A stretch of 64,000 nt of DNA from Sulfurimonas sp. endosymbiont of Alviniconcha boucheti. Its GTDB lineage: Bacteria > Campylobacterota > Campylobacteria > Campylobacterales > Sulfurimonadaceae. This document shows, in pieces, positions 1 to 64,000 of the stretch. Made by a program: the position numbers and the translations under genes. Under the pieces are notes generated by a model. It worked only from the letters and a program-made list of their open reading frames with translations, was not told where the DNA came from and did no database searches. The DNA lies in NCBI GenBank assembly GCA_021766785.1, contig JAICBP010000084.1:150352-214351 (forward strand), in the 5' to 3' direction. Each line of letters opens with the position of its first letter. Position 1 is the stretch's first letter.

Positions 1-957
1 GATGAAGTAAATTTATGGTCAGTTTTTGAGAGAGATATTTTCCCTTTTTATGCAGATGGAACTACTCTTATTTTAGATAAAATTAAAAATAAAACCAAAG
101 CAATAACTAGAAGAAAAACTGAATCTGCAAAAAGTAGAAAAGAATCAGATTTAGATACTATAAATACAGAAATAGAAGCATTGTTGACGGAGATTAAAAC
201 AACTGCAAATAATTTTTTAAAAAAGCATTTTTATGAAAATAATGATGTCATAAAAATAGATTTACAATTTAAGAAAAAATTCACACTTCAAAATATAAAT
301 AAGAATTTATGGGAAGATGGGAATGACCCAATAAGACATAGTGAACTTCATATTAAGTTAGTTGTTGAGCAATTTATGGAAGATGATACTTGGAAGCCAC
401 TAGAGAGGGTTCAGTCATTTTTAAATGAAGCACAGCTTACTAGGATTGCCATTGCTATCCGTATAGGTGCATTAAGAGCAAGAGTTCAACAAGGTGTAGA
501 TTTTAAAATACTTGTTTTGGATGATATGCTAAACAGTCTTGATATGTCAAATAGAGTAGATGTAATGAGAATAATTTTAAATAAAGAGAATAATCCAGAA
601 TTACAATATTTTGATACTTATCAAAAAATTATTTTAACTCATGACAAAGGATTTTTCAATCTTCTTAAAAGACATACAAATGATGAGCAATGGGTGTATT
701 ATAAATTTACAAAAGATGAAACTAAAAATGAAGCACCTAAAGTTAAAAAAGATTTAACACATATGCAAAAAGCTCAGAAATATTTTGATGAAGATGAGTT
801 TGATGCTTGTGGGAATGAACTCCGAAAAGAAGCAGAAAATATTTTTACAAATTTTTTAGACCCTGAGATGAAAAATGTCAAGGATGAATTTAAAGCATTA
901 TCTAAAAAAATAGAAAAAGTATATCATAATTACTACATGCTAAACACAAAAATTTAA
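1..957 (+). CDS. SMC/Rad50-like ABC-type ATPase, C-terminal part (5' end outside window; ends at a premature stop)
   Basis: Frame 1 is open from base 1 (DEVNLWSVFERD...), so tracked ORF 181..957 is only the first in-frame TTG. ABC-signature-like LNEAQLTRIAIAIRIGAL, Walker B/D-loop KILVLDDMLNSLD, H-loop IILTHDKGFF. A K/E-rich coiled-coil-like stretch precedes them. Family call from motifs only. Confidence 0.6.
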   Translation, partial: DEVNLWSVFERDIFPFYADGTTLILDKIKNKTKAITRRKTESAKSRKESDLDTINTEIEALLTEIKTTANNFLKKHFYENNDVIKIDLQFKKKFTLQNINKNLWEDGNDPIRHSELHIKLVVEQFMEDDTWKPLERVQSFLNEAQLTRIAIAIRIGALRARVQQGVDFKILVLDDMLNSLDMSNRVDVMRIILNKENNPELQYFDTYQKIILTHDKGFFNLLKRHTNDEQWVYYKFTKDETKNEAPKVKKDLTHMQKAQKYFDEDEFDACGNELRKEAENIFTNFLDPEMKNVKDEFKALSKKIEKVYHNYYMLNTKI

Positions 958-1255
958 AAAAATTTTTTAATAATCATTTAACTTTGGATATTAAAAAATA
1001 AGGAAGAAGATATGATGTATAATGATGACATTTATATCAGGAAAAAACTATTAAAGCTACGACAAACTTGCATAATTTTTTAATCACTCAAAACAGAATA
1101 CCAAAAGAAGATATAGAACATACAAAGAGATACTTAACAGAGTTTTAAACTCTGCTTCCCATCATAGTGACAACCCTTTACATAGACAAGAGTTAAAAAA
1201 TGCAATTAATCATATGATAGTATTAAAAGAATTGTTAGAAAATGAAACGAACTAA
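958..1255 (+). pseudogene. Frameshifted 3' remnant of the preceding ATPase gene, with a HEPN-like R-x6-H tail
   Basis: The reading frame hops between all three frames at A/T homopolymer runs (KKFFNNHLTLDIKK*, MMYNDDIYIRKKLLKLRQTCIIF*, FFNHSKQNTKRRYRTYKEILNRVLNSASHHSDNPLHRQELKNAINHMIVLKELLENETN*). The last piece has no start codon and carries RVLNSASH. Confidence 0.45.
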
Positions 1256-1322
1256 ATTCACTAAAATAAATTAATCTATTTTTTGTTATAATACAGATAT
1301 AAAACTAATAAAGAAGATTCAA

Positions 1323-1505
1323 ATGGCAGTTAAACACATAAATGAAAATGCAAAAGAAGAGAGTGGTATTTTGCTTTCAGGTAGTGATGCAACAAAAGTT
1401 TTTTCTAAGATTTATATAAAAAATCTTATGGAAAAAGGATATATTCCTGCTGATGATTTTTCCAAACAAGCATTACCTGCAAAAGGTATAATTATTGCAA
1501 AGTGA
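1323..1505 (+). CDS. hypothetical small protein
   Basis: 60-codon ORF preceded by a TGnTATAAT-like element (ttgttataat, about 1283-1292). No recognisable motifs. Confidence 0.3.
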   Translation: MAVKHINENAKEESGILLSGSDATKVFSKIYIKNLMEKGYIPADDFSKQALPAKGIIIAK

Positions 1506-1569
1506 TTTTATATAAAAGTACAGGTTATTATGATAAAATACTTGTACTTTAAAAATAAGGATATTGATA

Positions 1570-1758
1570 ATGCAAACATTAACAATAAATATTCAGAATG
1601 AGACTTTAATGGAAAAAGTTTTATGGATGCTAGAGTATTTTAAAAATGATGGATTAGAAATATCTTCCAAAGAAGATGTTAAAGATTTAAAACTATTAAA
1701 AGCGACAAGAGATGAAGAGAAAGTATCTTTTGAAAGTTATTTAAAAAATGAAAATTGA
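1570..1758 (+). CDS. putative type II antitoxin (partner of the RelE/ParE remnant)
   Basis: ATG at 1570 lies 8 nt after taagga. The small acidic protein overlaps the downstream toxin-like ORF by 11 nt, the typical TA arrangement. A related 28-codon fragment (MQNIAIQVQDDYISDF...) occurs at 41592-41678. Confidence 0.5.
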   Translation: MQTLTINIQNETLMEKVLWMLEYFKNDGLEISSKEDVKDLKLLKATRDEEKVSFESYLKNEN

Positions 1759-1962
1759 AATTAGAAAAAGTGCTATTAAAGACTTAAAAAATATTTCAGA
1801 GCCATTCAAAACTAAATTGCATAACAAAATTTTAGAGCTAAAAAACTTACAAATTTTGAACCAGCATATAGACTAAGAGTAGGAAATTATAGAATTTTAT
1901 TTGATCTTTCAGATGAAATAATTATTATCGTTAGAGTTTTACATAGGCAAAGTAGTTACTAA
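1748..1962 (+). pseudogene. RelE/ParE-family toxin, frameshifted
   Basis: N-terminal piece MKIEIRKSAIKDLKNISEPFKTKLHNKILELKNL stops at 1876. The C-terminal piece in the +1 frame, NFEPAYRLRVGNYRILFDLSDEIIIIVRVLHRQSSY*, carries the hallmark YRLRVGNYRILF...V.HR..Y of RelE/ParE toxins. Confidence 0.7.
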
Positions 1963-2093
1963 AAGATATGGCAAAACCTCGTAGCCGATAAATGTCCTAG
2001 AGGTTATTTATCAGCTAAAGTTAGTCGTTGTAAGCACAGACAAACTTTTTCTAAAAATTAACTATTAAATAAAATAAAAAGAGAGAATAATAA

Positions 2094-3377
2094 ATGGATT
2101 TTATATTAAGTTCTTTTACACCAGACATAGTTTTAAACATTGTATATAGTTCCTATATAGAAGATTATTTAATATATTTTGCATTGTTATTAAGTGGATA
2201 TATCGCAATAACTTATTTTTTAGGATATTTAATAGGTAAAATACCTTATATTAATAAAGTTTTCAATTTTAAAAAAATTTTATCATTTTTTATAATTTTA
2301 CCATTTGTGATTATATTAGTAAAAATAAAACTAAATCTTGATTCATCAAATATATTTTTAGAGAAATTCTTATTTATAACTATATTTTTAAGTTTATCTA
2401 CATTATTGTTTATATATGCAGGAACAAAAGGATTATTACAAAATAATTACGGATTAATTAGATTATGTATTGATTATATTTTTGCGATTAATATTATAAT
2501 TCTTTCAAGTCTATACTATTATAAAACACAGGCAAATAATAATATTAACATGGTTACAAAATTAATTAAAAATGATATACTTAAAAAGATAAAGTATTTA
2601 CAAGATACAGATGATACTGATTATATACTTGCAAAATTAATTGTAAATTATTATGTACAATCTATTAATAATTACACAGATAAATTAAAGAAAAAAGAAA
2701 AAAAGATAATCAATAATTTTAATACTAAAATTATTGATTATGATAAGAGATATACTGAGTTATCTGAAAAAATAACCACTTCAAATCAATTGATTTCAGA
2801 TCTTGAATCGACTTATAAAAATAAAATTAAAATTGTTGATAAAGAAATAGATGAAGAAAAATTAAGACTAAAAGCAATATATGAAGAATGGAAAAATAAT
2901 GTTAAAAGCAATATTAATAATTTAGATAAATTATCAAAAAAATATAAGTTTGAGATTGAAGCTTTAGAGAATAATAAAGATTTAATTACTCATTTACAAA
3001 ATGAATTAAAATTAATAGAACGAAAGAACTCTCAATTAAATATTAAATTATTAGAAGTAAATAATTTAATTTCTAAAAATCATAATGATATTGAAAGTAA
3101 AAATAAGTTATTGAAAGAATTATCTGACAATGTAAAAAAAAATAAAATAGATATAAATTCAATAAATACAATAAGTTCCAAGAATACTATTAATATTAAT
3201 GCACAAACAAAAGAAATTGACAAAATTAAAACTATTCAAGTTCAATTAAACAAAAATAAAACAAGTCTTGATTTAATTAAAGTAAAAATAGATACCGCTA
3301 ATAAAATAATCAAGAAAAAAGAAAATAAGAACTTAATAAAAGAAGATAACAGTTCAACTGTTAAAAAGAGCTTATAA
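2094..3377 (+). CDS. membrane protein with long C-terminal coiled-coil (function unknown)
   Basis: 427 aa. The first ~140 aa contain about four hydrophobic helices. The remaining ~290 aa are K/N/I/E-rich heptad-like sequence. Extremely AT-rich coding region. Confidence 0.55.
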   Translation: MDFILSSFTPDIVLNIVYSSYIEDYLIYFALLLSGYIAITYFLGYLIGKIPYINKVFNFKKILSFFIILPFVIILVKIKLNLDSSNIFLEKFLFITIFLSLSTLLFIYAGTKGLLQNNYGLIRLCIDYIFAINIIILSSLYYYKTQANNNINMVTKLIKNDILKKIKYLQDTDDTDYILAKLIVNYYVQSINNYTDKLKKKEKKIINNFNTKIIDYDKRYTELSEKITTSNQLISDLESTYKNKIKIVDKEIDEEKLRLKAIYEEWKNNVKSNINNLDKLSKKYKFEIEALENNKDLITHLQNELKLIERKNSQLNIKLLEVNNLISKNHNDIESKNKLLKELSDNVKKNKIDINSINTISSKNTININAQTKEIDKIKTIQVQLNKNKTSLDLIKVKIDTANKIIKKKENKNLIKEDNSSTVKKSL

Positions 3378-3525
3378 CAAATACTAGGAGAGAGACAAGT
3401 GAAAACCCAATTTTAGAGAATGCTTCACTTGCCTTTGATGTTTATAATATCCCTAAAATTCAAAAAAATTGCACTTGATTTTAGAATTGGCATATTACCA
3501 TCTAGTGAGAAGTCATATCTGTCTA

Positions 3526-5112
3526 TTAGTCTCTCTGCTTTCCTACAAAGAAACCACCTGCCATACCAAGAGGCACAACAGTAGTATAAAACAGAAGTCT
3601 ATCACTTAATTCACTAACAAAACTAAGACATAAAGCAAAAAACATTACTAAAGATACAAGTGTAAAAGAGCCGCTTCCAGCAAATACCATAGCAAGCAAC
3701 GGAAGAAAGACTCCTGCTACTACAAGAGAGAGTAAACGCCACAATTTTATAACAGCAAAATTTTCATAAAGTAATCTTTTTGTTCGTTGGAGTTGGTACT
3801 TATTTTCTTGAAATGTATCAAGGGTTCTAGTATCTTCATAAGTAAAAAAAAGTTGCATAAGTGCCCCTAACATTCCCATAGCTATAAGAGGAGTAACCGC
3901 ATCACTCAAACTAAGTAAAGAACTTAAGAGTGCAAGTAAAAAGATGCCCACATAAGCAACACCAAAAAACTTTAAGTTTGTTGTGATTCTATTCCATGAT
4001 GGGCGAGCTTTTATACGGTAAATCATTGCTTGAGCATAGATACCATAAGTACCAACAGCTAAAGTAAAAGCTTCGACTACTAAACGTACAATGGCGTTTA
4101 CTTTAAAAAAATATATCGCAACAACCCCACTCATAAGAGCGACAAAGAGACCAAGTGCAGCAGCTTCACGACTTAACCAAGAACTCTTAATATTTTTCAT
4201 AGCAGTCATAGCTAAAAATGGACGACCAAGATGAAGAGCCGAGAGAGGAAGTCCTAAGAGAGCTGGAAGCATCACACAAAGAGCCATGATAAAGTTCGTC
4301 TTCTCAAAACCAAAGAGACTCATAATATCACCTAAAAAGAGTACTAAAAAGCCACCAAGAGAGATCTGAGTAAGTATAGTCATAAAAACAAGAGGAATCT
4401 CTTTATGAGCAGGTTTGAGTATATGCTCATCCATCTCTTTCATATTTTCTGGAAGATTCTCTGGAAGTGTATATCTGGTTGTAGAGTTTGTAATACGAGC
4501 ATCAGGTAAAAATGGCATATTTGCCTGCTTATCTATCTTTTCACTCAACCACTCTTCTATATTTACTGTCTCAATCTCTATAGCTCCTGCTGGACATGCT
4601 TGCACACAAGCTGGAGACTGTCCTACATCTAAACGCTCATGACACATATGACACTTTGTGACAATATTACGCTCTTCATGAAAGACTGGCACACCATAAG
4701 GGCAGTTCCAAGTACAGTACTGGCACCCTATACAAGTCTCATCATCATGTACAACAATTCCTGTCTCAGCAATTTTAATATAAGATTCTGTAGGACAACC
4801 ACGAAGACATTCTGGATCTATACAGTGGTTACAGCTCATAGAGTTAAGTATCTGCGTGAAGGCAGGGAAGTCACCTCCCTCCATCTCACCAACACGGCGC
4901 CATTTTATATCTGCAGGATTATTGTTCTGCTCATTACATGCCACCTCACAACATCTACACCCAACACAAGCAACAGCATCAAAATGAAAACGGTACTGTT
5001 CACCCTCTTTAAGTTTTGGAATATCGATAGAGTAAGAGCCACACTGCATACCTGTATCTGCCTTGTGATCTATAAAACTCTCTAAAGGTGTCTGCATATA
5101 ATTTATCTCCAT
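3526..5112 (-). CDS. fusion of a four-cluster 4Fe-4S ferredoxin domain (DmsB/NrfC-like) with a DmsC-family membrane anchor
   Basis: Cys motifs CVGCRCCEVAC, CNHCIDPECLRGCP, CIGCQYCTWNCP, CHMCHERL...CVQACP. About 8 TM helices follow, with the DmsC-type LHLGRPFLAMTAMKNIKSSWLSREAA. No Tat or Sec signal, and no molybdopterin subunit nearby. Confidence 0.8.
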   Translation of the reverse strand: MEINYMQTPLESFIDHKADTGMQCGSYSIDIPKLKEGEQYRFHFDAVACVGCRCCEVACNEQNNNPADIKWRRVGEMEGGDFPAFTQILNSMSCNHCIDPECLRGCPTESYIKIAETGIVVHDDETCIGCQYCTWNCPYGVPVFHEERNIVTKCHMCHERLDVGQSPACVQACPAGAIEIETVNIEEWLSEKIDKQANMPFLPDARITNSTTRYTLPENLPENMKEMDEHILKPAHKEIPLVFMTILTQISLGGFLVLFLGDIMSLFGFEKTNFIMALCVMLPALLGLPLSALHLGRPFLAMTAMKNIKSSWLSREAAALGLFVALMSGVVAIYFFKVNAIVRLVVEAFTLAVGTYGIYAQAMIYRIKARPSWNRITTNLKFFGVAYVGIFLLALLSSLLSLSDAVTPLIAMGMLGALMQLFFTYEDTRTLDTFQENKYQLQRTKRLLYENFAVIKLWRLLSLVVAGVFLPLLAMVFAGSGSFTLVSLVMFFALCLSFVSELSDRLLFYTTVVPLGMAGGFFVGKQRD

Positions 5113-5172
5113 ATATCAATGGCAAGATTATACTCTCTGTAGATTGAAATAGTTCTATATTTTGTTTAACTT

Positions 5173-5268
5173 TTAATCATCTAAATCTTCTTTATCCATA
5201 ACAAAGCCCACCATTAATAAACCAAGAACAAAGAGACTTACTGCTCCAATATAAAAGTAATTTATCAA
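5173..5268 (-). CDS. possible 31-aa hydrophobic peptide
   Basis: TTG start overlaps the TGA of the upstream gene (TTGA) and lies 5 nt after AGGAG. Sequence (M)INYFYIGAVSLFVLGLLMVGFVMDKEDLDD. Too short for the ORF track. Confidence 0.3.
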   Translation of the reverse strand: MINYFYIGAVSLFVLGLLMVGFVMDKEDLDD

Positions 5269-5762
5269 ACTTTCTCCTTCTCTTTTGCCATAGCGAGTAA
5301 AGCAGTTTTACCTTTTTTTGAGATAAATGCAGAATTTTCAAAATAGTATGCATTATCTCTATTTTGAATAAAAACACCCTCTTCTAAATTTATCACTTTA
5401 AGAATTGTATCCCACTCTATCACTTTCTCTTGAGTATGGATCCCCTCATTATCTATTGTAAAATTTACTTCCAAATTTTTTGGAGTATTTTTTTTATAAA
5501 AACGTTGTAGTATTAGTTTTCTAAAATACCACCTACCATAATACCAATATATAACAAGAAAGGTAGAAATGAATAGTATTCCATAACTATTATGCTTCAA
5601 TGTACCAACTATACCAAACTGAACAAGAGCTACAAAAAACCATCCTATGTAGCGTTTATTGGAGTGTCGCATATCGTAGTCATAATAGAGCTTACTTGTT
5701 TTAAGTGCAAGCTCTTTGTTCCACATAAAACTAACTTCTATACTCTTAGACATGCTCTTCAC
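5265..5762 (-). CDS. YcxB-like membrane protein (two TM helices plus a bPH-like domain)
   Basis: 165 aa. A central TM hairpin is followed by EVNFTIDNEGIHTQEKVIEWDTILKVINLEEGVFIQ..., resembling the YcxB family. Overlaps the upstream ORF. Confidence 0.5.
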   Translation of the reverse strand: MKSMSKSIEVSFMWNKELALKTSKLYYDYDMRHSNKRYIGWFFVALVQFGIVGTLKHNSYGILFISTFLVIYWYYGRWYFRKLILQRFYKKNTPKNLEVNFTIDNEGIHTQEKVIEWDTILKVINLEEGVFIQNRDNAYYFENSAFISKKGKTALLAMAKEKEKV

Positions 5763-6351
5763 ACTCCTCTATCATTAATTCACTTCTCTCTATGCACCCT
5801 GCATTCTCAAGCTCCTCTAATAGTTTGCTTGTTTGAATATAAAGTGCATCATATACACCTCTGTTTTTAGCATATAAATTACTCTGCTTTTTACCATACC
5901 AGTAAGCAATTGCTACTGTTGAGGCAAATATAGTATATATCAAGGACTGCCACTCTTTTAAATTTAAAAGGACTATAAAATACTGAACAGAAAAAAGAAC
6001 AAAAAATTCTATTGAAAAGATGATAACAAGGGTAGCACTCTGTTCGAAATCAAGTGTATATTTTTCTAACTCTTTAAGCTTTAGCAAATTTTCATTAACT
6101 TCTTGTGCTTTTACTTTACAATCTTCTTTTAAATCATCTATTTTAATATCTCGAAGATGAATATTTGAGAGATTATACTCCACATTTGTCTGCATATAAT
6201 CTTCAAGTAGTTGAGGATTTGCATCAAGAATCTGTAGTATCTCCTCTTCGCTTAACCTTTTTTTTCCTGCAGCTCTTTGAACATCCTGCATAACAAGATC
6301 ATAAAGTCCAATAGTTTTTATCTCTTTAGCAACCCTTTGTAAGTTTATCAA
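5746..6351 (-). CDS. hypothetical membrane protein
   Basis: 201 aa with a soluble charged N-terminal half and two TM helices. Same strand as, and immediately downstream of, the oxidase genes. The start is uncertain (TTG at 6351). Confidence 0.5.
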   Translation of the reverse strand: MINLQRVAKEIKTIGLYDLVMQDVQRAAGKKRLSEEEILQILDANPQLLEDYMQTNVEYNLSNIHLRDIKIDDLKEDCKVKAQEVNENLLKLKELEKYTLDFEQSATLVIIFSIEFFVLFSVQYFIVLLNLKEWQSLIYTIFASTVAIAYWYGKKQSNLYAKNRGVYDALYIQTSKLLEELENAGCIERSELMIEECEEHV

Positions 6352-6411
6352 CTCTATTTCCTTGTTTTTTTGGAAAGTAGTAGGGGTAGATATCCCTACC
6401 TAAGATATTTT

Positions 6412-8067
6412 CTACTCTTCTTCTAGTTTGTAAGATGCACTCTTATCTTTTGATGGCAAGAAGATTCCAACAACTCCTTTAATACCAACACTCATAACAA
6501 TGTTGTACAAGAAAATTGCCCAAGCAAGAAGTAACATACTGCCAAAGATAGCTGCAAAAATCATCTCAGGATTGAACTCTCCACCTACATAGAGGTGACG
6601 GCGAAGCATTCCATTCAGTCCTGCCATTCCCATAAATGCACCCATACCAATACCACCTATTAAGTGTAACCAAAAGTGAATATTTGAGAGTTTACTTGAA
6701 TATAACTTTGTTCCATTAGTAATAAGTGGCCAGAGTACATAAACAGCACTATACAGTGTCATATAAAGCCCAACAATAAGTGCAATATGAACATGAGCAC
6801 CAATAATCCACTGGGTATTATGTAAAACACGGTTCATACCCATATCTGCTTGAATGATTGCAGCAGGAACAGCTAAACCAAAACCAGATAAACCACCAAG
6901 AAGATACTTTAACTCCATACTCATTTTAAGTGGTCGTGCTTTCCAGAGTGTTACAAGTGTAATAAATAGTGCAAGTCCTTGAGTAAGTAACTCAAACGCC
7001 GTAACCATTTCACCAGAGATAAGTTTCATCATCTCTGGTTGCCCTTGATCACCAAGAAGGTGGTGAGACCATACCATCCAAGAAACAAGAAGCTCAAGCA
7101 TTAATGCAGCACGAGCCACATTTTCCATAAATAGTTTTTGTCCTGTAATTAGGGTAGCAAGTAGATACCAAGAACCAGCAACATATATAAGTACTAAACC
7201 ATCAGCAACAAGATCAAGACCCCACCAGAAGTAATTTTTATATAAAAGTGCGTCTATTGCTGTTACATCAAGTGCATAACCACTTGCATCAAAGATAAGA
7301 TATACAAGTATTAAAACGCCAGCACTTAGAATAACTAGTGCATCTAAAAATGTATCAACTGTACCACGGAAAATCGCAACAACAGGAAGTGCAAGTGCTG
7401 GCTCTTTTGAGTAAGGCTCTTTTCCTCGAAGTTTATTAATAAGATTTAAAAATCCATCAATACCAAAACCAGAGATAAGTAACTCTTTAGTGGTTTTGTT
7501 TTTATGTACACCAACACGAGCAAAAATCGTTGCATAAATATTATAAATGAAAAGAAGTGTACCAACCATAATAAGTGCTACACCAACAATAAATACTATA
7601 CCACCTAGAACATGAAACTGATGAGTATCAGCAGGAAGTGGCCAATAGAGTGTATAAAGTGGTGCATAATTCCATACAAATGCAGCTATCCATGCTAAAG
7701 CAGTCCCTATAGTAATAAACAACCAACTAGCATTAGCAACTTTCACACTGAAAAGTGGTTTTTTTGTTAAAAACGGCACCAAAAATGTAAATGCACCAAA
7801 AACAAGCTGATAAGTTGATCCAAAGATACCTACAATTGGATGCACTGTCATAATAGAGAAAAAATGTTCAGGATGAAAAAATTGATCTGGAATTGGATTT
7901 AATGGGGAGTGTCCCACTTCTACCATCCTCATAATCATTCCTTCAATAGCAACTAAACCATAAAATAAAAACGCCATGACTACAGCACGAAGTGTCACTT
8001 TTTGAAGTGCATTTAAACTTGTATGGTCAAAGTTCGTACCATCTATTAAATTTTTAGTAAAACTCAT
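6412..8067 (-). CDS. heme-copper oxidase superfamily subunit I, NO-reductase-like, with Asp replacing one active-site His ligand (gNOR-type as I recall the naming)
   Basis: 12+ TM helices. Heme His MTVHPIVG. FWWGLDLVADG aligns with WWWVIHLWVEAT of the NorB in this window (H to D). HH pair VWSHHLLG; HxH pair IGAHVHIAL. Confidence 0.8.
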   Translation of the reverse strand: MSFTKNLIDGTNFDHTSLNALQKVTLRAVVMAFLFYGLVAIEGMIMRMVEVGHSPLNPIPDQFFHPEHFFSIMTVHPIVGIFGSTYQLVFGAFTFLVPFLTKKPLFSVKVANASWLFITIGTALAWIAAFVWNYAPLYTLYWPLPADTHQFHVLGGIVFIVGVALIMVGTLLFIYNIYATIFARVGVHKNKTTKELLISGFGIDGFLNLINKLRGKEPYSKEPALALPVVAIFRGTVDTFLDALVILSAGVLILVYLIFDASGYALDVTAIDALLYKNYFWWGLDLVADGLVLIYVAGSWYLLATLITGQKLFMENVARAALMLELLVSWMVWSHHLLGDQGQPEMMKLISGEMVTAFELLTQGLALFITLVTLWKARPLKMSMELKYLLGGLSGFGLAVPAAIIQADMGMNRVLHNTQWIIGAHVHIALIVGLYMTLYSAVYVLWPLITNGTKLYSSKLSNIHFWLHLIGGIGMGAFMGMAGLNGMLRRHLYVGGEFNPEMIFAAIFGSMLLLAWAIFLYNIVMSVGIKGVVGIFLPSKDKSASYKLEEE

Positions 8068-8681
8068 TGTTTACCTCCATTATCTTTACATCCTACAACT
8101 TTTACAAAGTTTTTAACAAGCATTAAATCCTTTTTTCCATCTTCTGAATATTGTGCTGGACCAGAATACTCTGTCGATGTTAAATCAAAAACACCATTAT
8201 GGTTAAATGTCCAAAGAATATCATTTGAATCGAGTATTCCATTTACATCTGTACCAGGATTGACCTGCATCTGTGTTACGAGTGAACCATCTTGACGAAA
8301 AAGTCCAAAGCCATAGACAAGATCTTCACTATGCACATCAAACTCTACTGTCTGCTCACACTGAATTACAACTTGCTTTGGTAAACCTATCCATTTATGA
8401 TCTTTAATCTTAAATTCATATTTTGCATCAGGTGTAATATTGTGTCTATCAATATCCTGCGATACCCATGGAATAGTGTTGTATGTAAAGATGTGATGCC
8501 CTACACCACCTGCAACTAAAAATGCCATATACCAGTAAAATGGTATACGAAAAACCGACTTCCTATCCTCTCTAGTGAGGTTATAACCAAACCAAGCAAT
8601 AACTGAAAGTATCATTGCTGAGTATATAGTATAAGCTACCCAGTGAAAAGACAATAACTCAAGTGAGTTTGTAAATGCCAT
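8064..8681 (-). CDS. oxidase subunit II-like protein (two N-terminal TM helices plus a cupredoxin-like domain) lacking CuA and heme c motifs
   Basis: 205 aa. ATGA overlap with subunit I. No CxExCxxxH (CuA) and no CxxCH motif. AGGAG lies 8 nt upstream of the ATG. Confidence 0.7.
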   Translation of the reverse strand: MAFTNSLELLSFHWVAYTIYSAMILSVIAWFGYNLTREDRKSVFRIPFYWYMAFLVAGGVGHHIFTYNTIPWVSQDIDRHNITPDAKYEFKIKDHKWIGLPKQVVIQCEQTVEFDVHSEDLVYGFGLFRQDGSLVTQMQVNPGTDVNGILDSNDILWTFNHNGVFDLTSTEYSGPAQYSEDGKKDLMLVKNFVKVVGCKDNGGKQ

Positions 8682-8748
8682 TTATTTATCTCCTTATTTT
8701 CTATTCAAACTAAGGTAACATTTTACACAAAACACAAAGTGCATTTAA

Positions 8749-8762
8749 TTGATATATATCAA
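8749..8762. promoter_or_regulatory. Crp/Fnr-type box TTGATATATATCAA upstream of the oxidase operon (minus strand)
   Basis: Perfect TTGAT-N4-ATCAA palindrome. On the minus strand TAAAAT (8725-8720), preceded by TGTG, lies about 30 nt from the box centre (class II geometry). The start codon is at 8681. Confidence 0.7.
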
Positions 8763-8879
8763 GAGATATATTTTTTAAACAGTTATTATGTCTATTTATT
8801 AATCATTTATAATATATTACTGCCTATTAAATAGTCATTATAGATAAAAGAGCTCCAAATATCTCTTTTATTAGAATAA

Positions 8880-8893
8880 TTGATATATATCAA
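8880..8893. promoter_or_regulatory. Crp/Fnr-type box TTGATATATATCAA upstream of the norCB-nirS operon
   Basis: Identical 17-nt copy (aattgatatatatcaa plus flank) of the 8749 box. TAAAAT at 8916-8921 is at class II distance. First ORF starts at 8961. Confidence 0.7.
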
Positions 8894-8960
8894 CCTCCTA
8901 ACATTTAAAAGATAATAAAATGCCAATAGTCCAAAAAATTTTATCAATTAGGATGTAGAG

Positions 8961-9293
8961 ATGCTAAATCCAGCAATAATTCGACCAGAGATAGCTTTAA
9001 ATGATTTTTTACCTATCTTTGTTTCATCCTCTTTAGTATTAGTTTTTGGAGGAATTTATGTCGGCATATATACAGCAGTGAAAGTCAAATATCTAAAACC
9101 ATGGGTTATGGTTATAGCTTATGCGTTTTGGACATTAACTAGCTACTGTCTCTATGTCATGGGAAGCTTGATGCATGTAGGATCATTTACTGCGAAGGCT
9201 TTAGTAGTAGCAGCAATAGGACTTTTTTTACTCCCTTTTGCTGTTTACTATATGGAAGATAATGTTCATAAAAGCAATGAACATAAAACATAA
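8961..9293 (+). CDS. hypothetical 3-TM membrane protein, first gene of the nor-nir operon
   Basis: 110 aa, hydrophobic. Stops 10 nt before norC. Confidence 0.55.
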   Translation: MLNPAIIRPEIALNDFLPIFVSSSLVLVFGGIYVGIYTAVKVKYLKPWVMVIAYAFWTLTSYCLYVMGSLMHVGSFTAKALVVAAIGLFLLPFAVYYMEDNVHKSNEHKT

Positions 9294-9303
9294 GGAGAAG
9301 AGA

Positions 9304-9957
9304 ATGGCAAATAAATCTGTTTGGAGTGATAACCGTTTCTGGCAACGTTCAGCAACATGGATCACAGGATTTGCTTCAATACTACTTATTTGGCTAACAT
9401 TTGACACATCAGCACAAATTTCAATGGGTACTGATGAGGATATACAAAATGGGGTCAAAAAGAAAGTTCCAGGAGCAACAGTAATCAACTATAGGATAAC
9501 ATACGAAATGGATGCGAAACGTGGTCATGAAGTCCCTGTAATTGGTGGAAAAGAGAAATTTTTTGGTCGTGATGATTGGAGTGAAGAGGAGGCAGCAGCA
9601 ATGCTTCACTTAGGGAAACTTGGATCACAGGCGAAAAACTGTATGGATTGTCATACTCTACTTGGAAATGGTGCATACTATGCACCTGATTTAACGAAAG
9701 CATGGCTAGATCCAGCATGGGGTCCAGATGGATCAATGCAGGCAATGACAGGGAAGTCAACAAAAGAAGAAGCTATTGCAGAGTTTTTACAACACCCTGA
9801 TCAATATCCAACACATGCTCGTATGATGCCAAATTTAAATATTACAGAGAAAGAAGCTATCGGACTTGTAGCGTTCTTAAAACATATGTCTTCTATTGAC
9901 ACAAATGGTTTTCCAAGAAACTTTGGAAAGATAAAAGGAGCAATCAATGGCAAATAA
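9304..9957 (+). CDS. norC: nitric oxide reductase cytochrome c subunit
   Basis: ATG at 9304 follows AAGGAG. N-terminal TM anchor, one CxxCH (CMDCH). Overlaps norB. Confidence 0.9.
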   Translation: MANKSVWSDNRFWQRSATWITGFASILLIWLTFDTSAQISMGTDEDIQNGVKKKVPGATVINYRITYEMDAKRGHEVPVIGGKEKFFGRDDWSEEEAAAMLHLGKLGSQAKNCMDCHTLLGNGAYYAPDLTKAWLDPAWGPDGSMQAMTGKSTKEEAIAEFLQHPDQYPTHARMMPNLNITEKEAIGLVAFLKHMSSIDTNGFPRNFGKIKGAINGK

Positions 9958-11371
9958 TCATTTAACTTCAGAATCAAAGCAGTTAGCAACTTGGTACTTA
10001 ACGTTTGCTGCTATCTTATTTGGTGCTCAGCTACTTTTTGGTCTAGTTGCAGCTATTCAGTATATTGTACCTGGTTTTTTGTACGGTATCCTTGATTTTT
10101 CAATAGCAAGAATACTCCACATTAATGCACTCGTTGTCTGGATGGTTTTTGCTATGTTTGGTTCTGTTTACTGGTTACTTCCAGATGAGACAGGAATTGA
10201 GACTATTGGAATAAAAGCAGGAAAGCTTGTATATTGGATTTTTGTAGCTGCTATTGTAGTAGTTGTTTTAGTCTATCTCTTTATTCAAATTGGGCCTGCA
10301 TCTGATGCGACTATTTGGTTTATTACAGAGGGGCGTGAATATATAGAAGCACCACGCTGGGCAGATCTTGGTATTGTTGTTGTTGCACTTACATTTGTAG
10401 CAAATCTTTTCCTAACGGGAATAAAAGGTAAACAAACAGGTATTGTTACGGTTCTTATGGCAGACATGATTGCCTTTGCTGGTCTCTATTTAGCAGGTAT
10501 GTTCTTTACAGATAACATCTCAGTAGATCAATACTGGTGGTGGTGGGTTATTCACCTCTGGGTTGAAGCAACTTGGGAAGTTTTTGTTGGTGCTATTGCT
10601 GCTTATGGTTTGATTACTATGATTGGTGCTCATCGTAAAGTTGTTGAGATGTGGTTATGGATCGAAGTTGCTATGCTCTTTGGATCAGGAATTCTTGGTC
10701 TTGGTCACCACTACTTCTGGATCGGAACACCTGAGTACTGGTGGGAAATTGGGGCACTCTTTTCAGCATTAGAACCACTACCACTTGTAGCAATGTTCGT
10801 GCATGTTCTTTATGACTGGGGTAAAACTCAAGGTGCACAAGATGCAAATGGTGATAAAAATTCAGTTATCACAAATAAGCCTGCATTTACATGGTTTGTA
10901 CTTAATGCATTTGGTAACTTTTTAGGTGCTGGTATATGGGGATTTTTCCATACACTACCACAAGTAAACCTCTATACTCACGGGACACAATTTACATCAG
11001 CACATGGACACCTAGCATTCTTTGGTGCTTATGCAACTATTCTCGTTGGTGTTATGTATCTTGCCGTTCAAGGTAAAAATGGTATTAAGGTGATGAAAAA
11101 TACTAAAACATCTATTTGGGCTGTAAGTATGATAAGTGGTGGTGTTATGGGGATGACAGTCTCCTTAACTATTGCTGGATATGTACAAGTACTTGTTTCT
11201 CGTGCACAGATGGGAGCAACTTGGGCTGGATACTTTGATGGTCAAAATGGTTTATGGTTCACACAGGCTATGGATTGGAGACTTATTTTAGGTATTGTTA
11301 CATTTATAGGATTTCTTTTACTTGCAAAAGATTTACTTACAACTGGAAAAGATCCAGTTCATGAAAGATAA
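9947..11371 (+). CDS. norB: nitric oxide reductase large subunit (cNOR)
   Basis: 474 aa, 12 TM. Motifs WWWWVIHLWVEATWE, GHHYFWIG and SAHGHLAFFG are typical of NorB. Confidence 0.95.
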   Translation: MANNHLTSESKQLATWYLTFAAILFGAQLLFGLVAAIQYIVPGFLYGILDFSIARILHINALVVWMVFAMFGSVYWLLPDETGIETIGIKAGKLVYWIFVAAIVVVVLVYLFIQIGPASDATIWFITEGREYIEAPRWADLGIVVVALTFVANLFLTGIKGKQTGIVTVLMADMIAFAGLYLAGMFFTDNISVDQYWWWWVIHLWVEATWEVFVGAIAAYGLITMIGAHRKVVEMWLWIEVAMLFGSGILGLGHHYFWIGTPEYWWEIGALFSALEPLPLVAMFVHVLYDWGKTQGAQDANGDKNSVITNKPAFTWFVLNAFGNFLGAGIWGFFHTLPQVNLYTHGTQFTSAHGHLAFFGAYATILVGVMYLAVQGKNGIKVMKNTKTSIWAVSMISGGVMGMTVSLTIAGYVQVLVSRAQMGATWAGYFDGQNGLWFTQAMDWRLILGIVTFIGFLLLAKDLLTTGKDPVHER

Positions 11372-11380
11372 GGAGAGAGA

Positions 11381-11533
11381 ATGTTTGAACCATTTACAGA
11401 TATGGTACCTAGTTTTTTTGGTTGGCTCAATCAAGGGCCTTTAACATTAACAATTTTTCTACATACTGTTATTATACTTCCAATGTTTTGGATCTATGCT
11501 CAGGAGAAAAAACGTTTAGAAAATGAAAAATAA
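11381..11533 (+). CDS. 50-aa membrane peptide between norB and nirS
   Basis: ATG follows AAGGAGAG. MFEPFTDMVPSFFGWLNQGPLTLTIFLHTVIILPMFWIYAQEKKRLENEK, one TM helix. Below the ORF-track size cutoff. Confidence 0.45.
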   Translation: MFEPFTDMVPSFFGWLNQGPLTLTIFLHTVIILPMFWIYAQEKKRLENEK

Positions 11534-11550
11534 AAATAAAGGATAATAAA

Positions 11551-13188
11551 ATGAAATTAAATAAATTCATTCTATTTACGGCTTCACTTGCGTTAATAAG
11601 TTCTAGCTCATTTGCTGAAACTTCACATATGAATGTTGAAAAGATGTTCGAAAAAGAGTGTCAAGGATGTCATGGACCTAACCACGAAGGTGGTGTAGGT
11701 GCTGATTTACGTCCTGCACAGCTTGAGAAAAAAAATACCTACACACTAGTTGAGACTATTTTAAATGGTCGACCAGGCACAGCAATGCCTCCATTCACTG
11801 AAAAAATGAATAGAGCTGATGCCCAAAAGATGATTGATTATTTACAACATTTTAAAGGTAAAAAGATCGAAGTTCTTACTTTAGATGCTGTAAAAGCAGG
11901 ATGGAAACAACTTCATGACAGAGTAGCATTAATGAAGAAGTATCCTCATGCTGTAGATGTTAAAAAAGTTACAGACATCTGTTTTGTAACTGAGCGTGAC
12001 GCTGAACGTGTAACTTTTGTAGATGGTACATCAGGAAAAATTCTTTCACGCCATCCTGCAGGTTTTGCTGTGCATGTTACAGTAACAAATAAACGCCAGC
12101 CACGTTATGCTTACTCTATATCTCGTTCTGGTCTAGTAACTATGTTTGACCTCGCTTCAAAAGGTCAGCAAAAAATTGCAGAGATCCAAGTTGGATCTGA
12201 TTCTCGTGGTTTAGCAGTTTCACCAGATGGTAAATACCTAATGGCAGGAAACTATGTACCAGGTGGTGCAATTTTAATGGATGCAATGACACTCAAGCCA
12301 CTTAAAGTATATCCAACATCAAGTGTTATTGATATGAATGGAAATATTGGTTCTTCTCGTGTAGCAGGTGTCTATGATACACCATATGGTCCATATATTG
12401 CTTTTGCGCTTAAAGATGCTGGACATGTTTATATCGTGGATTACTCAAAAGAGAACTATCCTATCGTTGGTGATATTCCAAATATAGGTAAGATTCTTCA
12501 TGATGGTTTTGAAAACGAAGGTAAAGAGATAGGTCGTTACCTCATGCAAGCATCACAAGGTAGTGATGTAATGGGTGTAGTTGACTTTAAAACAAAATCT
12601 TTAGTTGCCAAAGTATATACTGGTCCTGGGAGTAAACCGCATCCTGGTCAAGGTTCTTCTTGGTATAACGAAAGATATGGTCAACTCTATGCTACAAATA
12701 GCATGAATGTTGGAGATTGTGTTATCTGGGATAGTCACTGGGATGTTGTTGCACATATAAGAACTGCAGGTGGTGGTCTTTTTGTGGGAACAAGTGAGCA
12801 TACACCATTTATCTGGTCTGATAATGTTCTTGGTGGTCCAAAAAACTGGAATAAGATTACACTTATAAACAAGCAAACTTTAGAAGTTGATAGGATTCTT
12901 GAAGTTGGGGCGAAAGAGGGTACTATCACTGACCCTGTAACACATAAAGTTCTTTATAGATGGAAAGTTCCTACTGTAAAAGATAAAAAAGGAAGAGCTA
13001 TTGTTCCTAGGATCTTACATGCTGAACCTGCCAATCATGGTAAATGGACAATGGTTTCAGAGTGGAATACTGGTCGTATCGGTATTTATGAAGCCAAAAC
13101 TGGTAAATTTGTTAAATATATCAAAGGTTTAACAACACCTACTTTTACCTACTCTATTGAGCATCGCCAATCAATTCCAGGTGCTTAA
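11551..13188 (+). CDS. nirS: cytochrome cd1 nitrite reductase
   Basis: Signal peptide, heme c site CQGCHG, and a long d1 beta-propeller domain. 545 aa. Confidence 0.93.
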   Translation: MKLNKFILFTASLALISSSSFAETSHMNVEKMFEKECQGCHGPNHEGGVGADLRPAQLEKKNTYTLVETILNGRPGTAMPPFTEKMNRADAQKMIDYLQHFKGKKIEVLTLDAVKAGWKQLHDRVALMKKYPHAVDVKKVTDICFVTERDAERVTFVDGTSGKILSRHPAGFAVHVTVTNKRQPRYAYSISRSGLVTMFDLASKGQQKIAEIQVGSDSRGLAVSPDGKYLMAGNYVPGGAILMDAMTLKPLKVYPTSSVIDMNGNIGSSRVAGVYDTPYGPYIAFALKDAGHVYIVDYSKENYPIVGDIPNIGKILHDGFENEGKEIGRYLMQASQGSDVMGVVDFKTKSLVAKVYTGPGSKPHPGQGSSWYNERYGQLYATNSMNVGDCVIWDSHWDVVAHIRTAGGGLFVGTSEHTPFIWSDNVLGGPKNWNKITLINKQTLEVDRILEVGAKEGTITDPVTHKVLYRWKVPTVKDKKGRAIVPRILHAEPANHGKWTMVSEWNTGRIGIYEAKTGKFVKYIKGLTTPTFTYSIEHRQSIPGA

Positions 13189-13199
13189 TCTTTTCTAAA

Positions 13200-13232
13200 T
13201 TTCTCTCCTTTTGGAGAGAAACTCTTTTTTTT
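13200..13232 (+). terminator. rho-independent terminator after nirS
   Basis: 9-bp stem tttctctcc/ggagagaaa with a tttt loop, followed by a T8 run. Confidence 0.8.
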
Positions 13233-13240
13233 CTCTTAAA

Positions 13241-13254
13241 TTGACATAAATCAA
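13241..13254. promoter_or_regulatory. Crp/Fnr-type box TTGACATAAATCAA upstream of the heme d1 operon
   Basis: One mismatch to TTGAT-N4-ATCAA. A perfect TATAAT at 13277-13282 is at class II distance. The predicted TSS near 13289 lies downstream of the first in-frame ATG (13281). Confidence 0.7.
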
Positions 13255-13319
13255 GCTCTTTTTCATTAATACTTCTTATAATGAACCTACAATATATTTT
13301 ACTCAAAAAGAGATTTTGG

Positions 13320-13628
13320 ATGAAACACTTTTTTCTATTCCTACTACTAACATCTTCTCTACTTCAAGCAGGAGAGTCAGATGGCAAAACAACCTTTGAA
13401 ACATACTGCTGGGGTTGCCATCATCAAACAGCTATGGCGTTTGGACCCCCTTTTACACGGATAGCACAAAAAAGAACTAAAGAGGAGATCATTGCCTATA
13501 TTATCTCTCCTAAATCCATGTATAAAAAGTTTGGCTATAAACGTAGTGTAATGACACAGTTTCACCTCTCTAACAAAGAGTTAGAAACTATAAGTGACTA
13601 TATTCTTTCATATAAAGGAAAAAAATAA
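13320..13628 (+). CDS. monoheme c-type cytochrome (NirC/c55X-like)
   Basis: Start moved to MKHFFLFLLLTSSLLQA (signal peptide), consistent with the predicted TSS. CWGCHH heme site. TAATG overlap with nirJ. Confidence 0.8.
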   Translation: MKHFFLFLLLTSSLLQAGESDGKTTFETYCWGCHHQTAMAFGPPFTRIAQKRTKEEIIAYIISPKSMYKKFGYKRSVMTQFHLSNKELETISDYILSYKGKK

Positions 13629-14752
13629 TGTTTAGACTTTCAAATCTTATCTCCTCTGTAGTTGAAGATAAAAAGGAGAGAGTTTTAGATGGTAGTATAG
13701 CTATCTGGAATTTTACAAACAGATGTAATCTCTCATGTTTGCACTGTTATTCAAAATCAACTCTTGATGAAATAGATACACTTACAACTCCTCAGATTAA
13801 AAAGACAATCTTAGAGATGAAAGCTACTGGTGTGAAGTTTATTATCTTTTCAGGAGGTGAACCACTCACAAGAGAAGATCTTTTTGAAATAGCTGATTTT
13901 TGTAAAAAAAACTCTATCATCACATATCTTTCTAGTAATGGACTCTACTTTACAAAAGGTAATGTACAAAAAATCGTAAACGCCTTTAACTATGTTGGCA
14001 TCAGTATAGATGGGGATGAGCCTACACATGACTACTTCCGTGGACTCAAAGGTGCTTTTAAAGAGACACTCAAAGCTGTAAAAATTGCAAACGCCACAGG
14101 TGCAAAAGTGGGTATTCGTTTTACTATAACAAAAGATACTATCAACTCTTTAGAGTATATCTTTGACTTAGCTGAAAAAGAAAATATTCCAAAAATCTAT
14201 ATCTCACATCTTGTTTACTCAGGGCGTGGCTTAGATAATCTCAACATGGACTTAACAAAAGAGCAGAGACGTAAGGCAGTAGTATTTATTTTAAATAAAG
14301 CCTTTGAGTATTATGAAACAGGAAAAGAGATCGAGATAGTAACGGGAAATATGGAGATGGATGCTGTTATTTTTTACAATATGTTTATCTCAAAATATCC
14401 ACAACTTAAAGAAAAAATAAGAGAAAGACTTGTAAAATGGGGTGGTAATTCAGCTGGAAGAAAACTCCTTAATATCAACAGTGAAGGTGATGTACGACCA
14501 GATCCATTCTTCCCTCTTATAGTGGGAAATATAATAAAGCAAGACTTTAGAGATATTTGGCAGAGTAGTGAACTTTTAGATAAACTTCGCATACATCCAA
14601 GAACACAGATACATGGTATCTGTACCAGATGTAAACAGCTAGACATTTGTAATGGCGGAAGCCGTGCTCGTGCTTATGCAGTAAGCGGTGATATATGGGC
14701 AGAAGATCCATCATGTTACCTAACAAAACAAGAAAGAGAGAGCGTGTCATGA
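13628..14752 (+). CDS. nirJ: radical SAM heme d1 biosynthesis protein
   Basis: CNLSCLHCY radical-SAM motif and a C-terminal Cys-rich SPASM-like region. Located in the nirS/nirF/nirE context. Confidence 0.88.
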   Translation: MFRLSNLISSVVEDKKERVLDGSIAIWNFTNRCNLSCLHCYSKSTLDEIDTLTTPQIKKTILEMKATGVKFIIFSGGEPLTREDLFEIADFCKKNSIITYLSSNGLYFTKGNVQKIVNAFNYVGISIDGDEPTHDYFRGLKGAFKETLKAVKIANATGAKVGIRFTITKDTINSLEYIFDLAEKENIPKIYISHLVYSGRGLDNLNMDLTKEQRRKAVVFILNKAFEYYETGKEIEIVTGNMEMDAVIFYNMFISKYPQLKEKIRERLVKWGGNSAGRKLLNINSEGDVRPDPFFPLIVGNIIKQDFRDIWQSSELLDKLRIHPRTQIHGICTRCKQLDICNGGSRARAYAVSGDIWAEDPSCYLTKQERESVS

Positions 14753-15849
14753 AACTTCAAAAACTATTTTTAGGACTCTTTATATCCTCTACACTTTACA
14801 CCATATTGCCAGCAAACGAGAAAATCTTTGTAATTGAACGCGAAAGTAGTTCTGTAGCAGTCATAGAAGATGGTTTACCAAGAAATCATATGAAAAATAT
14901 GCACAATATGAACCATGGGATCATTAAGTTTTATGGCAACGATGGCTATCTTATCAGTCGAGATGGTTATGTAGTCAAGTTTGATCCAAAAAAAGAGAAA
15001 AAACTTGCAGAGTATAAAACTTCTAAAAGTGCAATAGGTTTTGTTATCAATGAAAACTATGTAGCTGTTGCTAACTACGATGACAAAAGTGTAGATATTC
15101 TCTCAAGAGATTTAAAACCTATAGAGAAGATAAAAACTGGTTCCCGTAATGTCGGTATAAAAGTTTACAAGGATTATCTAGTATTTGCAAAGATGGACAG
15201 TGATGCCATAGCTGTTTATAAAAACATTCATCCTAAAACAAAAAAACCGAAATTTGTACTACAAAAAGAGTTTAAAGATGTCGGTATTATGCCTTTTGAT
15301 GCGATGATTAAAGGAGATAAGCTTATTGTTGGTTTCTTTAAAAGTCCATGGTTTGGTGTTGTGGATTTAAGCACACTCAAATATAAAAAGATTCAACTTA
15401 CACTTGCTGATAGAAAACCTGTACTAAAGGTTCCTCACTTTGGTTTTTGGAGTATTAGTAATTCTCAGATTTTCATTCCTGCTGTTGGAGACAATAAAGT
15501 ACTTGTTTACACACCAGACTTTAAGTTTAAAACAGCTATAAAAACAGAAGGTCTTCCCGTATTTACATCTCTTTCTCCTGACAAAAAATACCTTGCAGTC
15601 ACATTTAGTGGGAAAAAGTTTCCAGTAATACAGATTGTAGATACTAAAACACTCAAGATTATTAAACGATTTCAGTTTAATGGCAAAGTCTTGCATCTTC
15701 GTTGGTCCACACAAAGACCTAGTTTGCTAATCTCTGTAAATGATGCAAATAAGGTGGTCATTATAGACACAAAAGGATGGTGGTTAAAACGCGAAATTTT
15801 TACTATTAAAAAACCTTCTGGTATCTTTATTTATAAAGAGGAAAAATAA
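14749..15849 (+). CDS. nirF: NirF-like d1-type beta-propeller protein (no heme c motif)
   Basis: ATGA overlap with nirJ at 14749. Signal peptide MKLQKLFLGLFISS. cd1-like propeller without CxxCH. Confidence 0.75.
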   Translation: MKLQKLFLGLFISSTLYTILPANEKIFVIERESSSVAVIEDGLPRNHMKNMHNMNHGIIKFYGNDGYLISRDGYVVKFDPKKEKKLAEYKTSKSAIGFVINENYVAVANYDDKSVDILSRDLKPIEKIKTGSRNVGIKVYKDYLVFAKMDSDAIAVYKNIHPKTKKPKFVLQKEFKDVGIMPFDAMIKGDKLIVGFFKSPWFGVVDLSTLKYKKIQLTLADRKPVLKVPHFGFWSISNSQIFIPAVGDNKVLVYTPDFKFKTAIKTEGLPVFTSLSPDKKYLAVTFSGKKFPVIQIVDTKTLKIIKRFQFNGKVLHLRWSTQRPSLLISVNDANKVVIIDTKGWWLKREIFTIKKPSGIFIYKEEK

Positions 15850-16589
15850 TGAGCAGAGTTTACCTAACGGGTGCAGGACCAGGTGACATAGAACTTCTTA
15901 CTATGAAAGCACATCGTGTAATCACTGAAGCAGATATTATCATTTATGATCGTTTAGCAAATCCTGAGATCCTTGATATGGCAAAAGATGGCTGTGAGTT
16001 TCTCTATGTAGGTAAAGAGGATGGCAGACATACGCTCCCTCAAGATGAGATAAATGAAATTATTTATCAAAATGCTCTTAAATATAAAGTTATTGTTCGC
16101 TTAAAAGGTGGAGATCCCTTTGTCTTTGGTCGTGGAGGTGAGGAGGGAGCTTATCTCCACCAGCATGGTATAAACTATGAAATTATTCCAGGAATCACTT
16201 CTGCTATAAGTGTTCCTGCTTATGCTGGAATACCTGTAACACATAGAGGTATTGCTGTAAGTTTTCGAGTGGTAACTGGGCATGAGTCACCACACAAAAA
16301 AGAGTCACAGATTCCTTGGAAAAACTTCAAAACTGATGATACAATCATCTTCTTAATGGGTTTACACAATCTTCATAAAATCTCTACAAAACTTATAGAG
16401 ATAGGAAAACCTAGTGATTACCCTTGTGCTGTTATTTCAAAAGGAACAACCAAAGAACAAAAAGTTGTTATAGGTACACTAACAGACATTGTACAAAAAG
16501 CATCAGATATTCAAACGCCAGCACTTATAGTTGTTGGTAAAGTCGTTCTCCTAAGAGATCAGCTTCAATGGTTTGAAAATAGACTCTAA
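15849..16589 (+). CDS. nirE: uroporphyrinogen-III C-methyltransferase (NirE/CobA type)
   Basis: VYLTGAGPGD...LKGGDPFVFGRGGEE...IPGITS motifs of SUMT. Confidence 0.9.
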   Translation: MSRVYLTGAGPGDIELLTMKAHRVITEADIIIYDRLANPEILDMAKDGCEFLYVGKEDGRHTLPQDEINEIIYQNALKYKVIVRLKGGDPFVFGRGGEEGAYLHQHGINYEIIPGITSAISVPAYAGIPVTHRGIAVSFRVVTGHESPHKKESQIPWKNFKTDDTIIFLMGLHNLHKISTKLIEIGKPSDYPCAVISKGTTKEQKVVIGTLTDIVQKASDIQTPALIVVGKVVLLRDQLQWFENRL

Positions 16590-16617
16590 ATTAAATCTAA
16601 AATAAAAAGGATAAAAA

Positions 16618-16941
16618 ATGAAAAATCTTACTTCAAAAGCTTTAATAGCATTTACAACACTACTTATAATGAGTGCTTGCTCTATGACCAAGGCATCACC
16701 AGAGGATTATAGGAAAATAACAAAAGAGAACTTTACTCTCAAAAAAATAAACGCACTCATTACAGAGACTGCTGAACAAAATGGGTGGAGAATTACTCCA
16801 TTTAAATACAATAAACTTATTGCAGAGAAAGTTGGTGATTCCTCTGTTACAACAGTTACTATAACCTTTACTACAGACTCTTTTAAACTCTCCCCAGCAA
16901 ATAGTGACTTAGAAGATATCTTAAGAGAAGCACTAAACTAA
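16618..16941 (+). CDS. small lipoprotein of unknown function
   Basis: Lipobox LIMSAC. 107 aa. Embedded in the d1 operon. Confidence 0.6.
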   Translation: MKNLTSKALIAFTTLLIMSACSMTKASPEDYRKITKENFTLKKINALITETAEQNGWRITPFKYNKLIAEKVGDSSVTTVTITFTTDSFKLSPANSDLEDILREALN

Positions 16942-16945
16942 TATA

Positions 16946-17842
16946 ATGAACTTTAGAAAATATATTCATGCAGTAGGAACAGGAAAAAAGGGAAATAGAG
17001 ACTTAAGTTATGAAGAGAGTCAAGATATGATGACTCAAATCTTAAATAGAAATGTCTCTAACGAAGAGATAGCCGCTTTTTTACTTGGTTGGAGACTTAA
17101 GCCTGAAACTATTGAAGAGTTTCAAGGAGCACTTACTTCTTGCGATGCTCTCATCAAAAAACAAGAGCTTACAAACTCTATAGAACTAGGCTATCCATTT
17201 GATGGTAAAGCAAAAAACCCTTATATCTTTCCACTTGTAGCAAAGGTACTCAAAGAGAGTGATTTAGGGTTAGTTGTGATGGGTGATGATAGGCAACCTG
17301 CAAAGGGTGGTATTACCATAAAAGAGATTGCCCAGAATGAAAATTTTCCTTCTAATATTCACTATTTTGATAGAGCAGACTACTTCAAAGAGCTTCATGA
17401 ACTTACTGAGGTTCGCAACAGAGTTGGGCTTCGAAGTGCTTTTAATACCATAGAAAAACTTCCTCATATCATGAAGAGTGATTATGGCATTACTGGTGTT
17501 TTTCATAAGCCCTATGTCAAAAAATATATAGCAATTTTTGCCCAACGCTACAAACGTTTTGCTCTTATACAAGGCAATGAGGGAACGCCAGAACTCTTTA
17601 GTAAGGGGCGTTTATGGATTGCCCAGAGAGATGGAGTTGAAGAGTTTATCATTGATCCTCAATATTATGGCGTTTACTATAAAAAGTCATGGGAGAAAAT
17701 CACCCTAGAAGAGTCTCTTCATCAACTACAAAACCCTTCAGATGAGTATATGAAACTCGCACGACTAAACGCCGCTATTTTCCTTTTTATAACACAAAAA
17801 GTAAACTCTATTGGTGAGGGGTATGAACATCTCAATTTATAA
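16946..17842 (+). CDS. YbiB/TrpD2-like protein (anthranilate phosphoribosyltransferase fold, catalytic motifs degenerate)
   Basis: N-terminus FRKYIHAVGTGKKGNRDLSYEE...EEIAAFLLGWRLKPET resembles E. coli YbiB as I recall it. The TrpD GTGGD and KHGNR motifs are replaced (GYPFDGK, VMGDDRQ). Later matches: RVGLRSAFNTIEKL and QGNEGTPE. Confidence 0.6.
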   Translation: MNFRKYIHAVGTGKKGNRDLSYEESQDMMTQILNRNVSNEEIAAFLLGWRLKPETIEEFQGALTSCDALIKKQELTNSIELGYPFDGKAKNPYIFPLVAKVLKESDLGLVVMGDDRQPAKGGITIKEIAQNENFPSNIHYFDRADYFKELHELTEVRNRVGLRSAFNTIEKLPHIMKSDYGITGVFHKPYVKKYIAIFAQRYKRFALIQGNEGTPELFSKGRLWIAQRDGVEEFIIDPQYYGVYYKKSWEKITLEESLHQLQNPSDEYMKLARLNAAIFLFITQKVNSIGEGYEHLNL

Positions 17843-17922
17843 GTTTCCTAACTACCTTATCTCTTAGAACAGAGTAACTATTAACAAATATACAATAATT
17901 ACATATAAAGGAAAACAATATT

Positions 17923-18918
17923 ATGAAAAATGAAATATTATCAAGAATACAGAAAAAATTTCCACTTGTTTCCAAACCCTTTGCAGTGATAGCTCAAGAG
18001 CTAAATATGAGTGAAGAGGAGGTTTTATCGATCCTACAACAAGAGAAAAATGATGGTATCATTAGACAGACATCTGCTATCTTTGATACTAAACGCCTTG
18101 GTTATAAATCCTCACTTGTCGCATTTAAAATGCCTCCAGAGCTTATAGATAGTGCAGTAAAAATCATAAACTCACATCCAGGTATCTCTCATAACTATGA
18201 ACGTAACCATGAGTTTAATATCTGGTTTACACTTGGTGTTGCACCTACAAGTAAGCTAGGACTAGATAAAACTGTAGCTCTCATTGCAAAACTCACACAT
18301 GCACAAGAGTATATTATGCTACCAACACTCAAGCTTTTCAAAATAAATGTAAAACTCAACACCACTGGAAAAGATGAAAAAAAAGAGAAGGTAAAAAAAG
18401 TTATCCATAAAGATATAGAACTCACAAAACTTCATCGTGATATTATTCGTTTAGTACAATATGACATTGATATAGTGAGTGAACCTTTTGCTAAAATTGT
18501 AAAAGAAGTCGGTACAGACTATAAAACCTTTTTTTCCATTTTGCAAGAGTTACAAGAGGCTGGAATTATGAGAAGATTTGCTTCCATTTTGAACCATAGA
18601 AAAGCAGGTTTTAATGCAAATGCTATGGTAGTATGGGATATAGACGAAAAACAAGGAGAAAAAATAGGAGCAGATGCAGCCGCATTCAGTGCTGTTAGTC
18701 ACTGTTACCTTCGACCAAAATATAGTAATTGGCCATATAATCTTTTTACAATGATCCATGCAAAAACGACAGAGGAGTCAGACAAAATCATACAAGAGAT
18801 GGCAAAAGAGATTCCCAATAAATCCTATATGCCCCTCTACTCCTCAAGAGAGTTTAAAAAAGTACGCATAGAGTACTTTACTTCTTCATCAAAAGAGTGG
18901 GAAGCACTGTACACATAA
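17923..18918 (+). CDS. fused NirD/NirL-type siroheme decarboxylase (two AsnC/Lrp-like modules)
   Basis: 331 aa with two repeats of HTH plus ligand-domain architecture (ILSRIQKKFPLVSKPFAVIAQEL... and LHRDIIRLVQYDIDIVSEPFAKIVKEV...). Confidence 0.8.
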   Translation: MKNEILSRIQKKFPLVSKPFAVIAQELNMSEEEVLSILQQEKNDGIIRQTSAIFDTKRLGYKSSLVAFKMPPELIDSAVKIINSHPGISHNYERNHEFNIWFTLGVAPTSKLGLDKTVALIAKLTHAQEYIMLPTLKLFKINVKLNTTGKDEKKEKVKKVIHKDIELTKLHRDIIRLVQYDIDIVSEPFAKIVKEVGTDYKTFFSILQELQEAGIMRRFASILNHRKAGFNANAMVVWDIDEKQGEKIGADAAAFSAVSHCYLRPKYSNWPYNLFTMIHAKTTEESDKIIQEMAKEIPNKSYMPLYSSREFKKVRIEYFTSSSKEWEALYT

Positions 18919-18922
18919 AGTC

Positions 18923-19501
18923 CTACTCTTTCCATCCTCTTATATACTCTTTTGCTTTAGTATCAAGCATCTTCATTCGCTCTTTACCTTTTGGCAAAGA
19001 GGCACGTAGCTCTCTCATCTCTTCTAAAAAAGTATTAATTCCATCAGGGATAAGCCCCTCCAAATAGATGCGAAAATGCTTTGCAAATGCAGGAGAACTA
19101 CCAGATGTAGAAACAGCAATAGTCAAATCTTCATTTTTTATCAAAGATGGAAAAATAAAATCACAATACTCAATAGAATCAACACTATTACACAAGCATT
19201 TATAATCTTGAGACTCATTGTAAATACTTTTTTGCAATCCAATATCATCTATAGCAACAACAACCATGCTCATATCTTTGATATCACCTTTTTTATAAGC
19301 TCTCTTCTCATAAAAAAGTTTCTCTTCTTTTATCACTGCTAAAATCTCAGGAGAGAATTCTAAAGCAATAATGACTATATCTTTTGTAAAGATAAGCAGT
19401 TTTTCTAATTTTTCTAAGGCGATATTACCAGCTCCAACTAAAAGTACCTTTTTATTATCAAATTTTATAAAGGCGGGAAAGTAACTCATAGCGTCACACA
19501 T
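18923..19501 (-). CDS. precorrin-2 dehydrogenase / sirohydrochlorin ferrochelatase (SirC/Met8/CysG-N type)
   Basis: FPAFIKFDNKKVLLVGAGNIALEKL Rossmann motif. The start is either ATG 19501 or 19489. The tracked start at 19546 is probably over-extended. Confidence 0.8.
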   Translation of the reverse strand: MCDAMSYFPAFIKFDNKKVLLVGAGNIALEKLEKLLIFTKDIVIIALEFSPEILAVIKEEKLFYEKRAYKKGDIKDMSMVVVAIDDIGLQKSIYNESQDYKCLCNSVDSIEYCDFIFPSLIKNEDLTIAVSTSGSSPAFAKHFRIYLEGLIPDGINTFLEEMRELRASLPKGKERMKMLDTKAKEYIRGWKE

Positions 19502-19688
19502 AGTATAAAAGTGAAGAGAGTGATAGAGCAAATAAGAATGTAGCACCTACTAAAATAGTTCTCCTTCTTCTTTCACTTAGACCATATTTTACACCTAAAT
19601 ATTCACTAGCCTTAATCCCTGGAAATATACTAAAGAGGTACATTGGAAATGTCATCACAAGTATTATTACAATATCATTTGCTATCAT
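19494..19688 (-). CDS. small two-TM membrane protein
   Basis: 64 aa, directly upstream of and coupled to the sirC-like gene. Confidence 0.45.
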   Translation of the reverse strand: MIANDIVIILVMTFPMYLFSIFPGIKASEYLGVKYGLSERRRRTILVGATFLFALSLSSLLYYV

Positions 19689-19722
19689 TAGTTCGCTTCC
19701 CTTACTTTGAAGTATTTAAAAT

Positions 19723-20103
19723 TTAAATACCATAAAACTTTTTCACCCAAGCACTCTCTTTCGGCGTTTGTATATAAATCTTTGCTATACTTTGGTTATT
19801 ATCCCCAAATACCACAACTACATCTTTTTCTATTTTTAGATGCTTTTTACCCCACTCTTCATCTAACTCATCCAAACGTAAAAGAACGTCAGCAGCATTT
19901 GGTTTCTCTTTTCTTCCATCTCGAGAATCTACTATAGTAAGTCCACCTATTCGTTTCTCCAACTTATAGGGGGAGTACACTTTTATCGCCTTATAAATTC
20001 TATCTTCTTTTGCAACTGGCATCGCTCTTTTCATAGAGACAAAACCAAGTATCAAAAATGCAGATATTAATCCAATAAAAATTCCCTGTTTTATATTCAT
20101 CAA
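19723..20103 (-). CDS. hypothetical exported/anchored protein
   Basis: 126 aa with an N-terminal TM/signal segment. First gene downstream of the bidirectional Fnr-box promoter. Confidence 0.55.
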   Translation of the reverse strand: MMNIKQGIFIGLISAFLILGFVSMKRAMPVAKEDRIYKAIKVYSPYKLEKRIGGLTIVDSRDGRKEKPNAADVLLRLDELDEEWGKKHLKIEKDVVVVFGDNNQSIAKIYIQTPKESAWVKKFYGI

Positions 20104-20157
20104 TATATCCTAATTTCTAAAGTAACTAATGATAGCATATAGTTGTATATATTCAAA

Positions 20158-20171
20158 TTGATTTGTATCAA
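20158..20171. promoter_or_regulatory. Crp/Fnr-type box TTGATTTGTATCAA serving divergent promoters
   Basis: Perfect palindrome. Plus strand: TGaTACAAT with its hexamer at 20194-20199. Minus strand: TGcTATCAT with its hexamer at 20134-20129. Both are about 30 nt from the box centre. Confidence 0.7.
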
Positions 20172-20231
20172 ACTATATTAACCTTTGTGATGATACAATC
20201 AATTTATATTTAAACACAGTAGGATTTTCAT

Positions 20232-20627
20232 ATGCAAAGATTTTTTGAACTTGAGATAGCATATCTAGTTATTATGCTCTTTTTTCTCGCAGTAACTGCT
20301 TTTGTGACGACACGAGAGTTTATGCCAAAAGTTGCTTTTAAAAGAGGAGTACTTGGGATAAGTGCTATTTTTATGATTATGATAAGCATACACTATATAC
20401 TCACTACTCAAAGAATGGAAGGGGTAGTTGCTATTTTTAATCAGGGAAAAACTGTTATATGTGAAAATAAAATGCATCGTACTATTTCTCAGTCTGTACT
20501 TATTTCCAAAGAATTAGGTTGGCGTTTGGAGGGTGATTACTTTAAAAATAATAATTTTAAGAGAGACTTTTTCACAGCCCGTTGTGTAGATTACTCACCA
20601 ATCGCTCCAAAAACAGTAGAGAAATAA
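20232..20627 (+). CDS. hypothetical membrane protein
   Basis: 131 aa with two N-terminal TM helices. Confidence 0.5.
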   Translation: MQRFFELEIAYLVIMLFFLAVTAFVTTREFMPKVAFKRGVLGISAIFMIMISIHYILTTQRMEGVVAIFNQGKTVICENKMHRTISQSVLISKELGWRLEGDYFKNNNFKRDFFTARCVDYSPIAPKTVEK

Positions 20628-20630
20628 CAG

Positions 20631-20786
20631 GTGATAATAGTACTTAAGCGCTACTCAATAGCACTACTTGCTCTCTCCTTTGTCATTTTATTAATGCTTG
20701 GAGGCACACTTGCTGTCAAAAGTTTTGGTGATAAAATGTTTAAAGATACAAATATCACTATTACACCAAAAGGTATTCATATATGA
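20631..20786 (+). CDS. possible 51-aa membrane-anchored peptide
   Basis: GTG start 3 nt after the preceding stop. VIIVLKRYSIALLALSFVILLMLGGTLAVKSF..., one TM helix. Confidence 0.3.
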   Translation: MIIVLKRYSIALLALSFVILLMLGGTLAVKSFGDKMFKDTNITITPKGIHI

Positions 20787-20787
20787 C

Positions 20788-20829
20788 TATATTTTAATCA
20801 TATATTAAAAGTAATATGATTAAAATATA
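20788..20829. repeat. perfect 16-bp inverted repeat (tatattttaatcatat / atatgattaaaatata) with a 10-nt spacer
   Basis: Read directly from the sequence. Lies between the small ORF's stop (20786) and the narK -10 element (TATAAT 20865-20870). Confidence 0.8.
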
Positions 20830-20907
20830 ATCAAACTCTTGCCTTTATTCCTTATCTTTTTTATTATAATTATGCCAACAATTTAAATTTTTTACAGGAG
20901 AAATTTT

Positions 20908-22194
20908 ATGGCAGGATTTAAAGATCTGAAGGGTCAAGGAGATACACCAACCTTATTTATGGCTTTTTTGTACTTCGATATGAGTTTTATGGTGTGGACT
21001 ATGCTTGGTCCTCTCTCTACTGAAATAGCTGAAGCATTAGCACTTGGTGGAAATATTTTAACAGCAAGTGAAAAAGCAACACTTCTATCTCTTCCTATAC
21101 TTTCAGGAGCAATTCTTAGAATAATACTTGGATTTGGTGTTGATAAACTTGGTGCAAAAATGACCGCACTTATATCACAAATAATCGTTATTCTTTCACT
21201 ATTAACAGCTTTTTATATGGGTTTAAATAACTCTATTACTTATGAAGTTCTTCTTATTGTTGCACTTGGTCTTGGGTTTGCTGGTGCATCATTTGCAGTG
21301 GCACTTCCACAAGCTGGTCAATGGTACCCACCAAAACTTCAAGGAGTCGTTTTAGGTATTGCTGGAGCTGGTAACATCGGTGTAGTTATAGACTTTATTT
21401 TTGCTCCAAAGATAGCTGAACACTTTGGTTGGTATGCTGTCTTTGGTGTTGGTGCAGCTATGGCAATAGTTGTCTTTATCGCTTATGCTTTCTTGGCAAA
21501 AAATGCTCCTTCAGATATTTACACAGTTCGCCCTAAAAAAGTAAAAGAGTATATCAAACTTATGGGAGATAGAGATACTTGGTGGTTCTCACTCTTCTAT
21601 GCTATCTCTTTTGGTGGATTTGTTGGTTTTGCTGGATATATGAAAGTTTATCTTATGAATACTTACCAAACTGATATGTCAACGTTTGGTTTAAATGTAT
21701 TTGATGAGTCAAATGTAAAAGTGATTGCTGGATACTTCGGTGCACTTTGTATCTTTGCAGGTGCAGTTCTTCGCCCTGTAGGTGGTAATACAGCTGACAA
21801 ATTTGGTGGTGTAAAATCACTCTACGTTTTTTATGGTATGGTAGCTACTCTTGTAGCTCTTATAGCTCTAATTGACTTACCATTTTATGCGGCTATTTTT
21901 GTTCTTTTTCTTATCATGGCTAACCTTGGTATGGCAAATGGTGCAGTTTTCCAACTTGTACCACAACGCTTTAGTAAAGATATTGGAATAATGACTGGAC
22001 TTGTTGGTTGTGCTGGTGGTCTTGGTGGAACAGCTCTTATCAAAACTCTTGGATGGTCTAAAGGTACATTTGGTAACTATACAGAAGGCTTCTTAATTTT
22101 CACAGCAGTTGTACTTATAGCAATAATTGGTCTCTCTCTTGTAAAAACAAGATGGAGAACAACTTGGGGTATTCAAGCTGGTGGCAGGATCTAA
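20908..22194 (+). CDS. narK: MFS nitrate/nitrite transporter
   Basis: 428 aa, 12 TM, NarK-like G-rich motifs (GAILRIILGFGVDKLGAK, GLVGCAGGLGG). Confidence 0.88.
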   Translation: MAGFKDLKGQGDTPTLFMAFLYFDMSFMVWTMLGPLSTEIAEALALGGNILTASEKATLLSLPILSGAILRIILGFGVDKLGAKMTALISQIIVILSLLTAFYMGLNNSITYEVLLIVALGLGFAGASFAVALPQAGQWYPPKLQGVVLGIAGAGNIGVVIDFIFAPKIAEHFGWYAVFGVGAAMAIVVFIAYAFLAKNAPSDIYTVRPKKVKEYIKLMGDRDTWWFSLFYAISFGGFVGFAGYMKVYLMNTYQTDMSTFGLNVFDESNVKVIAGYFGALCIFAGAVLRPVGGNTADKFGGVKSLYVFYGMVATLVALIALIDLPFYAAIFVLFLIMANLGMANGAVFQLVPQRFSKDIGIMTGLVGCAGGLGGTALIKTLGWSKGTFGNYTEGFLIFTAVVLIAIIGLSLVKTRWRTTWGIQAGGRI

Positions 22195-22209
22195 CTCCTA
22201 CTTCTCTTC

Positions 22210-22241
22210 ATAACACCTCTTAATGGTGTTATATTTGTTTT
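22210..22241 (+). terminator. rho-independent terminator after narK
   Basis: Stem ataacacc/ggtgttat, 7-nt loop, followed by atttgtttt. Confidence 0.65.
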
Positions 22242-22262
22242 GCTTATAATTTTTTTAATTTC

Positions 22263-22276
22263 TTGATATTAATCAA
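22263..22276. promoter_or_regulatory. Crp/Fnr-type box TTGATATTAATCAA upstream of the nap operon
   Basis: Perfect palindrome. Extended -10 TGaTATACT (hexamer 22299-22304) at class II distance. napA ATG at 22372. Confidence 0.7.
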
Positions 22277-22371
22277 TTTTCTTAATTTCACATAGTGATA
22301 TACTTTGAACATGTTAATGAACAGAGTTATGCCCTAACAATTAACAAAAAAATTATCAAATAGGAGAGAAT

Positions 22372-25209
22372 ATGTCACTTTCAAGAAGGAATTTTCTGAA
22401 AAATTCAGCAGCGGCATCTGCGGCGGCAGCTATTGGTATGAGTGTACCAGCAGAGCTAAAAGCAAATGCAGATACAGCTGAGAGTGGTTGGAGATGGGAT
22501 AAGGCAGCTTGTCGTTTCTGCGGTACTGGTTGTGGAATTATGATGGCAACAAAAAATGGGAAAATTGTTGCAGTTAAAGGAGATCCAGCAGCACCAGTAA
22601 ATCGTGGTCTAAACTGTATTAAAGGGTATTTTAATGCAAAAATCATGTATGGTGCAGATAGATTAACCAAGCCCCTACTTCGAATGAATGATAAGGGTGA
22701 GTTTGATAAGCATGGTAAGTTTGGGGAAATTACCTGGCAAAGAGCCTTCGATGAGATGGAGAAGCATATCCGAAAGGCACTCAAAGAGAGTGGACCTGAA
22801 GGTGTAGCTGTATTTGCTTCTGGGCAGTACACTATTATGGAGGGATATGCTGCACAAAAGATGATGAAAGGTGGATTTAGATCAAACGCCATCGATCCAA
22901 ATGCTCGTCACTGTATGGCTTCAGCTGTTGTTGGCTTTTACCAAACTTTTGGTATTGATGAACCAAGTGGTTGTTATGATGATATTGAGCTTACAGATAC
23001 AGTAGTCTCTTGGGGATCAAATATGGCAGAGATGCACCCTATTCTCTGGTCACGTGTAACAGATCGAAAACTCTCTGATCCTAATCGGGTTAAAGTTGTT
23101 AACATCTCTACTTACAGACATAGAACTTCTGATCTAGCTGATATGGAAATTATTTTTACACCAAATACTGACCTTGCTATGTGGAACTATATAGCGCATG
23201 AGATTGTCTATAATCATCCAGAAGCTATTGATTGGGATTTTTTAAAGAAAAATATCATTTTTGCAGCTAGTCCAGTCAATATGGGATATGGTTTGCGTCG
23301 TGCTGGTGAAAAGTCTCTTACTCCTGTACGTAAAGATGGTTCAGCAGGAAACTATACAGCTAAAGAGATGGAGACAATAAACCATGAGATGGTACATAAA
23401 GTATCTGCAGCAGAAGCACCAGCTTTAGAGCCTTATGGCTACAAAGAGGGTGACAATATGGTAAATAAGCCAGCAGGACTTAAACACTGGGAGATCTCTT
23501 TTGATGAGTATAAAAAGTTTCTTAAGCCATACACACTTGATTATGTGGCAAAAGTTGCAAAGGGTGATCCAGACGAATCACTTGACTCATTCAAGAAAAA
23601 ACTACAAACTTTAGCAGACTTATATATTGAAAAAGGTAGAAAGGTAGTATCTTTCTGGACTATGGGTATGAACCAGCATACACGTGGAACTTGGGTAAAT
23701 ACACTCTCCTATAATATTCACTTTATGCTTAACAAACAAGCGCTCCCAGGTTCAGGAGCATTTAGCCTTACAGGGCAACCATCTGCATGTGGTACAGCTC
23801 GTGAAGTTGGTACATTTTGCCATCGTTTACCAGCTGATATGATGGTAAAAAATCCACACCATAGAAAGAAAACAGAGCATGGTTGGCATATTCCAGAAGG
23901 AACTCTTAATCCAGTCGGAAATCAGCATATTATGAAAATTCATCGTGATATTGAAGATGGTCTTGTAAAATTTGCATGGGTAAATGTATGTAACGCTTAC
24001 CAAGATTCTGCTTCTGCAAAACATTGGATTAAGGCAGCTCGTGAACTTGATAACTTCATTGTTACATCTGATGGTTACCCTGGTATCTCTGCCATGGTCT
24101 CAGATATGGTTCTCCCATCTGCTATGATTTATGAAAAGTGGGGAGCATATGGAAATGCCGAACGCCGTTCACAACACTGGAGACAACAAGTACTTCCTGT
24201 AGGTGATGCAATGAGTGATACTTGGCAGTGGATGGAACTTTCAAAACGTTTCACTGTCAAAGATTTATGGGGAGCATACACACTTAGAAATGGTAAAAAA
24301 CTTCCAGATGTAAGAGAAGCAGCTCATAAATTAGGTTACAAAGATGATACAACAATGTATGAGATTCTTTATGCAAATGAGCGTGCAAAGAAAAACTACC
24401 CTATTACACTCAATAAATTTCCACAAAAAGGGTATGATAACTCTGATTGTAATGGCGATAGCAGAAATGTAATTGGTGGTGATGGTAAAGTTGTTAAGGG
24501 TTGTGGCTTTATGGTGCATGAGTATCTTTGGGAAGAGTATGCTGCGTTTGGTCGTGGTCACGGTCATGATTTGGCTGACTTTGTTACTTACCATAAGGTT
24601 CGTGGACTTAAATGGCCAGTTGTAGATGGCAAAGAGACTCCTTGGCGTTTTAATGTCAAATACGATCCATATGCAGCAGCAGCAGTAGCAAAATCTGGTA
24701 GTAAATCGACACATGCATTCTATGGTCCTCTTGCAAAGGCTCTCCCTTATGGTGATTTACATGGAGTAAAAAATAAGAAAAAAACATCTCTAAAAGATAA
24801 AGCAAAAATCTTTGCACGTCCATACATGGAGCCACCTGAAGTGCCAAATGAAGAGTATGACACATGGTTATGTACAGGTCGTGTACTTGAACACTGGCAC
24901 TCAGGAACTATGACTATGCGTGTCCCTGAACTTTTCCGTGCAGTACCAGAAGCTCTGTGCTATATGAACCCTAAAACAGCTAAAGAGAAAGGGCTTAAGC
25001 AAGGAGAACTCTGTTGGGTTGAATCTCGCCGTGGTCGTGTAAAAGCCCATGTTGAGACTCGTGGTAGAAATAGACCTCCTCGTGGACTCGTTTTTATACC
25101 ATGGTTTGATGAAAAAGTATTTATCAACAAAGTCTGTCTTGATGCGACTTGTCCTCAGTCAAAACAGACAGATTACAAAAAATGTGCTGTAAAAATTTAC
25201 AAAGCATAA
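22372..25209 (+). CDS. napA: periplasmic nitrate reductase catalytic subunit
   Basis: Tat signal [18 protein letters not shown]-terminal 4Fe-4S Cys motif CRFCGTGCG, 945-aa molybdopterin enzyme. Confidence 0.96.
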
Positions 25210-25230
25210 TATAAAAAGAGAAAAAAGAGA

Positions 25231-26016
25231 ATGAAAAAGCTTAGTGAGAGAAGAGAGTTTTTATTAACAATGGCAAGAGGTATTGGATTAGCTTCTATAG
25301 GTGGACTCGTATGGAGTGCTTACCTTGATAAGGCAGTATCTGCACCACTTCTTCTTCGCCCACCTGCGGCACTAAGTGAGAGTGATTTTTTAGCAACATG
25401 TATCAAGTGTGGACTCTGTGTTGAAGCATGTCCATATGACACTCTTATGCTAGCAAAGCCTGGTGATGAAAGACCTTTAGGAACACCTTTTTTTATTCCT
25501 AGAGATATACCTTGTTATATGTGTCCAGATATTCCATGTGTTCCAGTATGTCCTACTGGAGCACTTGATGAGTCTAGTGTCACAACGCATGGCGTTCTAG
25601 ATATAGGTGTAGCCAACATGGGTCTAGCCGTTGTTGATGAGGAGAGCTGTATCGCCTTTTGGGGAATTCAGTGTGATGCTTGTTATAGAGCATGCCCTAT
25701 CTTAGGTGAAGCGATTACTATTGAGTATTCAAAAAATGAGAGAACAGGAAAACATGCTTTTTTAAAACCAGTAGTCCATGCAGATGCTTGTACTGGATGC
25801 GGGCTTTGTGAACATGCTTGTGTAACAAAAAAACCAGCTATTTTTGTACTACCAAATGAGATAGCACAAGGATCTGTAGATACACACTACATAAGAGGTT
25901 GGGACACAAAAGATGAGAATCGTCTTGAAAAAGCACAAGAGATAAAGACAACTACTAACATAAGCAAGAAAAAGGCAGTTGATTCACTCAACTCAAATCT
26001 GGAGGATCTCTACTGA
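25231..26016 (+). CDS. napG: periplasmic nitrate reductase ferredoxin-type subunit
   Basis: Tat-like RREFLL and four CxxCxxCxxxCP-type motifs. Confidence 0.9.
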   Translation: MKKLSERREFLLTMARGIGLASIGGLVWSAYLDKAVSAPLLLRPPAALSESDFLATCIKCGLCVEACPYDTLMLAKPGDERPLGTPFFIPRDIPCYMCPDIPCVPVCPTGALDESSVTTHGVLDIGVANMGLAVVDEESCIAFWGIQCDACYRACPILGEAITIEYSKNERTGKHAFLKPVVHADACTGCGLCEHACVTKKPAIFVLPNEIAQGSVDTHYIRGWDTKDENRLEKAQEIKTTTNISKKKAVDSLNSNLEDLY

Positions 26017-26846
26017 TGCATAAATTATGGAGCAATTACAGATACCTCTTTTTGAGAAGAGTAACTCAAATAGGCATATTAGTTTTATACTTTGGTGCTA
26101 ATGCCTGGGGCTGGAATATACTACAGGGAAACTTAAGCAGTTCTCTCATTTTAGGGACTATTCCTATGAGTGATCCCTATGCACTTTTACAGATGTTAGC
26201 GGCAGGAGCTATACTCTCTACTAACCTACTTGTAGGTGTTGGTATTGTAGCCCTCTTCTATTTTCTTATAGGTGGAAGAGCCTTTTGTTCATGGGTCTGT
26301 CCTATCAATATGGTTACAGACTTAGCAGCGTTTTGCCGTAACCTCATAGGTATGAACCAGCTTACTGGTGTAAAGCAACCCGCTTCACGCAAATTACGCT
26401 ACTGGATTCTTGTCTTAAGTCTTGTCATCTCTGCTATTATGGGAGTAACAGCATTTGAATTTCTCTCTCCTATTTCAATGCTTCATAGAGGTATTGTTTT
26501 TGGTTTGGGCTTTGGATGGGCTGGAGCACTTATCATTTTTCTTTTCGATCTATTTGTTCTAAAAAATGGATGGTGTGGACATATCTGCCCTTTAGGTGGG
26601 TTCTATTCACTCCTTGGTAAATTTAGTCTTATTCGAGTACATCACCTCGAAGAAAATTGCACTCTATGCATGAAGTGCAAAGTAGTTTGTCCTGAAAATC
26701 ATGTTCTCCATATGATAGGTAAAGAGTCTTTGCCTGTCCTCTCTGGAGAGTGTACAAACTGTGCAAGATGTATAGAAGTGTGTGATGATAAAGCTTTAAA
26801 ATTTTCGCTTAAAAGCTTTATACAAAATAAAAAAAAGGGAGAATAA
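26016..26846 (+). CDS. napH: membrane-bound quinol dehydrogenase subunit
   Basis: Four TM helices, CxxxCP motifs and a C-terminal 2x4Fe-4S region (CTLCMKCKVVCP, CTNCARCIEVC). Confidence 0.9.
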   Translation: MHKLWSNYRYLFLRRVTQIGILVLYFGANAWGWNILQGNLSSSLILGTIPMSDPYALLQMLAAGAILSTNLLVGVGIVALFYFLIGGRAFCSWVCPINMVTDLAAFCRNLIGMNQLTGVKQPASRKLRYWILVLSLVISAIMGVTAFEFLSPISMLHRGIVFGLGFGWAGALIIFLFDLFVLKNGWCGHICPLGGFYSLLGKFSLIRVHHLEENCTLCMKCKVVCPENHVLHMIGKESLPVLSGECTNCARCIEVCDDKALKFSLKSFIQNKKKGE

Positions 26847-26847
26847 T

Positions 26848-27510
26848 ATGAAAGTTATTAATACAATAACACTTGGTCTAACTACGGTAACACTACTATT
26901 TTTAGGCTGTAATCAAGATGCAAAACCAGCAAAACAAAAGGTAGTCAAGCCGACTATTAGTGAAACTTCATTAGGTTTAAGAAAAAATACACTCTTTGAT
27001 GAGAAAGTAAAACCTCATGGAACAAAATACTCTGCAACGTATGCAGGAAGTGGTCATAAAATAGCACGTGCATTTCAAGATGCTCCACCTATGATCCCAC
27101 ATGATGTTACAGGACTTATTCCTATTAAAATTGGAGACAATCAATGTCTAAGCTGTCATATGCCAGAAGTTGCTAAGGACATGGGTGCGACTCCTATTCC
27201 ATCCTCACACTTTATGGACTTTAGACCAGTAACAACAATAGCTGCTGATGGTGAGCTTGAAAAAGATGGGCATAAGATTAAAAATTCTTCAAGTGAAAAG
27301 CTTAAAAATGTCTCTATTAAATCAAATCATGGGAAGCTATACGGTGGAAGATACAACTGTACACAGTGCCATGCTCCTCAAGATACAGGTGTTCTAGCAG
27401 TACCAAATACTTTTAAAGCTGTTTATACTGATCCTGATGGAAAAGATAAATCAAGATGGACTGGAGATAGACTTATGCAAGGTATAAATACTTATGATAC
27501 CAGCAAATAA
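26848..27510 (+). CDS. napB: diheme cytochrome c subunit of Nap, with a lipoprotein-type signal
   Basis: CLSCHM and CTQCHA heme sites. N-terminus ends in the lipobox LLFLGC. Confidence 0.85.
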   Translation: MKVINTITLGLTTVTLLFLGCNQDAKPAKQKVVKPTISETSLGLRKNTLFDEKVKPHGTKYSATYAGSGHKIARAFQDAPPMIPHDVTGLIPIKIGDNQCLSCHMPEVAKDMGATPIPSSHFMDFRPVTTIAADGELEKDGHKIKNSSSEKLKNVSIKSNHGKLYGGRYNCTQCHAPQDTGVLAVPNTFKAVYTDPDGKDKSRWTGDRLMQGINTYDTSK

Positions 27511-28015
27511 AGAGAGAAGAGAGCTTTTTAGCTCCCTCTCTTCATCACTTAAAAATATTGTAAAAGAGTCAAAAACAAAAGAGAAAAAGGTGATAATAAG
27601 ACCTCCATACTTTGGAGATGAAAATGCTTTTGACATTGAGTGTCAAAACTGTCAAGGTGTGTGTGCCACTTCATGTCAAGAGCAAATTATTGTTATAGGT
27701 GCAGATAAAACGCCTTCTTTGGATTTTTCAAAGTCTGGCTGTACATACTGCGATGCATGTGCTATAGCCTGTAAAGCAGATGTTCTCACTCTTGAGAGCA
27801 AAGCTATGATAAAAGTAGATGTTCTTATCTCAAAAAAAAGCTGTATGAGCTGGGAGGGTGTTATGTGTTTTTCTTGTAAAGATCCTTGTTTAGAGGATGC
27901 TATTGATTTCACAGGAATGTTCAAACCAATTATAAACGCAGATAAATGTACAGCATGTGGTTTTTGTATAAACCGTTGCCCCTCATATGCTATAGAGACT
28001 AAGGAGTGCGCATGA
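27494..28015 (+). CDS. napF: ferredoxin-type Nap maturation protein
   Basis: Multiple 4Fe-4S Cys motifs. Sits at the napF position of the epsilonproteobacterial napAGHBFLD order. Confidence 0.8.
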   Translation: MIPANKERRELFSSLSSSLKNIVKESKTKEKKVIIRPPYFGDENAFDIECQNCQGVCATSCQEQIIVIGADKTPSLDFSKSGCTYCDACAIACKADVLTLESKAMIKVDVLISKKSCMSWEGVMCFSCKDPCLEDAIDFTGMFKPIINADKCTACGFCINRCPSYAIETKECA

Positions 28016-28974
28016 GAGCTTTATTTGCAATGCTACTTTTACTCTCTTCACTCTATGCATATAATTTAGAGATGCCATCAGCTACATATAAAGCTGATGG
28101 GGGAGTAACAGATATGCTCCTTACTTCAGATAAACTTTATGCTGCTACTTCTGTTGGTGTAATAGACATTTTTTCACTAAAAAGTAAAAAAATTATAAAA
28201 AAAATCACACTTAAAAAAATAAAAAACTTTTTAGGTGAGAGTTCTACGGTAAAGATATTTTCCATAGACTATATAGATGGAAAACTGCTTATCTTAGCAC
28301 AAGCAAATAGAGGCTATAGAGAGGTTTACCTCTACGAAAAAGATACACTTACTAAAATCATTTCTGCTAAAGAGAGACTCTCTATCGCTAAAGCCAAGTT
28401 CATAGATAAAAATAGACTTATTTTAGCACTTTTAGGCAATGATATTATCTCCTATGATATAGCTAAACATAAGGAAAATTGGAGAATACAGGCCTCTCTC
28501 TCTGCCTTTTCTAACTTTGCACTTAATGAAAAGAGATCAAAAGTAATTGTAGCCGATGAGTCAGGTGAACTTCATCTTTTTGCTACTAAAGATGCTTCTC
28601 TTCTTAAGTCACTCAAAGGAGAGAACTTAGATAATGTTTTTGATGTGGCGTTTAAAAATGGCATCATCGCAACTGCTGGGAAAGATAGACGCTGTGTCAT
28701 TTATGATCTTAAATCACATAGCAGTTACCATAAAAAGTCTCACTTTTTTATCTTCAGTGTTGGAGTCTCACCAAATGCAAAATTTGCTGCTTATACAAGT
28801 GATGAACAGAACAATATCACTCTTTTTGCGATAAAAACAAAAAAAATTATCGCCACATTTGGAGGAAATAGTATGACAGTTTCTCAAATCCTTTTTGCAA
28901 ATGAAAATGAGTTTTATGTTGCTTCAAATGCAAAAACTATTAACTTTTACAAAATAAAGAGAGAGAAACCATGA
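28012..28974 (+). CDS. napL: NapL (periplasmic beta-propeller-like Nap accessory protein)
   Basis: ATG 28012 lies 5 nt after AAGGAG and forms an ATGA overlap with napF. Signal peptide. Position between napF and napD. Confidence 0.75.
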   Translation: MRALFAMLLLLSSLYAYNLEMPSATYKADGGVTDMLLTSDKLYAATSVGVIDIFSLKSKKIIKKITLKKIKNFLGESSTVKIFSIDYIDGKLLILAQANRGYREVYLYEKDTLTKIISAKERLSIAKAKFIDKNRLILALLGNDIISYDIAKHKENWRIQASLSAFSNFALNEKRSKVIVADESGELHLFATKDASLLKSLKGENLDNVFDVAFKNGIIATAGKDRRCVIYDLKSHSSYHKKSHFFIFSVGVSPNAKFAAYTSDEQNNITLFAIKTKKIIATFGGNSMTVSQILFANENEFYVASNAKTINFYKIKREKP

Positions 28975-29069
28975 TATATGTGTATAAACGACTCAACTAT
29001 CTTATTTGTTTCACTAATAAATTGAAATATCAAATCTTATATGATAAGATATATTAGAAGGATTGTAAA

Positions 29070-29471
29070 ATGAATATATCAAGTATAGTAGTCCAAACTG
29101 TTCCTGAACATTTAGAGAGTGTTGTTTCAGATTTAAAAGCTTGTGAAGTGTGTGATTATCATATGCATGATGAGAAAGGTCGTATAATCATTACTATAGA
29201 GGGCAAAAGTGTTTCAGAAGAGCTTGAAAAACTTCGTGTTATTGAAGCTATTCCTTTTGTTTATGCAGCTGATATGCAGATGGCATATAGTGAAGATGAG
29301 CTAGATGAGCAGATAGACTTCATAGATAACCGTGATGCTGTACCAAAAATTTTACATGAGAAAGATGTTGATGTTGATCGAGTTATCTATAATGGTGATA
29401 TGAAAAAACGTGATGATATGGTGGCGTTTGCAAATAGCTTTGACTCAGCAAAACTAAGGGAAGATTCATAA
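29070..29471 (+). CDS. napD: NapA chaperone NapD with an acidic C-terminal extension
   Basis: N-terminal ~85 aa match the NapD pattern (ISSIVVQTVPEHL...GRIIITIEG...). About 45 extra acidic residues follow. Confidence 0.8.
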   Translation: MNISSIVVQTVPEHLESVVSDLKACEVCDYHMHDEKGRIIITIEGKSVSEELEKLRVIEAIPFVYAADMQMAYSEDELDEQIDFIDNRDAVPKILHEKDVDVDRVIYNGDMKKRDDMVAFANSFDSAKLREDS

Positions 29472-29770
29472 TGGCCGTAGTTTTTGAAGTGAAAATTTGT
29501 GCAAATGATGATCTAGAGAGTTGGTTTCTTGAACTCAAAGATACTGTGGATGGTAAGATAATGCTCTGTAACTCTCTTGAAGAACTAGATACAAATATAG
29601 AAGCTTTAGGTGATGAATATGGTGGACATATAGATGAAGTCAATTGGATTAAAGAGGATAATGTTTCTGAAATTATGATGGATGATGTCCGTCTAAAAAT
29701 GGCAGAGCATAGAGAGAAACTAGAGGCAGAACGTGGTGTCCCAATTACACCAATGGCAGAGAAAGAGTAA
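29471..29770 (+). CDS. hypothetical acidic protein coupled to napD
   Basis: TAATG overlap with napD. 99 aa, D/E-rich, no motifs recognised. Confidence 0.5.
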   Translation: MAVVFEVKICANDDLESWFLELKDTVDGKIMLCNSLEELDTNIEALGDEYGGHIDEVNWIKEDNVSEIMMDDVRLKMAEHREKLEAERGVPITPMAEKE

Positions 29771-29864
29771 ATCTCTATCTCTATGATAAACTATTTTGAT
29801 AAAGCTTAGAGATACTAAGTTTTACCGAGATAGTTTATCTCAACACTAATACAAAGGAAGAAAG

Positions 29865-31097
29865 ATGAAAAAGGTTACAATGTCGGCTGTTGCATTAACA
29901 GCTATATTCGGTTCAATGAGTTCTTTAAGTGCAGCAGATGCACAGAGTGGTGTTGGCATTTTCAACGATGCGAAGTTTTCTGGGGAAATTCGTCCTCGTT
30001 ACGAATATGCAGATGTAGATAATGATGTTGATGCAGGAAATGCTTTTACTGCTCGTACACATTTAAAAGCTAAGGCTAATCTTCTTGGTGTAGATGGTCT
30101 ATCCACAACTATCGGTATTCAAAGTGTAAATAACTTTGGTTCAAATAGTTATAACAGTACAGATAATAAAGCAGTACAATATGATAAAATTGTAGATCCA
30201 CAATTTGCTATGCTTTCAGAAGCTTCTCTTGACTACTCAGTTGGAAAGACAACAATGCATGCTGGTCGTTCAAAAGTAAATCTTGATAACCAGCGTTTTA
30301 TCGGTACAGTTGGTTGGAGACAAAACGAGCGTTCTTATGATACAGTCTATGTTGCTAACAGTGATGTTGAAGATTTAACTCTCTTAGCTGCTTATGTGTA
30401 TGGTTACCAAGGAGTTAAAGCAAACAATACAGCTGATACTAGTTCTATTCTTTTAAATGCAAAGTATAAAATAATGGATGAATTAACTGTAACTGCTTAT
30501 GATTATATGTTAGCTTCTATACATGATACAATGGGTGTCGCACTTACTGGTAACATTGATGCTGGTATAAAACTATCTTATCGTGCAGAGTATGCTATGC
30601 AACAAGATGCGACTATGAAGTATCAAGATGTAAACACTACGGCAGATGCAACTTACATGAACTTTGACCTAGGTGCTAATATCTCAGGTATTTTAATTGG
30701 TGGAAACTACGAAGTACTAAGTGGTTCTGACTCAAACGGAAAAACAAAGTTTACAACTCCACTAGGTACAAATCATAAATTTAATGGTTGGGCAGATATG
30801 TTTTTAAGTACTCCAAATGGTGGACTTGCTGATTTGAATGCTAGATTAGGGTATAAAACAAAAGGTTTTGGTAAACTACTAGGTGTTTATCATATGTTTA
30901 GTGCCGATACAGCTATGGCTACATCTTCAGGAACAGGCAATGACTTAGGTTCTGAGATAGATGTTGTTTATGTAAATGCTATTCCAGGGGTTAAAAACCT
31001 TAAAGGTCTTGTAAAATTTGCTTCTTACTCAAAAGGTGAAGTAGAAGGTTATGCAAATAAACAAGTTGCTTGGCTACAACTAGACTACAAATTCTAA
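29865..31097 (+). CDS. major outer membrane porin (Campylobacter MOMP/PorA family)
   Basis: Signal peptide. SGEIRPRYEY near the N-terminus and the C-terminal LQLDYKF resemble C. jejuni PorA (SGVLRYRYDT ... LQALYKF), from my recollection. Confidence 0.75.
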   Translation: MKKVTMSAVALTAIFGSMSSLSAADAQSGVGIFNDAKFSGEIRPRYEYADVDNDVDAGNAFTARTHLKAKANLLGVDGLSTTIGIQSVNNFGSNSYNSTDNKAVQYDKIVDPQFAMLSEASLDYSVGKTTMHAGRSKVNLDNQRFIGTVGWRQNERSYDTVYVANSDVEDLTLLAAYVYGYQGVKANNTADTSSILLNAKYKIMDELTVTAYDYMLASIHDTMGVALTGNIDAGIKLSYRAEYAMQQDATMKYQDVNTTADATYMNFDLGANISGILIGGNYEVLSGSDSNGKTKFTTPLGTNHKFNGWADMFLSTPNGGLADLNARLGYKTKGFGKLLGVYHMFSADTAMATSSGTGNDLGSEIDVVYVNAIPGVKNLKGLVKFASYSKGEVEGYANKQVAWLQLDYKF

Positions 31098-31110
31098 ACA
31101 CCCTTCTCAA

Positions 31111-31132
31111 GTTAGAGAATTTTCTCTCTAAC
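31111..31132 (+). terminator. hairpin after the porin gene
   Basis: gttagaga / tctctaac 8-bp stem with a 6-nt loop. No clear T-run. Confidence 0.35.
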
Positions 31133-31214
31133 TATGAGCAAAATTTATCCACCTTTTTACCAAAAAACCCTCCTTTTAAGATAAAATATACCATTACTTT
31201 TTAAAGGCACTCCT

Positions 31215-32852
31215 ATGGTATCAAGCAAAATCAAATCTTCTGGATTTTCCCTCGCTAAACATAAAGAACTCACTGGCGATGACTTTTATGATGTAAAAAC
31301 CATAGGAAACCTCACAGTTGCCATAGTGTGTGATGGTGTAGGAAGTGCTACAGAGGGTGCTCAGGCAGCAAAAAGAACTGTCCAGTACCTAATGAACAAT
31401 CTTAAGAAATGTCCAAAGACATGGAGTCTTGAGAAGTCTATTCTCTCCTTTATCAAGTCTATAAATGACATTCTTTATGAAGAGTCACAAATAAATTATG
31501 AATGTAGTGAGCTTGTCACTACCCTTACGATAGTAGTCATAGAAGGTAATCATCTTTACGGTGCAAATGTAGGAGATAGTCGTGTTTATCTCTATAGAGA
31601 GGGTAAACTCAACCAACTCTCAACTGATCATACCATGCATGAAAAGGGTTATGAAAATGTACTCACACAAGCTATAGGAATAGAAAAAAATGTTGAACCT
31701 TACTACTTTGAAAACCGAATACAAAAAGATGATAAAATCCTACTATGCAGTGATGGTCTCTATACTATTTTAGATGAAGAGGCACTTAAAAGCAATCTAA
31801 AACTCGGTGCATATGCTCTTGTAAAAAAAGCTTCCAAGATAGAAAAGGAGAATCTCCCTGATGATACAACCGCAGTCGTTTTAGATATACACAAGGCTGA
31901 TGAGTTAATTATCCTTAAGATGCAAAATCTTCTCATTCCTCATAATTTGCAAGAGGGAGAAGTTATCGATGGCTACACCCTTACAAAATCACTTATTCAA
32001 AACGACAGAACTTGGCTTGTCCATAAAAAGACAAAAGATTATGTACTCAAGTTTGCTCCTGTTGAAGCCATAGATGATGATACTGCTCTTGATCTTTTTG
32101 TTAAAGAAGCTTGGAATGCCAAACGCCTCAAAGCAGAGTTTTTTCCTAAAGCAGTCATCCCAAAAAACAGAACTGTCCGTTACTATGTCATGCAACTCTT
32201 TGATGGAGAAAATTTAGATAGTTTTTTATCTCACAAACATATTACCATAGATGATGGCGTTTCACTTGTATCTACCCTACTACAGATGTCACAGTATCTT
32301 CTTAAGTTTGATCTTGTTCATGGAGATATAAAACCACCAAATATTATGATTGCAAAAGATGAAAATAAGAACCTTGAGTTTAAGATCATAGACTTTGGAA
32401 GTGTTACGGAGATCTTCTCTTCTAATTCACAAGCAGGCACACCTAGTTTCCTCTCTCCCGAACGTTTTTTAAATGAGTCTATAAGTGAATCAAGTGAAAT
32501 CTTTTCTATAGGTGTCACACTCTATCTCTCACTTACAGGAAAGTACCCTTATGGAGAGATAGAACCCTTTCAAACACCCTCTTTCAAAGAAGCAAAAGCA
32601 CCAAGCTTTTATAACAAAAATATCCCAGCTTGGCTAGATAGTATCATACTGCGCTCTATAGCTATAGACAAAGAGGAACGTTATGCTCACTACTCAGAGA
32701 TGGCTTATGAGCTAAATAACCCAACAAAGATAAAGCCCTACTTTATGAAAAATGCACCACTTATAGAGCGATCACCCTTACTATTTTATAAAAGTGCTTT
32801 TATCATCAGTATCGTTGTAAATTTTATCTTGATTTATATCGCATTTAAGTAA
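31215..32852 (+). CDS. bifunctional PP2C phosphatase / Hanks-type Ser/Thr kinase with a C-terminal TM anchor
   Basis: PP2C motifs VCDGVGS, GANVGDSRVYLY, LCSDGLY, DDTTAVVL. Kinase motifs VLKF (Lys), HGDIKPPNIMI, IIDFGS, GTPSFLSPE. Terminal TM FIISIVVNFILIYIAF. Confidence 0.85.
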   Translation: MVSSKIKSSGFSLAKHKELTGDDFYDVKTIGNLTVAIVCDGVGSATEGAQAAKRTVQYLMNNLKKCPKTWSLEKSILSFIKSINDILYEESQINYECSELVTTLTIVVIEGNHLYGANVGDSRVYLYREGKLNQLSTDHTMHEKGYENVLTQAIGIEKNVEPYYFENRIQKDDKILLCSDGLYTILDEEALKSNLKLGAYALVKKASKIEKENLPDDTTAVVLDIHKADELIILKMQNLLIPHNLQEGEVIDGYTLTKSLIQNDRTWLVHKKTKDYVLKFAPVEAIDDDTALDLFVKEAWNAKRLKAEFFPKAVIPKNRTVRYYVMQLFDGENLDSFLSHKHITIDDGVSLVSTLLQMSQYLLKFDLVHGDIKPPNIMIAKDENKNLEFKIIDFGSVTEIFSSNSQAGTPSFLSPERFLNESISESSEIFSIGVTLYLSLTGKYPYGEIEPFQTPSFKEAKAPSFYNKNIPAWLDSIILRSIAIDKEERYAHYSEMAYELNNPTKIKPYFMKNAPLIERSPLLFYKSAFIISIVVNFILIYIAFK

Positions 32853-33128
32853 GGAGAGTTATCCAAATCTAAGACTCAATGAAGAGAGTATAATGGAGAG
32901 GTTTGCACACAAAAATTTTTAGATTTAAATTTTGAAAAAATGCGATAAAGAAGATTTGCATTAACTTTTTAAGCAGAATAAGTTCGATATAATACTCAGT
33001 TGATATAAAAATATTTCAATATGTCATATTTTCAAAGTAATTGTGGTTTTATTACTATACTTTCAAGATTATTCGGTATTTAACAAACATTAAACTATAT
33101 GAATAATAAAAAAAGGAAAAAAACAACT

Positions 33129-35078
33129 ATGTCAAAATTTTTACCATTTAGATGCGATTTAGAAAAATTTATCACTGAGCTTGAGGCTATACTCTTAGCA
33201 AACACACAAAAAGTAGAAGAGCTACTCAAACTTGAGAATAAAACCTATACTTCGTTTGTAAAACCTATGCAGATGATGGAAGAGAAACTAGAGCTCTTCT
33301 TTACTCCTCTCTCACACTTAAACGCCGTAAACAACTCCCAAAAGACGCAAGAGGTCTATACTCAAAGTCTGCCTATCATCACTGAGTACTCTACAAAACT
33401 CTCTCAAAACATAGAGATTTATAAGGCTTACAAGGCTATAGAAGATGCAGAAAAAGAGACTCTTAACTATGAACAGCTTCGTGTTTTAGAGCTTAATATC
33501 AAACATTTTGAACAGAGTGGTGCACACTTAGATGATGAGATAAAAAAGCGACTCGAAGAGATAAACATACGCAAAAGTGAGCTCTCAAATGACTTCTCAC
33601 AAAATCTTCTTAACGCGACAAATGCTTATGAGTATATCATCACCGATGAAGCTGATATAGAGGGTTTACCCAATAGTGAGATAGAGACAGCAAGATTTGA
33701 AGAGGATGGGATTACAAAGTACAAATTTACTCTGCAGATGCCCTCTTATATCGCTTATATGACTTATGGAAAGAATTCAAAGATTCGCCAAGAACTCTAT
33801 AAAGCTTATGTCTCTCGTGCTCCAGAAAATGCAAAGATCATAGAAGAGATAGTTGCCCTTAGAGATGAGATGAGTAAGCTTCTCGGATTTAGAGACTATG
33901 TGGAGTACTCACTAGAGAGTAAGATGGCAAAGGATAGCACAACTGTCTTAGGCTTTTTAACCAACCTTCTACAAAACTCAAAAGCACAAGCAAAAAAAGA
34001 ACTCCAAGAGCTTCAGGCTATCGCCCCTGTAACACTTCAAAGTTTTGACACTGCATTTTATAGTGAGATCCTTAAAAAAGCACAATATGATATAGATGAA
34101 GAGGAGTACCGCCCTTACTTTGAGCAGAGATCTGTTCTCAATGGAATGTTTGACTTTTTAGATAAGCTCTTTGGTATGAAATTTGAAAAAGTAGAAGAGA
34201 AACTTTGGCATAAAAAAGCCTTTTCTTATGATGTCTATGTAGCTGATACACTTCGTGCAAGAATCTACTTCGACCTAGAAGCCAGAGAGTCTAAACGCGG
34301 TGGTGCTTGGATGCATAACTATCAGACACACTCTCTTAATGAGGCAGGAGGAGAGCAACTTGCTTCTGCATTTGTTGTCTGTAACTTCCCAGCATCAAGT
34401 AAAACGCAACCATCTTTGCTTCGCCATGATGATGTAGTGACCCTCTTTCATGAGATGGGTCATACTATCCACCATATCCTCTCTAAGGTCAATGAGAATG
34501 AAGTAAGTGGGGTAAATGGTGTTGAGTGGGATGCAGTTGAGTTTCCATCACAATTTTTAGAAAATTTTTCTTATGAACCACAAGTACTTAAGATGTTTGC
34601 AAAGCACTATGAGACTGGTGAAATACTTCAAGATACAATGATAGAAAAACTTGTAAAAAGTAAAAATTTTCTCTCAGCAATGGGAATGCTAAGACAACTA
34701 GAGTTCTCCATCTTTGATATGCAAGTGCATAGTGGAGTACACTCTACTCAAGAAGTACAAAATATTTTAAACGCCATAAGAGAAGAGACTTCTCTTGTTC
34801 AAACGCCAGAATACAATAAATTTCAAAATGGTTTCGCACATATATTTGCTGGTGGGTATGCTGCTGGGTACTATAGCTACAAGTGGGCAGAAGTTTTAAG
34901 CGCTGATGTTTTTTATACTATTGTAGATGAAGGAATTTTAGAGTCAAAAACTGCCAAAAAATATCTCGAAATTATTCTCAACGGTGGTGGAGCAAAAAGT
35001 ATGGCAGTTCTATTTAAAGAACTTATGGGTAGAGAACCAAAAACAGACCAACTCCTTCGTTTACATGGTATCAAATAG
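33129..35078 (+). CDS. M3-family oligopeptidase (oligopeptidase A / Dcp-like)
   Basis: HEMGHTIHH zinc motif, about 650 aa. ATG 33129 has a better SD than the tracked 33099. Confidence 0.88.
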   Translation: MSKFLPFRCDLEKFITELEAILLANTQKVEELLKLENKTYTSFVKPMQMMEEKLELFFTPLSHLNAVNNSQKTQEVYTQSLPIITEYSTKLSQNIEIYKAYKAIEDAEKETLNYEQLRVLELNIKHFEQSGAHLDDEIKKRLEEINIRKSELSNDFSQNLLNATNAYEYIITDEADIEGLPNSEIETARFEEDGITKYKFTLQMPSYIAYMTYGKNSKIRQELYKAYVSRAPENAKIIEEIVALRDEMSKLLGFRDYVEYSLESKMAKDSTTVLGFLTNLLQNSKAQAKKELQELQAIAPVTLQSFDTAFYSEILKKAQYDIDEEEYRPYFEQRSVLNGMFDFLDKLFGMKFEKVEEKLWHKKAFSYDVYVADTLRARIYFDLEARESKRGGAWMHNYQTHSLNEAGGEQLASAFVVCNFPASSKTQPSLLRHDDVVTLFHEMGHTIHHILSKVNENEVSGVNGVEWDAVEFPSQFLENFSYEPQVLKMFAKHYETGEILQDTMIEKLVKSKNFLSAMGMLRQLEFSIFDMQVHSGVHSTQEVQNILNAIREETSLVQTPEYNKFQNGFAHIFAGGYAAGYYSYKWAEVLSADVFYTIVDEGILESKTAKKYLEIILNGGGAKSMAVLFKELMGREPKTDQLLRLHGIK

Positions 35079-36079
35079 TGAGATTTTTTCTCTTACTTAT
35101 ACTGTTTTTACCTATACTATCTGGAGAAACTACTTTGAGAATAGCTACTTATAATGTTGAAAATCTTTTTGATTTATATAATAATGGACGCGAATACAAA
35201 GAGTTCATTCCAAATACTCACTCAAAATGGAACCTTAAAAATTATAGAATAAAACTCAAAAATATCTCTAAAGTCATCAAAGATATAAATGCAGATATTA
35301 TAGGACTAGAGGAGATAGAGTCTCTCCAAGCACTAAAAGACCTTCGTATGCAACTCAAACGTGATGGTATTTATTATCAGTACTTCAAGATAGCAAGCTA
35401 TAAAAATACCACTATAAAAGTAGCACTACTAAGCAAAATTCCTTTTCTCTATACACATGAGATAGCAGTACAATCTTCCTATAAATATCGAAATATTTTA
35501 GAAGCAAAATTTCGTCTGCATGGAGAAGAGTTTTTTGTTTTAGTGAACCATTGGAAAGCTAAGTCTGGATCAGAGAGTATGCGTATAGTCTCAGCAAAAA
35601 AAGTAATGAAGCGTACAGAAGAACTAGGCGAGAAAAAAAATATTATCCTGCTTGGAGACTTTAACTCTCACTATGAAGAGAACATCCTCTTCAAACGTAA
35701 ACGTAAGCTTAATGATACAGATGGTATTACAGGAATAAATCAAATATTAGGAACACTAGAGCATAAAGAGAGTGCTAGTAGAGTGAATGTTCCCTATGGT
35801 GAATTTTACAATCTTTGGTACGATACTGAAGAGAATAAGCGCTACTCCTATATTTTTAGAGGGAAAAAAGAGGCTGTGGATAGTATAATAATCTCCCCTT
35901 CTCTACTGAGTAAAAAAGGGATGCATTACAGAGTTCACTCTATCTCAGTTTTTAACAAACCCTATCTTTTTAAAGGTAAACATATCTATAGATGGCAGAT
36001 GAGGAAAAAGCCTCCTATCCATAAAGGTAAAGGATATTCTGATCACTTAGCTGTTATAGCAGAATTTATTATTCCCTAA
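35078..36079 (+). CDS. secreted endonuclease/exonuclease/phosphatase (EEP) family protein
   Basis: GTG start, signal peptide. LRIATYNVENLFD, NHWKAKSG, LGDFNS and SDHLAV motifs. Confidence 0.8.
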   Translation: MRFFLLLILFLPILSGETTLRIATYNVENLFDLYNNGREYKEFIPNTHSKWNLKNYRIKLKNISKVIKDINADIIGLEEIESLQALKDLRMQLKRDGIYYQYFKIASYKNTTIKVALLSKIPFLYTHEIAVQSSYKYRNILEAKFRLHGEEFFVLVNHWKAKSGSESMRIVSAKKVMKRTEELGEKKNIILLGDFNSHYEENILFKRKRKLNDTDGITGINQILGTLEHKESASRVNVPYGEFYNLWYDTEENKRYSYIFRGKKEAVDSIIISPSLLSKKGMHYRVHSISVFNKPYLFKGKHIYRWQMRKKPPIHKGKGYSDHLAVIAEFIIP

Positions 36080-36740
36080 GAGACCATCGTATCTCTTGGC
36101 GTTTATGCTTTTTAAGATAAGCATTTGTCTGAGAAAAAGGCTTTGAACCGAAAAAACCTCTATATGATGAAAGAGGTGAAGGGTGTGGAGCTTTGAGAAT
36201 GAGATGTTTTGTCCCATCGATGAGTTGCTCTTTTTTCTGTGAAGAAGATCCCCAAAGAATAAAAACAATATTTTCAAATTTCTCTGAAAGTTTTTGAATC
36301 ACACTATCACTAAAAGTCTCCCAACCTCTGCCTTTATGAGAGTTCGGTTTAGCTTCTCTCACACTCAAGACACTATTTATAAGTAAAACACCCTCTTTTG
36401 CCCACTTCTCTAAATTGCCATCTATAGGCTCTGGACACTCAATATCTTCCACTAACTCTTTATAAATATTCTTAAGTGATGGAGGAATTTTTGTATGAGT
36501 AGCTACTGAAAAGGCAAGACCATGCCCTTGACCTTTTTTATGGTAGGGATCTTGTCCAAGTATAACTACCTTTACATCTTCTGGATTGACAGCTTCAAAA
36601 GCATAGAAAAGTTTCTCTCTAGGAGGAAATATAGTTTGAGTTTTATACTCATACTCAATAAACTTATCTAATTCTAAGAAATACTCTTTTTGAATCTCAT
36701 CTGCTAAATAAGAAGCCCATGATGGGGGAAGTGAAAGCAA
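36069..36740 (-). CDS. ung: uracil-DNA glycosylase
   Basis: VILGQDPYH, GQGHGLAFSV and HPSPLS motifs. Confidence 0.93.
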   Translation of the reverse strand: MLSLPPSWASYLADEIQKEYFLELDKFIEYEYKTQTIFPPREKLFYAFEAVNPEDVKVVILGQDPYHKKGQGHGLAFSVATHTKIPPSLKNIYKELVEDIECPEPIDGNLEKWAKEGVLLINSVLSVREAKPNSHKGRGWETFSDSVIQKLSEKFENIVFILWGSSSQKKEQLIDGTKHLILKAPHPSPLSSYRGFFGSKPFSQTNAYLKKHKRQEIRWSLRE

Positions 36741-36744
36741 AAGC

Positions 36745-37692
36745 TTAAGGTATCTCTACTGCTTCAAGTACTTTTTGGATAATCTCATCTGTTGTTACAC
36801 CTTCTGCCTCTGCTTCATATGTAAGTACAATACGGTGTCGCATCAACTCTTTAGCGATATAAGCAACATCAATAGGTGTCACAAAATCTTTGCCTCGCAT
36901 AAACGCCATTGCTTTTACAGCTTTAAACATATCTATACTCACACGAGGACTTGCTCCAAACTGGATAAACTCTTCTATCTCACTAAGTCCATACTCACTA
37001 GGATTTCTTGTCGCATTTACAAGCTCTATCATATACTCTTCTACTTCAGCATCTACATGAATATTTGCTATGTCTCTTTTTAATTCTAAAATATCAGCTT
37101 CACCAAGAACAGCATTTATCTCTTCAAATTTACCACTAGATATTCTTCTGGCTATCTCTAACTCTTCTGTTTTTGTATTGTAATCTACAATGAGTTTGAG
37201 CATAAAACGATCAAGTTGAGCTTCAGGAAGTTGGTAAACACCCTCTTGCTCGACTGGATTTTGTGTCGCCATTACAAAAAATGGAAGATCAAGTTTAAAA
37301 GTGGTGTCACCAAGTGTCACCTGCTTCTCCTGCATTACTTCAAGAAGAGCTGATTGTACTTTTGCTGGAGCACGATTTATCTCATCTGCTAGTAAAAGAT
37401 TAGTAAAAATAGGACCTTTTTTTATCTTAAATTGATTATTTTGAGGATCATAAATCTCTGCACCTAAAATATCTGAAGGGAGAAGATCAGGAGTAAACTG
37501 TGCACGTTTAAAGTTAAGACCTAGAGCCTTTGAAAGAGCATTGACAGTAGTAGTTTTAGCAAGTCCTGGTACACCCTCTATAAGGATATGACCCTCACAC
37601 AAAAGTGCAATAAGAAGAGAGTCTATCATCTTCTCTTGACCAACAACAACCTTAGCAACTTCTTTTTTAACTTCTTGCATTTTATTTATCAT
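36745..37692 (-). CDS. MoxR-family AAA+ ATPase
   Basis: VVGQEKMIDSLLIALLCEGHILIEGVPGLAKT, LLADEINRA. 315 aa. Confidence 0.9.
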   Translation of the reverse strand: MINKMQEVKKEVAKVVVGQEKMIDSLLIALLCEGHILIEGVPGLAKTTTVNALSKALGLNFKRAQFTPDLLPSDILGAEIYDPQNNQFKIKKGPIFTNLLLADEINRAPAKVQSALLEVMQEKQVTLGDTTFKLDLPFFVMATQNPVEQEGVYQLPEAQLDRFMLKLIVDYNTKTEELEIARRISSGKFEEINAVLGEADILELKRDIANIHVDAEVEEYMIELVNATRNPSEYGLSEIEEFIQFGASPRVSIDMFKAVKAMAFMRGKDFVTPIDVAYIAKELMRHRIVLTYEAEAEGVTTDEIIQKVLEAVEIP

Positions 37693-37761
37693 GATTTACA
37701 CAACCTTATATGATTTTATGTTGTGCAAGTATAGAACTTTGGGGTAAATAGAGATTAAATA

Positions 37762-38772
37762 TTACTCTACGTCTAAATCTATTCCAAGGAGACTTTTTAT
37801 ACCTTGAGCATTAATATCTTGTTCAAAATGGATTGTCGCAGATTTATATGCACTTGCCATTGAACCATTATATCTCTCCTTAACAATAATACTGTTCCCA
37901 CCAATACGAGTAATGCCATCAAAAACACTCATATCAATAGTAAAAATAACAATCTCTATATCTCCTTTGTGAAGATCTCTCTTTACCTTTACAGAAAGAA
38001 CGATAGCACCACTATTACTTGAGACAATGTTAAAATGCTTCTGTGCAAGAAAATTCGCTATCCTCTTGGCAAAAGGTTCTGACATAGAATCACTTTTTAT
38101 ATAAAACTTCAACTTATTAGCTTCACTAAGATAAGACTTTTCCATTTCACGAATAAATTTATCATTTGTAGCTTTATTGAAATTTTTATCTAAAAGAGAG
38201 ATAATACTTACCGTAGTTGCAAGCTTTTTTGCCTCTCTTGCAAGAGATTTTTTGACGTTATATCGTGTTAATGCATCACGAGATGCTACACTAAAAAACC
38301 TCTCTTTTATGCTCTCTTTATCACTTTTAAGTTTAGTTTTTAGTCCAGCAATAAACTTTGATTTATCACTCTCAACCATCACTGCAAACTCTTTGTAACT
38401 TATTCTATAAGACTTAATAACCTTGTAGTTACTGATTTTTATATCTGATACAGATGATTTAATATCACTTGTAAACACAGAACTATGAGAATAATTTGTA
38501 ACTTTCTCTTTACTTTGAAAAGAGGATTTCAATGTAACACTTAAGCGAGAGACCATATCATTTAAAGCTACCTTAATCGCATCTTCTCTATTTTTACCAA
38601 TCCCAAGACCATACATTTTGGTTGGAGTATCATCAGGGAGAATAGCATAAACCCACGCTGGAGGAGAGACAACTTTCTTTGGTGATGTAGGTGTTGATCC
38701 ACATGCACTAAAAAAGAGAAGAGATACAGTAAGTATATTATATTTTAAAATATTTTGGAGCTTATCTAGCAT
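37762..38772 (-). CDS. lipoprotein, LPP20-like N-terminal domain
   Basis: Lipobox LFFSAC. A GLGIGKNREDAIKVALNDMVSRLSV-type LPP20/FlgP-like segment. Assignment tentative. Confidence 0.5.
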   Translation of the reverse strand: MLDKLQNILKYNILTVSLLFFSACGSTPTSPKKVVSPPAWVYAILPDDTPTKMYGLGIGKNREDAIKVALNDMVSRLSVTLKSSFQSKEKVTNYSHSSVFTSDIKSSVSDIKISNYKVIKSYRISYKEFAVMVESDKSKFIAGLKTKLKSDKESIKERFFSVASRDALTRYNVKKSLAREAKKLATTVSIISLLDKNFNKATNDKFIREMEKSYLSEANKLKFYIKSDSMSEPFAKRIANFLAQKHFNIVSSNSGAIVLSVKVKRDLHKGDIEIVIFTIDMSVFDGITRIGGNSIIVKERYNGSMASAYKSATIHFEQDINAQGIKSLLGIDLDVE

Positions 38773-39787
38773 TTATCTGCTTTCTAGCTTCATCTCTGTT
38801 AGCAATAAGAGAATCAATACGATTTATTGCCAAATTAATCTCTTCAACTGGCTCAATTGTATCATCATCTGCTATTGTATACATCTCTTTTGCTTTATCA
38901 AAATCACCTGTAGCTTCATATACGACACCATAAACATATGCAACAACATAACTTTTTCCATCAAATTCATCCATAAGAGAACCTAAAAGTTTCTTAGCTT
39001 TTTCATAACGCGCAACTTTAATGTACGCTAATGCAGCTTCAAATTTTTTATTTTGCACAGCAGTTACTCTCTCTAACTCAATACTATTTAAAAGTGTTAC
39101 ATCAAAATAGGTATAATTTGGTGTAAGTTTATAAACAAACTCATCTGCAATTTTTGCTGCTAACTTATTAAGAGCTTGATATCGTGAGAGGATATTTCCA
39201 TGAGAGTGACATGAATCAGCACTATAATCTTTAACAACGGTATCACCATAAATTATAGTTGTATTTTCAACATCAATAATATTTATATTTGCAGATACTG
39301 AAGCCTTTGTAGTTCTACAAGTAACCTTATAGTATCTATACTTAGAACATTCAAGACCATCTTTAGTTTTAGTATATTTAAGGCACTTCTCTTTATCTAC
39401 TTTATACGAACCACTCACGGCATTAGAAGTAACCTCACCACTAATAATAGCTTGAGCCCCTATAACTTTACCAACTTTAGTTGCAGTTTTTTCATCCATC
39501 ATTTCAGAAGACTGAAGCTTTTGTTCGGCAATTATTTTATCCATATTTTTTCTGCTTAGTACTGTAAAATAATGTTTTTTATCAAGCTTCTGCTTTGCTA
39601 CCTCTGCTTCAATTTTTCCTGATAAACCAATATGGTCATTTTTGAACTCACTCACTGCAATTTTTTTCTTAGATGCCAATGCACCTACTTCAGCAGGATT
39701 TAGTGCCTTTATCCTCACTTTTTGTGCACAACCCGATACAAATATAGAAGCTACTACTATCAAACCCACTTTTATAAAACTATTCAA
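38762..39787 (-). CDS. lipoprotein with a CsgG/LpoB-like N-domain and a TPR-like C-terminus
   Basis: Lipobox FVSGC. KIAVSEF...TVLSRKNMDKIIAEQKLQSS...GAQAIISGEV pattern. Helical repeats at the C-terminus. Confidence 0.5.
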   Translation of the reverse strand: MNSFIKVGLIVVASIFVSGCAQKVRIKALNPAEVGALASKKKIAVSEFKNDHIGLSGKIEAEVAKQKLDKKHYFTVLSRKNMDKIIAEQKLQSSEMMDEKTATKVGKVIGAQAIISGEVTSNAVSGSYKVDKEKCLKYTKTKDGLECSKYRYYKVTCRTTKASVSANINIIDVENTTIIYGDTVVKDYSADSCHSHGNILSRYQALNKLAAKIADEFVYKLTPNYTYFDVTLLNSIELERVTAVQNKKFEAALAYIKVARYEKAKKLLGSLMDEFDGKSYVVAYVYGVVYEATGDFDKAKEMYTIADDDTIEPVEEINLAINRIDSLIANRDEARKQINAR

Positions 39788-39918
39788 AGAAGTCCTTTAT
39801 CTTAAAATGCAGTAGTGATTATACAAAATGAATTATTAATACTCACTGTTACATAGTTATTCTACAAAATTATTTTTTTCTACATCAAAATAAATTTAAC
39901 AATTTACTTATAATTTTC

Positions 39919-39947
39919 TTGACATCCAAAGTATTTTTATCTATAAT
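39919..39947 (+). promoter_or_regulatory. consensus sigma-70 promoter of the tRNA operon
   Basis: TTGACA, 17-nt spacer, TATAAT. About 30 nt upstream of tRNA-Lys. Confidence 0.75.
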
Positions 39948-39977
39948 TTCGACCTCTTAACACATAAAAGATAAAAT

Positions 39978-40053
39978 GTCTTGTTAGCTCAGCTGGTAGA
40001 GCACGTCACTTTTAATGATGTGGCCGATGGTTCGAATCCATCACAGGACACCA
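39978..40053 (+). tRNA. tRNA-Lys (UUU)
   Basis: Hand-folded cloverleaf. Acceptor gtcttgt/acaggac, anticodon loop CTTTTAA, TTCGAAT T-loop, encoded CCA. Confidence 0.9.
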
Positions 40054-40066
40054 AACAATATTAAGT

Positions 40067-40141
40067 GGCCCCGTCGTCTAGCGGTTAGGATCCATGGTTT
40101 TCATCCATGTTACAGGAGTTCAATTCTCCTCGGGGTCACCA
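40067..40141 (+). tRNA. tRNA-Glu (UUC)
   Basis: Acceptor ggccccg/cggggtc, anticodon loop TTTTCAT, encoded CCA. D-arm resembles E. coli tRNA-Glu. Confidence 0.88.
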
Positions 40142-40281
40142 CTTACTTTTTCAAATATCTAATGACTTCCTCACATTTAAGAGTATCAAATCTTAACTAT
40201 TTGTTTTCTTTATAATGCACTTTGCTGAAGTTAAACAAATATAAAGCTTTAGATAGTTATAATTCCACCCTCTTGAAATAT

Positions 40282-40358
40282 GTCACGGTAGCTCAGCTGG
40301 TTAGAGCACTGGTCTCATAAGCCGGGGGTCGGGGGTTCAAGTCCCCCTCTTGACACCA
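40282..40358 (+). tRNA. tRNA with CAU anticodon (elongator Met by overall similarity; Ile2/lysidine type not excluded)
   Basis: Anticodon loop CTCATAA, T-arm ggggg/ccccc, encoded CCA. One C-U mismatch in the acceptor stem in my fold. Confidence 0.8.
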
Positions 40359-40389
40359 TCTATTTTAAGAAAACTTCTTAATGAAATGT

Positions 40390-40464
40390 TCCGGATTAGC
40401 TCAGTGGTAGAGTAGATGACTGTTAATCATTTGGTCGCTGGTTCGAATCCAGCATCCGGAGCCA
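40390..40464 (+). tRNA. tRNA-Asn (GUU)
   Basis: Acceptor tccggat/atccgga, anticodon loop CTGTTAA, encoded CCA. Confidence 0.9.
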
Positions 40465-40671
40465 CTTAATAACCCCCCCCCTAAGATACAAGCTTTCAAA
40501 CACTTCGCCCATTCAACCAATAAATGTAATTTCCACCTAACCCCTTCTTCACTTACTTCTAAGAAAATTGCATTTATGATTTGAACTTAGGAAAGTTGAG
40601 CTGAGAATTTAGCCCAGTTTATGGGGTTTTTGGACTAAGTTCACAGTCTCGAGGTTTTGTTGGCATTTTCA

Positions 40672-40902
40672 TTATGCTGCTATCGCATACTTTCTAATAT
40701 CAACTTCTACACCATTTTTTACAATAGTTCTTGCTTTATTTAGCAACTCTTTTGTTGTAGACTCATCAATATATTTTTCTCCACAATTATCACAGATATG
40801 AGCTGGTACTTCTTTAAAAATAACGGTAGAGCTACCTTTTTCTAAAGTAACTGTTGTTGTGCCTTTTTTGGTTTCTCCGTGTTTACAAATCATACATTTC
40901 AT
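40672..40902 (-). CDS. YgiT/MqsA-type zinc-finger antitoxin (short form)
   Basis: CMIC...CDNC zinc ribbon and the KGTTTVTLEKGSSTVIFKEVPAHIC pattern. 4-nt overlap with the upstream toxin gene. Confidence 0.75.
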   Translation of the reverse strand: MKCMICKHGETKKGTTTVTLEKGSSTVIFKEVPAHICDNCGEKYIDESTTKELLNKARTIVKNGVEVDIRKYAIAA

Positions 40903-41174
40903 TTTTCAATCCTTGTTTTGTAGTCTTCACTCCATTTATCTTTATTTGGATAATATGCAGTTATAATTATAACCTCATTATCTTCATCATTTTTTGCAAA
41001 AACAACATGAAGAGGTTTGTTTTTTAAACTTAATGCTAAGAATGATGGGTATGGTTTATCATCAATGTATTCTTCTATAATAATACCACTTTCAATAGTT
41101 TGTTCAACATTCTCTTCAAATATATCTCTTTCAAACATCCTTTGAATTGCATGTTCTCTATATATAAAAGTCAA
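40899..41174 (-). CDS. DUF4258-like toxin
   Basis: 91 aa. REHAIQRMFERDI..., PLHVVFAKNDEDNEVIIITAYYP is typical of the DUF4258 family. TTG start with a GAGGGG SD and a TGaTATAAT promoter upstream. Confidence 0.65.
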   Translation of the reverse strand: MTFIYREHAIQRMFERDIFEENVEQTIESGIIIEEYIDDKPYPSFLALSLKNKPLHVVFAKNDEDNEVIIITAYYPNKDKWSEDYKTRIEK

Positions 41175-41293
41175 AATAGCCCCTCTTTATCTTATAGTGC
41201 TACATTATATCAAAAATTTACTCTTTAATATCTTCTAATTTTTTATAGGACTATCATTTTTAATCATAAACACTACTTTTTTACAACTACTAT

Positions 41294-41524
41294 TTATGGC
41301 TTGAGAGCTAAATCTGTTGCTAACCATTGATTATCTTCTGGTGTGCTTTCAAATCTATTTGAGGTATCAGTTATCTAAGTTGTTACACTGTTTTGATTGA
41401 TAAATTCTAAGCTATATTGTAATGGTTCTCTATAATCTTTAAATTCACAATACTTTTTCCAAGTACAAAGTAGTGCATTTATGTTTTGCAAATATTCTAC
41501 TTTGCAAAATTCGCTCTCAAACAT
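41294..41524 (-). pseudogene. frameshifted small conserved hypothetical gene
   Basis: MFESEFCKVEYLQNINALLCTWKKYCEFKDYREPLQYSLEFINQNSVTT* continues in another frame as ITDTSNRFESTPEDNQWLATDLALKP*. Confidence 0.4.
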
Positions 41525-41802
41525 TGTTTTCCTTAATAATGTTACTTTAGATGCTAACTATTAGTTAATCAACATTTTAGCACCAACCATATTATATTAT
41601 GCGGTCACTATGATTATTAACATAGTTCATAAAATCGCTAATATAATCATCTTGAACTTGAATTGCTATATTTTGCATAACATACTCCAATATTTAATTA
41701 GGTGCATTATAGCAAAAATTTACTAAATCTTATTTGTCACTTTTCAATATGCTGTTTGAAATAAAAACTTCTTTTAGTTTTGCAAGCTTTTTTATTATGT
41801 CT

Positions 41803-42084
41803 TTATGTCTTTTCATGTGTAAATCTATATTCTAAATGTTTACATAAACCATCTATATCTGGGAATATCATTGAATTATTTATACCTAGGATATTTAAAT
41901 CTTCTTTGATATCGCTAAAGTGTTCTGGCTTAATAATAATTTTAATTAATTTATTTTCATTAAAGGCAATAAATTTATTATCTCCATTTATTTTATGAAT
42001 AGAAAATACTCCATTTTGATTAGTGTGGGTTCCTGCCAACTGTTGTATGTAGCATAGCGGAATACGACAATTGGTGGGGAGCAC
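41803..42084 (-). pseudogene. C-terminal remnant of an FRG-domain-like protein
   Basis: NQNGVFSIH and the terminal MIFPDIDGLCKHLE resemble the C-terminal part of FRG-domain proteins. The N-terminal half is absent and the apparent GTG start lies inside a GC-rich hairpin. Confidence 0.35.
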
Positions 42085-42394
42085 GTTTAGTGTTCAGCCC
42101 CACCGTTTATTAACAAATATTATATACCATAGACCTTAAATATCATTTAATAACAAAGATAATAAATAAATGTTATTTATCAAATACTACAAATGCACTT
42201 GAAGGTAGAGTGTTCTCGTACATGAAAAATATAATTAATTTGCATTGCAGATTGAGTAAAAGTTTGAAGCTGAATTTTCAAACCCACATTTTTTTTAATT
42301 AAGTCACAATAACAAATCCTCCTTTTACCAACTGTTAAATTTATTACATTAGAATTGCATTTGTAAAAAAAATATCACAAAAAAAGGATGGTCA

Positions 42395-42655
42395 ATGAAT
42401 TTTCAACCACTTGGAAACAGAGTTTTAGTCAAGCGTGTAGAAGAAGCTACAACAACTATGTCAGGGATCATTATTCCAGATAATGCAAAAGAGAAACCCT
42501 CTCGTGGGGAAGTAGTTGCAGTAAGTAAAGAAGTAGAAATACTAACAAAAGGAGATCAAGTTCTTTTTGGTAAGTATGCTGGTAATGAAGTTTCATTTGA
42601 TGATACTGTTTACATAGTACTTGATGTTGATGATGTCTTTGGAATTATCAACTAA
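42395..42655 (+). CDS. groES: co-chaperonin GroES
   Basis: [17 protein letters not shown]...SGIIIPD. Confidence 0.96.
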
Positions 42656-42722
42656 ATTACCACTCTTGTTCCACCTCAGAAGAGGTGAAAATAGTAAATA
42701 TAAATAGATATAATCAAAATAA

Positions 42723-44369
<1,647 letters not shown>

Positions 44370-44376
44370 TAAAAGC

Positions 44377-44403
44377 TTTAAGAGCCATTTATGTGCTCTT
44401 GAA
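44377..44403. terminator. hairpin between convergent groEL and exbD
   Basis: Stem tttaagagc/gctcttgaa (one G-U pair) with a 9-nt loop. T-rich on the minus-strand side. Confidence 0.45.
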
Positions 44404-44422
44404 GCAAAAAATAGAAATGCCT

Positions 44423-44815
44423 TTACTGCTTTGTTACGATATAAAGCTGTTGATGATCTAAATGTTTGAGTATATTCATAACATTTACAAAATTTTGAAA
44501 ACGAGACTCTTTGTCACTTTTTAAAATAACAGTCCTCTTTTTTGAAATACTAGATAACTCTTTTTCTAATCTCCCTAGATCCACTTTCTCTTTCTCAAAA
44601 AATATCTCACCTTTGGCGTTTATATAGATTGTGACCTCTTTTTGTCTATCCTTTTTATCTGCTGTCTCTGCATTTGGAAGATCAATAGGAATTACTCCCT
44701 GCTTAATAAAAGTCGCCGTTGTAAGAACCATGACAAGCAGCACAAGCATAATATCTATAAATGGAATAACATTTATAGAATCAAATTTTTTATGACTTTT
44801 TTTATATTTTGCCAT
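44423..44815 (-). CDS. exbD: biopolymer transport protein ExbD/TolR
   Basis: 130 aa. INVIPFIDIMLVLLVMVL TM helix followed by a periplasmic domain. Confidence 0.85.
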   Translation of the reverse strand: MAKYKKSHKKFDSINVIPFIDIMLVLLVMVLTTATFIKQGVIPIDLPNAETADKKDRQKEVTIYINAKGEIFFEKEKVDLGRLEKELSSISKKRTVILKSDKESRFQNFVNVMNILKHLDHQQLYIVTKQ

Positions 44816-45267
44816 TACTTCACTTTTTCCTCTTGCTCTACATCAAATTTTGTCAAAATCCTCTCAACTTTACGAAGAGCTATAGTGTAAGCAACAATAG
44901 CTGGAATAGCTACTACAAGCCCCATAGCAGTTGCTTTAAGTGCAAGAGCTAGTCCTACCATAATCCTCTTTGCATCTACTGCATCCACATCACCCATAGT
45001 AAAAAAAGTAATCATAATTCCCATTACCGTTCCAAGTAGTCCCACATAAGGAGCATTTGTTCCTATAGCACTAAGTACTCCTATATTATCTGTAAGATCA
45101 AGATCGAGACTATCTCTATGCTTATAATCCTCTGTTCGCACACTTTTATAAAACATCATACGCTCTATAAAAAGCCAAAGCGTCACGATACTCATCAAGA
45201 TAAGCACTCCCATAACACCATAATCCAAAATATCTTCTGCATAATTTAATATATTTACCGCTTCCAT
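44815..45267 (-). CDS. exbB: MotA/TolQ/ExbB proton channel protein (short ExbB type)
   Basis: 150 aa. APYVGLLGTVMGIM motif. Confidence 0.85.
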   Translation of the reverse strand: MEAVNILNYAEDILDYGVMGVLILMSIVTLWLFIERMMFYKSVRTEDYKHRDSLDLDLTDNIGVLSAIGTNAPYVGLLGTVMGIMITFFTMGDVDAVDAKRIMVGLALALKATAMGLVVAIPAIVAYTIALRKVERILTKFDVEQEEKVK

Positions 45268-46104
45268 TTAACTTCCTAATTTTTTAAATTGTAATTCTAC
45301 TTTTGTTCCTCGACTTAGTGCAGAGTCAAAGTTAAGTAGTATTCTATTTTTGTCACAAAATCTCTTTACCATACATAAACCTATACCAAATCCTTGCATA
45401 GTACTATTTGACTGATAATAGGCATCAAATATATGTAGAAGTTCTACTTCATCCATACCTATTCCAAAATCTTCTATAGCTAATCTATTCTCATGGAGTG
45501 TAATTTTTATTTTTGACGATTTATCAGAGTATTTTACCCCATTATCAACAATATTGTCAATTACTTTACTCACTCCTGTTCTATCACTTAGTACTACTAA
45601 CTCATCTACATGAAGTTCAAACGCCATCTGTGGATAGAGTCTCCTAAAAAATGCCACTCTCTCCTCTACAAGATCTTTGAGTGAAAACTCTTCATCTATA
45701 TCTTCACGACTCTGCATTTTTATCATATACTCAAGTTCATTATATCTTTGTTCAAGCATACTACAAGCACTCTCTATACGGTTTAGCCTCTTTTTACTCT
45801 TTGTATCATTCAAGTTTTTTTGCAGCATCTGAGTATTTATTTTTATGGTACTTACAGGAAGATTTAGTTCGTGTAGTGTCTCATTTGAGAGATCTTGTAG
45901 ATTTTGTACATACTCCTGAAGTGGATCGACTGCAAGTTTTGAGATAAGAACGCCAGAGAGAATGATAAAACAAAAAAATACTACTGCCAAAATAGAGATA
46001 CTCTCTACTGAAGTAAAAAAGAGAAAGTAGTAAACTCCAACGATAAAAAAGAGCACTGTAACAAAGTAGTAGATAAATATATTAATCCGAAGGCTAGCAA
46101 ACAA
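45268..46104 (-). CDS. sensor histidine kinase with a minimal (intramembrane) input domain
   Basis: Two closely spaced TM helices, H-box LHELNLPVSTI, N/G boxes DNIVDNGVKYS and EDFGIGM...GFGIGL. Confidence 0.85.
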   Translation of the reverse strand: MFASLRINIFIYYFVTVLFFIVGVYYFLFFTSVESISILAVVFFCFIILSGVLISKLAVDPLQEYVQNLQDLSNETLHELNLPVSTIKINTQMLQKNLNDTKSKKRLNRIESACSMLEQRYNELEYMIKMQSREDIDEEFSLKDLVEERVAFFRRLYPQMAFELHVDELVVLSDRTGVSKVIDNIVDNGVKYSDKSSKIKITLHENRLAIEDFGIGMDEVELLHIFDAYYQSNSTMQGFGIGLCMVKRFCDKNRILLNFDSALSRGTKVELQFKKLGS

Positions 46105-46747
46105 GTCTATACCCTACCGCTCTTATATTCTCTATCTGTACTTCTGGAAGTAACTGTTTCAGACGGTTCACATAAACACGAATAGCACCATCACTCCCAC
46201 CCTCCTCTGCACTCCAAAGTTCATCTAAAATAAGCTCTTTAGGTACAATCTCATTAATATGACTAAGAAAAAGTTGTAAAAATATATACTCTTTGTTAGA
46301 AAGTTCTAATAAAGTTCCATCATAGTAGATACTTTTATGCTCTTCATCTAATTTAAATTTTCCAATCTCTCTTGGTAGCTCCTTTTTCGTCCGTTTTAGT
46401 AGTGCTTGTAAACGCCAAAGAAGTTCATCATTGTCAAAAGGTTTTGTGATATAGTCATCTCCACCACTTGCAAAACCTCTTGATAAACTCTCTTTATCTT
46501 TATGAGAAGTCAAAAAAATAGCAGGAGTAGTATCTCCTGCTCCACGTAAATCATCTAGTAAGGAAAGTCCATCTATAAGGGGAACATTTATATCAAGGAG
46601 ATAGAGATCAAACTTCTCTTTGTAACTTGCATCGAGTGCATTAGAGCCATTAGTAAAATAAGAGACCGTGTATCCCTCATCTTCTAAAAGATCGACTATT
46701 GTCTCCCCTAAGAGTATATCATCCTCTAGTAGTAGTAATTTAGTCAA
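46094..46747 (-). CDS. OmpR-family response regulator
   Basis: Probable TTG start at 46747 ((M)TKLLLLEDD), 8-nt overlap with pyrC. Receiver domain plus winged-helix (GAIRVYVNRLKQLL...VGYRL). Confidence 0.85.
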   Translation of the reverse strand: MTKLLLLEDDILLGETIVDLLEDEGYTVSYFTNGSNALDASYKEKFDLYLLDINVPLIDGLSLLDDLRGAGDTTPAIFLTSHKDKESLSRGFASGGDDYITKPFDNDELLWRLQALLKRTKKELPREIGKFKLDEEHKSIYYDGTLLELSNKEYIFLQLFLSHINEIVPKELILDELWSAEEGGSDGAIRVYVNRLKQLLPEVQIENIRAVGYRLVC

Positions 46748-47747
46748 CAGTCTCAATAGCCCATGAAATAGTCTCACCTGCATACATAGGTACTACACCA
46801 TTATAGTTTTCAGGCACGGCAAAAGGACGTTTCTCAAGAGTTACCTCTTTAAACTCTGGACAGATACCGTAGATGCGTTGTGCATTATCACTTACAAAAT
46901 CTTGGAGGTTCTCTAACTTATTAAACTGTTCAAATATTTCACAAAGAAGTTGTAATGCAATAGGTGCAGTAAAGATACCAGCAGCACAGCCACAAGACTC
47001 TTTAGCATGTTGAGGGTGTGGTGCAGAATCACTTCCAAACATCACTTTAGGGTGTGCCTCTAGTGCTACACAAAGAAGAGCATCCAAATCCTCTGGACGT
47101 TTTGCAATAGGCTTACAGAAGAGATGGGGTTGCATCATACCACCAACAACATCATCAAGAGTTAAAAGAAGGTGATGCACTGTAATAGTTGCATAAAGAT
47201 TGTCATATTTATCAAGCATATCTACAGCGGCTTTAGTAGTAATGTGCTCCATAATAATTTTTAACTTTGGAAAATTTGTTGCTAAAAGCTCATAAATAGA
47301 CATAAACTCAGCTTCTCTATCCATCACAAAACCATCAGTCTCCCCATGAACACAAAGTGGAATTTGCAAATCACTCATCACTTGCAGAGTGGGACGCATC
47401 TCATCAATATCAAAAGAGCTTACTCCACCTTCAGAATTTGTAGTAATTCCAGCGGGATAAAGCTTAATCGCTAAGATTTCATCAGCAACAGACTCTAAAA
47501 AGGTTTTATCGTAGTTCTTGTAAAAAAGAGTCATATAGGGCTCAAAATTATCATTTGGTACTGCTGCTAGCACACGTTCTTTATAGGCTACTACTTCAGC
47601 TGCATTACTTATTGGAGGAACAAGGTTTGGCATAACAAGAGCTCCACTAAAAGAGTAAGCAGAAAGAGGAGCAACATTTTCAAGCATAACTGCATCACGA
47701 AGGTGGAGGTGCATATCTAGTGGCATTAAAAGTGTATGTGTTTTCAT
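46740..47747 (-). CDS. pyrC: dihydroorotase
   Basis: LLMPLDMHLHLRD, KLYPAG and FGSDSAPH motifs. Confidence 0.9.
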   Translation of the reverse strand: MKTHTLLMPLDMHLHLRDAVMLENVAPLSAYSFSGALVMPNLVPPISNAAEVVAYKERVLAAVPNDNFEPYMTLFYKNYDKTFLESVADEILAIKLYPAGITTNSEGGVSSFDIDEMRPTLQVMSDLQIPLCVHGETDGFVMDREAEFMSIYELLATNFPKLKIIMEHITTKAAVDMLDKYDNLYATITVHHLLLTLDDVVGGMMQPHLFCKPIAKRPEDLDALLCVALEAHPKVMFGSDSAPHPQHAKESCGCAAGIFTAPIALQLLCEIFEQFNKLENLQDFVSDNAQRIYGICPEFKEVTLEKRPFAVPENYNGVVPMYAGETISWAIETVD

Positions 47748-47878
47748 TTAAATCCTTAGGGAATAATTTTATTATAACAATTATACCTCAATTCTAAAAA
47801 TAAGTGCATTTTTCAAAATTCAAAAAATTATCTTTTCAACTTTTTAATTTTCTTCTCACTAATTTTACTAAAAGATAC

Positions 47879-48376
47879 CTAAGTTAAAATATATTTAGGA
47901 ATAAGACTCTTTATCTTTTTAAATATTTTTTCAAAATCAGTAGAGTAAACACGAGTATCAGCAATAGTTGTTATAAAGTTTGTATCACGATTAAAACGAG
48001 GAACAAGATGCATATGAATATGTTCAGCTATTCCTGCCCCACCCGCTTTACCAAGATTCATACCGATATTTACACCATCTGCACCAAAACCCTCTTTAAG
48101 AAGTTTTACCCCTTTTTGTGTGAGAGCTGTTATTTGCAGCCAACTCTTAGAATCTAGCTCTTCAAGTTTATCGGTATGTACATGGGGAATAATCATAAAA
48201 TGACCTGGTGTATATGGGTATTTGTTCATTACCATAAAGCAGTGTTCATCTCTATAAAGAACCTTAAACTCTTTGTCATCACTACTATTTTTTGAGATAT
48301 TGCAAAAGAGACACCCATCCATCTTTGCACCTGCTACATACTCATCTCGCCAAGGGGCATATAAAATATCTTCCAT
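47879..48376 (-). CDS. HIT-family nucleotide hydrolase/transferase
   Basis: HIHMHLVPR histidine triad. Confidence 0.85.
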   Translation of the reverse strand: MEDILYAPWRDEYVAGAKMDGCLFCNISKNSSDDKEFKVLYRDEHCFMVMNKYPYTPGHFMIIPHVHTDKLEELDSKSWLQITALTQKGVKLLKEGFGADGVNIGMNLGKAGGAGIAEHIHMHLVPRFNRDTNFITTIADTRVYSTDFEKIFKKIKSLIPKYILT

Positions 48377-48460
48377 TAAAAAACTCCATCTATTGTAAAT
48401 TACATAAATATTTTTGAACCGATCACATTAGACTCACATTAAGTAGCTTTTTTAGAACTC

Positions 48461-49756
48461 TCAAATAAAAGCAAAAACTAAATCAGGAAAAAGTACAACT
48501 AAACCTAAAGCAATAAGCTGTAACAGAATAAAAGGGATAATTCCCTTATAAATCTCCATCGTTGTTACACTATCACTAGCAGCTCCTTTGAGAAAAAAGA
48601 GTGAAAGCCCAAAAGGAGGGGTCAAAAAAGAGGCTTGTAAGTTCATAGCTATCAGTACTGCAAACCAAATAGGATCAATTCCAAACGCCGACATAATAGG
48701 CACTAATATAGGAACAATAATAAAACTAATCTCTATAAAATCAATAAAGAAACCAAGTATAAATATAGCAAGCATTGCTACCCAAATAAAGACCCAAACA
48801 TCCCCAATATCTTCACTAAAAAATTCTAAAATAAGATCACTACCACCAAGCTCGTTAAAAACTAGACTAAACGCCGTTGCTCCGATAAGAATCATAAAAA
48901 TCATACCACTAAGCTTCATACTCTCAAAAAGAGCATACTCTATCATCTTAGGAGAGAGTGTTTTGTTAAATAGGGAGAGTAAAATACCCCCAAAAACTCC
49001 AAATGCAGCCGACTCAGTAGGTGAAGCGATACCAGCGAAAATACTCCCGAGTACAGAGATCATTAACAATAAAGGAGGAACTATAGCTTTAAGCAGATCA
49101 AAGAGAGAGACCTTTTCATCACTTTTGAGTGCAGGAGCATCCTCTTTTTTGAGATAAGATCTAATGAGTATATAGCTGATATAAAGAGATACAAGAGTAA
49201 CTCCTGGCAAAACTGCCCCCATAAAAAGATCCCCCACACTCACACTCATAACATCCCCTAAAACAATAAGAATAATAGAGGGAGGAATAATCTGCCCTAG
49301 TGTTCCAGATGCAGCAATAGTTCCACTAGCGAGTGACTTATTATACCCAGCATTTACCATCAATGGAAGTGCAATTACACTCATCATCACAACAGATGCA
49401 GAGACTATTCCTGTAGAAGCAGCAAGTATAGCACCAACTAAGACTACACTCACACCAAGCCCACCACGAACACCCCCAAACATAGCAGACATAGAGATTA
49501 AAAGTTTCTCTGCCATTCCAGACTTCTCTAAAATAAGTCCCATTAAAATAAAAAGAGGTACTGCCATAAGTGTAGTATTGCTCATGATACCGTAAATACG
49601 AAATGGCAATATATTAAAAACATCAAAGCCCAGTTCTGGTATGCCAAACGCGAACATCATAGCAACTCCACCAAATGCAAACGCCACTGGAATACCAAGG
49701 AGTAGAAGAAAAAGTGCTACACTAAACATAACTATAGCAATCATAAAACCCTCCAT
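48461..49756 (-). CDS. dctM: TRAP transporter large permease
   Basis: 431 aa, polytopic. Typical DctM segments. Confidence 0.88.
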   Translation of the reverse strand: MEGFMIAIVMFSVALFLLLLGIPVAFAFGGVAMMFAFGIPELGFDVFNILPFRIYGIMSNTTLMAVPLFILMGLILEKSGMAEKLLISMSAMFGGVRGGLGVSVVLVGAILAASTGIVSASVVMMSVIALPLMVNAGYNKSLASGTIAASGTLGQIIPPSIILIVLGDVMSVSVGDLFMGAVLPGVTLVSLYISYILIRSYLKKEDAPALKSDEKVSLFDLLKAIVPPLLLMISVLGSIFAGIASPTESAAFGVFGGILLSLFNKTLSPKMIEYALFESMKLSGMIFMILIGATAFSLVFNELGGSDLILEFFSEDIGDVWVFIWVAMLAIFILGFFIDFIEISFIIVPILVPIMSAFGIDPIWFAVLIAMNLQASFLTPPFGLSLFFLKGAASDSVTTMEIYKGIIPFILLQLIALGLVVLFPDLVFAFI

Positions 49757-50229
49757 TTTTTTATCTCTTTTATTAAAAAAGATAAAGCTTCAAGAGCTAA
49801 GAAAAAAAATGCTAAAGGCATAAGTGATTTTACTATCCATCTGTGTGTAAGCCCACCAGGATCAGAGGAAGCTTCACTCTGTAAAAAACTCAACTCCACA
49901 AAACCAATACCTATGTAGATGATGAGTGCTGAGAGAGGTAGTATGAAAAAAAGCACTGAGAAGATATTTATAAAAGCTTGTATTTTAGGAGAGAACTTAT
50001 CGTAAAATATATCTACACGAACATGTGCATTATGTTTAAGAGTAAATGCGATACTTAACAATATAATCACATCATAAAAATGCCACTCTAACTCTTGAAG
50101 AGCCGTCGAACCAGAAGAGAAGAGATAGCGAGCAGTTGCATCATAAATAATAAGAGTTACAAGTAGTACAAGTATCAATGCTGTAAAGTAAGCAGTATAT
50201 TTAGAGAGAGTATCAATACTTAATTTCAT
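49741..50229 (-). CDS. dctQ: TRAP transporter small permease
   Basis: ATG 50229 lies 5 nt after AGGAG. Four TM helices. Overlaps dctM. Confidence 0.8.
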   Translation of the reverse strand: MKLSIDTLSKYTAYFTALILVLLVTLIIYDATARYLFSSGSTALQELEWHFYDVIILLSIAFTLKHNAHVRVDIFYDKFSPKIQAFINIFSVLFFILPLSALIIYIGIGFVELSFLQSEASSDPGGLTHRWIVKSLMPLAFFFLALEALSFLIKEIKKWRVL

Positions 50230-50551
50230 CTCTTCTCCTGATATTTTCATCGACTTACATAAATTAATTTGCATACAACAGATACAACTTAGCAAGTTAT
50301 CCAAATTAAGCACCTGATCTATTTTAACTCAAATGTAATTCAACTGCTATTATATCCTCTACAACTTTACACTTCTCTTTATTTGGTTCGTGGTGTTTAT
50401 ACTACATAAAGAAAAACATTGCTAACCAATAAGCCAACATAGGACCCTCCTTTTGTTGATTTAATAGATATACCATCAAGTTTATCTACCGTTTGAGGAA
50501 TGATATAAAAAATTTATTAATACTACAAGAGATAATCAACTGCAAGGCTTA

Positions 50552-52000
50552 TTAGATAAAGTTTGGTGCATCATTTGCAAAAAGGATAATATCACCCGAC
50601 TTTGTCTTCTTAGCTAACACAGCAGTAAGGTTCGTCTTATCTGCCAACATAACTTTTTGTTTCACAGCTAAATGCTTCTCAAATAGCTCTGCATTTAGTG
50701 AACCTGTTACTATAACTATATCAAAAATCTCATTTATGGCGTTTATAAGTTTGAGGTTTAACTCCTCTGTACTCTCTACTAACCCTGGTGTTACTATGAC
50801 TTTTTGTCCTCCTTTATGTAGTGAGCAGAGTCTTATACCCTCAAGCATACCATCTATATTTCCATTGTAACCATCATCTAAGATATATTTTCCACCTGCT
50901 TTTATCATCTGTAATCTATGCTCTACTGGTTCTAACTCTTTCACAGCTTTGCTTATCTCATCATTACTCATACCGAACTCTTTAGCTATACGAATAGCTA
51001 CAGCGATATTTATAGTCTGAAAAGAACCTAAAACATTAGTATGTAAGTTTAGAGTAGTTTCATCAAAACATATAGAGAAGTCAATTCCCTCCAATCCTGC
51101 ATCTATATTACTTACTTCATCTCCGAAAAAAGTCACTTTTTCATGGAACTCATCTGTAACAGAAGTGTGTATAAAAGCCTTTTGTAAACGTGGAGACTGC
51201 ATTATCTCTAACTTTGTGGCTATAATGTTTTTGAGAGATTTGAAGTACTCGATATGAGCTTTACCAACACATCCAACTACTACTGTTTGAGGTGCAACAA
51301 AAGTAGTAATATCATAAATATCTCCTCTCTCACGTGCACCTGCTTCACAAATGTATATCTCTGTATCTTCAGGGAGAGAATTATTTACATCACTCACTAT
51401 ACCCTTTAGAGTATTGATACTCCTTGGCGTTGCATAGACCTTGAATTTTTGTGCAAGCATCTGTACCAAAAAGTTTTTGATACTTGTTTTTCCATAACTT
51501 CCTGTAATAGCTATAACTTGGAGTTTATCCATACTTGCAAGTTTTCTTTTTGCCTCTTTTTTATAAACCATAAAAAGATATTTTTCTATTATATAAGATC
51601 CTATATAAGCCATCGCCAAAGGCATAAAAACACCATAAATCTGACATACATCTTTCAGCGTGCAAAGTAGATCTTGAAAAAGAGTTAAACCTACTAAGAG
51701 GATAAGAAAACGTTTTACACGCCATGTTAGAAGAAGTTTTTTGTCAAGTTTTTTGTACCAAAAAATAATGGCAGGCAAAAAAGCAAAGAGAAAAAAGATA
51801 AGAAAAAACTTTCCTGTTGTATAGTAAACAACCAAAGGAATAATAAAATACATAACATGCCACTGCGGCTTATGGTGCTTCAGAACAACACGGGAAAAGC
51901 TATAGTTATACCACTGAAGGTTCGTAATAAGATACCAACCTAAAAGTGTAACAAAGAGAGTATTTACCGCAAAGTTTATCAATATTTCAAACTCTTGCAT
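50552..52000 (-). CDS. murF: UDP-MurNAc-tripeptide--D-Ala-D-Ala ligase with a hydrophobic N-terminal domain
   Basis: ITGSYGKTS P-loop and Mur ligase central and C-terminal domains. The first ~145 aa form about 4 TM helices. Confidence 0.88.
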   Translation of the reverse strand: MQEFEILINFAVNTLFVTLLGWYLITNLQWYNYSFSRVVLKHHKPQWHVMYFIIPLVVYYTTGKFFLIFFLFAFLPAIIFWYKKLDKKLLLTWRVKRFLILLVGLTLFQDLLCTLKDVCQIYGVFMPLAMAYIGSYIIEKYLFMVYKKEAKRKLASMDKLQVIAITGSYGKTSIKNFLVQMLAQKFKVYATPRSINTLKGIVSDVNNSLPEDTEIYICEAGARERGDIYDITTFVAPQTVVVGCVGKAHIEYFKSLKNIIATKLEIMQSPRLQKAFIHTSVTDEFHEKVTFFGDEVSNIDAGLEGIDFSICFDETTLNLHTNVLGSFQTINIAVAIRIAKEFGMSNDEISKAVKELEPVEHRLQMIKAGGKYILDDGYNGNIDGMLEGIRLCSLHKGGQKVIVTPGLVESTEELNLKLINAINEIFDIVIVTGSLNAELFEKHLAVKQKVMLADKTNLTAVLAKKTKSGDIILFANDAPNFI

Positions 52001-52001
52001 A

Positions 52002-52736
52002 CTAATTTCCTAATGTTGTTAAAAAAGTCTCTTCACTCTTTTTGGCGATATTTTCTGCATTTTTAGTAAAGAAGAAATGATCCCCCTCATAGACTTCTAA
52101 ACGAGAATCTTTTATAAGTTTACTCATCTCTTTTCCTGAGCTAAGAGGTGTAGCACTGTCCTCTTTTGCAAAACAGATAAGTGCTTTTCCATAAAATTTA
52201 GAAAATTCATCTCTAAAATCTTCATTGACTACATTTTTAAAGGTTTCATACATAGGACGACTCAATTTTTTTGCATCTTCTGCTACAAAAAGTGTACGAA
52301 ATCTACTCAGTCCAAAATAGTTCAAAAATTTTGTAGCAGCAATTTTTAGCTTTACTATTAATGATTTATTTCTGTAAATACCTGCACTTGCAATAAGTAT
52401 AAGCACTTTTGGATCTAAAATAAGTGCTACTTTTCCTCCAAAAGAGTGTCCAAGTACTATATCTTTTTTGGCATTTATATGAATCATAAGCAGCTCTACA
52501 ATTCGAGCAACATTTTTAGTATCTAAGGCGATGGGACAGGTTGAATTTCCAAAACCAGGTAAATCTATATAAATATGGCGAAATCCTTGCATATATGATC
52601 CAAAAGAATTTTTCATAAACTCCTTATTTGCACCCCAACCATGGAGAATAATAATATCTACTTTAGCCTCTGGATTAAGTATCTCATAACATATATCAAA
52701 AGTGTGCTGAAGGTATTGAATAGACTTAACTGCCAT
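52002..52736 (-). CDS. alpha/beta hydrolase
   Basis: GHSFGG nucleophile elbow. Located between ddl and murF. Confidence 0.8.
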   Translation of the reverse strand: MAVKSIQYLQHTFDICYEILNPEAKVDIIILHGWGANKEFMKNSFGSYMQGFRHIYIDLPGFGNSTCPIALDTKNVARIVELLMIHINAKKDIVLGHSFGGKVALILDPKVLILIASAGIYRNKSLIVKLKIAATKFLNYFGLSRFRTLFVAEDAKKLSRPMYETFKNVVNEDFRDEFSKFYGKALICFAKEDSATPLSSGKEMSKLIKDSRLEVYEGDHFFFTKNAENIAKKSEETFLTTLGN

Positions 52737-53773
52737 TATTTTCCTTTTGCTTGTGAGATTGAGTGAATATAATTGTAATGAACATTTGCTTTTTTTGCAT
52801 AGGAGAGAGAGTTACTAAGTGCTTTTATAGATGCAGGAAAATCTTCAAAAAGGTAGTTTGCCATAGAGCCAGGAATAGGGTTTATCTCATTGAGTAGTAC
52901 TTCACCATCGATAACAAAAAAGTCACAACGGATCAGTGCTCCCTCAAACATACCACGATAAATTTTCTCAAAATTTGACTTAAGTTTGTTACTAAGTTCT
53001 TCCCCTATCTCTGCATGACGTACCTGTTCAGAGCGTGAGAAATCCATATACTTCTTCTCAAAGTCTAAAAACTCCTCTTTTTGAGGCTCTTCAACTATAG
53101 AAAAATAGATCTTACCATCTGCCATATAACCAGCAAGGTTATACTCTTTTACACCCTCAATAAATGGCTCAACGATAACATTACTATCAAACTCAAACGC
53201 CGTGTCTAAAGCATAATCAAGTTTTGATTTCTCTTTTACAACACTTACACCAATAGAACTTCCTAAAGAGGCAGGTTTCACAATAACTGGCATAGAGAGA
53301 CTTAGATTTACCTCTCTCTCCCTACTGAGGAGTTCATAAGCAACACTTTTCACACCAATAGCATCACAGAGGTATTTTGTATAACGTTTATCATAAGAAA
53401 AAGTACATGCCTCTTTGCGTGGACCAATAAACTTAATCTTGTAAAAGTCAAGAAGAGAAGCAATAGTCCCATCCTCTCCATCTGAACCATGGATAAGATT
53501 TAAGACAGTATTTGTATGTAGTGTAGAATTTAAAAATGTTTTTTGCAAAAAACCACCATTTGTCAAGGTTAATTCTGGCATCTTTTTATGGAGTTGTTTA
53601 CTAAAAGTTGTCGCTTTCATCTTATTAGCCTCTATAAGATAAAACTTATGATCTCCATCACAAAAGATAAAACTCAAATCAAAACTACTCAACTTCTCTT
53701 TCACTGTTATAGCACTTACAACACTGATCTCATGCTCAAAACTCGCCCCACCAAATAAAATAGTTAATTTCAA
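52736..53773 (-). CDS. ddl: D-alanine--D-alanine ligase
   Basis: ATP-grasp protein. ILFGGASFEHEISVVSA, HGSDGEDG, KPASLGSSIGV, NEINPIPG. Confidence 0.92.
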   Translation of the reverse strand: MKLTILFGGASFEHEISVVSAITVKEKLSSFDLSFIFCDGDHKFYLIEANKMKATTFSKQLHKKMPELTLTNGGFLQKTFLNSTLHTNTVLNLIHGSDGEDGTIASLLDFYKIKFIGPRKEACTFSYDKRYTKYLCDAIGVKSVAYELLSREREVNLSLSMPVIVKPASLGSSIGVSVVKEKSKLDYALDTAFEFDSNVIVEPFIEGVKEYNLAGYMADGKIYFSIVEEPQKEEFLDFEKKYMDFSRSEQVRHAEIGEELSNKLKSNFEKIYRGMFEGALIRCDFFVIDGEVLLNEINPIPGSMANYLFEDFPASIKALSNSLSYAKKANVHYNYIHSISQAKGK

Positions 53774-53786
53774 TATATATCCTTTT

Positions 53787-54359
53787 TCAAACTGTTTTTA
53801 GTAATTTTAGAGCACCTTTTACAAGTGCTGCAGTATCATCGCCTTCACAAGCTGTGAGTGCCTTAGATATTTTATCTTTTTTAAAACCTAGTGCTTCAAG
53901 TGCTTCTTTTGCCTGAGCAAATGCTATAGTTGCATTTGTACTACCATCACCGGCGTTTATAAGCTCGGTATCAAAACCAGCGAGTTCAACAAGAATACGC
54001 CCTGCTCCCTTTGGTCCTATACCTGGTACTTTTTTTACACCATTTAAGTCTTTGTTATTTATAACTGTTGCAAACTGAGAAGGAGTATATGTCGAACAGA
54101 TAGCCATTGCTACCTTTGGACCTACTCCATTTATTTTTATGAGTCGCGCAAACATCTTCTTCTCATTTCTATCCATAAAACCAAAGAGCAGTGAGGCATC
54201 TTCACGAATTATTTGCGAAGTAAAAAGAGAGATCTCATCCCTACCTAGTGCCGAAAAAGTTTGTAAAGAGATAAACACCTCATAGACTATACCCTGTACA
54301 TCTATATGTACAAATGTGGGCTCTTTATATACTACATTTCCTTTAAGACCAACTATCAT
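53787..54359 (-). CDS. ruvA: Holliday junction DNA helicase subunit RuvA
   Basis: MIVGLKGNV..., HhH motifs INGVGPKVA and VPGIGPKGAGRI. Confidence 0.92.
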   Translation of the reverse strand: MIVGLKGNVVYKEPTFVHIDVQGIVYEVFISLQTFSALGRDEISLFTSQIIREDASLLFGFMDRNEKKMFARLIKINGVGPKVAMAICSTYTPSQFATVINNKDLNGVKKVPGIGPKGAGRILVELAGFDTELINAGDGSTNATIAFAQAKEALEALGFKKDKISKALTACEGDDTAALVKGALKLLKTV

Positions 54360-56263
54360 TCTGCCATTGCCTTTATTGTGTATTCACCTTCTGTATTTTG
54401 TACTAAACCAAAAATCATCTCTTTTGATCCTTCTGCTGGTTTATGTATCAGCTCTATAGGTGGATCAATAAGTTTAAATTTTATCTCATTATAACCTACC
54501 CATTTATCTCTATTTACTATCCGAGCATCTAAAATATCATCTTGCAAGGAGGATGTTCTAGTAGTCTGGAGAAGAAGTTGGTCATTTTGAGTAGAATACT
54601 CTTTTTTTCGTTCTTCCAAATCATCTTGTAACTTTATAAAGGACTTATACTTTTGAACAAAAGATGTTGGAAGTTTTACACCATTTTTCTTATAATGAAT
54701 AAGCCTTTTTTTTATATCTAAAAAAGCGGGTCTGCCTCTTCTGATATGCTCTTCTAATCTCTGAATTTCAGAGTTAATACTCTTTAAAGAGGACTCCAGC
54801 TCACTTATAGTCTCTCTGTTATCATTGAGACTCTTTTGTATATTTTTTTTTAGGAGTAGATCTATAACAAAACTATTCTCACTCCCTTGAAGTTTTTTGA
54901 TTTCTATATACCGTGTTGCTATTGCTTGAATATTGGAATCACATACCTCAATGTAAATATCTTTTGCACGAATAACCCCACCTATTGCTTTGGTTATGTA
55001 AACATTATCACCCTCTACCTCACCATGTTCTAGTCGTACAATATGAACTTCTTTACCTTGAGCATTCCCTTTGTGAATATTTATATCTAACTCATCTGCT
55101 TTTATGAAAGAAGTTTTATGTGTCTGTCCACCTACTCTTGCCTTAAGAGCTACAACATGTGCATTTGAACCAATATTTCTATCTATATCTATCTCACTAA
55201 CCTCAACCTTCATACCAGAGCCTATAGCATCTTTGTCACCATCTGTTTCATTAATACTTAGGCTCACATTAGAATCAATACCGCTTAATATATTTCCTGT
55301 AGTTCTAAAACTAATCTCATTAACACCCATCTCTTTTTTTATACTATATATATTATCTTTAAAAGCAACATATCCATTCTCTCTAGCGATATACTTCACA
55401 CTTCTACTATCTTCTTCTTCAGAGATAGTTTCATCAACTCTAAATTTTATCTTATGCGCAACAATAGGCTCATCAGGAAGAGTAGACTCTCCACGGCAAT
55501 TACGTCCTGCTGTACCTTTTATAGGTTTTATATATTCTATAAGTAACTCATCTTTTTTCACACTTTTAATAAAACCTCGAGAAGCATAGTCTATTTTCTC
55601 ATGCTCTTTTATCTCATTATTTGAATTTTCATAGTGAAGAATAAGTTCATCATTTTGTGTTGGTATTGGCTCAATACCCTCAGCAATAAGCAATATCTCT
55701 TTTTTCTCAAAAACAAGAGAGCCTCTCGCCTCAATCTCAGCACTTAATTTCAGAATAACCTTATGCAGCATCTCATCAAAAATATTGACCAAAATACCAG
55801 CTCTAACTTTTTTCTTATTGACAAGATTTACTAAATTTTCATTTAAATTCATACTCTTTTCTAATTTAGAACCTTTACTAATACTCATATAAACCTTACA
55901 CTTGCTAGCATTCACTCCAATAGTAAACTTAAAATCTGCAAAAGTATTATGAGTGGTTTTATGTGAGAAAATTTCTATTTCATAGGTCTGTTTTATTTCA
56001 AAATGAGGATTCAAAAGAGCTTCGACACGATCTAGGTCTTCAAGTTCATCATTTGTTATATGTTTCCATTGAGTATCTAATGAATCATTATTTATACGTA
56101 TGTATGTAAATATCTTTAAAAGATTAAAGTCTAAGGAGTTTACATCTACATTGTGCTCAATAGCAATCTTTTTGATCTCTTTTACAATATTTTGAGTACG
56201 TACTATAGTCGGGCTAACAGTACTCCTCTCTATAGTAGGTTTAGAAGAACCAAATAGTGCCAT
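54356..56263 (-). CDS. FapA (DUF342) family protein
   Basis: 635 aa with a beta-helix-like central repeat region and a C-terminal coiled-coil. Family call from overall pattern. Confidence 0.6.
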   Translation of the reverse strand: MALFGSSKPTIERSTVSPTIVRTQNIVKEIKKIAIEHNVDVNSLDFNLLKIFTYIRINNDSLDTQWKHITNDELEDLDRVEALLNPHFEIKQTYEIEIFSHKTTHNTFADFKFTIGVNASKCKVYMSISKGSKLEKSMNLNENLVNLVNKKKVRAGILVNIFDEMLHKVILKLSAEIEARGSLVFEKKEILLIAEGIEPIPTQNDELILHYENSNNEIKEHEKIDYASRGFIKSVKKDELLIEYIKPIKGTAGRNCRGESTLPDEPIVAHKIKFRVDETISEEEDSRSVKYIARENGYVAFKDNIYSIKKEMGVNEISFRTTGNILSGIDSNVSLSINETDGDKDAIGSGMKVEVSEIDIDRNIGSNAHVVALKARVGGQTHKTSFIKADELDINIHKGNAQGKEVHIVRLEHGEVEGDNVYITKAIGGVIRAKDIYIEVCDSNIQAIATRYIEIKKLQGSENSFVIDLLLKKNIQKSLNDNRETISELESSLKSINSEIQRLEEHIRRGRPAFLDIKKRLIHYKKNGVKLPTSFVQKYKSFIKLQDDLEERKKEYSTQNDQLLLQTTRTSSLQDDILDARIVNRDKWVGYNEIKFKLIDPPIELIHKPAEGSKEMIFGLVQNTEGEYTIKAMAE

Positions 56264-56364
56264 AATCTACTCACCGACTTTATATTAAATTTATTTTTGA
56301 GTCTATTTTAACTAAAAGTTTGTTAAACTTTCGTAAAATCAAATATATATCGACAAAGAGTCCT

Positions 56365-57777
56365 ATGTTTAAAACAATATTTACCAATAGTTTCGGCATC
56401 TTAATTTCACGTATTTTAGGATTTGGACGAGATTTACTCACAGCTTCAGCTCTCGGTGCAAACATTTATAGTGATATATTTTTTATAGCATTTAAACTCC
56501 CAAATCTCTTTCGCCGTATCTTTGCAGAAGGCGCATTTACGCAAGTGTTTATCCCTGCATTTGCTAAAAGTAAAAATAAGGCAGTTTTTTCTATACATAT
56601 CTTTTTCATTTTTCTCTCTATTATCCTTCTTATCACCCTTTTTGTCAACCTCCTGCCTACGCTCTTTACAAAAGCCATAGCTGTTGGGTTTAGTAAAGAG
56701 AGTATAGAGATAGCATCTCCCTATGTAGCTATTAATTTCTGGTATCTTCCACTTATCTTTTCTGTAACATTTTTAAGTGGAATACTCCAGTACAAAAATC
56801 ACTTCGCCACAACTGCATTTAGCACAGCACTTCTTAATCTCTCTCTCATAGGTGCACTCCTCTTGAGCCATAATAAAGAAGAGAGTGAAATAGTTTACTA
56901 TCTTAGTTTTGGAGTTGTTCTAGGAGGTTTACTCCAACTTAGCACTCATATCATCACTATTTACAATATGGGACTTATGAAGCTTCTTTTTGGCGGTATA
57001 AAGTACCTCAGAGTAAAGAGTAAAATCATTACAAAAGATACAAAAAAATTCCGTCGTCAATTCTTTCCTGCAGTTTGGGGAAACTCAACTGCACAGGTCT
57101 CAGCATTTTTAGATACATTTTTAGCATCATTTTTGACAACAGGTTCTATCTCTTATCTCTACTATGCTAACCGTATCTTTCAGCTTCCATTAGCACTCTT
57201 TGCTATTGCTACATCTATCGCCCTCTTTCCAAAAATAGCCAAATATCTCAAATATAATGATGAGATAAAGGCAAAACAAAATCTTAAAAAAGCTTTCTGG
57301 TTCTTGGCGTTTGTTCTTACGGCAAGTACTATAGGCGGTATCATCTTAGCAAAAGAGATAACATGGTTACTCTTTGAACATGGTGCATTCAGTGCAACAG
57401 ATACCATAAATACTACAATAGTACTACAGATGTACATGATAGGGCTCCTACCATTTGGGCTACAAAAGCTTTTTCTCCTCTGGCTCTATGCAAAGGAGAT
57501 GCAGATGCAAGCTGCTAAGATAGCTACACTCTCTCTTATAGTTTATATAATAATGGCACTCTCTTTCATTTCACTCTTTGGAGTAGCAGGACTCGCCCTA
57601 GCAAGTACTCTTGGAGGTATAATGAGTTTTATCTTGACTCTAAAAACATTTGGTTTTACTAACTTTGTGGAGATTATCCATTCTAAGTACACTTTATATC
57701 TACTACTTGGAGCTGTTCTTTTTACTTTTGTTATGCTTGCATTAAAGAGTCTTATAGCAATGTATTTGCTACACTAA
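56365..57777 (+). CDS. murJ: lipid II flippase MurJ
   Basis: Start [23 protein letters not shown] matches the MurJ N-terminus. 14 TM helices. Confidence 0.9.
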
Positions 57778-57814
57778 TTCTAAAAATAAGTACAATTTAG
57801 CTATAATTCCATCA

Positions 57815-59797
57815 ATGAAAAAAAAACCAGAGTTTATAGTTACATCTCCTTACCAACCTTCAGGTGATCAGCCTGCAGCTATTAAAAAATTAACAGATTC
57901 TATACTTCAAGGGAATCGTTATCAAACCCTTGAGGGTGTAACAGGTAGTGGAAAAACACACACTATGGCACGGATTATAGAGAATGTGAAGATGCCCACT
58001 ATCATCATGACACATAACAAAACTTTGGCATCTCAGTTATATTCAGAGTTTCGCCAGTTTTTTCCTCATAACCATGTTGAGTATTTTGTGTCATATTACG
58101 ATTATTATCAACCAGAAGCTTACATCCCTCGCCAAGACCTTTTTATAGAAAAAGATAGTGCTATTAATGATGAGTTAGAACGTATGAGACTCTCTTCTAC
58201 GGCAAATTTACTCTCTTATGATGATGTAATAGTTATTGCTTCTGTTTCAGCAAACTATGGGCTTGGTGATCCCCAAGAGTATCTCAATATGGTACAAGCT
58301 TTAGCTATTGGTGATAATATAAACCAAAAAAAGCTACTGCTACGTCTAGTAGAGATGGGATACTCTCGTAATGACACCTACTTTGACTCTGGACATATTC
58401 GTGTGAATGGAGAGAGTTTAGATATATACCCACCTTATTTTGAACAAGAGGCGATTCGTATTGAATTTTTTGGGGATGAGATAGAGGCTATTTATACTTT
58501 TGAACTCATTGACAACAAAAAGCTTGAAAATTTTAAGAACATTACTATCTATGCTTGTTCTCAGTTCAGTGTTGGTCAAGAGAAGATGGCTCTAGCTATT
58601 AAACGCATAGAAGAAGAATTAGATGATCGACTTGCTTACTTTCAAAAAGAGGGAAAACTCGTCGAGTATCAGCGTTTAAAACAACGTGTTGAATTTGATC
58701 TTGAAATGTTACAGACTACAGGAATGTGTAAAGGGGTAGAGAACTATTCACGTTTACTCACAAATAAAAAGCCTGGAGAAGCTCCTTTTACACTTCTTGA
58801 TTACTTTGCACAAAATAACAAAGAGTACCTTGTTATTGTCGATGAATCTCATGTCTCTTTGCCTCAGTATCGAGGAATGTATGCAGGGGATAGAGCTAGA
58901 AAAGAGGTATTGGTTGAGTATGGATTTCGTCTCCCCTCTGCACTAGACAATCGCCCTCTTAAAGCAGATGAATACATCAATAAAGCACCGAAGTATCTCT
59001 TTGTATCAGCAACACCTGCCGAATATGAACTTGAAATATCTAGCGTAACAGCCAAACAAATTATCCGCCCTACAGGACTACTAGACCCACTTATAGAGAT
59101 AAAAAGATCTGATAATCAAGTAGAAGATATCCATGATGAGATCAAAAAAGTCATCGTTAAAAATGAAAGAGTTCTTATAACAGTACTCACTAAAAAAATG
59201 GCAGAAGCACTTACTAAATACCTTGCTGACTTAGGTATAAAAGTACAATACATGCACTCAGATATCGATACTATTGAGAGAAACCAGATCATACGCGCTT
59301 TACGTTTAGGAGAGTTTGATGTTCTTATTGGGATTAATCTTTTACGAGAAGGACTTGACCTCCCTGAGGTAAGTTTAGTGGCAATTCTTGATGCCGATAA
59401 AGAGGGCTTTTTACGAAGTGAAACAGCACTTATTCAAACTATTGGTCGTGGAGCTAGAAATGCGAATGGTCGTGTTATACTTTATGCAAATAAGATGACA
59501 GGTTCTATGCAAAAAGCTATCGATAAAACGAATGAAAGAAGAGAGATACAAAAAGCTCACAATAAAAAGTACGGTATCACTCCTACTACAACTATTAGAG
59601 CACTCGATGAGAATCTCAAACTAGAAGAGCATAATGATCTCTATCTTAAACATAAGAAAAGAGATAAAATGCCAGCATCAGAAAAAAAAGCTATTACAAA
59701 AGAGCTTATGCTCAAAATGAAACAAGCTGCCAAAGAGTTAAACTTTGAAGAAGCAGCTAGGCTTCGCGATGAGATAATGAAGATCAAGCAACTATAA
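57815..59797 (+). CDS. uvrB: excinuclease ABC subunit B
   Basis: [12 protein letters not shown], and the C-terminal UVR domain [12 protein letters not shown]. Confidence 0.97.
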
Positions 59798-59812
59798 CAT
59801 ATAGGAATATTA

Positions 59813-60379
59813 ATGGAAGATACTTTTACAAACTTAGAAACATACGGATATATAGGACTTTTTCTCTACTCACTAGGTGGTGGATTTATAGCACTTTTAG
59901 GAGCGGGGGTTCTCTCTTATATGGGGAAGATGGATCTTGCGACATCTATGGCTATCGCATTTGTCGCAAACGCCATTGGAGATATACTCCTTGTTTACCT
60001 TGCACGCTACCAAAAAAGTATGATGATGGAAGGAGTTAGCAAGCATAGACGTAAACTCGCCCTTGCACATATTTATATGAAAAAGTATGGCTCATGGATT
60101 ATTCTGATCCAAAAATTTATCTACGGTATCAAGACACTCATCCCTATTGCAATAGGTCTCACAAAATATGATTTTAAAAAGTTCATAGTACTCAATATCG
60201 GTAGCTCTGCTATCTGGGTTTTTATTGTAGGATTTGGAAGTTACTACTCTGGAAGTATCCTTATAAAGTTAGCTGAATCGATAGGTAATAAACCTTGGAT
60301 TGCACCTATTATACTAGTGGTATTAGGTGGAGGATTATGGCTCTATATGGAAATGGCTACTAAGAAAAAGGTTAAATAA
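59813..60379 (+). CDS. DedA-family membrane protein
   Basis: 188 aa, DedA-like TM pattern. Confidence 0.75.
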   Translation: MEDTFTNLETYGYIGLFLYSLGGGFIALLGAGVLSYMGKMDLATSMAIAFVANAIGDILLVYLARYQKSMMMEGVSKHRRKLALAHIYMKKYGSWIILIQKFIYGIKTLIPIAIGLTKYDFKKFIVLNIGSSAIWVFIVGFGSYYSGSILIKLAESIGNKPWIAPIILVVLGGGLWLYMEMATKKKVK

Positions 60380-60395
60380 AAAATTTACTAAACAT

Positions 60396-60425
60396 ATCCA
60401 ACTAAATAAATTTTAGTTGGATTTT
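60396..60425. terminator. bidirectional hairpin between dedA and pckA
   Basis: 11-bp stem atccaactaaa/tttagttggat with a 5-nt loop, followed by TTT. Confidence 0.65.
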
Positions 60426-60454
60426 GTACTATCTTTAGTAAAGATCTACTCTTC

Positions 60455-62038
60455 TTAAGATCCGACTATTGGACCGAATGGGGCAAAATCTGTATGCTCC
60501 CCATCCTGGTATTTTTTATAGTTAGCAATAAACATTTCAGCGAGATTATCTCTAGTCTTATCAAAAAGTTCTTTATCTTCCCAAGCATTGCGAGGATTTA
60601 AAATTTCTGGTTTTATATCACCTAAAGTTTTAGGAACATGCAGTCTAAATGTTTTTGTTGTGTCAAACTCACTCTCATTAATACTACCATCTAAAATAGC
60701 ATTAATACAAGCACGAGTATTTTTGATACTCATACGTTTTCCAACGCCATAAGCACCACCAGTCCAGCCAGTGTTTACAAGATAAACATTAACATTGTGT
60801 TCATCTATTTTCTTCCCTAGAAGATCAGCATAAACTGTTGGATGAAGTGTCATAAATGCCTCCCCAAAACATGCAGAGAAAGTAGCGATAGGTTTCGTAA
60901 TACCACGCTCAGTTCCAGCAACTTTTGCAGTATATCCACTTAAGAAGTAGTACATTGCTTGCTCTTTTGTCAATTTAGACACAGGAGGGAGAACACCAAA
61001 TGCATCAGCAGTTAAAAAGATAATATTTTCTGGATGTCCTGCCATAAGATCTTTTTTATGGTTCTCAATATGTTCGATAGGATAAGAGACACGAGTATTT
61101 TCAGTCTTAGAACCATCTTCATAATCTACTTCACCCTCACCATACATTACAACATTTTCTAAAAGTGCATCTTTACGGATAGCACCATAAATCTCAGGTT
61201 CACTTTTACCATCAAGGTTGATTACTTTTGCATAACATCCACCCTCAAAGTTAAAAACACCATAGTTGTCCCAGCCATGTTCATCATCACCGATAAGTGC
61301 ACGATGAGGATCAGTACTAAGTGTAGTTTTACCCGTTCCACTAAGACCAAAGAATAGTGCAGTATCACCACGCTCTCCAACATTTGCAGAACAGTGCATA
61401 GAGAGTTTACCCTCTAGTGGTAACCAGTAGTTCATCATAGAGAAGATACCTTTCTTCAACTCACCACCATACCATGTTCCACCAATAATACAAATATTTC
61501 GTTCAATATCAAAAAGAACAAATACTTCAGAATTTAACCCATGCTCTTTCCATTTATTGTTCACAGCTTTACAAGCATTTAAAACTACAAAATCAGATTC
61601 AAAGACTTCTAACTCAGCGGCAGTTGGACGAATAAACATATTTTTTACAAAGTGCGACTGCCAAGCTATCTCTGTGACAAAACGTACTGATCGTTTAGAA
61701 GCTGGAGATGAACCACAAAATACATCAGTTACATAAAGGTCTTGATTTGAAAGTTGTTCCTGTGCGACCACTAGCAATTCATCAAAAACTTCAATACTTA
61801 TTTTATGATTTACGTCACCCCAAGCAATATACTTGTTAGATGGATCACGGTTTACGAAGTATTTATCTTTTGGAGAGCGTCCAGTAAAAATCCCTGTATC
61901 AACGGCAGTAGCACCTTTTTTTGTTAAAGCCACTTCACCATTATCCAACTCATGTTTAATGAGCTCATCATAACTTAAATTGTGAAAGATTTCTCCAACA
62001 TTTTTAAGTCCTAATGCTTCTAATTCTGCTATATTCAT
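60455..62038 (-). CDS. pckA: phosphoenolpyruvate carboxykinase (ATP)
   Basis: [11 protein letters not shown] kinase-1a motif. Start [13 protein letters not shown] aligns with the E. coli PckA N-terminus. The tracked start at 62083 is probably over-extended. Confidence 0.93.
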
Positions 62039-62215
62039 AGTTACCCTTGTACTATCTTTTAATTTTACCTTGAAATTATACACCTAACAAACATAAAATA
62101 AAAGTAAATCTCTGATATTTACAAAAGTTTTATCAAATTTAAAAGAGATTAAAAATTTACTAAAAATTGAAAATTAGTTTAAGAATTGTTTGGTAAAATT
62201 TCACTCTTTGGACAA

Positions 62216-62290
62216 GCTCGATTAACTCAGTGGTAGAGTATCACCTCGACAAGGTGGGAGTCACTGGTTCAAATCCAGTATCGAGCACCA
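62216..62290 (+). tRNA. tRNA-Val (GAC), with C at position 33 in my fold
   Basis: Acceptor gctcgat/atcgagc, D-arm actc/gagt, anticodon arm tcacc-TCGACAA-ggtgg, T-loop TTCAAAT, encoded CCA. Confidence 0.75.
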
Positions 62291-62379
62291 TTACTTCATG
62301 TAGCTTCAAATTTTTAAAATAACTCTAACAACTTTTTTGATATAATCCATTTTTAAATCTAAATTTTTAGGATTCCTCC

Positions 62380-64000
62380 GTGAGCCAACAACTAGAAAAT
62401 ATTGAAGAACAACTTGCAAACCATAAGTTAAGTCAAGATGACTATATACATATAAAAGAGATTCTTAAACGCGAACCAAATATCGTTGAGCTTGGTATCT
62501 TCTCTGCAATGTGGTCTGAACACTGTTCTTATAAATCTTCAAAAGTACACTTAAAAGGTTTCCCTACAAAAGCTCCTTGGGTTATTCAAGGTCCTGGTGA
62601 AAATGCTGGTGTTATTGATATAGGTGATGGGTATGCTGCAGTTTTTAAAATGGAGTCTCATAATCACCCCTCTTTTATAGAACCTTATCAAGGTGCAGCA
62701 ACGGGTGTTGGTGGAATTATGCGTGATGTATTTACTATGGGTGCTCGCCCTGTTGCTTCACTTAATGCTCTTCGTTTTGGAAATATCACTAACAATGATG
62801 ATATCTCAAAGCACCAACGCTATTTAGTTCGTGGTGTCACCGAAGGTATCGGTGGTTATGGTAACTGTATGGGTGTCCCTACTATCGGTGGTGAAGTGAG
62901 TTTTGATGAGTGCTATAATGGTAACATTCTTGTAAATGCTTTTAACCTTGGTATTGCAAAATCTGATGAGATCTTCTTAGGTCTTGCTGAGGGTCTTGGT
63001 AATCCAGTCATGTATGTTGGTGCAAAAACTGGCCGTGATGGTCTAGGTGGAGCTGTTATGAGTTCTGACTCCTTTACAGAAGAGAGCAAATCTCTTCGCC
63101 CTACTGTGCAAGTTGGTGATCCTTTTACTGAAAAACTTCTCTTAGAAGCTTGCTTAGAACTATTTAAAAGTGATTATGTTGTTGGTATTCAGGATATGGG
63201 CGCGGCTGGTCTTACATCTTCGGCATTTGAGATGGCTGGACGTTCTGGTTCAGGTATGATTATGCATCTTGACAAGGTTCCTGCTCGTGAAGAAGGGATG
63301 CTGCCTTATGACTTTATGCTCAGTGAATCTCAAGAGCGTATGCTTGTTTGTGTAAAAAAGGGATGTGAACAAGCAGTTATTAATATCTTTGAGAAATGGA
63401 ACTTAGATGCTGCTGTTATCGGTGAAGTAACAGATAGTGGAAATATGGAACTATTTTGGCACGGTGAAAAGTGTGCTGAAGTTCCAGTAAATCCTGTAAG
63501 TGAAGAGGCTCCTGAACTAAATCGTCCAATGAGTAAACCATCCTATCTTGCTGAATTAGCATCTGTAACTATTAACGACTTTAAAAAAGTTTCAAATCAA
63601 ACGGCGTTTGAGAGACTTACTAAGTCTATGGAAGTAGTAGATAAGTCATGGATTTATACACAGTATGACTCTATGGTACAAACAAATACTATCAAAAAAG
63701 GTGGTATGCTTGATGCTTCTGTTATCCGTGTAAAGGAGAATGGTAAGGCGCTATCCATGAGTGCTGATTGTAATGTGCGCTACTGTTATATTGACCCTAG
63801 AAATGGTGCTGCTGCTGCAGTTATTGAAGCTGGACGTAATGTTGCTATGAGTGGTGCTAAACCTTTAGCTGTTACGGATTGTCTTAACTATGGTAATCCT
63901 GAAAATCCAGAAGTTATGTGGCAATTTTCAGAAGGTTGTCTTGGGATCAAAGAGGCATGTGCTAAACTAGCTACACCCGTTATTGGTGGAAATGTCTCGC
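62380..64000 (+). CDS. purL: phosphoribosylformylglycinamidine synthase subunit PurL (3' end outside window)
   Basis: GTG start after aggattcctcc. [44 protein letters not shown]. Open to the end of the window, so absent from the ORF track. Confidence 0.93.

Follow-up and report, generated by a model that had tools for sequence, protein, structure and literature searches.

A gNOR-family heme-copper protein with a predicted aspartate metal ligand, encoded in a four-gene operon divergent from norCB

Two divergent operons of the heme-copper superfamily lie close together in the window, the whole 64,000-nucleotide stretch of Sulfurimonas endosymbiont DNA analysed here. The minus strand carries the genes of a gNOR protein pair, and the plus strand carries a canonical cNOR operon. 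The promoter pair between them lies on the margin of a nir/nap denitrification island, and the window also contains nirS, the genes for heme d1 (nirJ/F/DL and cobA), an MFS transporter and napAGHB. In window coordinates, the features are:

5265..5753, minus strand: orf162, fourth gene of the gNOR operon, 162 aa from the ATG at 5753 (165 aa from a GTG at 5762)
5746..6351, minus strand: orf201, third gene, 201 aa, with a TTG start and its own AGGA ribosome-binding site
6412..8067, minus strand: gNOR subunit I, 551 aa (open reading frame, Pfam COX1 and profile-to-structure alignment)
7201-7203: codon of subunit I D289, aligned with ba3 Y237, the cross-linked Tyr in ba3
7213-7215: codon of subunit I D285, aligned with ba3 H233, the first CuB ligand in ba3
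7864-7866, minus strand: H68 of subunit I, candidate quinol-site residue, aligned with bo3 H98
7942-7944, minus strand: E42 of subunit I, candidate quinol-site residue, aligned with bo3 D75
8064..8681, minus strand: gNOR subunit II, 205 aa, two N-terminal TM helices and a periplasmic cupredoxin domain
8720..8725, minus strand: candidate -10 element TAAAAT of the gNOR promoter, starting 30 nt from the box centre and ending 38 nt before the ATG
8749..8762, no strand: Crp/Fnr-type box TTGATATATATCAA of the gNOR promoter, centre 74 nt from the subunit II ATG
8880..8893, no strand: second Crp/Fnr-type box TTGATATATATCAA, in the orf110-norC-norB promoter, centre 74 nt from the orf110 ATG
8916..8921, plus strand: candidate -10 element TAAAAT for orf110-norCB; its first base is 29 nt from the box centre
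8961..11371, plus strand: canonical cNOR operon orf110-norC-norB, divergent from gNOR (open reading frames and Pfam)
8961-9293, plus strand: orf110, small membrane protein
about 9306-9957, plus strand: norC, bearing CxxCH
9947-11371, plus strand: norB, E=3.5e-95 to P. aeruginosa NorB 3O0R_B

The original prediction confined the gNOR operon to 6412-8681. Both open reading frames do occupy these positions, with a 4-nt overlap (ATGA), but the operon is longer, because two conserved downstream genes belong to it: in Campylobacterota it consists of four genes, namely subunit II, subunit I, orf201 and orf162. A homologue of orf201 stands immediately after subunit I in 73 of 83 loci, and orf162, which overlaps the 3' end of orf201 by 8 nt, is syntenic in 56 of the 83, with 162-aa gene calls in L084 and L086. 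The orf201 product begins with a soluble part, followed by two TM helices and a short tail at the C-terminus. It is 64% identical to its counterpart in Sulfurimonas L001, occurs also in cultured S. autotrophica and has 1300 homologues, the named ones being nearly all called 'hypothetical protein'. In the conservation profile its first TM helix, which holds E115, is almost invariant; the Glu borne by this helix is buried. The orf162 product has two predicted TM helices, and its C-terminal domain gives a weak YcxB-like Pfam match (E=0.009, below the cutoff). Neither protein was found described in the literature examined, and orf201 is a candidate extra subunit or assembly factor.

Subunit I has the heme-copper oxidase scaffold that had been assigned to it: its Pfam COX1 match reaches E=5e-50, and the motifs MTVHPIVG, FWWGLDLVADG, VWSHHLLG and IGAHVHIAL are all found in the protein. 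Ligand equivalences were taken from an alignment of the gNOR family profile to the solved T. thermophilus ba3 structure, since the single sequence gave zero matches among solved structures whereas the family profile gave matches. Besides D285 and D289, this alignment pairs H335/H336 with the ba3 CuB ligands H282/H283 and H76 with the heme ligand H72. Around H425/H427 gap placement shifts the ba3 alignment; in the same profile search these two residues match the HxH pair in helix X of an A-family oxidase. All heme histidines (H76, H425 and H427, invariant among the gNOR members examined) are kept and one of the three metal histidines is lost: in place of the first metal His stands Asp285, predicted by alignment to lie at the non-heme metal site.

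The replacement of the first metal His by Asp, the central claim of the original prediction, recurs as Asp and not His in 123 of 123 members. All of these carry the D285/D289 pair (121/121 close homologues plus two representatives that are 61% and 44% identical), while distant superfamily members have H/Y or H/N at the two positions, with one R/Q outlier, and the D/D signature is common to only three full-length 50%-identity clusters. The Asp289 that replaces the cross-link Tyr did not figure in the original prediction; it stands where oxidases have the cross-linked Tyr and cNOR has Glu211. The neighbouring norCB is canonical, as predicted: the window NorB keeps H/E/HH/HxH, and its WWWVIHLWVE segment is aligned to WWWVVHLWVE of 3O0R_B. 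By transitivity of the profile alignments, D285 corresponds to NorB H207. The predicted residue-for-residue match between FWWGLDLVADG and this NorB rests on profiles, because direct BLASTP of subunit I against it was not significant.

Two further residues of subunit I deserve mention, namely Y301, which aligns with ba3 Y248 (a K-channel-analogue residue), and E359 in TM VIII, which is invariant and gNOR-specific. Across Campylobacterota genera, subunit I is 79-92% identical and subunit II 51-91%; such identity in subunit I points to strong purifying selection, and together with the intact reading frame it rules out a pseudogene or degenerate oxidase. As for wider affinity, the PDB E-values of the subunit I profile (3.8e-15 for an A-family chain, about 1e-13 for ba3) do not discriminate between the A and B families.

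Subunit II has 1065 homologues but gave zero matches in Pfam and NCBIfam scans, and CxxCH is absent from its sequence. Its family profile matches ba3 CuA-domain constructs at E=2e-4 and puts Y123, S169, S173 and Q177 in place of the CuA ligands His, Cys, Cys and His, with E180 at the Met position by extrapolation. The AlphaFold (AF2) model, built with 41 homologues, has a pLDDT of 77 and shows two N-terminal helices and a beta domain (the single-sequence version, at pLDDT 47, was unusable). Foldseek gives the T. thermophilus ba3 CuA domain as the best match to this model (probability 1.0, target TM about 0.6). Profile and model together bear out the earlier description of two TM helices and a cupredoxin with neither CuA nor CxxCH, and show a cupredoxin fold nearest to ba3 subunit II in which all aligned CuA ligands are substituted.

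Residues that might bind quinol were compared with E. coli bo3, using a CyoB sequence identical to 1FFT_A. The bo3 quinol site (R71, D75, H98 and Q101) is matched in gNOR at only two of four positions, R71 and Q101 being replaced by L38 and S71. In gNOR the matching pair, E42 and H68, is invariant; other superfamily representatives lack it.

The two Crp/Fnr-type boxes are identical perfect palindromes, 131 bp apart from centre to centre. The original prediction spoke of one divergent, symmetric Fnr-box control region; the symmetry holds, but there are two separate boxes, one per promoter, not one that is shared. Five perfect boxes occur in the window against 0.27 expected by chance, including boxes 5' of napA and of a further ORF. 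The spacing of the candidate TAAAAT on the gNOR side from its box is that of class II geometry. Of 73 genomes, 54 have a TTGAT-N4-ATCAA box in the 150 nt upstream of subunit II (background 0.017 per 150 nt) and 19 have no recognisable box in that interval; boxes of this type also occur 70-88 nt upstream of orf110-norCB in L007, L026 and L029. The identical back-to-back promoters imply that gNOR and orf110-norCB are probably induced together. The box alone does not show whether NO or O2 is the signal. A scan of ten window ORFs of 173-322 aa revealed no gene for a Crp/Fnr-family regulator.

The back-to-back arrangement with norCB had been described correctly for this locus, but it is not conserved in gNOR: the divergent order recurs in 2 of 80 sampled genomes, norB lies upstream on the same strand in 2 more, and the arrangement is lineage-specific. 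In most genomes gNOR is not adjacent to nir or nor genes, and its neighbours in S. autotrophica and in the Sulfurimonas MAG L001 are assimilatory-type nitrate or nitrite genes.

The gNOR family is said to have been published by Hemp and Gennis in 2008, and we know of no other heme-copper family in which an active-site His is replaced. Its members are frequent among sulfur-oxidising Campylobacterota. It is close to certain that the locus belongs to this published family, so it counts as a further example rather than a discovery. Murali et al. [quoted passage not shown] A 2022 paper (PMC8756737) gives Sulfurimonas, Sulfurovum and Persephonella as hosts, citing Sievert 2008, and Table A4 of that paper lists 'D' at the cross-link Tyr position. 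The literature further relates gNOR to B-type oxidases and cNOR to C-type. A His-to-Glu heme-ligand change reported for gNOR by a preprint (10.1101/592808) was seen in 0 of the 123 gNOR sequences examined. The original prediction spoke of a named, Asp-substituted family without biochemistry, and the literature agrees (PMC11214002, PMC13592168): according to a 2026 paper (PMC13592168), the experimentally tested NORs are cNOR, qNOR, bNOR and eNOR only, and no purified or knocked-out gNOR appears in the literature to 2026. New here are the D/D invariance, the gNOR-specific E42/H68, the four-gene Campylobacterota operon, the Crp/Fnr box and the counts of norCB adjacency.

In public databases gNOR proteins are named 'cbb3-type cytochrome c oxidase subunit I' or 'cytochrome c oxidase subunit 1/2'. 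The cbb3-type (C-family) label was rejected, as subunit I scores 39 bits against the cutoff of 583 for NCBIfam TIGR00780 ccoN and its partner is a cupredoxin, not a cytochrome c; ctaD identity fails likewise (80 against 671). Membership of the pair in cNOR was rejected on the Asp at the first His position, the lack of CxxCH in subunit II and the BLASTP result against the window NorB. The family, mis-annotated publicly as a cbb3 oxidase, is also far wider in distribution than had been reported (156 GTDB genomes): scanning GTDB species-representative genomes gave at least 565 matching stretches.

We propose, with a probability of about 0.65, that gNOR here is a menaquinol-dependent NO reductase. 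Quinol would be bound by subunit I close to the low-spin heme, with Glu42 and His68 as part of the site. From the low-spin heme (His76/His427) the electrons would move on to the high-spin heme (His425) and then to a non-heme metal on Asp285, His335, His336 and probably Asp289, where two NO would be converted to N2O. As a hard metal, iron would be favoured over copper by the two-His/two-carboxylate site. Subunit II would serve as a structural cupredoxin without a redox centre, and the four-gene operon would be transcribed from its class-II-type Crp/Fnr promoter.

An alternative that we consider unlikely keeps NO as the substrate and makes the enzyme a sulfide-tolerant or high-affinity detoxification backup that does not conserve energy and whose donor might not be quinol. 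A canonical cNOR coexists here under an identical promoter, members are concentrated in sulfidic habitats (PMC11214002), the quinol-site match is partial, and a published figure legend that names conserved proton channels in eNOR, bNOR, sNOR and nNOR gives none for gNOR. Such a role overlaps with the menaquinol-dependent reductase and is inseparable from it by sequence; the conservation of E42/H68 beside a redox-inert subunit II nevertheless favours a quinol donor, and the invariant, gNOR-specific E359 could belong to a proton path.

We give an equally low chance to a different chemistry at the altered site, for instance NO dismutation, N2O reduction or turnover of sulfur compounds or peroxide. 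Divergent superfamily members have been proposed as NO dismutase and N2O reductase (PMC11214002), biochemistry of gNOR is absent from the literature (PMC13592168), and the genes are usually unlinked to nir/nor. Moreover, a DmsBC-type quinol-interacting module follows gNOR in 13 loci, accompanied in S. autotrophica by a molybdoenzyme, and a hemerythrin gene follows a distant member. Against these stand the position of this gNOR in a denitrification island, under a promoter built like that of cNOR, the way its Tyr-position carboxylate mimics cNOR Glu211, and the reduction of NO by the synthetic mimic of the site (Murali 2024, PMC11214002).

A role as respiratory oxygen reductase, which public annotation implies, is highly improbable and can be set aside: COX1 membership, public names, intact heme ligands and the Y301/Y248 match speak for it, but the cross-link Tyr and the cross-link His are Asp289 and Asp285 in 123/123 members, neither CuA nor heme c is available to take electrons from cytochrome c, the ccoN and ctaD scores are far under their cutoffs, Tyr loss is held incompatible with O2 reduction (PMC11214002), and the two-His/two-carboxylate site without a Tyr cross-link should exclude normal O2 reduction.

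More tentatively, and with somewhat less than even odds, the menaquinol-dependent NO reductase may be extended to a four-component membrane complex, a sulfide-tolerant menaquinol:NO oxidoreductase with a dedicated Crp/Fnr-type regulator. Here orf201 and orf162 would be extra subunits or factors for metal insertion or assembly of the two-His/two-Asp site, a role that we liken to that of NorQD/NorE for cNOR. By inference, gNOR would be one of the NO-reductase families responsible for N2O where Sulfurovum and Sulfurimonas dominate sulfidic marine and vent systems, and the four-gene operon with its Crp/Fnr promoter provides genetic handles in the cultivable S. autotrophica and Sulfurovum sp. NBC37-1.

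Compared with published gNOR, the locus shares the Asp at the first His, the Asp at the cross-link Tyr, the CuA-less cupredoxin, the hosts, the sulfidic habitat and perhaps the candidate quinol residues, and no defining feature differs. The T. thermophilus ba3 oxidase (1EHK, 3S8F) aligns with subunit I over helices VI-XII (E about 1e-13), sharing the HH pair, heme ligands and Y301/Y248, and its CuA domain is the best structural match of the subunit II cupredoxin. It has an H233-Y237 cross-link, three His on CuB, CuA and a cytochrome c donor, whereas gNOR has D285, D289 and no CuA. Subunit II of ba3 has one TM helix and that of gNOR two. With cNOR (3O0R and the window norCB) the locus shares the proposed reaction, a carboxylate that follows the first metal-ligand position by four residues (E211/D289) and, here, the promoter architecture, but the homology is remote: cNOR has three His and a Glu on FeB and a heme c subunit, and gNOR has two His with Asp(s) and a cupredoxin. 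The bo3 oxidase of E. coli (1FFT, 7CUB) likewise has a CuA-less cupredoxin in subunit II, and its D75/H98 correspond to gNOR E42/H68; it is, however, an O2 reductase of the A family whose CuB/Tyr site is complete, and its R71 and Q101 are unmatched in gNOR. Finally, qNOR (G. stearothermophilus 3AYF) shares with gNOR the proposed quinol-dependent NO reduction and the lack of a redox-active second subunit, but it belongs to the cNOR lineage, is fused into one polypeptide and has three His and a Glu on FeB, and it is not close to gNOR.

The enzyme is encoded by two ORFs lying exactly where the original prediction had placed them:

8064-8681, (-) strand: gNOR subunit II, ORF of 205 aa
6412-8067, (-) strand: gNOR subunit I, ORF of 551 aa; Pfam COX1 match, E=5e-50

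The 4-nt overlap between the two ORFs suggests that their translation may be coupled. Its COX1 match clearly marks subunit I as a heme-copper oxidoreductase, and its scores lie far under the cutoffs of the curated NCBIfam models for aa3, cbb3 and SoxB catalytic subunits, while subunit II matched no Pfam or NCBIfam model. Public databases name subunit I "cbb3-type cytochrome c oxidase subunit I" despite a ccoN score of 39 bits against a cutoff of 583; for the gNOR family, this naming is a systematic mis-annotation. The nearest relatives of subunit I are annotated as Sulfurovum and Sulfurimonas (Sulfurovum sp. NBC37-1 at 86%), and a JGI metagenome contig carries the identical gene arrangement.

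The active site distinguishes this protein from other members of the superfamily. Subunit I and the NorB of the window have diverged too far to be aligned pairwise, and a single-sequence search of subunit I among solved structures gave no match; a six-sequence family profile, in turn, matches Thermus thermophilus ba3 and mitochondrial oxidases (E=1e-13 to 4e-15). In the profile-to-structure alignment, D285 aligns with ba3 H233, the first CuB ligand and the His cross-linked to Tyr in ba3, bearing out the predicted Asp at the first active-site metal position. D289 aligns with the cross-linked Tyr, Y237 (the Glu211 position in cNOR), H335/H336 with the CuB ligands H282/H283, and H76 with the low-spin heme ligand H72. 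H425-x-H427 lines up with the helix-X HxH pair of an A-family oxidase; against ba3, gap placement shifts the alignment at this point. Across 132 full-length relatives aligned with MAFFT, D285 and D289 occur in 121/121 close homologues, and also in P0241 (61%) and P0242 (44%), the sole other full-length representatives of gNOR clusters at 50% identity. At these positions, the superfamily members next in similarity carry H/Y (the oxygen-reductase pattern) or H/N, with one R/Q outlier. Since all 123 gNOR sequences examined carry both residues, the Asp/Asp substitution is a fixed signature of the family. Its presence across the family also rules out a sequencing error or a one-off change. E359 in TM VIII is likewise invariant and gNOR-specific; in their preprint, Murali et al. 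point to conserved residues that may make up a proton channel unlike the K channel of B-type enzymes. A conserved segment of ~35 residues (~186-225; window ~7390-7510, (-) strand) lies between TM helices V and VI; the profile alignment shows no equivalent of it in E. coli CyoB, and it is probably a periplasmic insertion preceding the D285-bearing helix.

Subunit II had been described as cupredoxin-like but devoid of CuA and heme c, and this description holds. Its family profile matches engineered ba3 CuA domains (E=2e-4) and, more weakly, wild-type ba3 subunit II (E=0.16), placing Y123 and Q177 at the first and second His positions of CuA, S169 and S173 at the first and second Cys positions and, by extrapolation, E180 at the Met position. 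The AlphaFold model (41 homologues, mean pLDDT 77) has two N-terminal helices and a beta-sandwich. The best solved-structure match of this model is the ba3 CuA domain (probability 1.0, target TM ~0.6), with other cupredoxins and COX2 subunits ranking behind it. The domain is therefore a cupredoxin that cannot hold a CuA site, and the sequence contains no heme c motif. Despite the loss of all CuA ligands, two His and two Cys (H63, H95, C108 and C198) are invariant; they may be linked in a disulfide or make up a metal or contact site that has gone unrecognised.

As anticipated, the divergent operon next to gNOR encodes a canonical cNOR: its NorB matches P. aeruginosa NorB (3O0R_B, E=3.5e-95) and keeps the WWWV(V/I)HLWVE motif, and its NorC contains CxxCH. 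A small ORF precedes norC:

8961-9293, (+) strand: orf110, 110-aa membrane ORF

It matched no family and is kept ahead of norCB in the genomes L007, L026 and L029 (38-85% identity). Among the best 80 of at least 565 stretches encoding a relative in GTDB species-representative genomes, only 4/80 have norCB within 8 kb of gNOR, so the back-to-back placement is lineage-specific. norCB is divergent from gNOR in L007 and L029, as in the window; L026 has an orf110-norC-norB operon upstream of gNOR on the same strand, and L021 has norB likewise upstream, at the contig end.

Between gNOR and norCB, the perfect palindrome TTGATATATATCAA occurs twice at a spacing of 131 bp, with each copy centred 74 nt from the start codon of its own operon. 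A TAAAAT hexamer begins 29-30 nt from the centre of each, a spacing that fits a class II Fnr-type promoter. The predicted divergent Fnr-type arrangement thus stands, not as one shared symmetric region but as two separate boxes, one per promoter. Perfect boxes number five in the window against 0.27 expected by chance. Of the 73 genomes whose upstream sequence is long enough, 54 show a box with no more than one mismatch in the 150 nt before the subunit II start, mostly centred 57-75 nt from the ATG; the background in these loci is 0.017 per 150 nt. Ahead of orf110-norCB, L007, L026 and L029 each have a TTGAT-N4-ATCAA box 70-88 nt upstream. Together these boxes argue that gNOR is a conserved member of a putative Crp/Fnr-type regulon that also holds cNOR. 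The remaining part of the window makes up a denitrification island that comprises nirS, nirJ, a nirF/N-like gene, cobA, nirDL-type genes, an MFS transporter, napAGHB and further genes. Further boxes lie at 611-624, 13241-13254, 20158-20171 and 22263-22276; the perfect ones precede napA by ~100 nt and a 131-aa ORF (20232) by ~68 nt, with one more at 611, and a one-mismatch box precedes a cytochrome c gene at 13281 by ~33 nt. Taken together, the boxes of the window suggest that nap, nir, cNOR and gNOR belong to a single regulon.

The best 80 of the at least 565 stretches are all Campylobacterota at 79-92% identity, among them Sulfurimonas, Sulfurovum, Nitratifractor, Sulfuricurvum, Sulfurospirillum, Aliarcobacter and Hydrogenimonas; one further contig bears the label Marinilabiliaceae. 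Subunit II lies 5' of subunit I in 82/83 loci, and the cluster continues downstream:

5746-6351, (-) strand: orf201, 201 aa, directly 3' of subunit I in 73/83 loci
5265-5753, (-) strand: orf162, 162/165 aa, next after orf201 in 56/83 loci
3526-5112, (-) strand: fused DmsB-DmsC-type iron-sulfur/membrane-anchor protein
2094-3377, (+) strand: 427-aa ORF, C-terminal half repetitive and Lys/Asn-rich

The absences of orf162 are mostly in short contigs. Both orf201 and orf162, which overlap by 8 nt, are present in cultured S. autotrophica and are candidates for additional subunits or for assembly factors. orf201 has 1300 homologues, the named ones nearly all "hypothetical protein", and a near-invariant first TM helix (EKYTLDFEQS-TLVIIFSIEFFVLFSVQYFIVLL) with a buried Glu. 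Neither gene is found at L002, the non-campylobacterial locus with 61% identity. In P0242 (44% identity, on the short contig L003), the most distant of the gNOR representatives found, the gene directly 3' of subunit I instead encodes a hemerythrin domain (L003:1793-2188); such domains are often tied to NO/O2 sensing or iron-centre repair. The DmsB-DmsC-type protein follows the gNOR cluster in 13 other loci, and in S. autotrophica it is succeeded by a 762-aa molybdopterin oxidoreductase. The window has DNA of very low GC (23-26%; region 1-4000) and the 427-aa ORF in place of the molybdoenzyme gene, so its anchor appears orphaned.

As to the electron donor, the gNOR profile was aligned with E. 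coli CyoB, confirmed identical to 1FFT_A; the quinol-site residues of bo3 are R71, D75, H98 and Q101. E42, H68 and R47 match bo3 D75, H98 and R80, whereas L38 and S71 do not match R71 and Q101. Because E42 and H68 are invariant in 123/123 gNOR sequences and absent from non-gNOR representatives, they lend independent support to the published idea of a quinol-oxidising gNOR, the match to bo3 being partial.

We infer function, donor and metal: gNOR is most likely a menaquinol:NO oxidoreductase, in which a non-heme metal, probably iron, would be held by D285, H335 and H336, with or without D289, and which would be co-induced with cNOR. Its role may be respiratory or detoxifying, and its turnover electrogenic or not. 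Different chemistry at the altered active site is unlikely, though NO dismutase and N2O reductase activities have been proposed for other divergent superfamily members and gNOR neighbourhoods are variable. O2 reduction is effectively excluded because both the Tyr/His cross-link and an electron-entry cofactor are missing.

The window enzyme is near certainly a member of gNOR, described by Murali et al. 2024 as the first heme-copper family with an active-site His replaced, by Asp (PMC11214002). The second, unusual NO-reductase-like enzyme predicted beside norCB is therefore a correct rediscovery of a known family. A 2026 paper applies gNOR HMMs as a matter of routine and still lists cNOR, qNOR, bNOR and eNOR as the only experimentally verified families (PMC13592168). 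What remains of interest is that gNOR is biochemically uncharacterised and has conserved accessory genes and a promoter, of which we found no description in the literature examined. A 2019 preprint reported a heme-ligand His-to-Glu substitution for gNOR (10.1101/592808); in contrast, all three heme His, H76, H425 and H427 (window codons 6787-6795 and 7840-7842, (-) strand), are intact in 123/123 gNOR sequences here.
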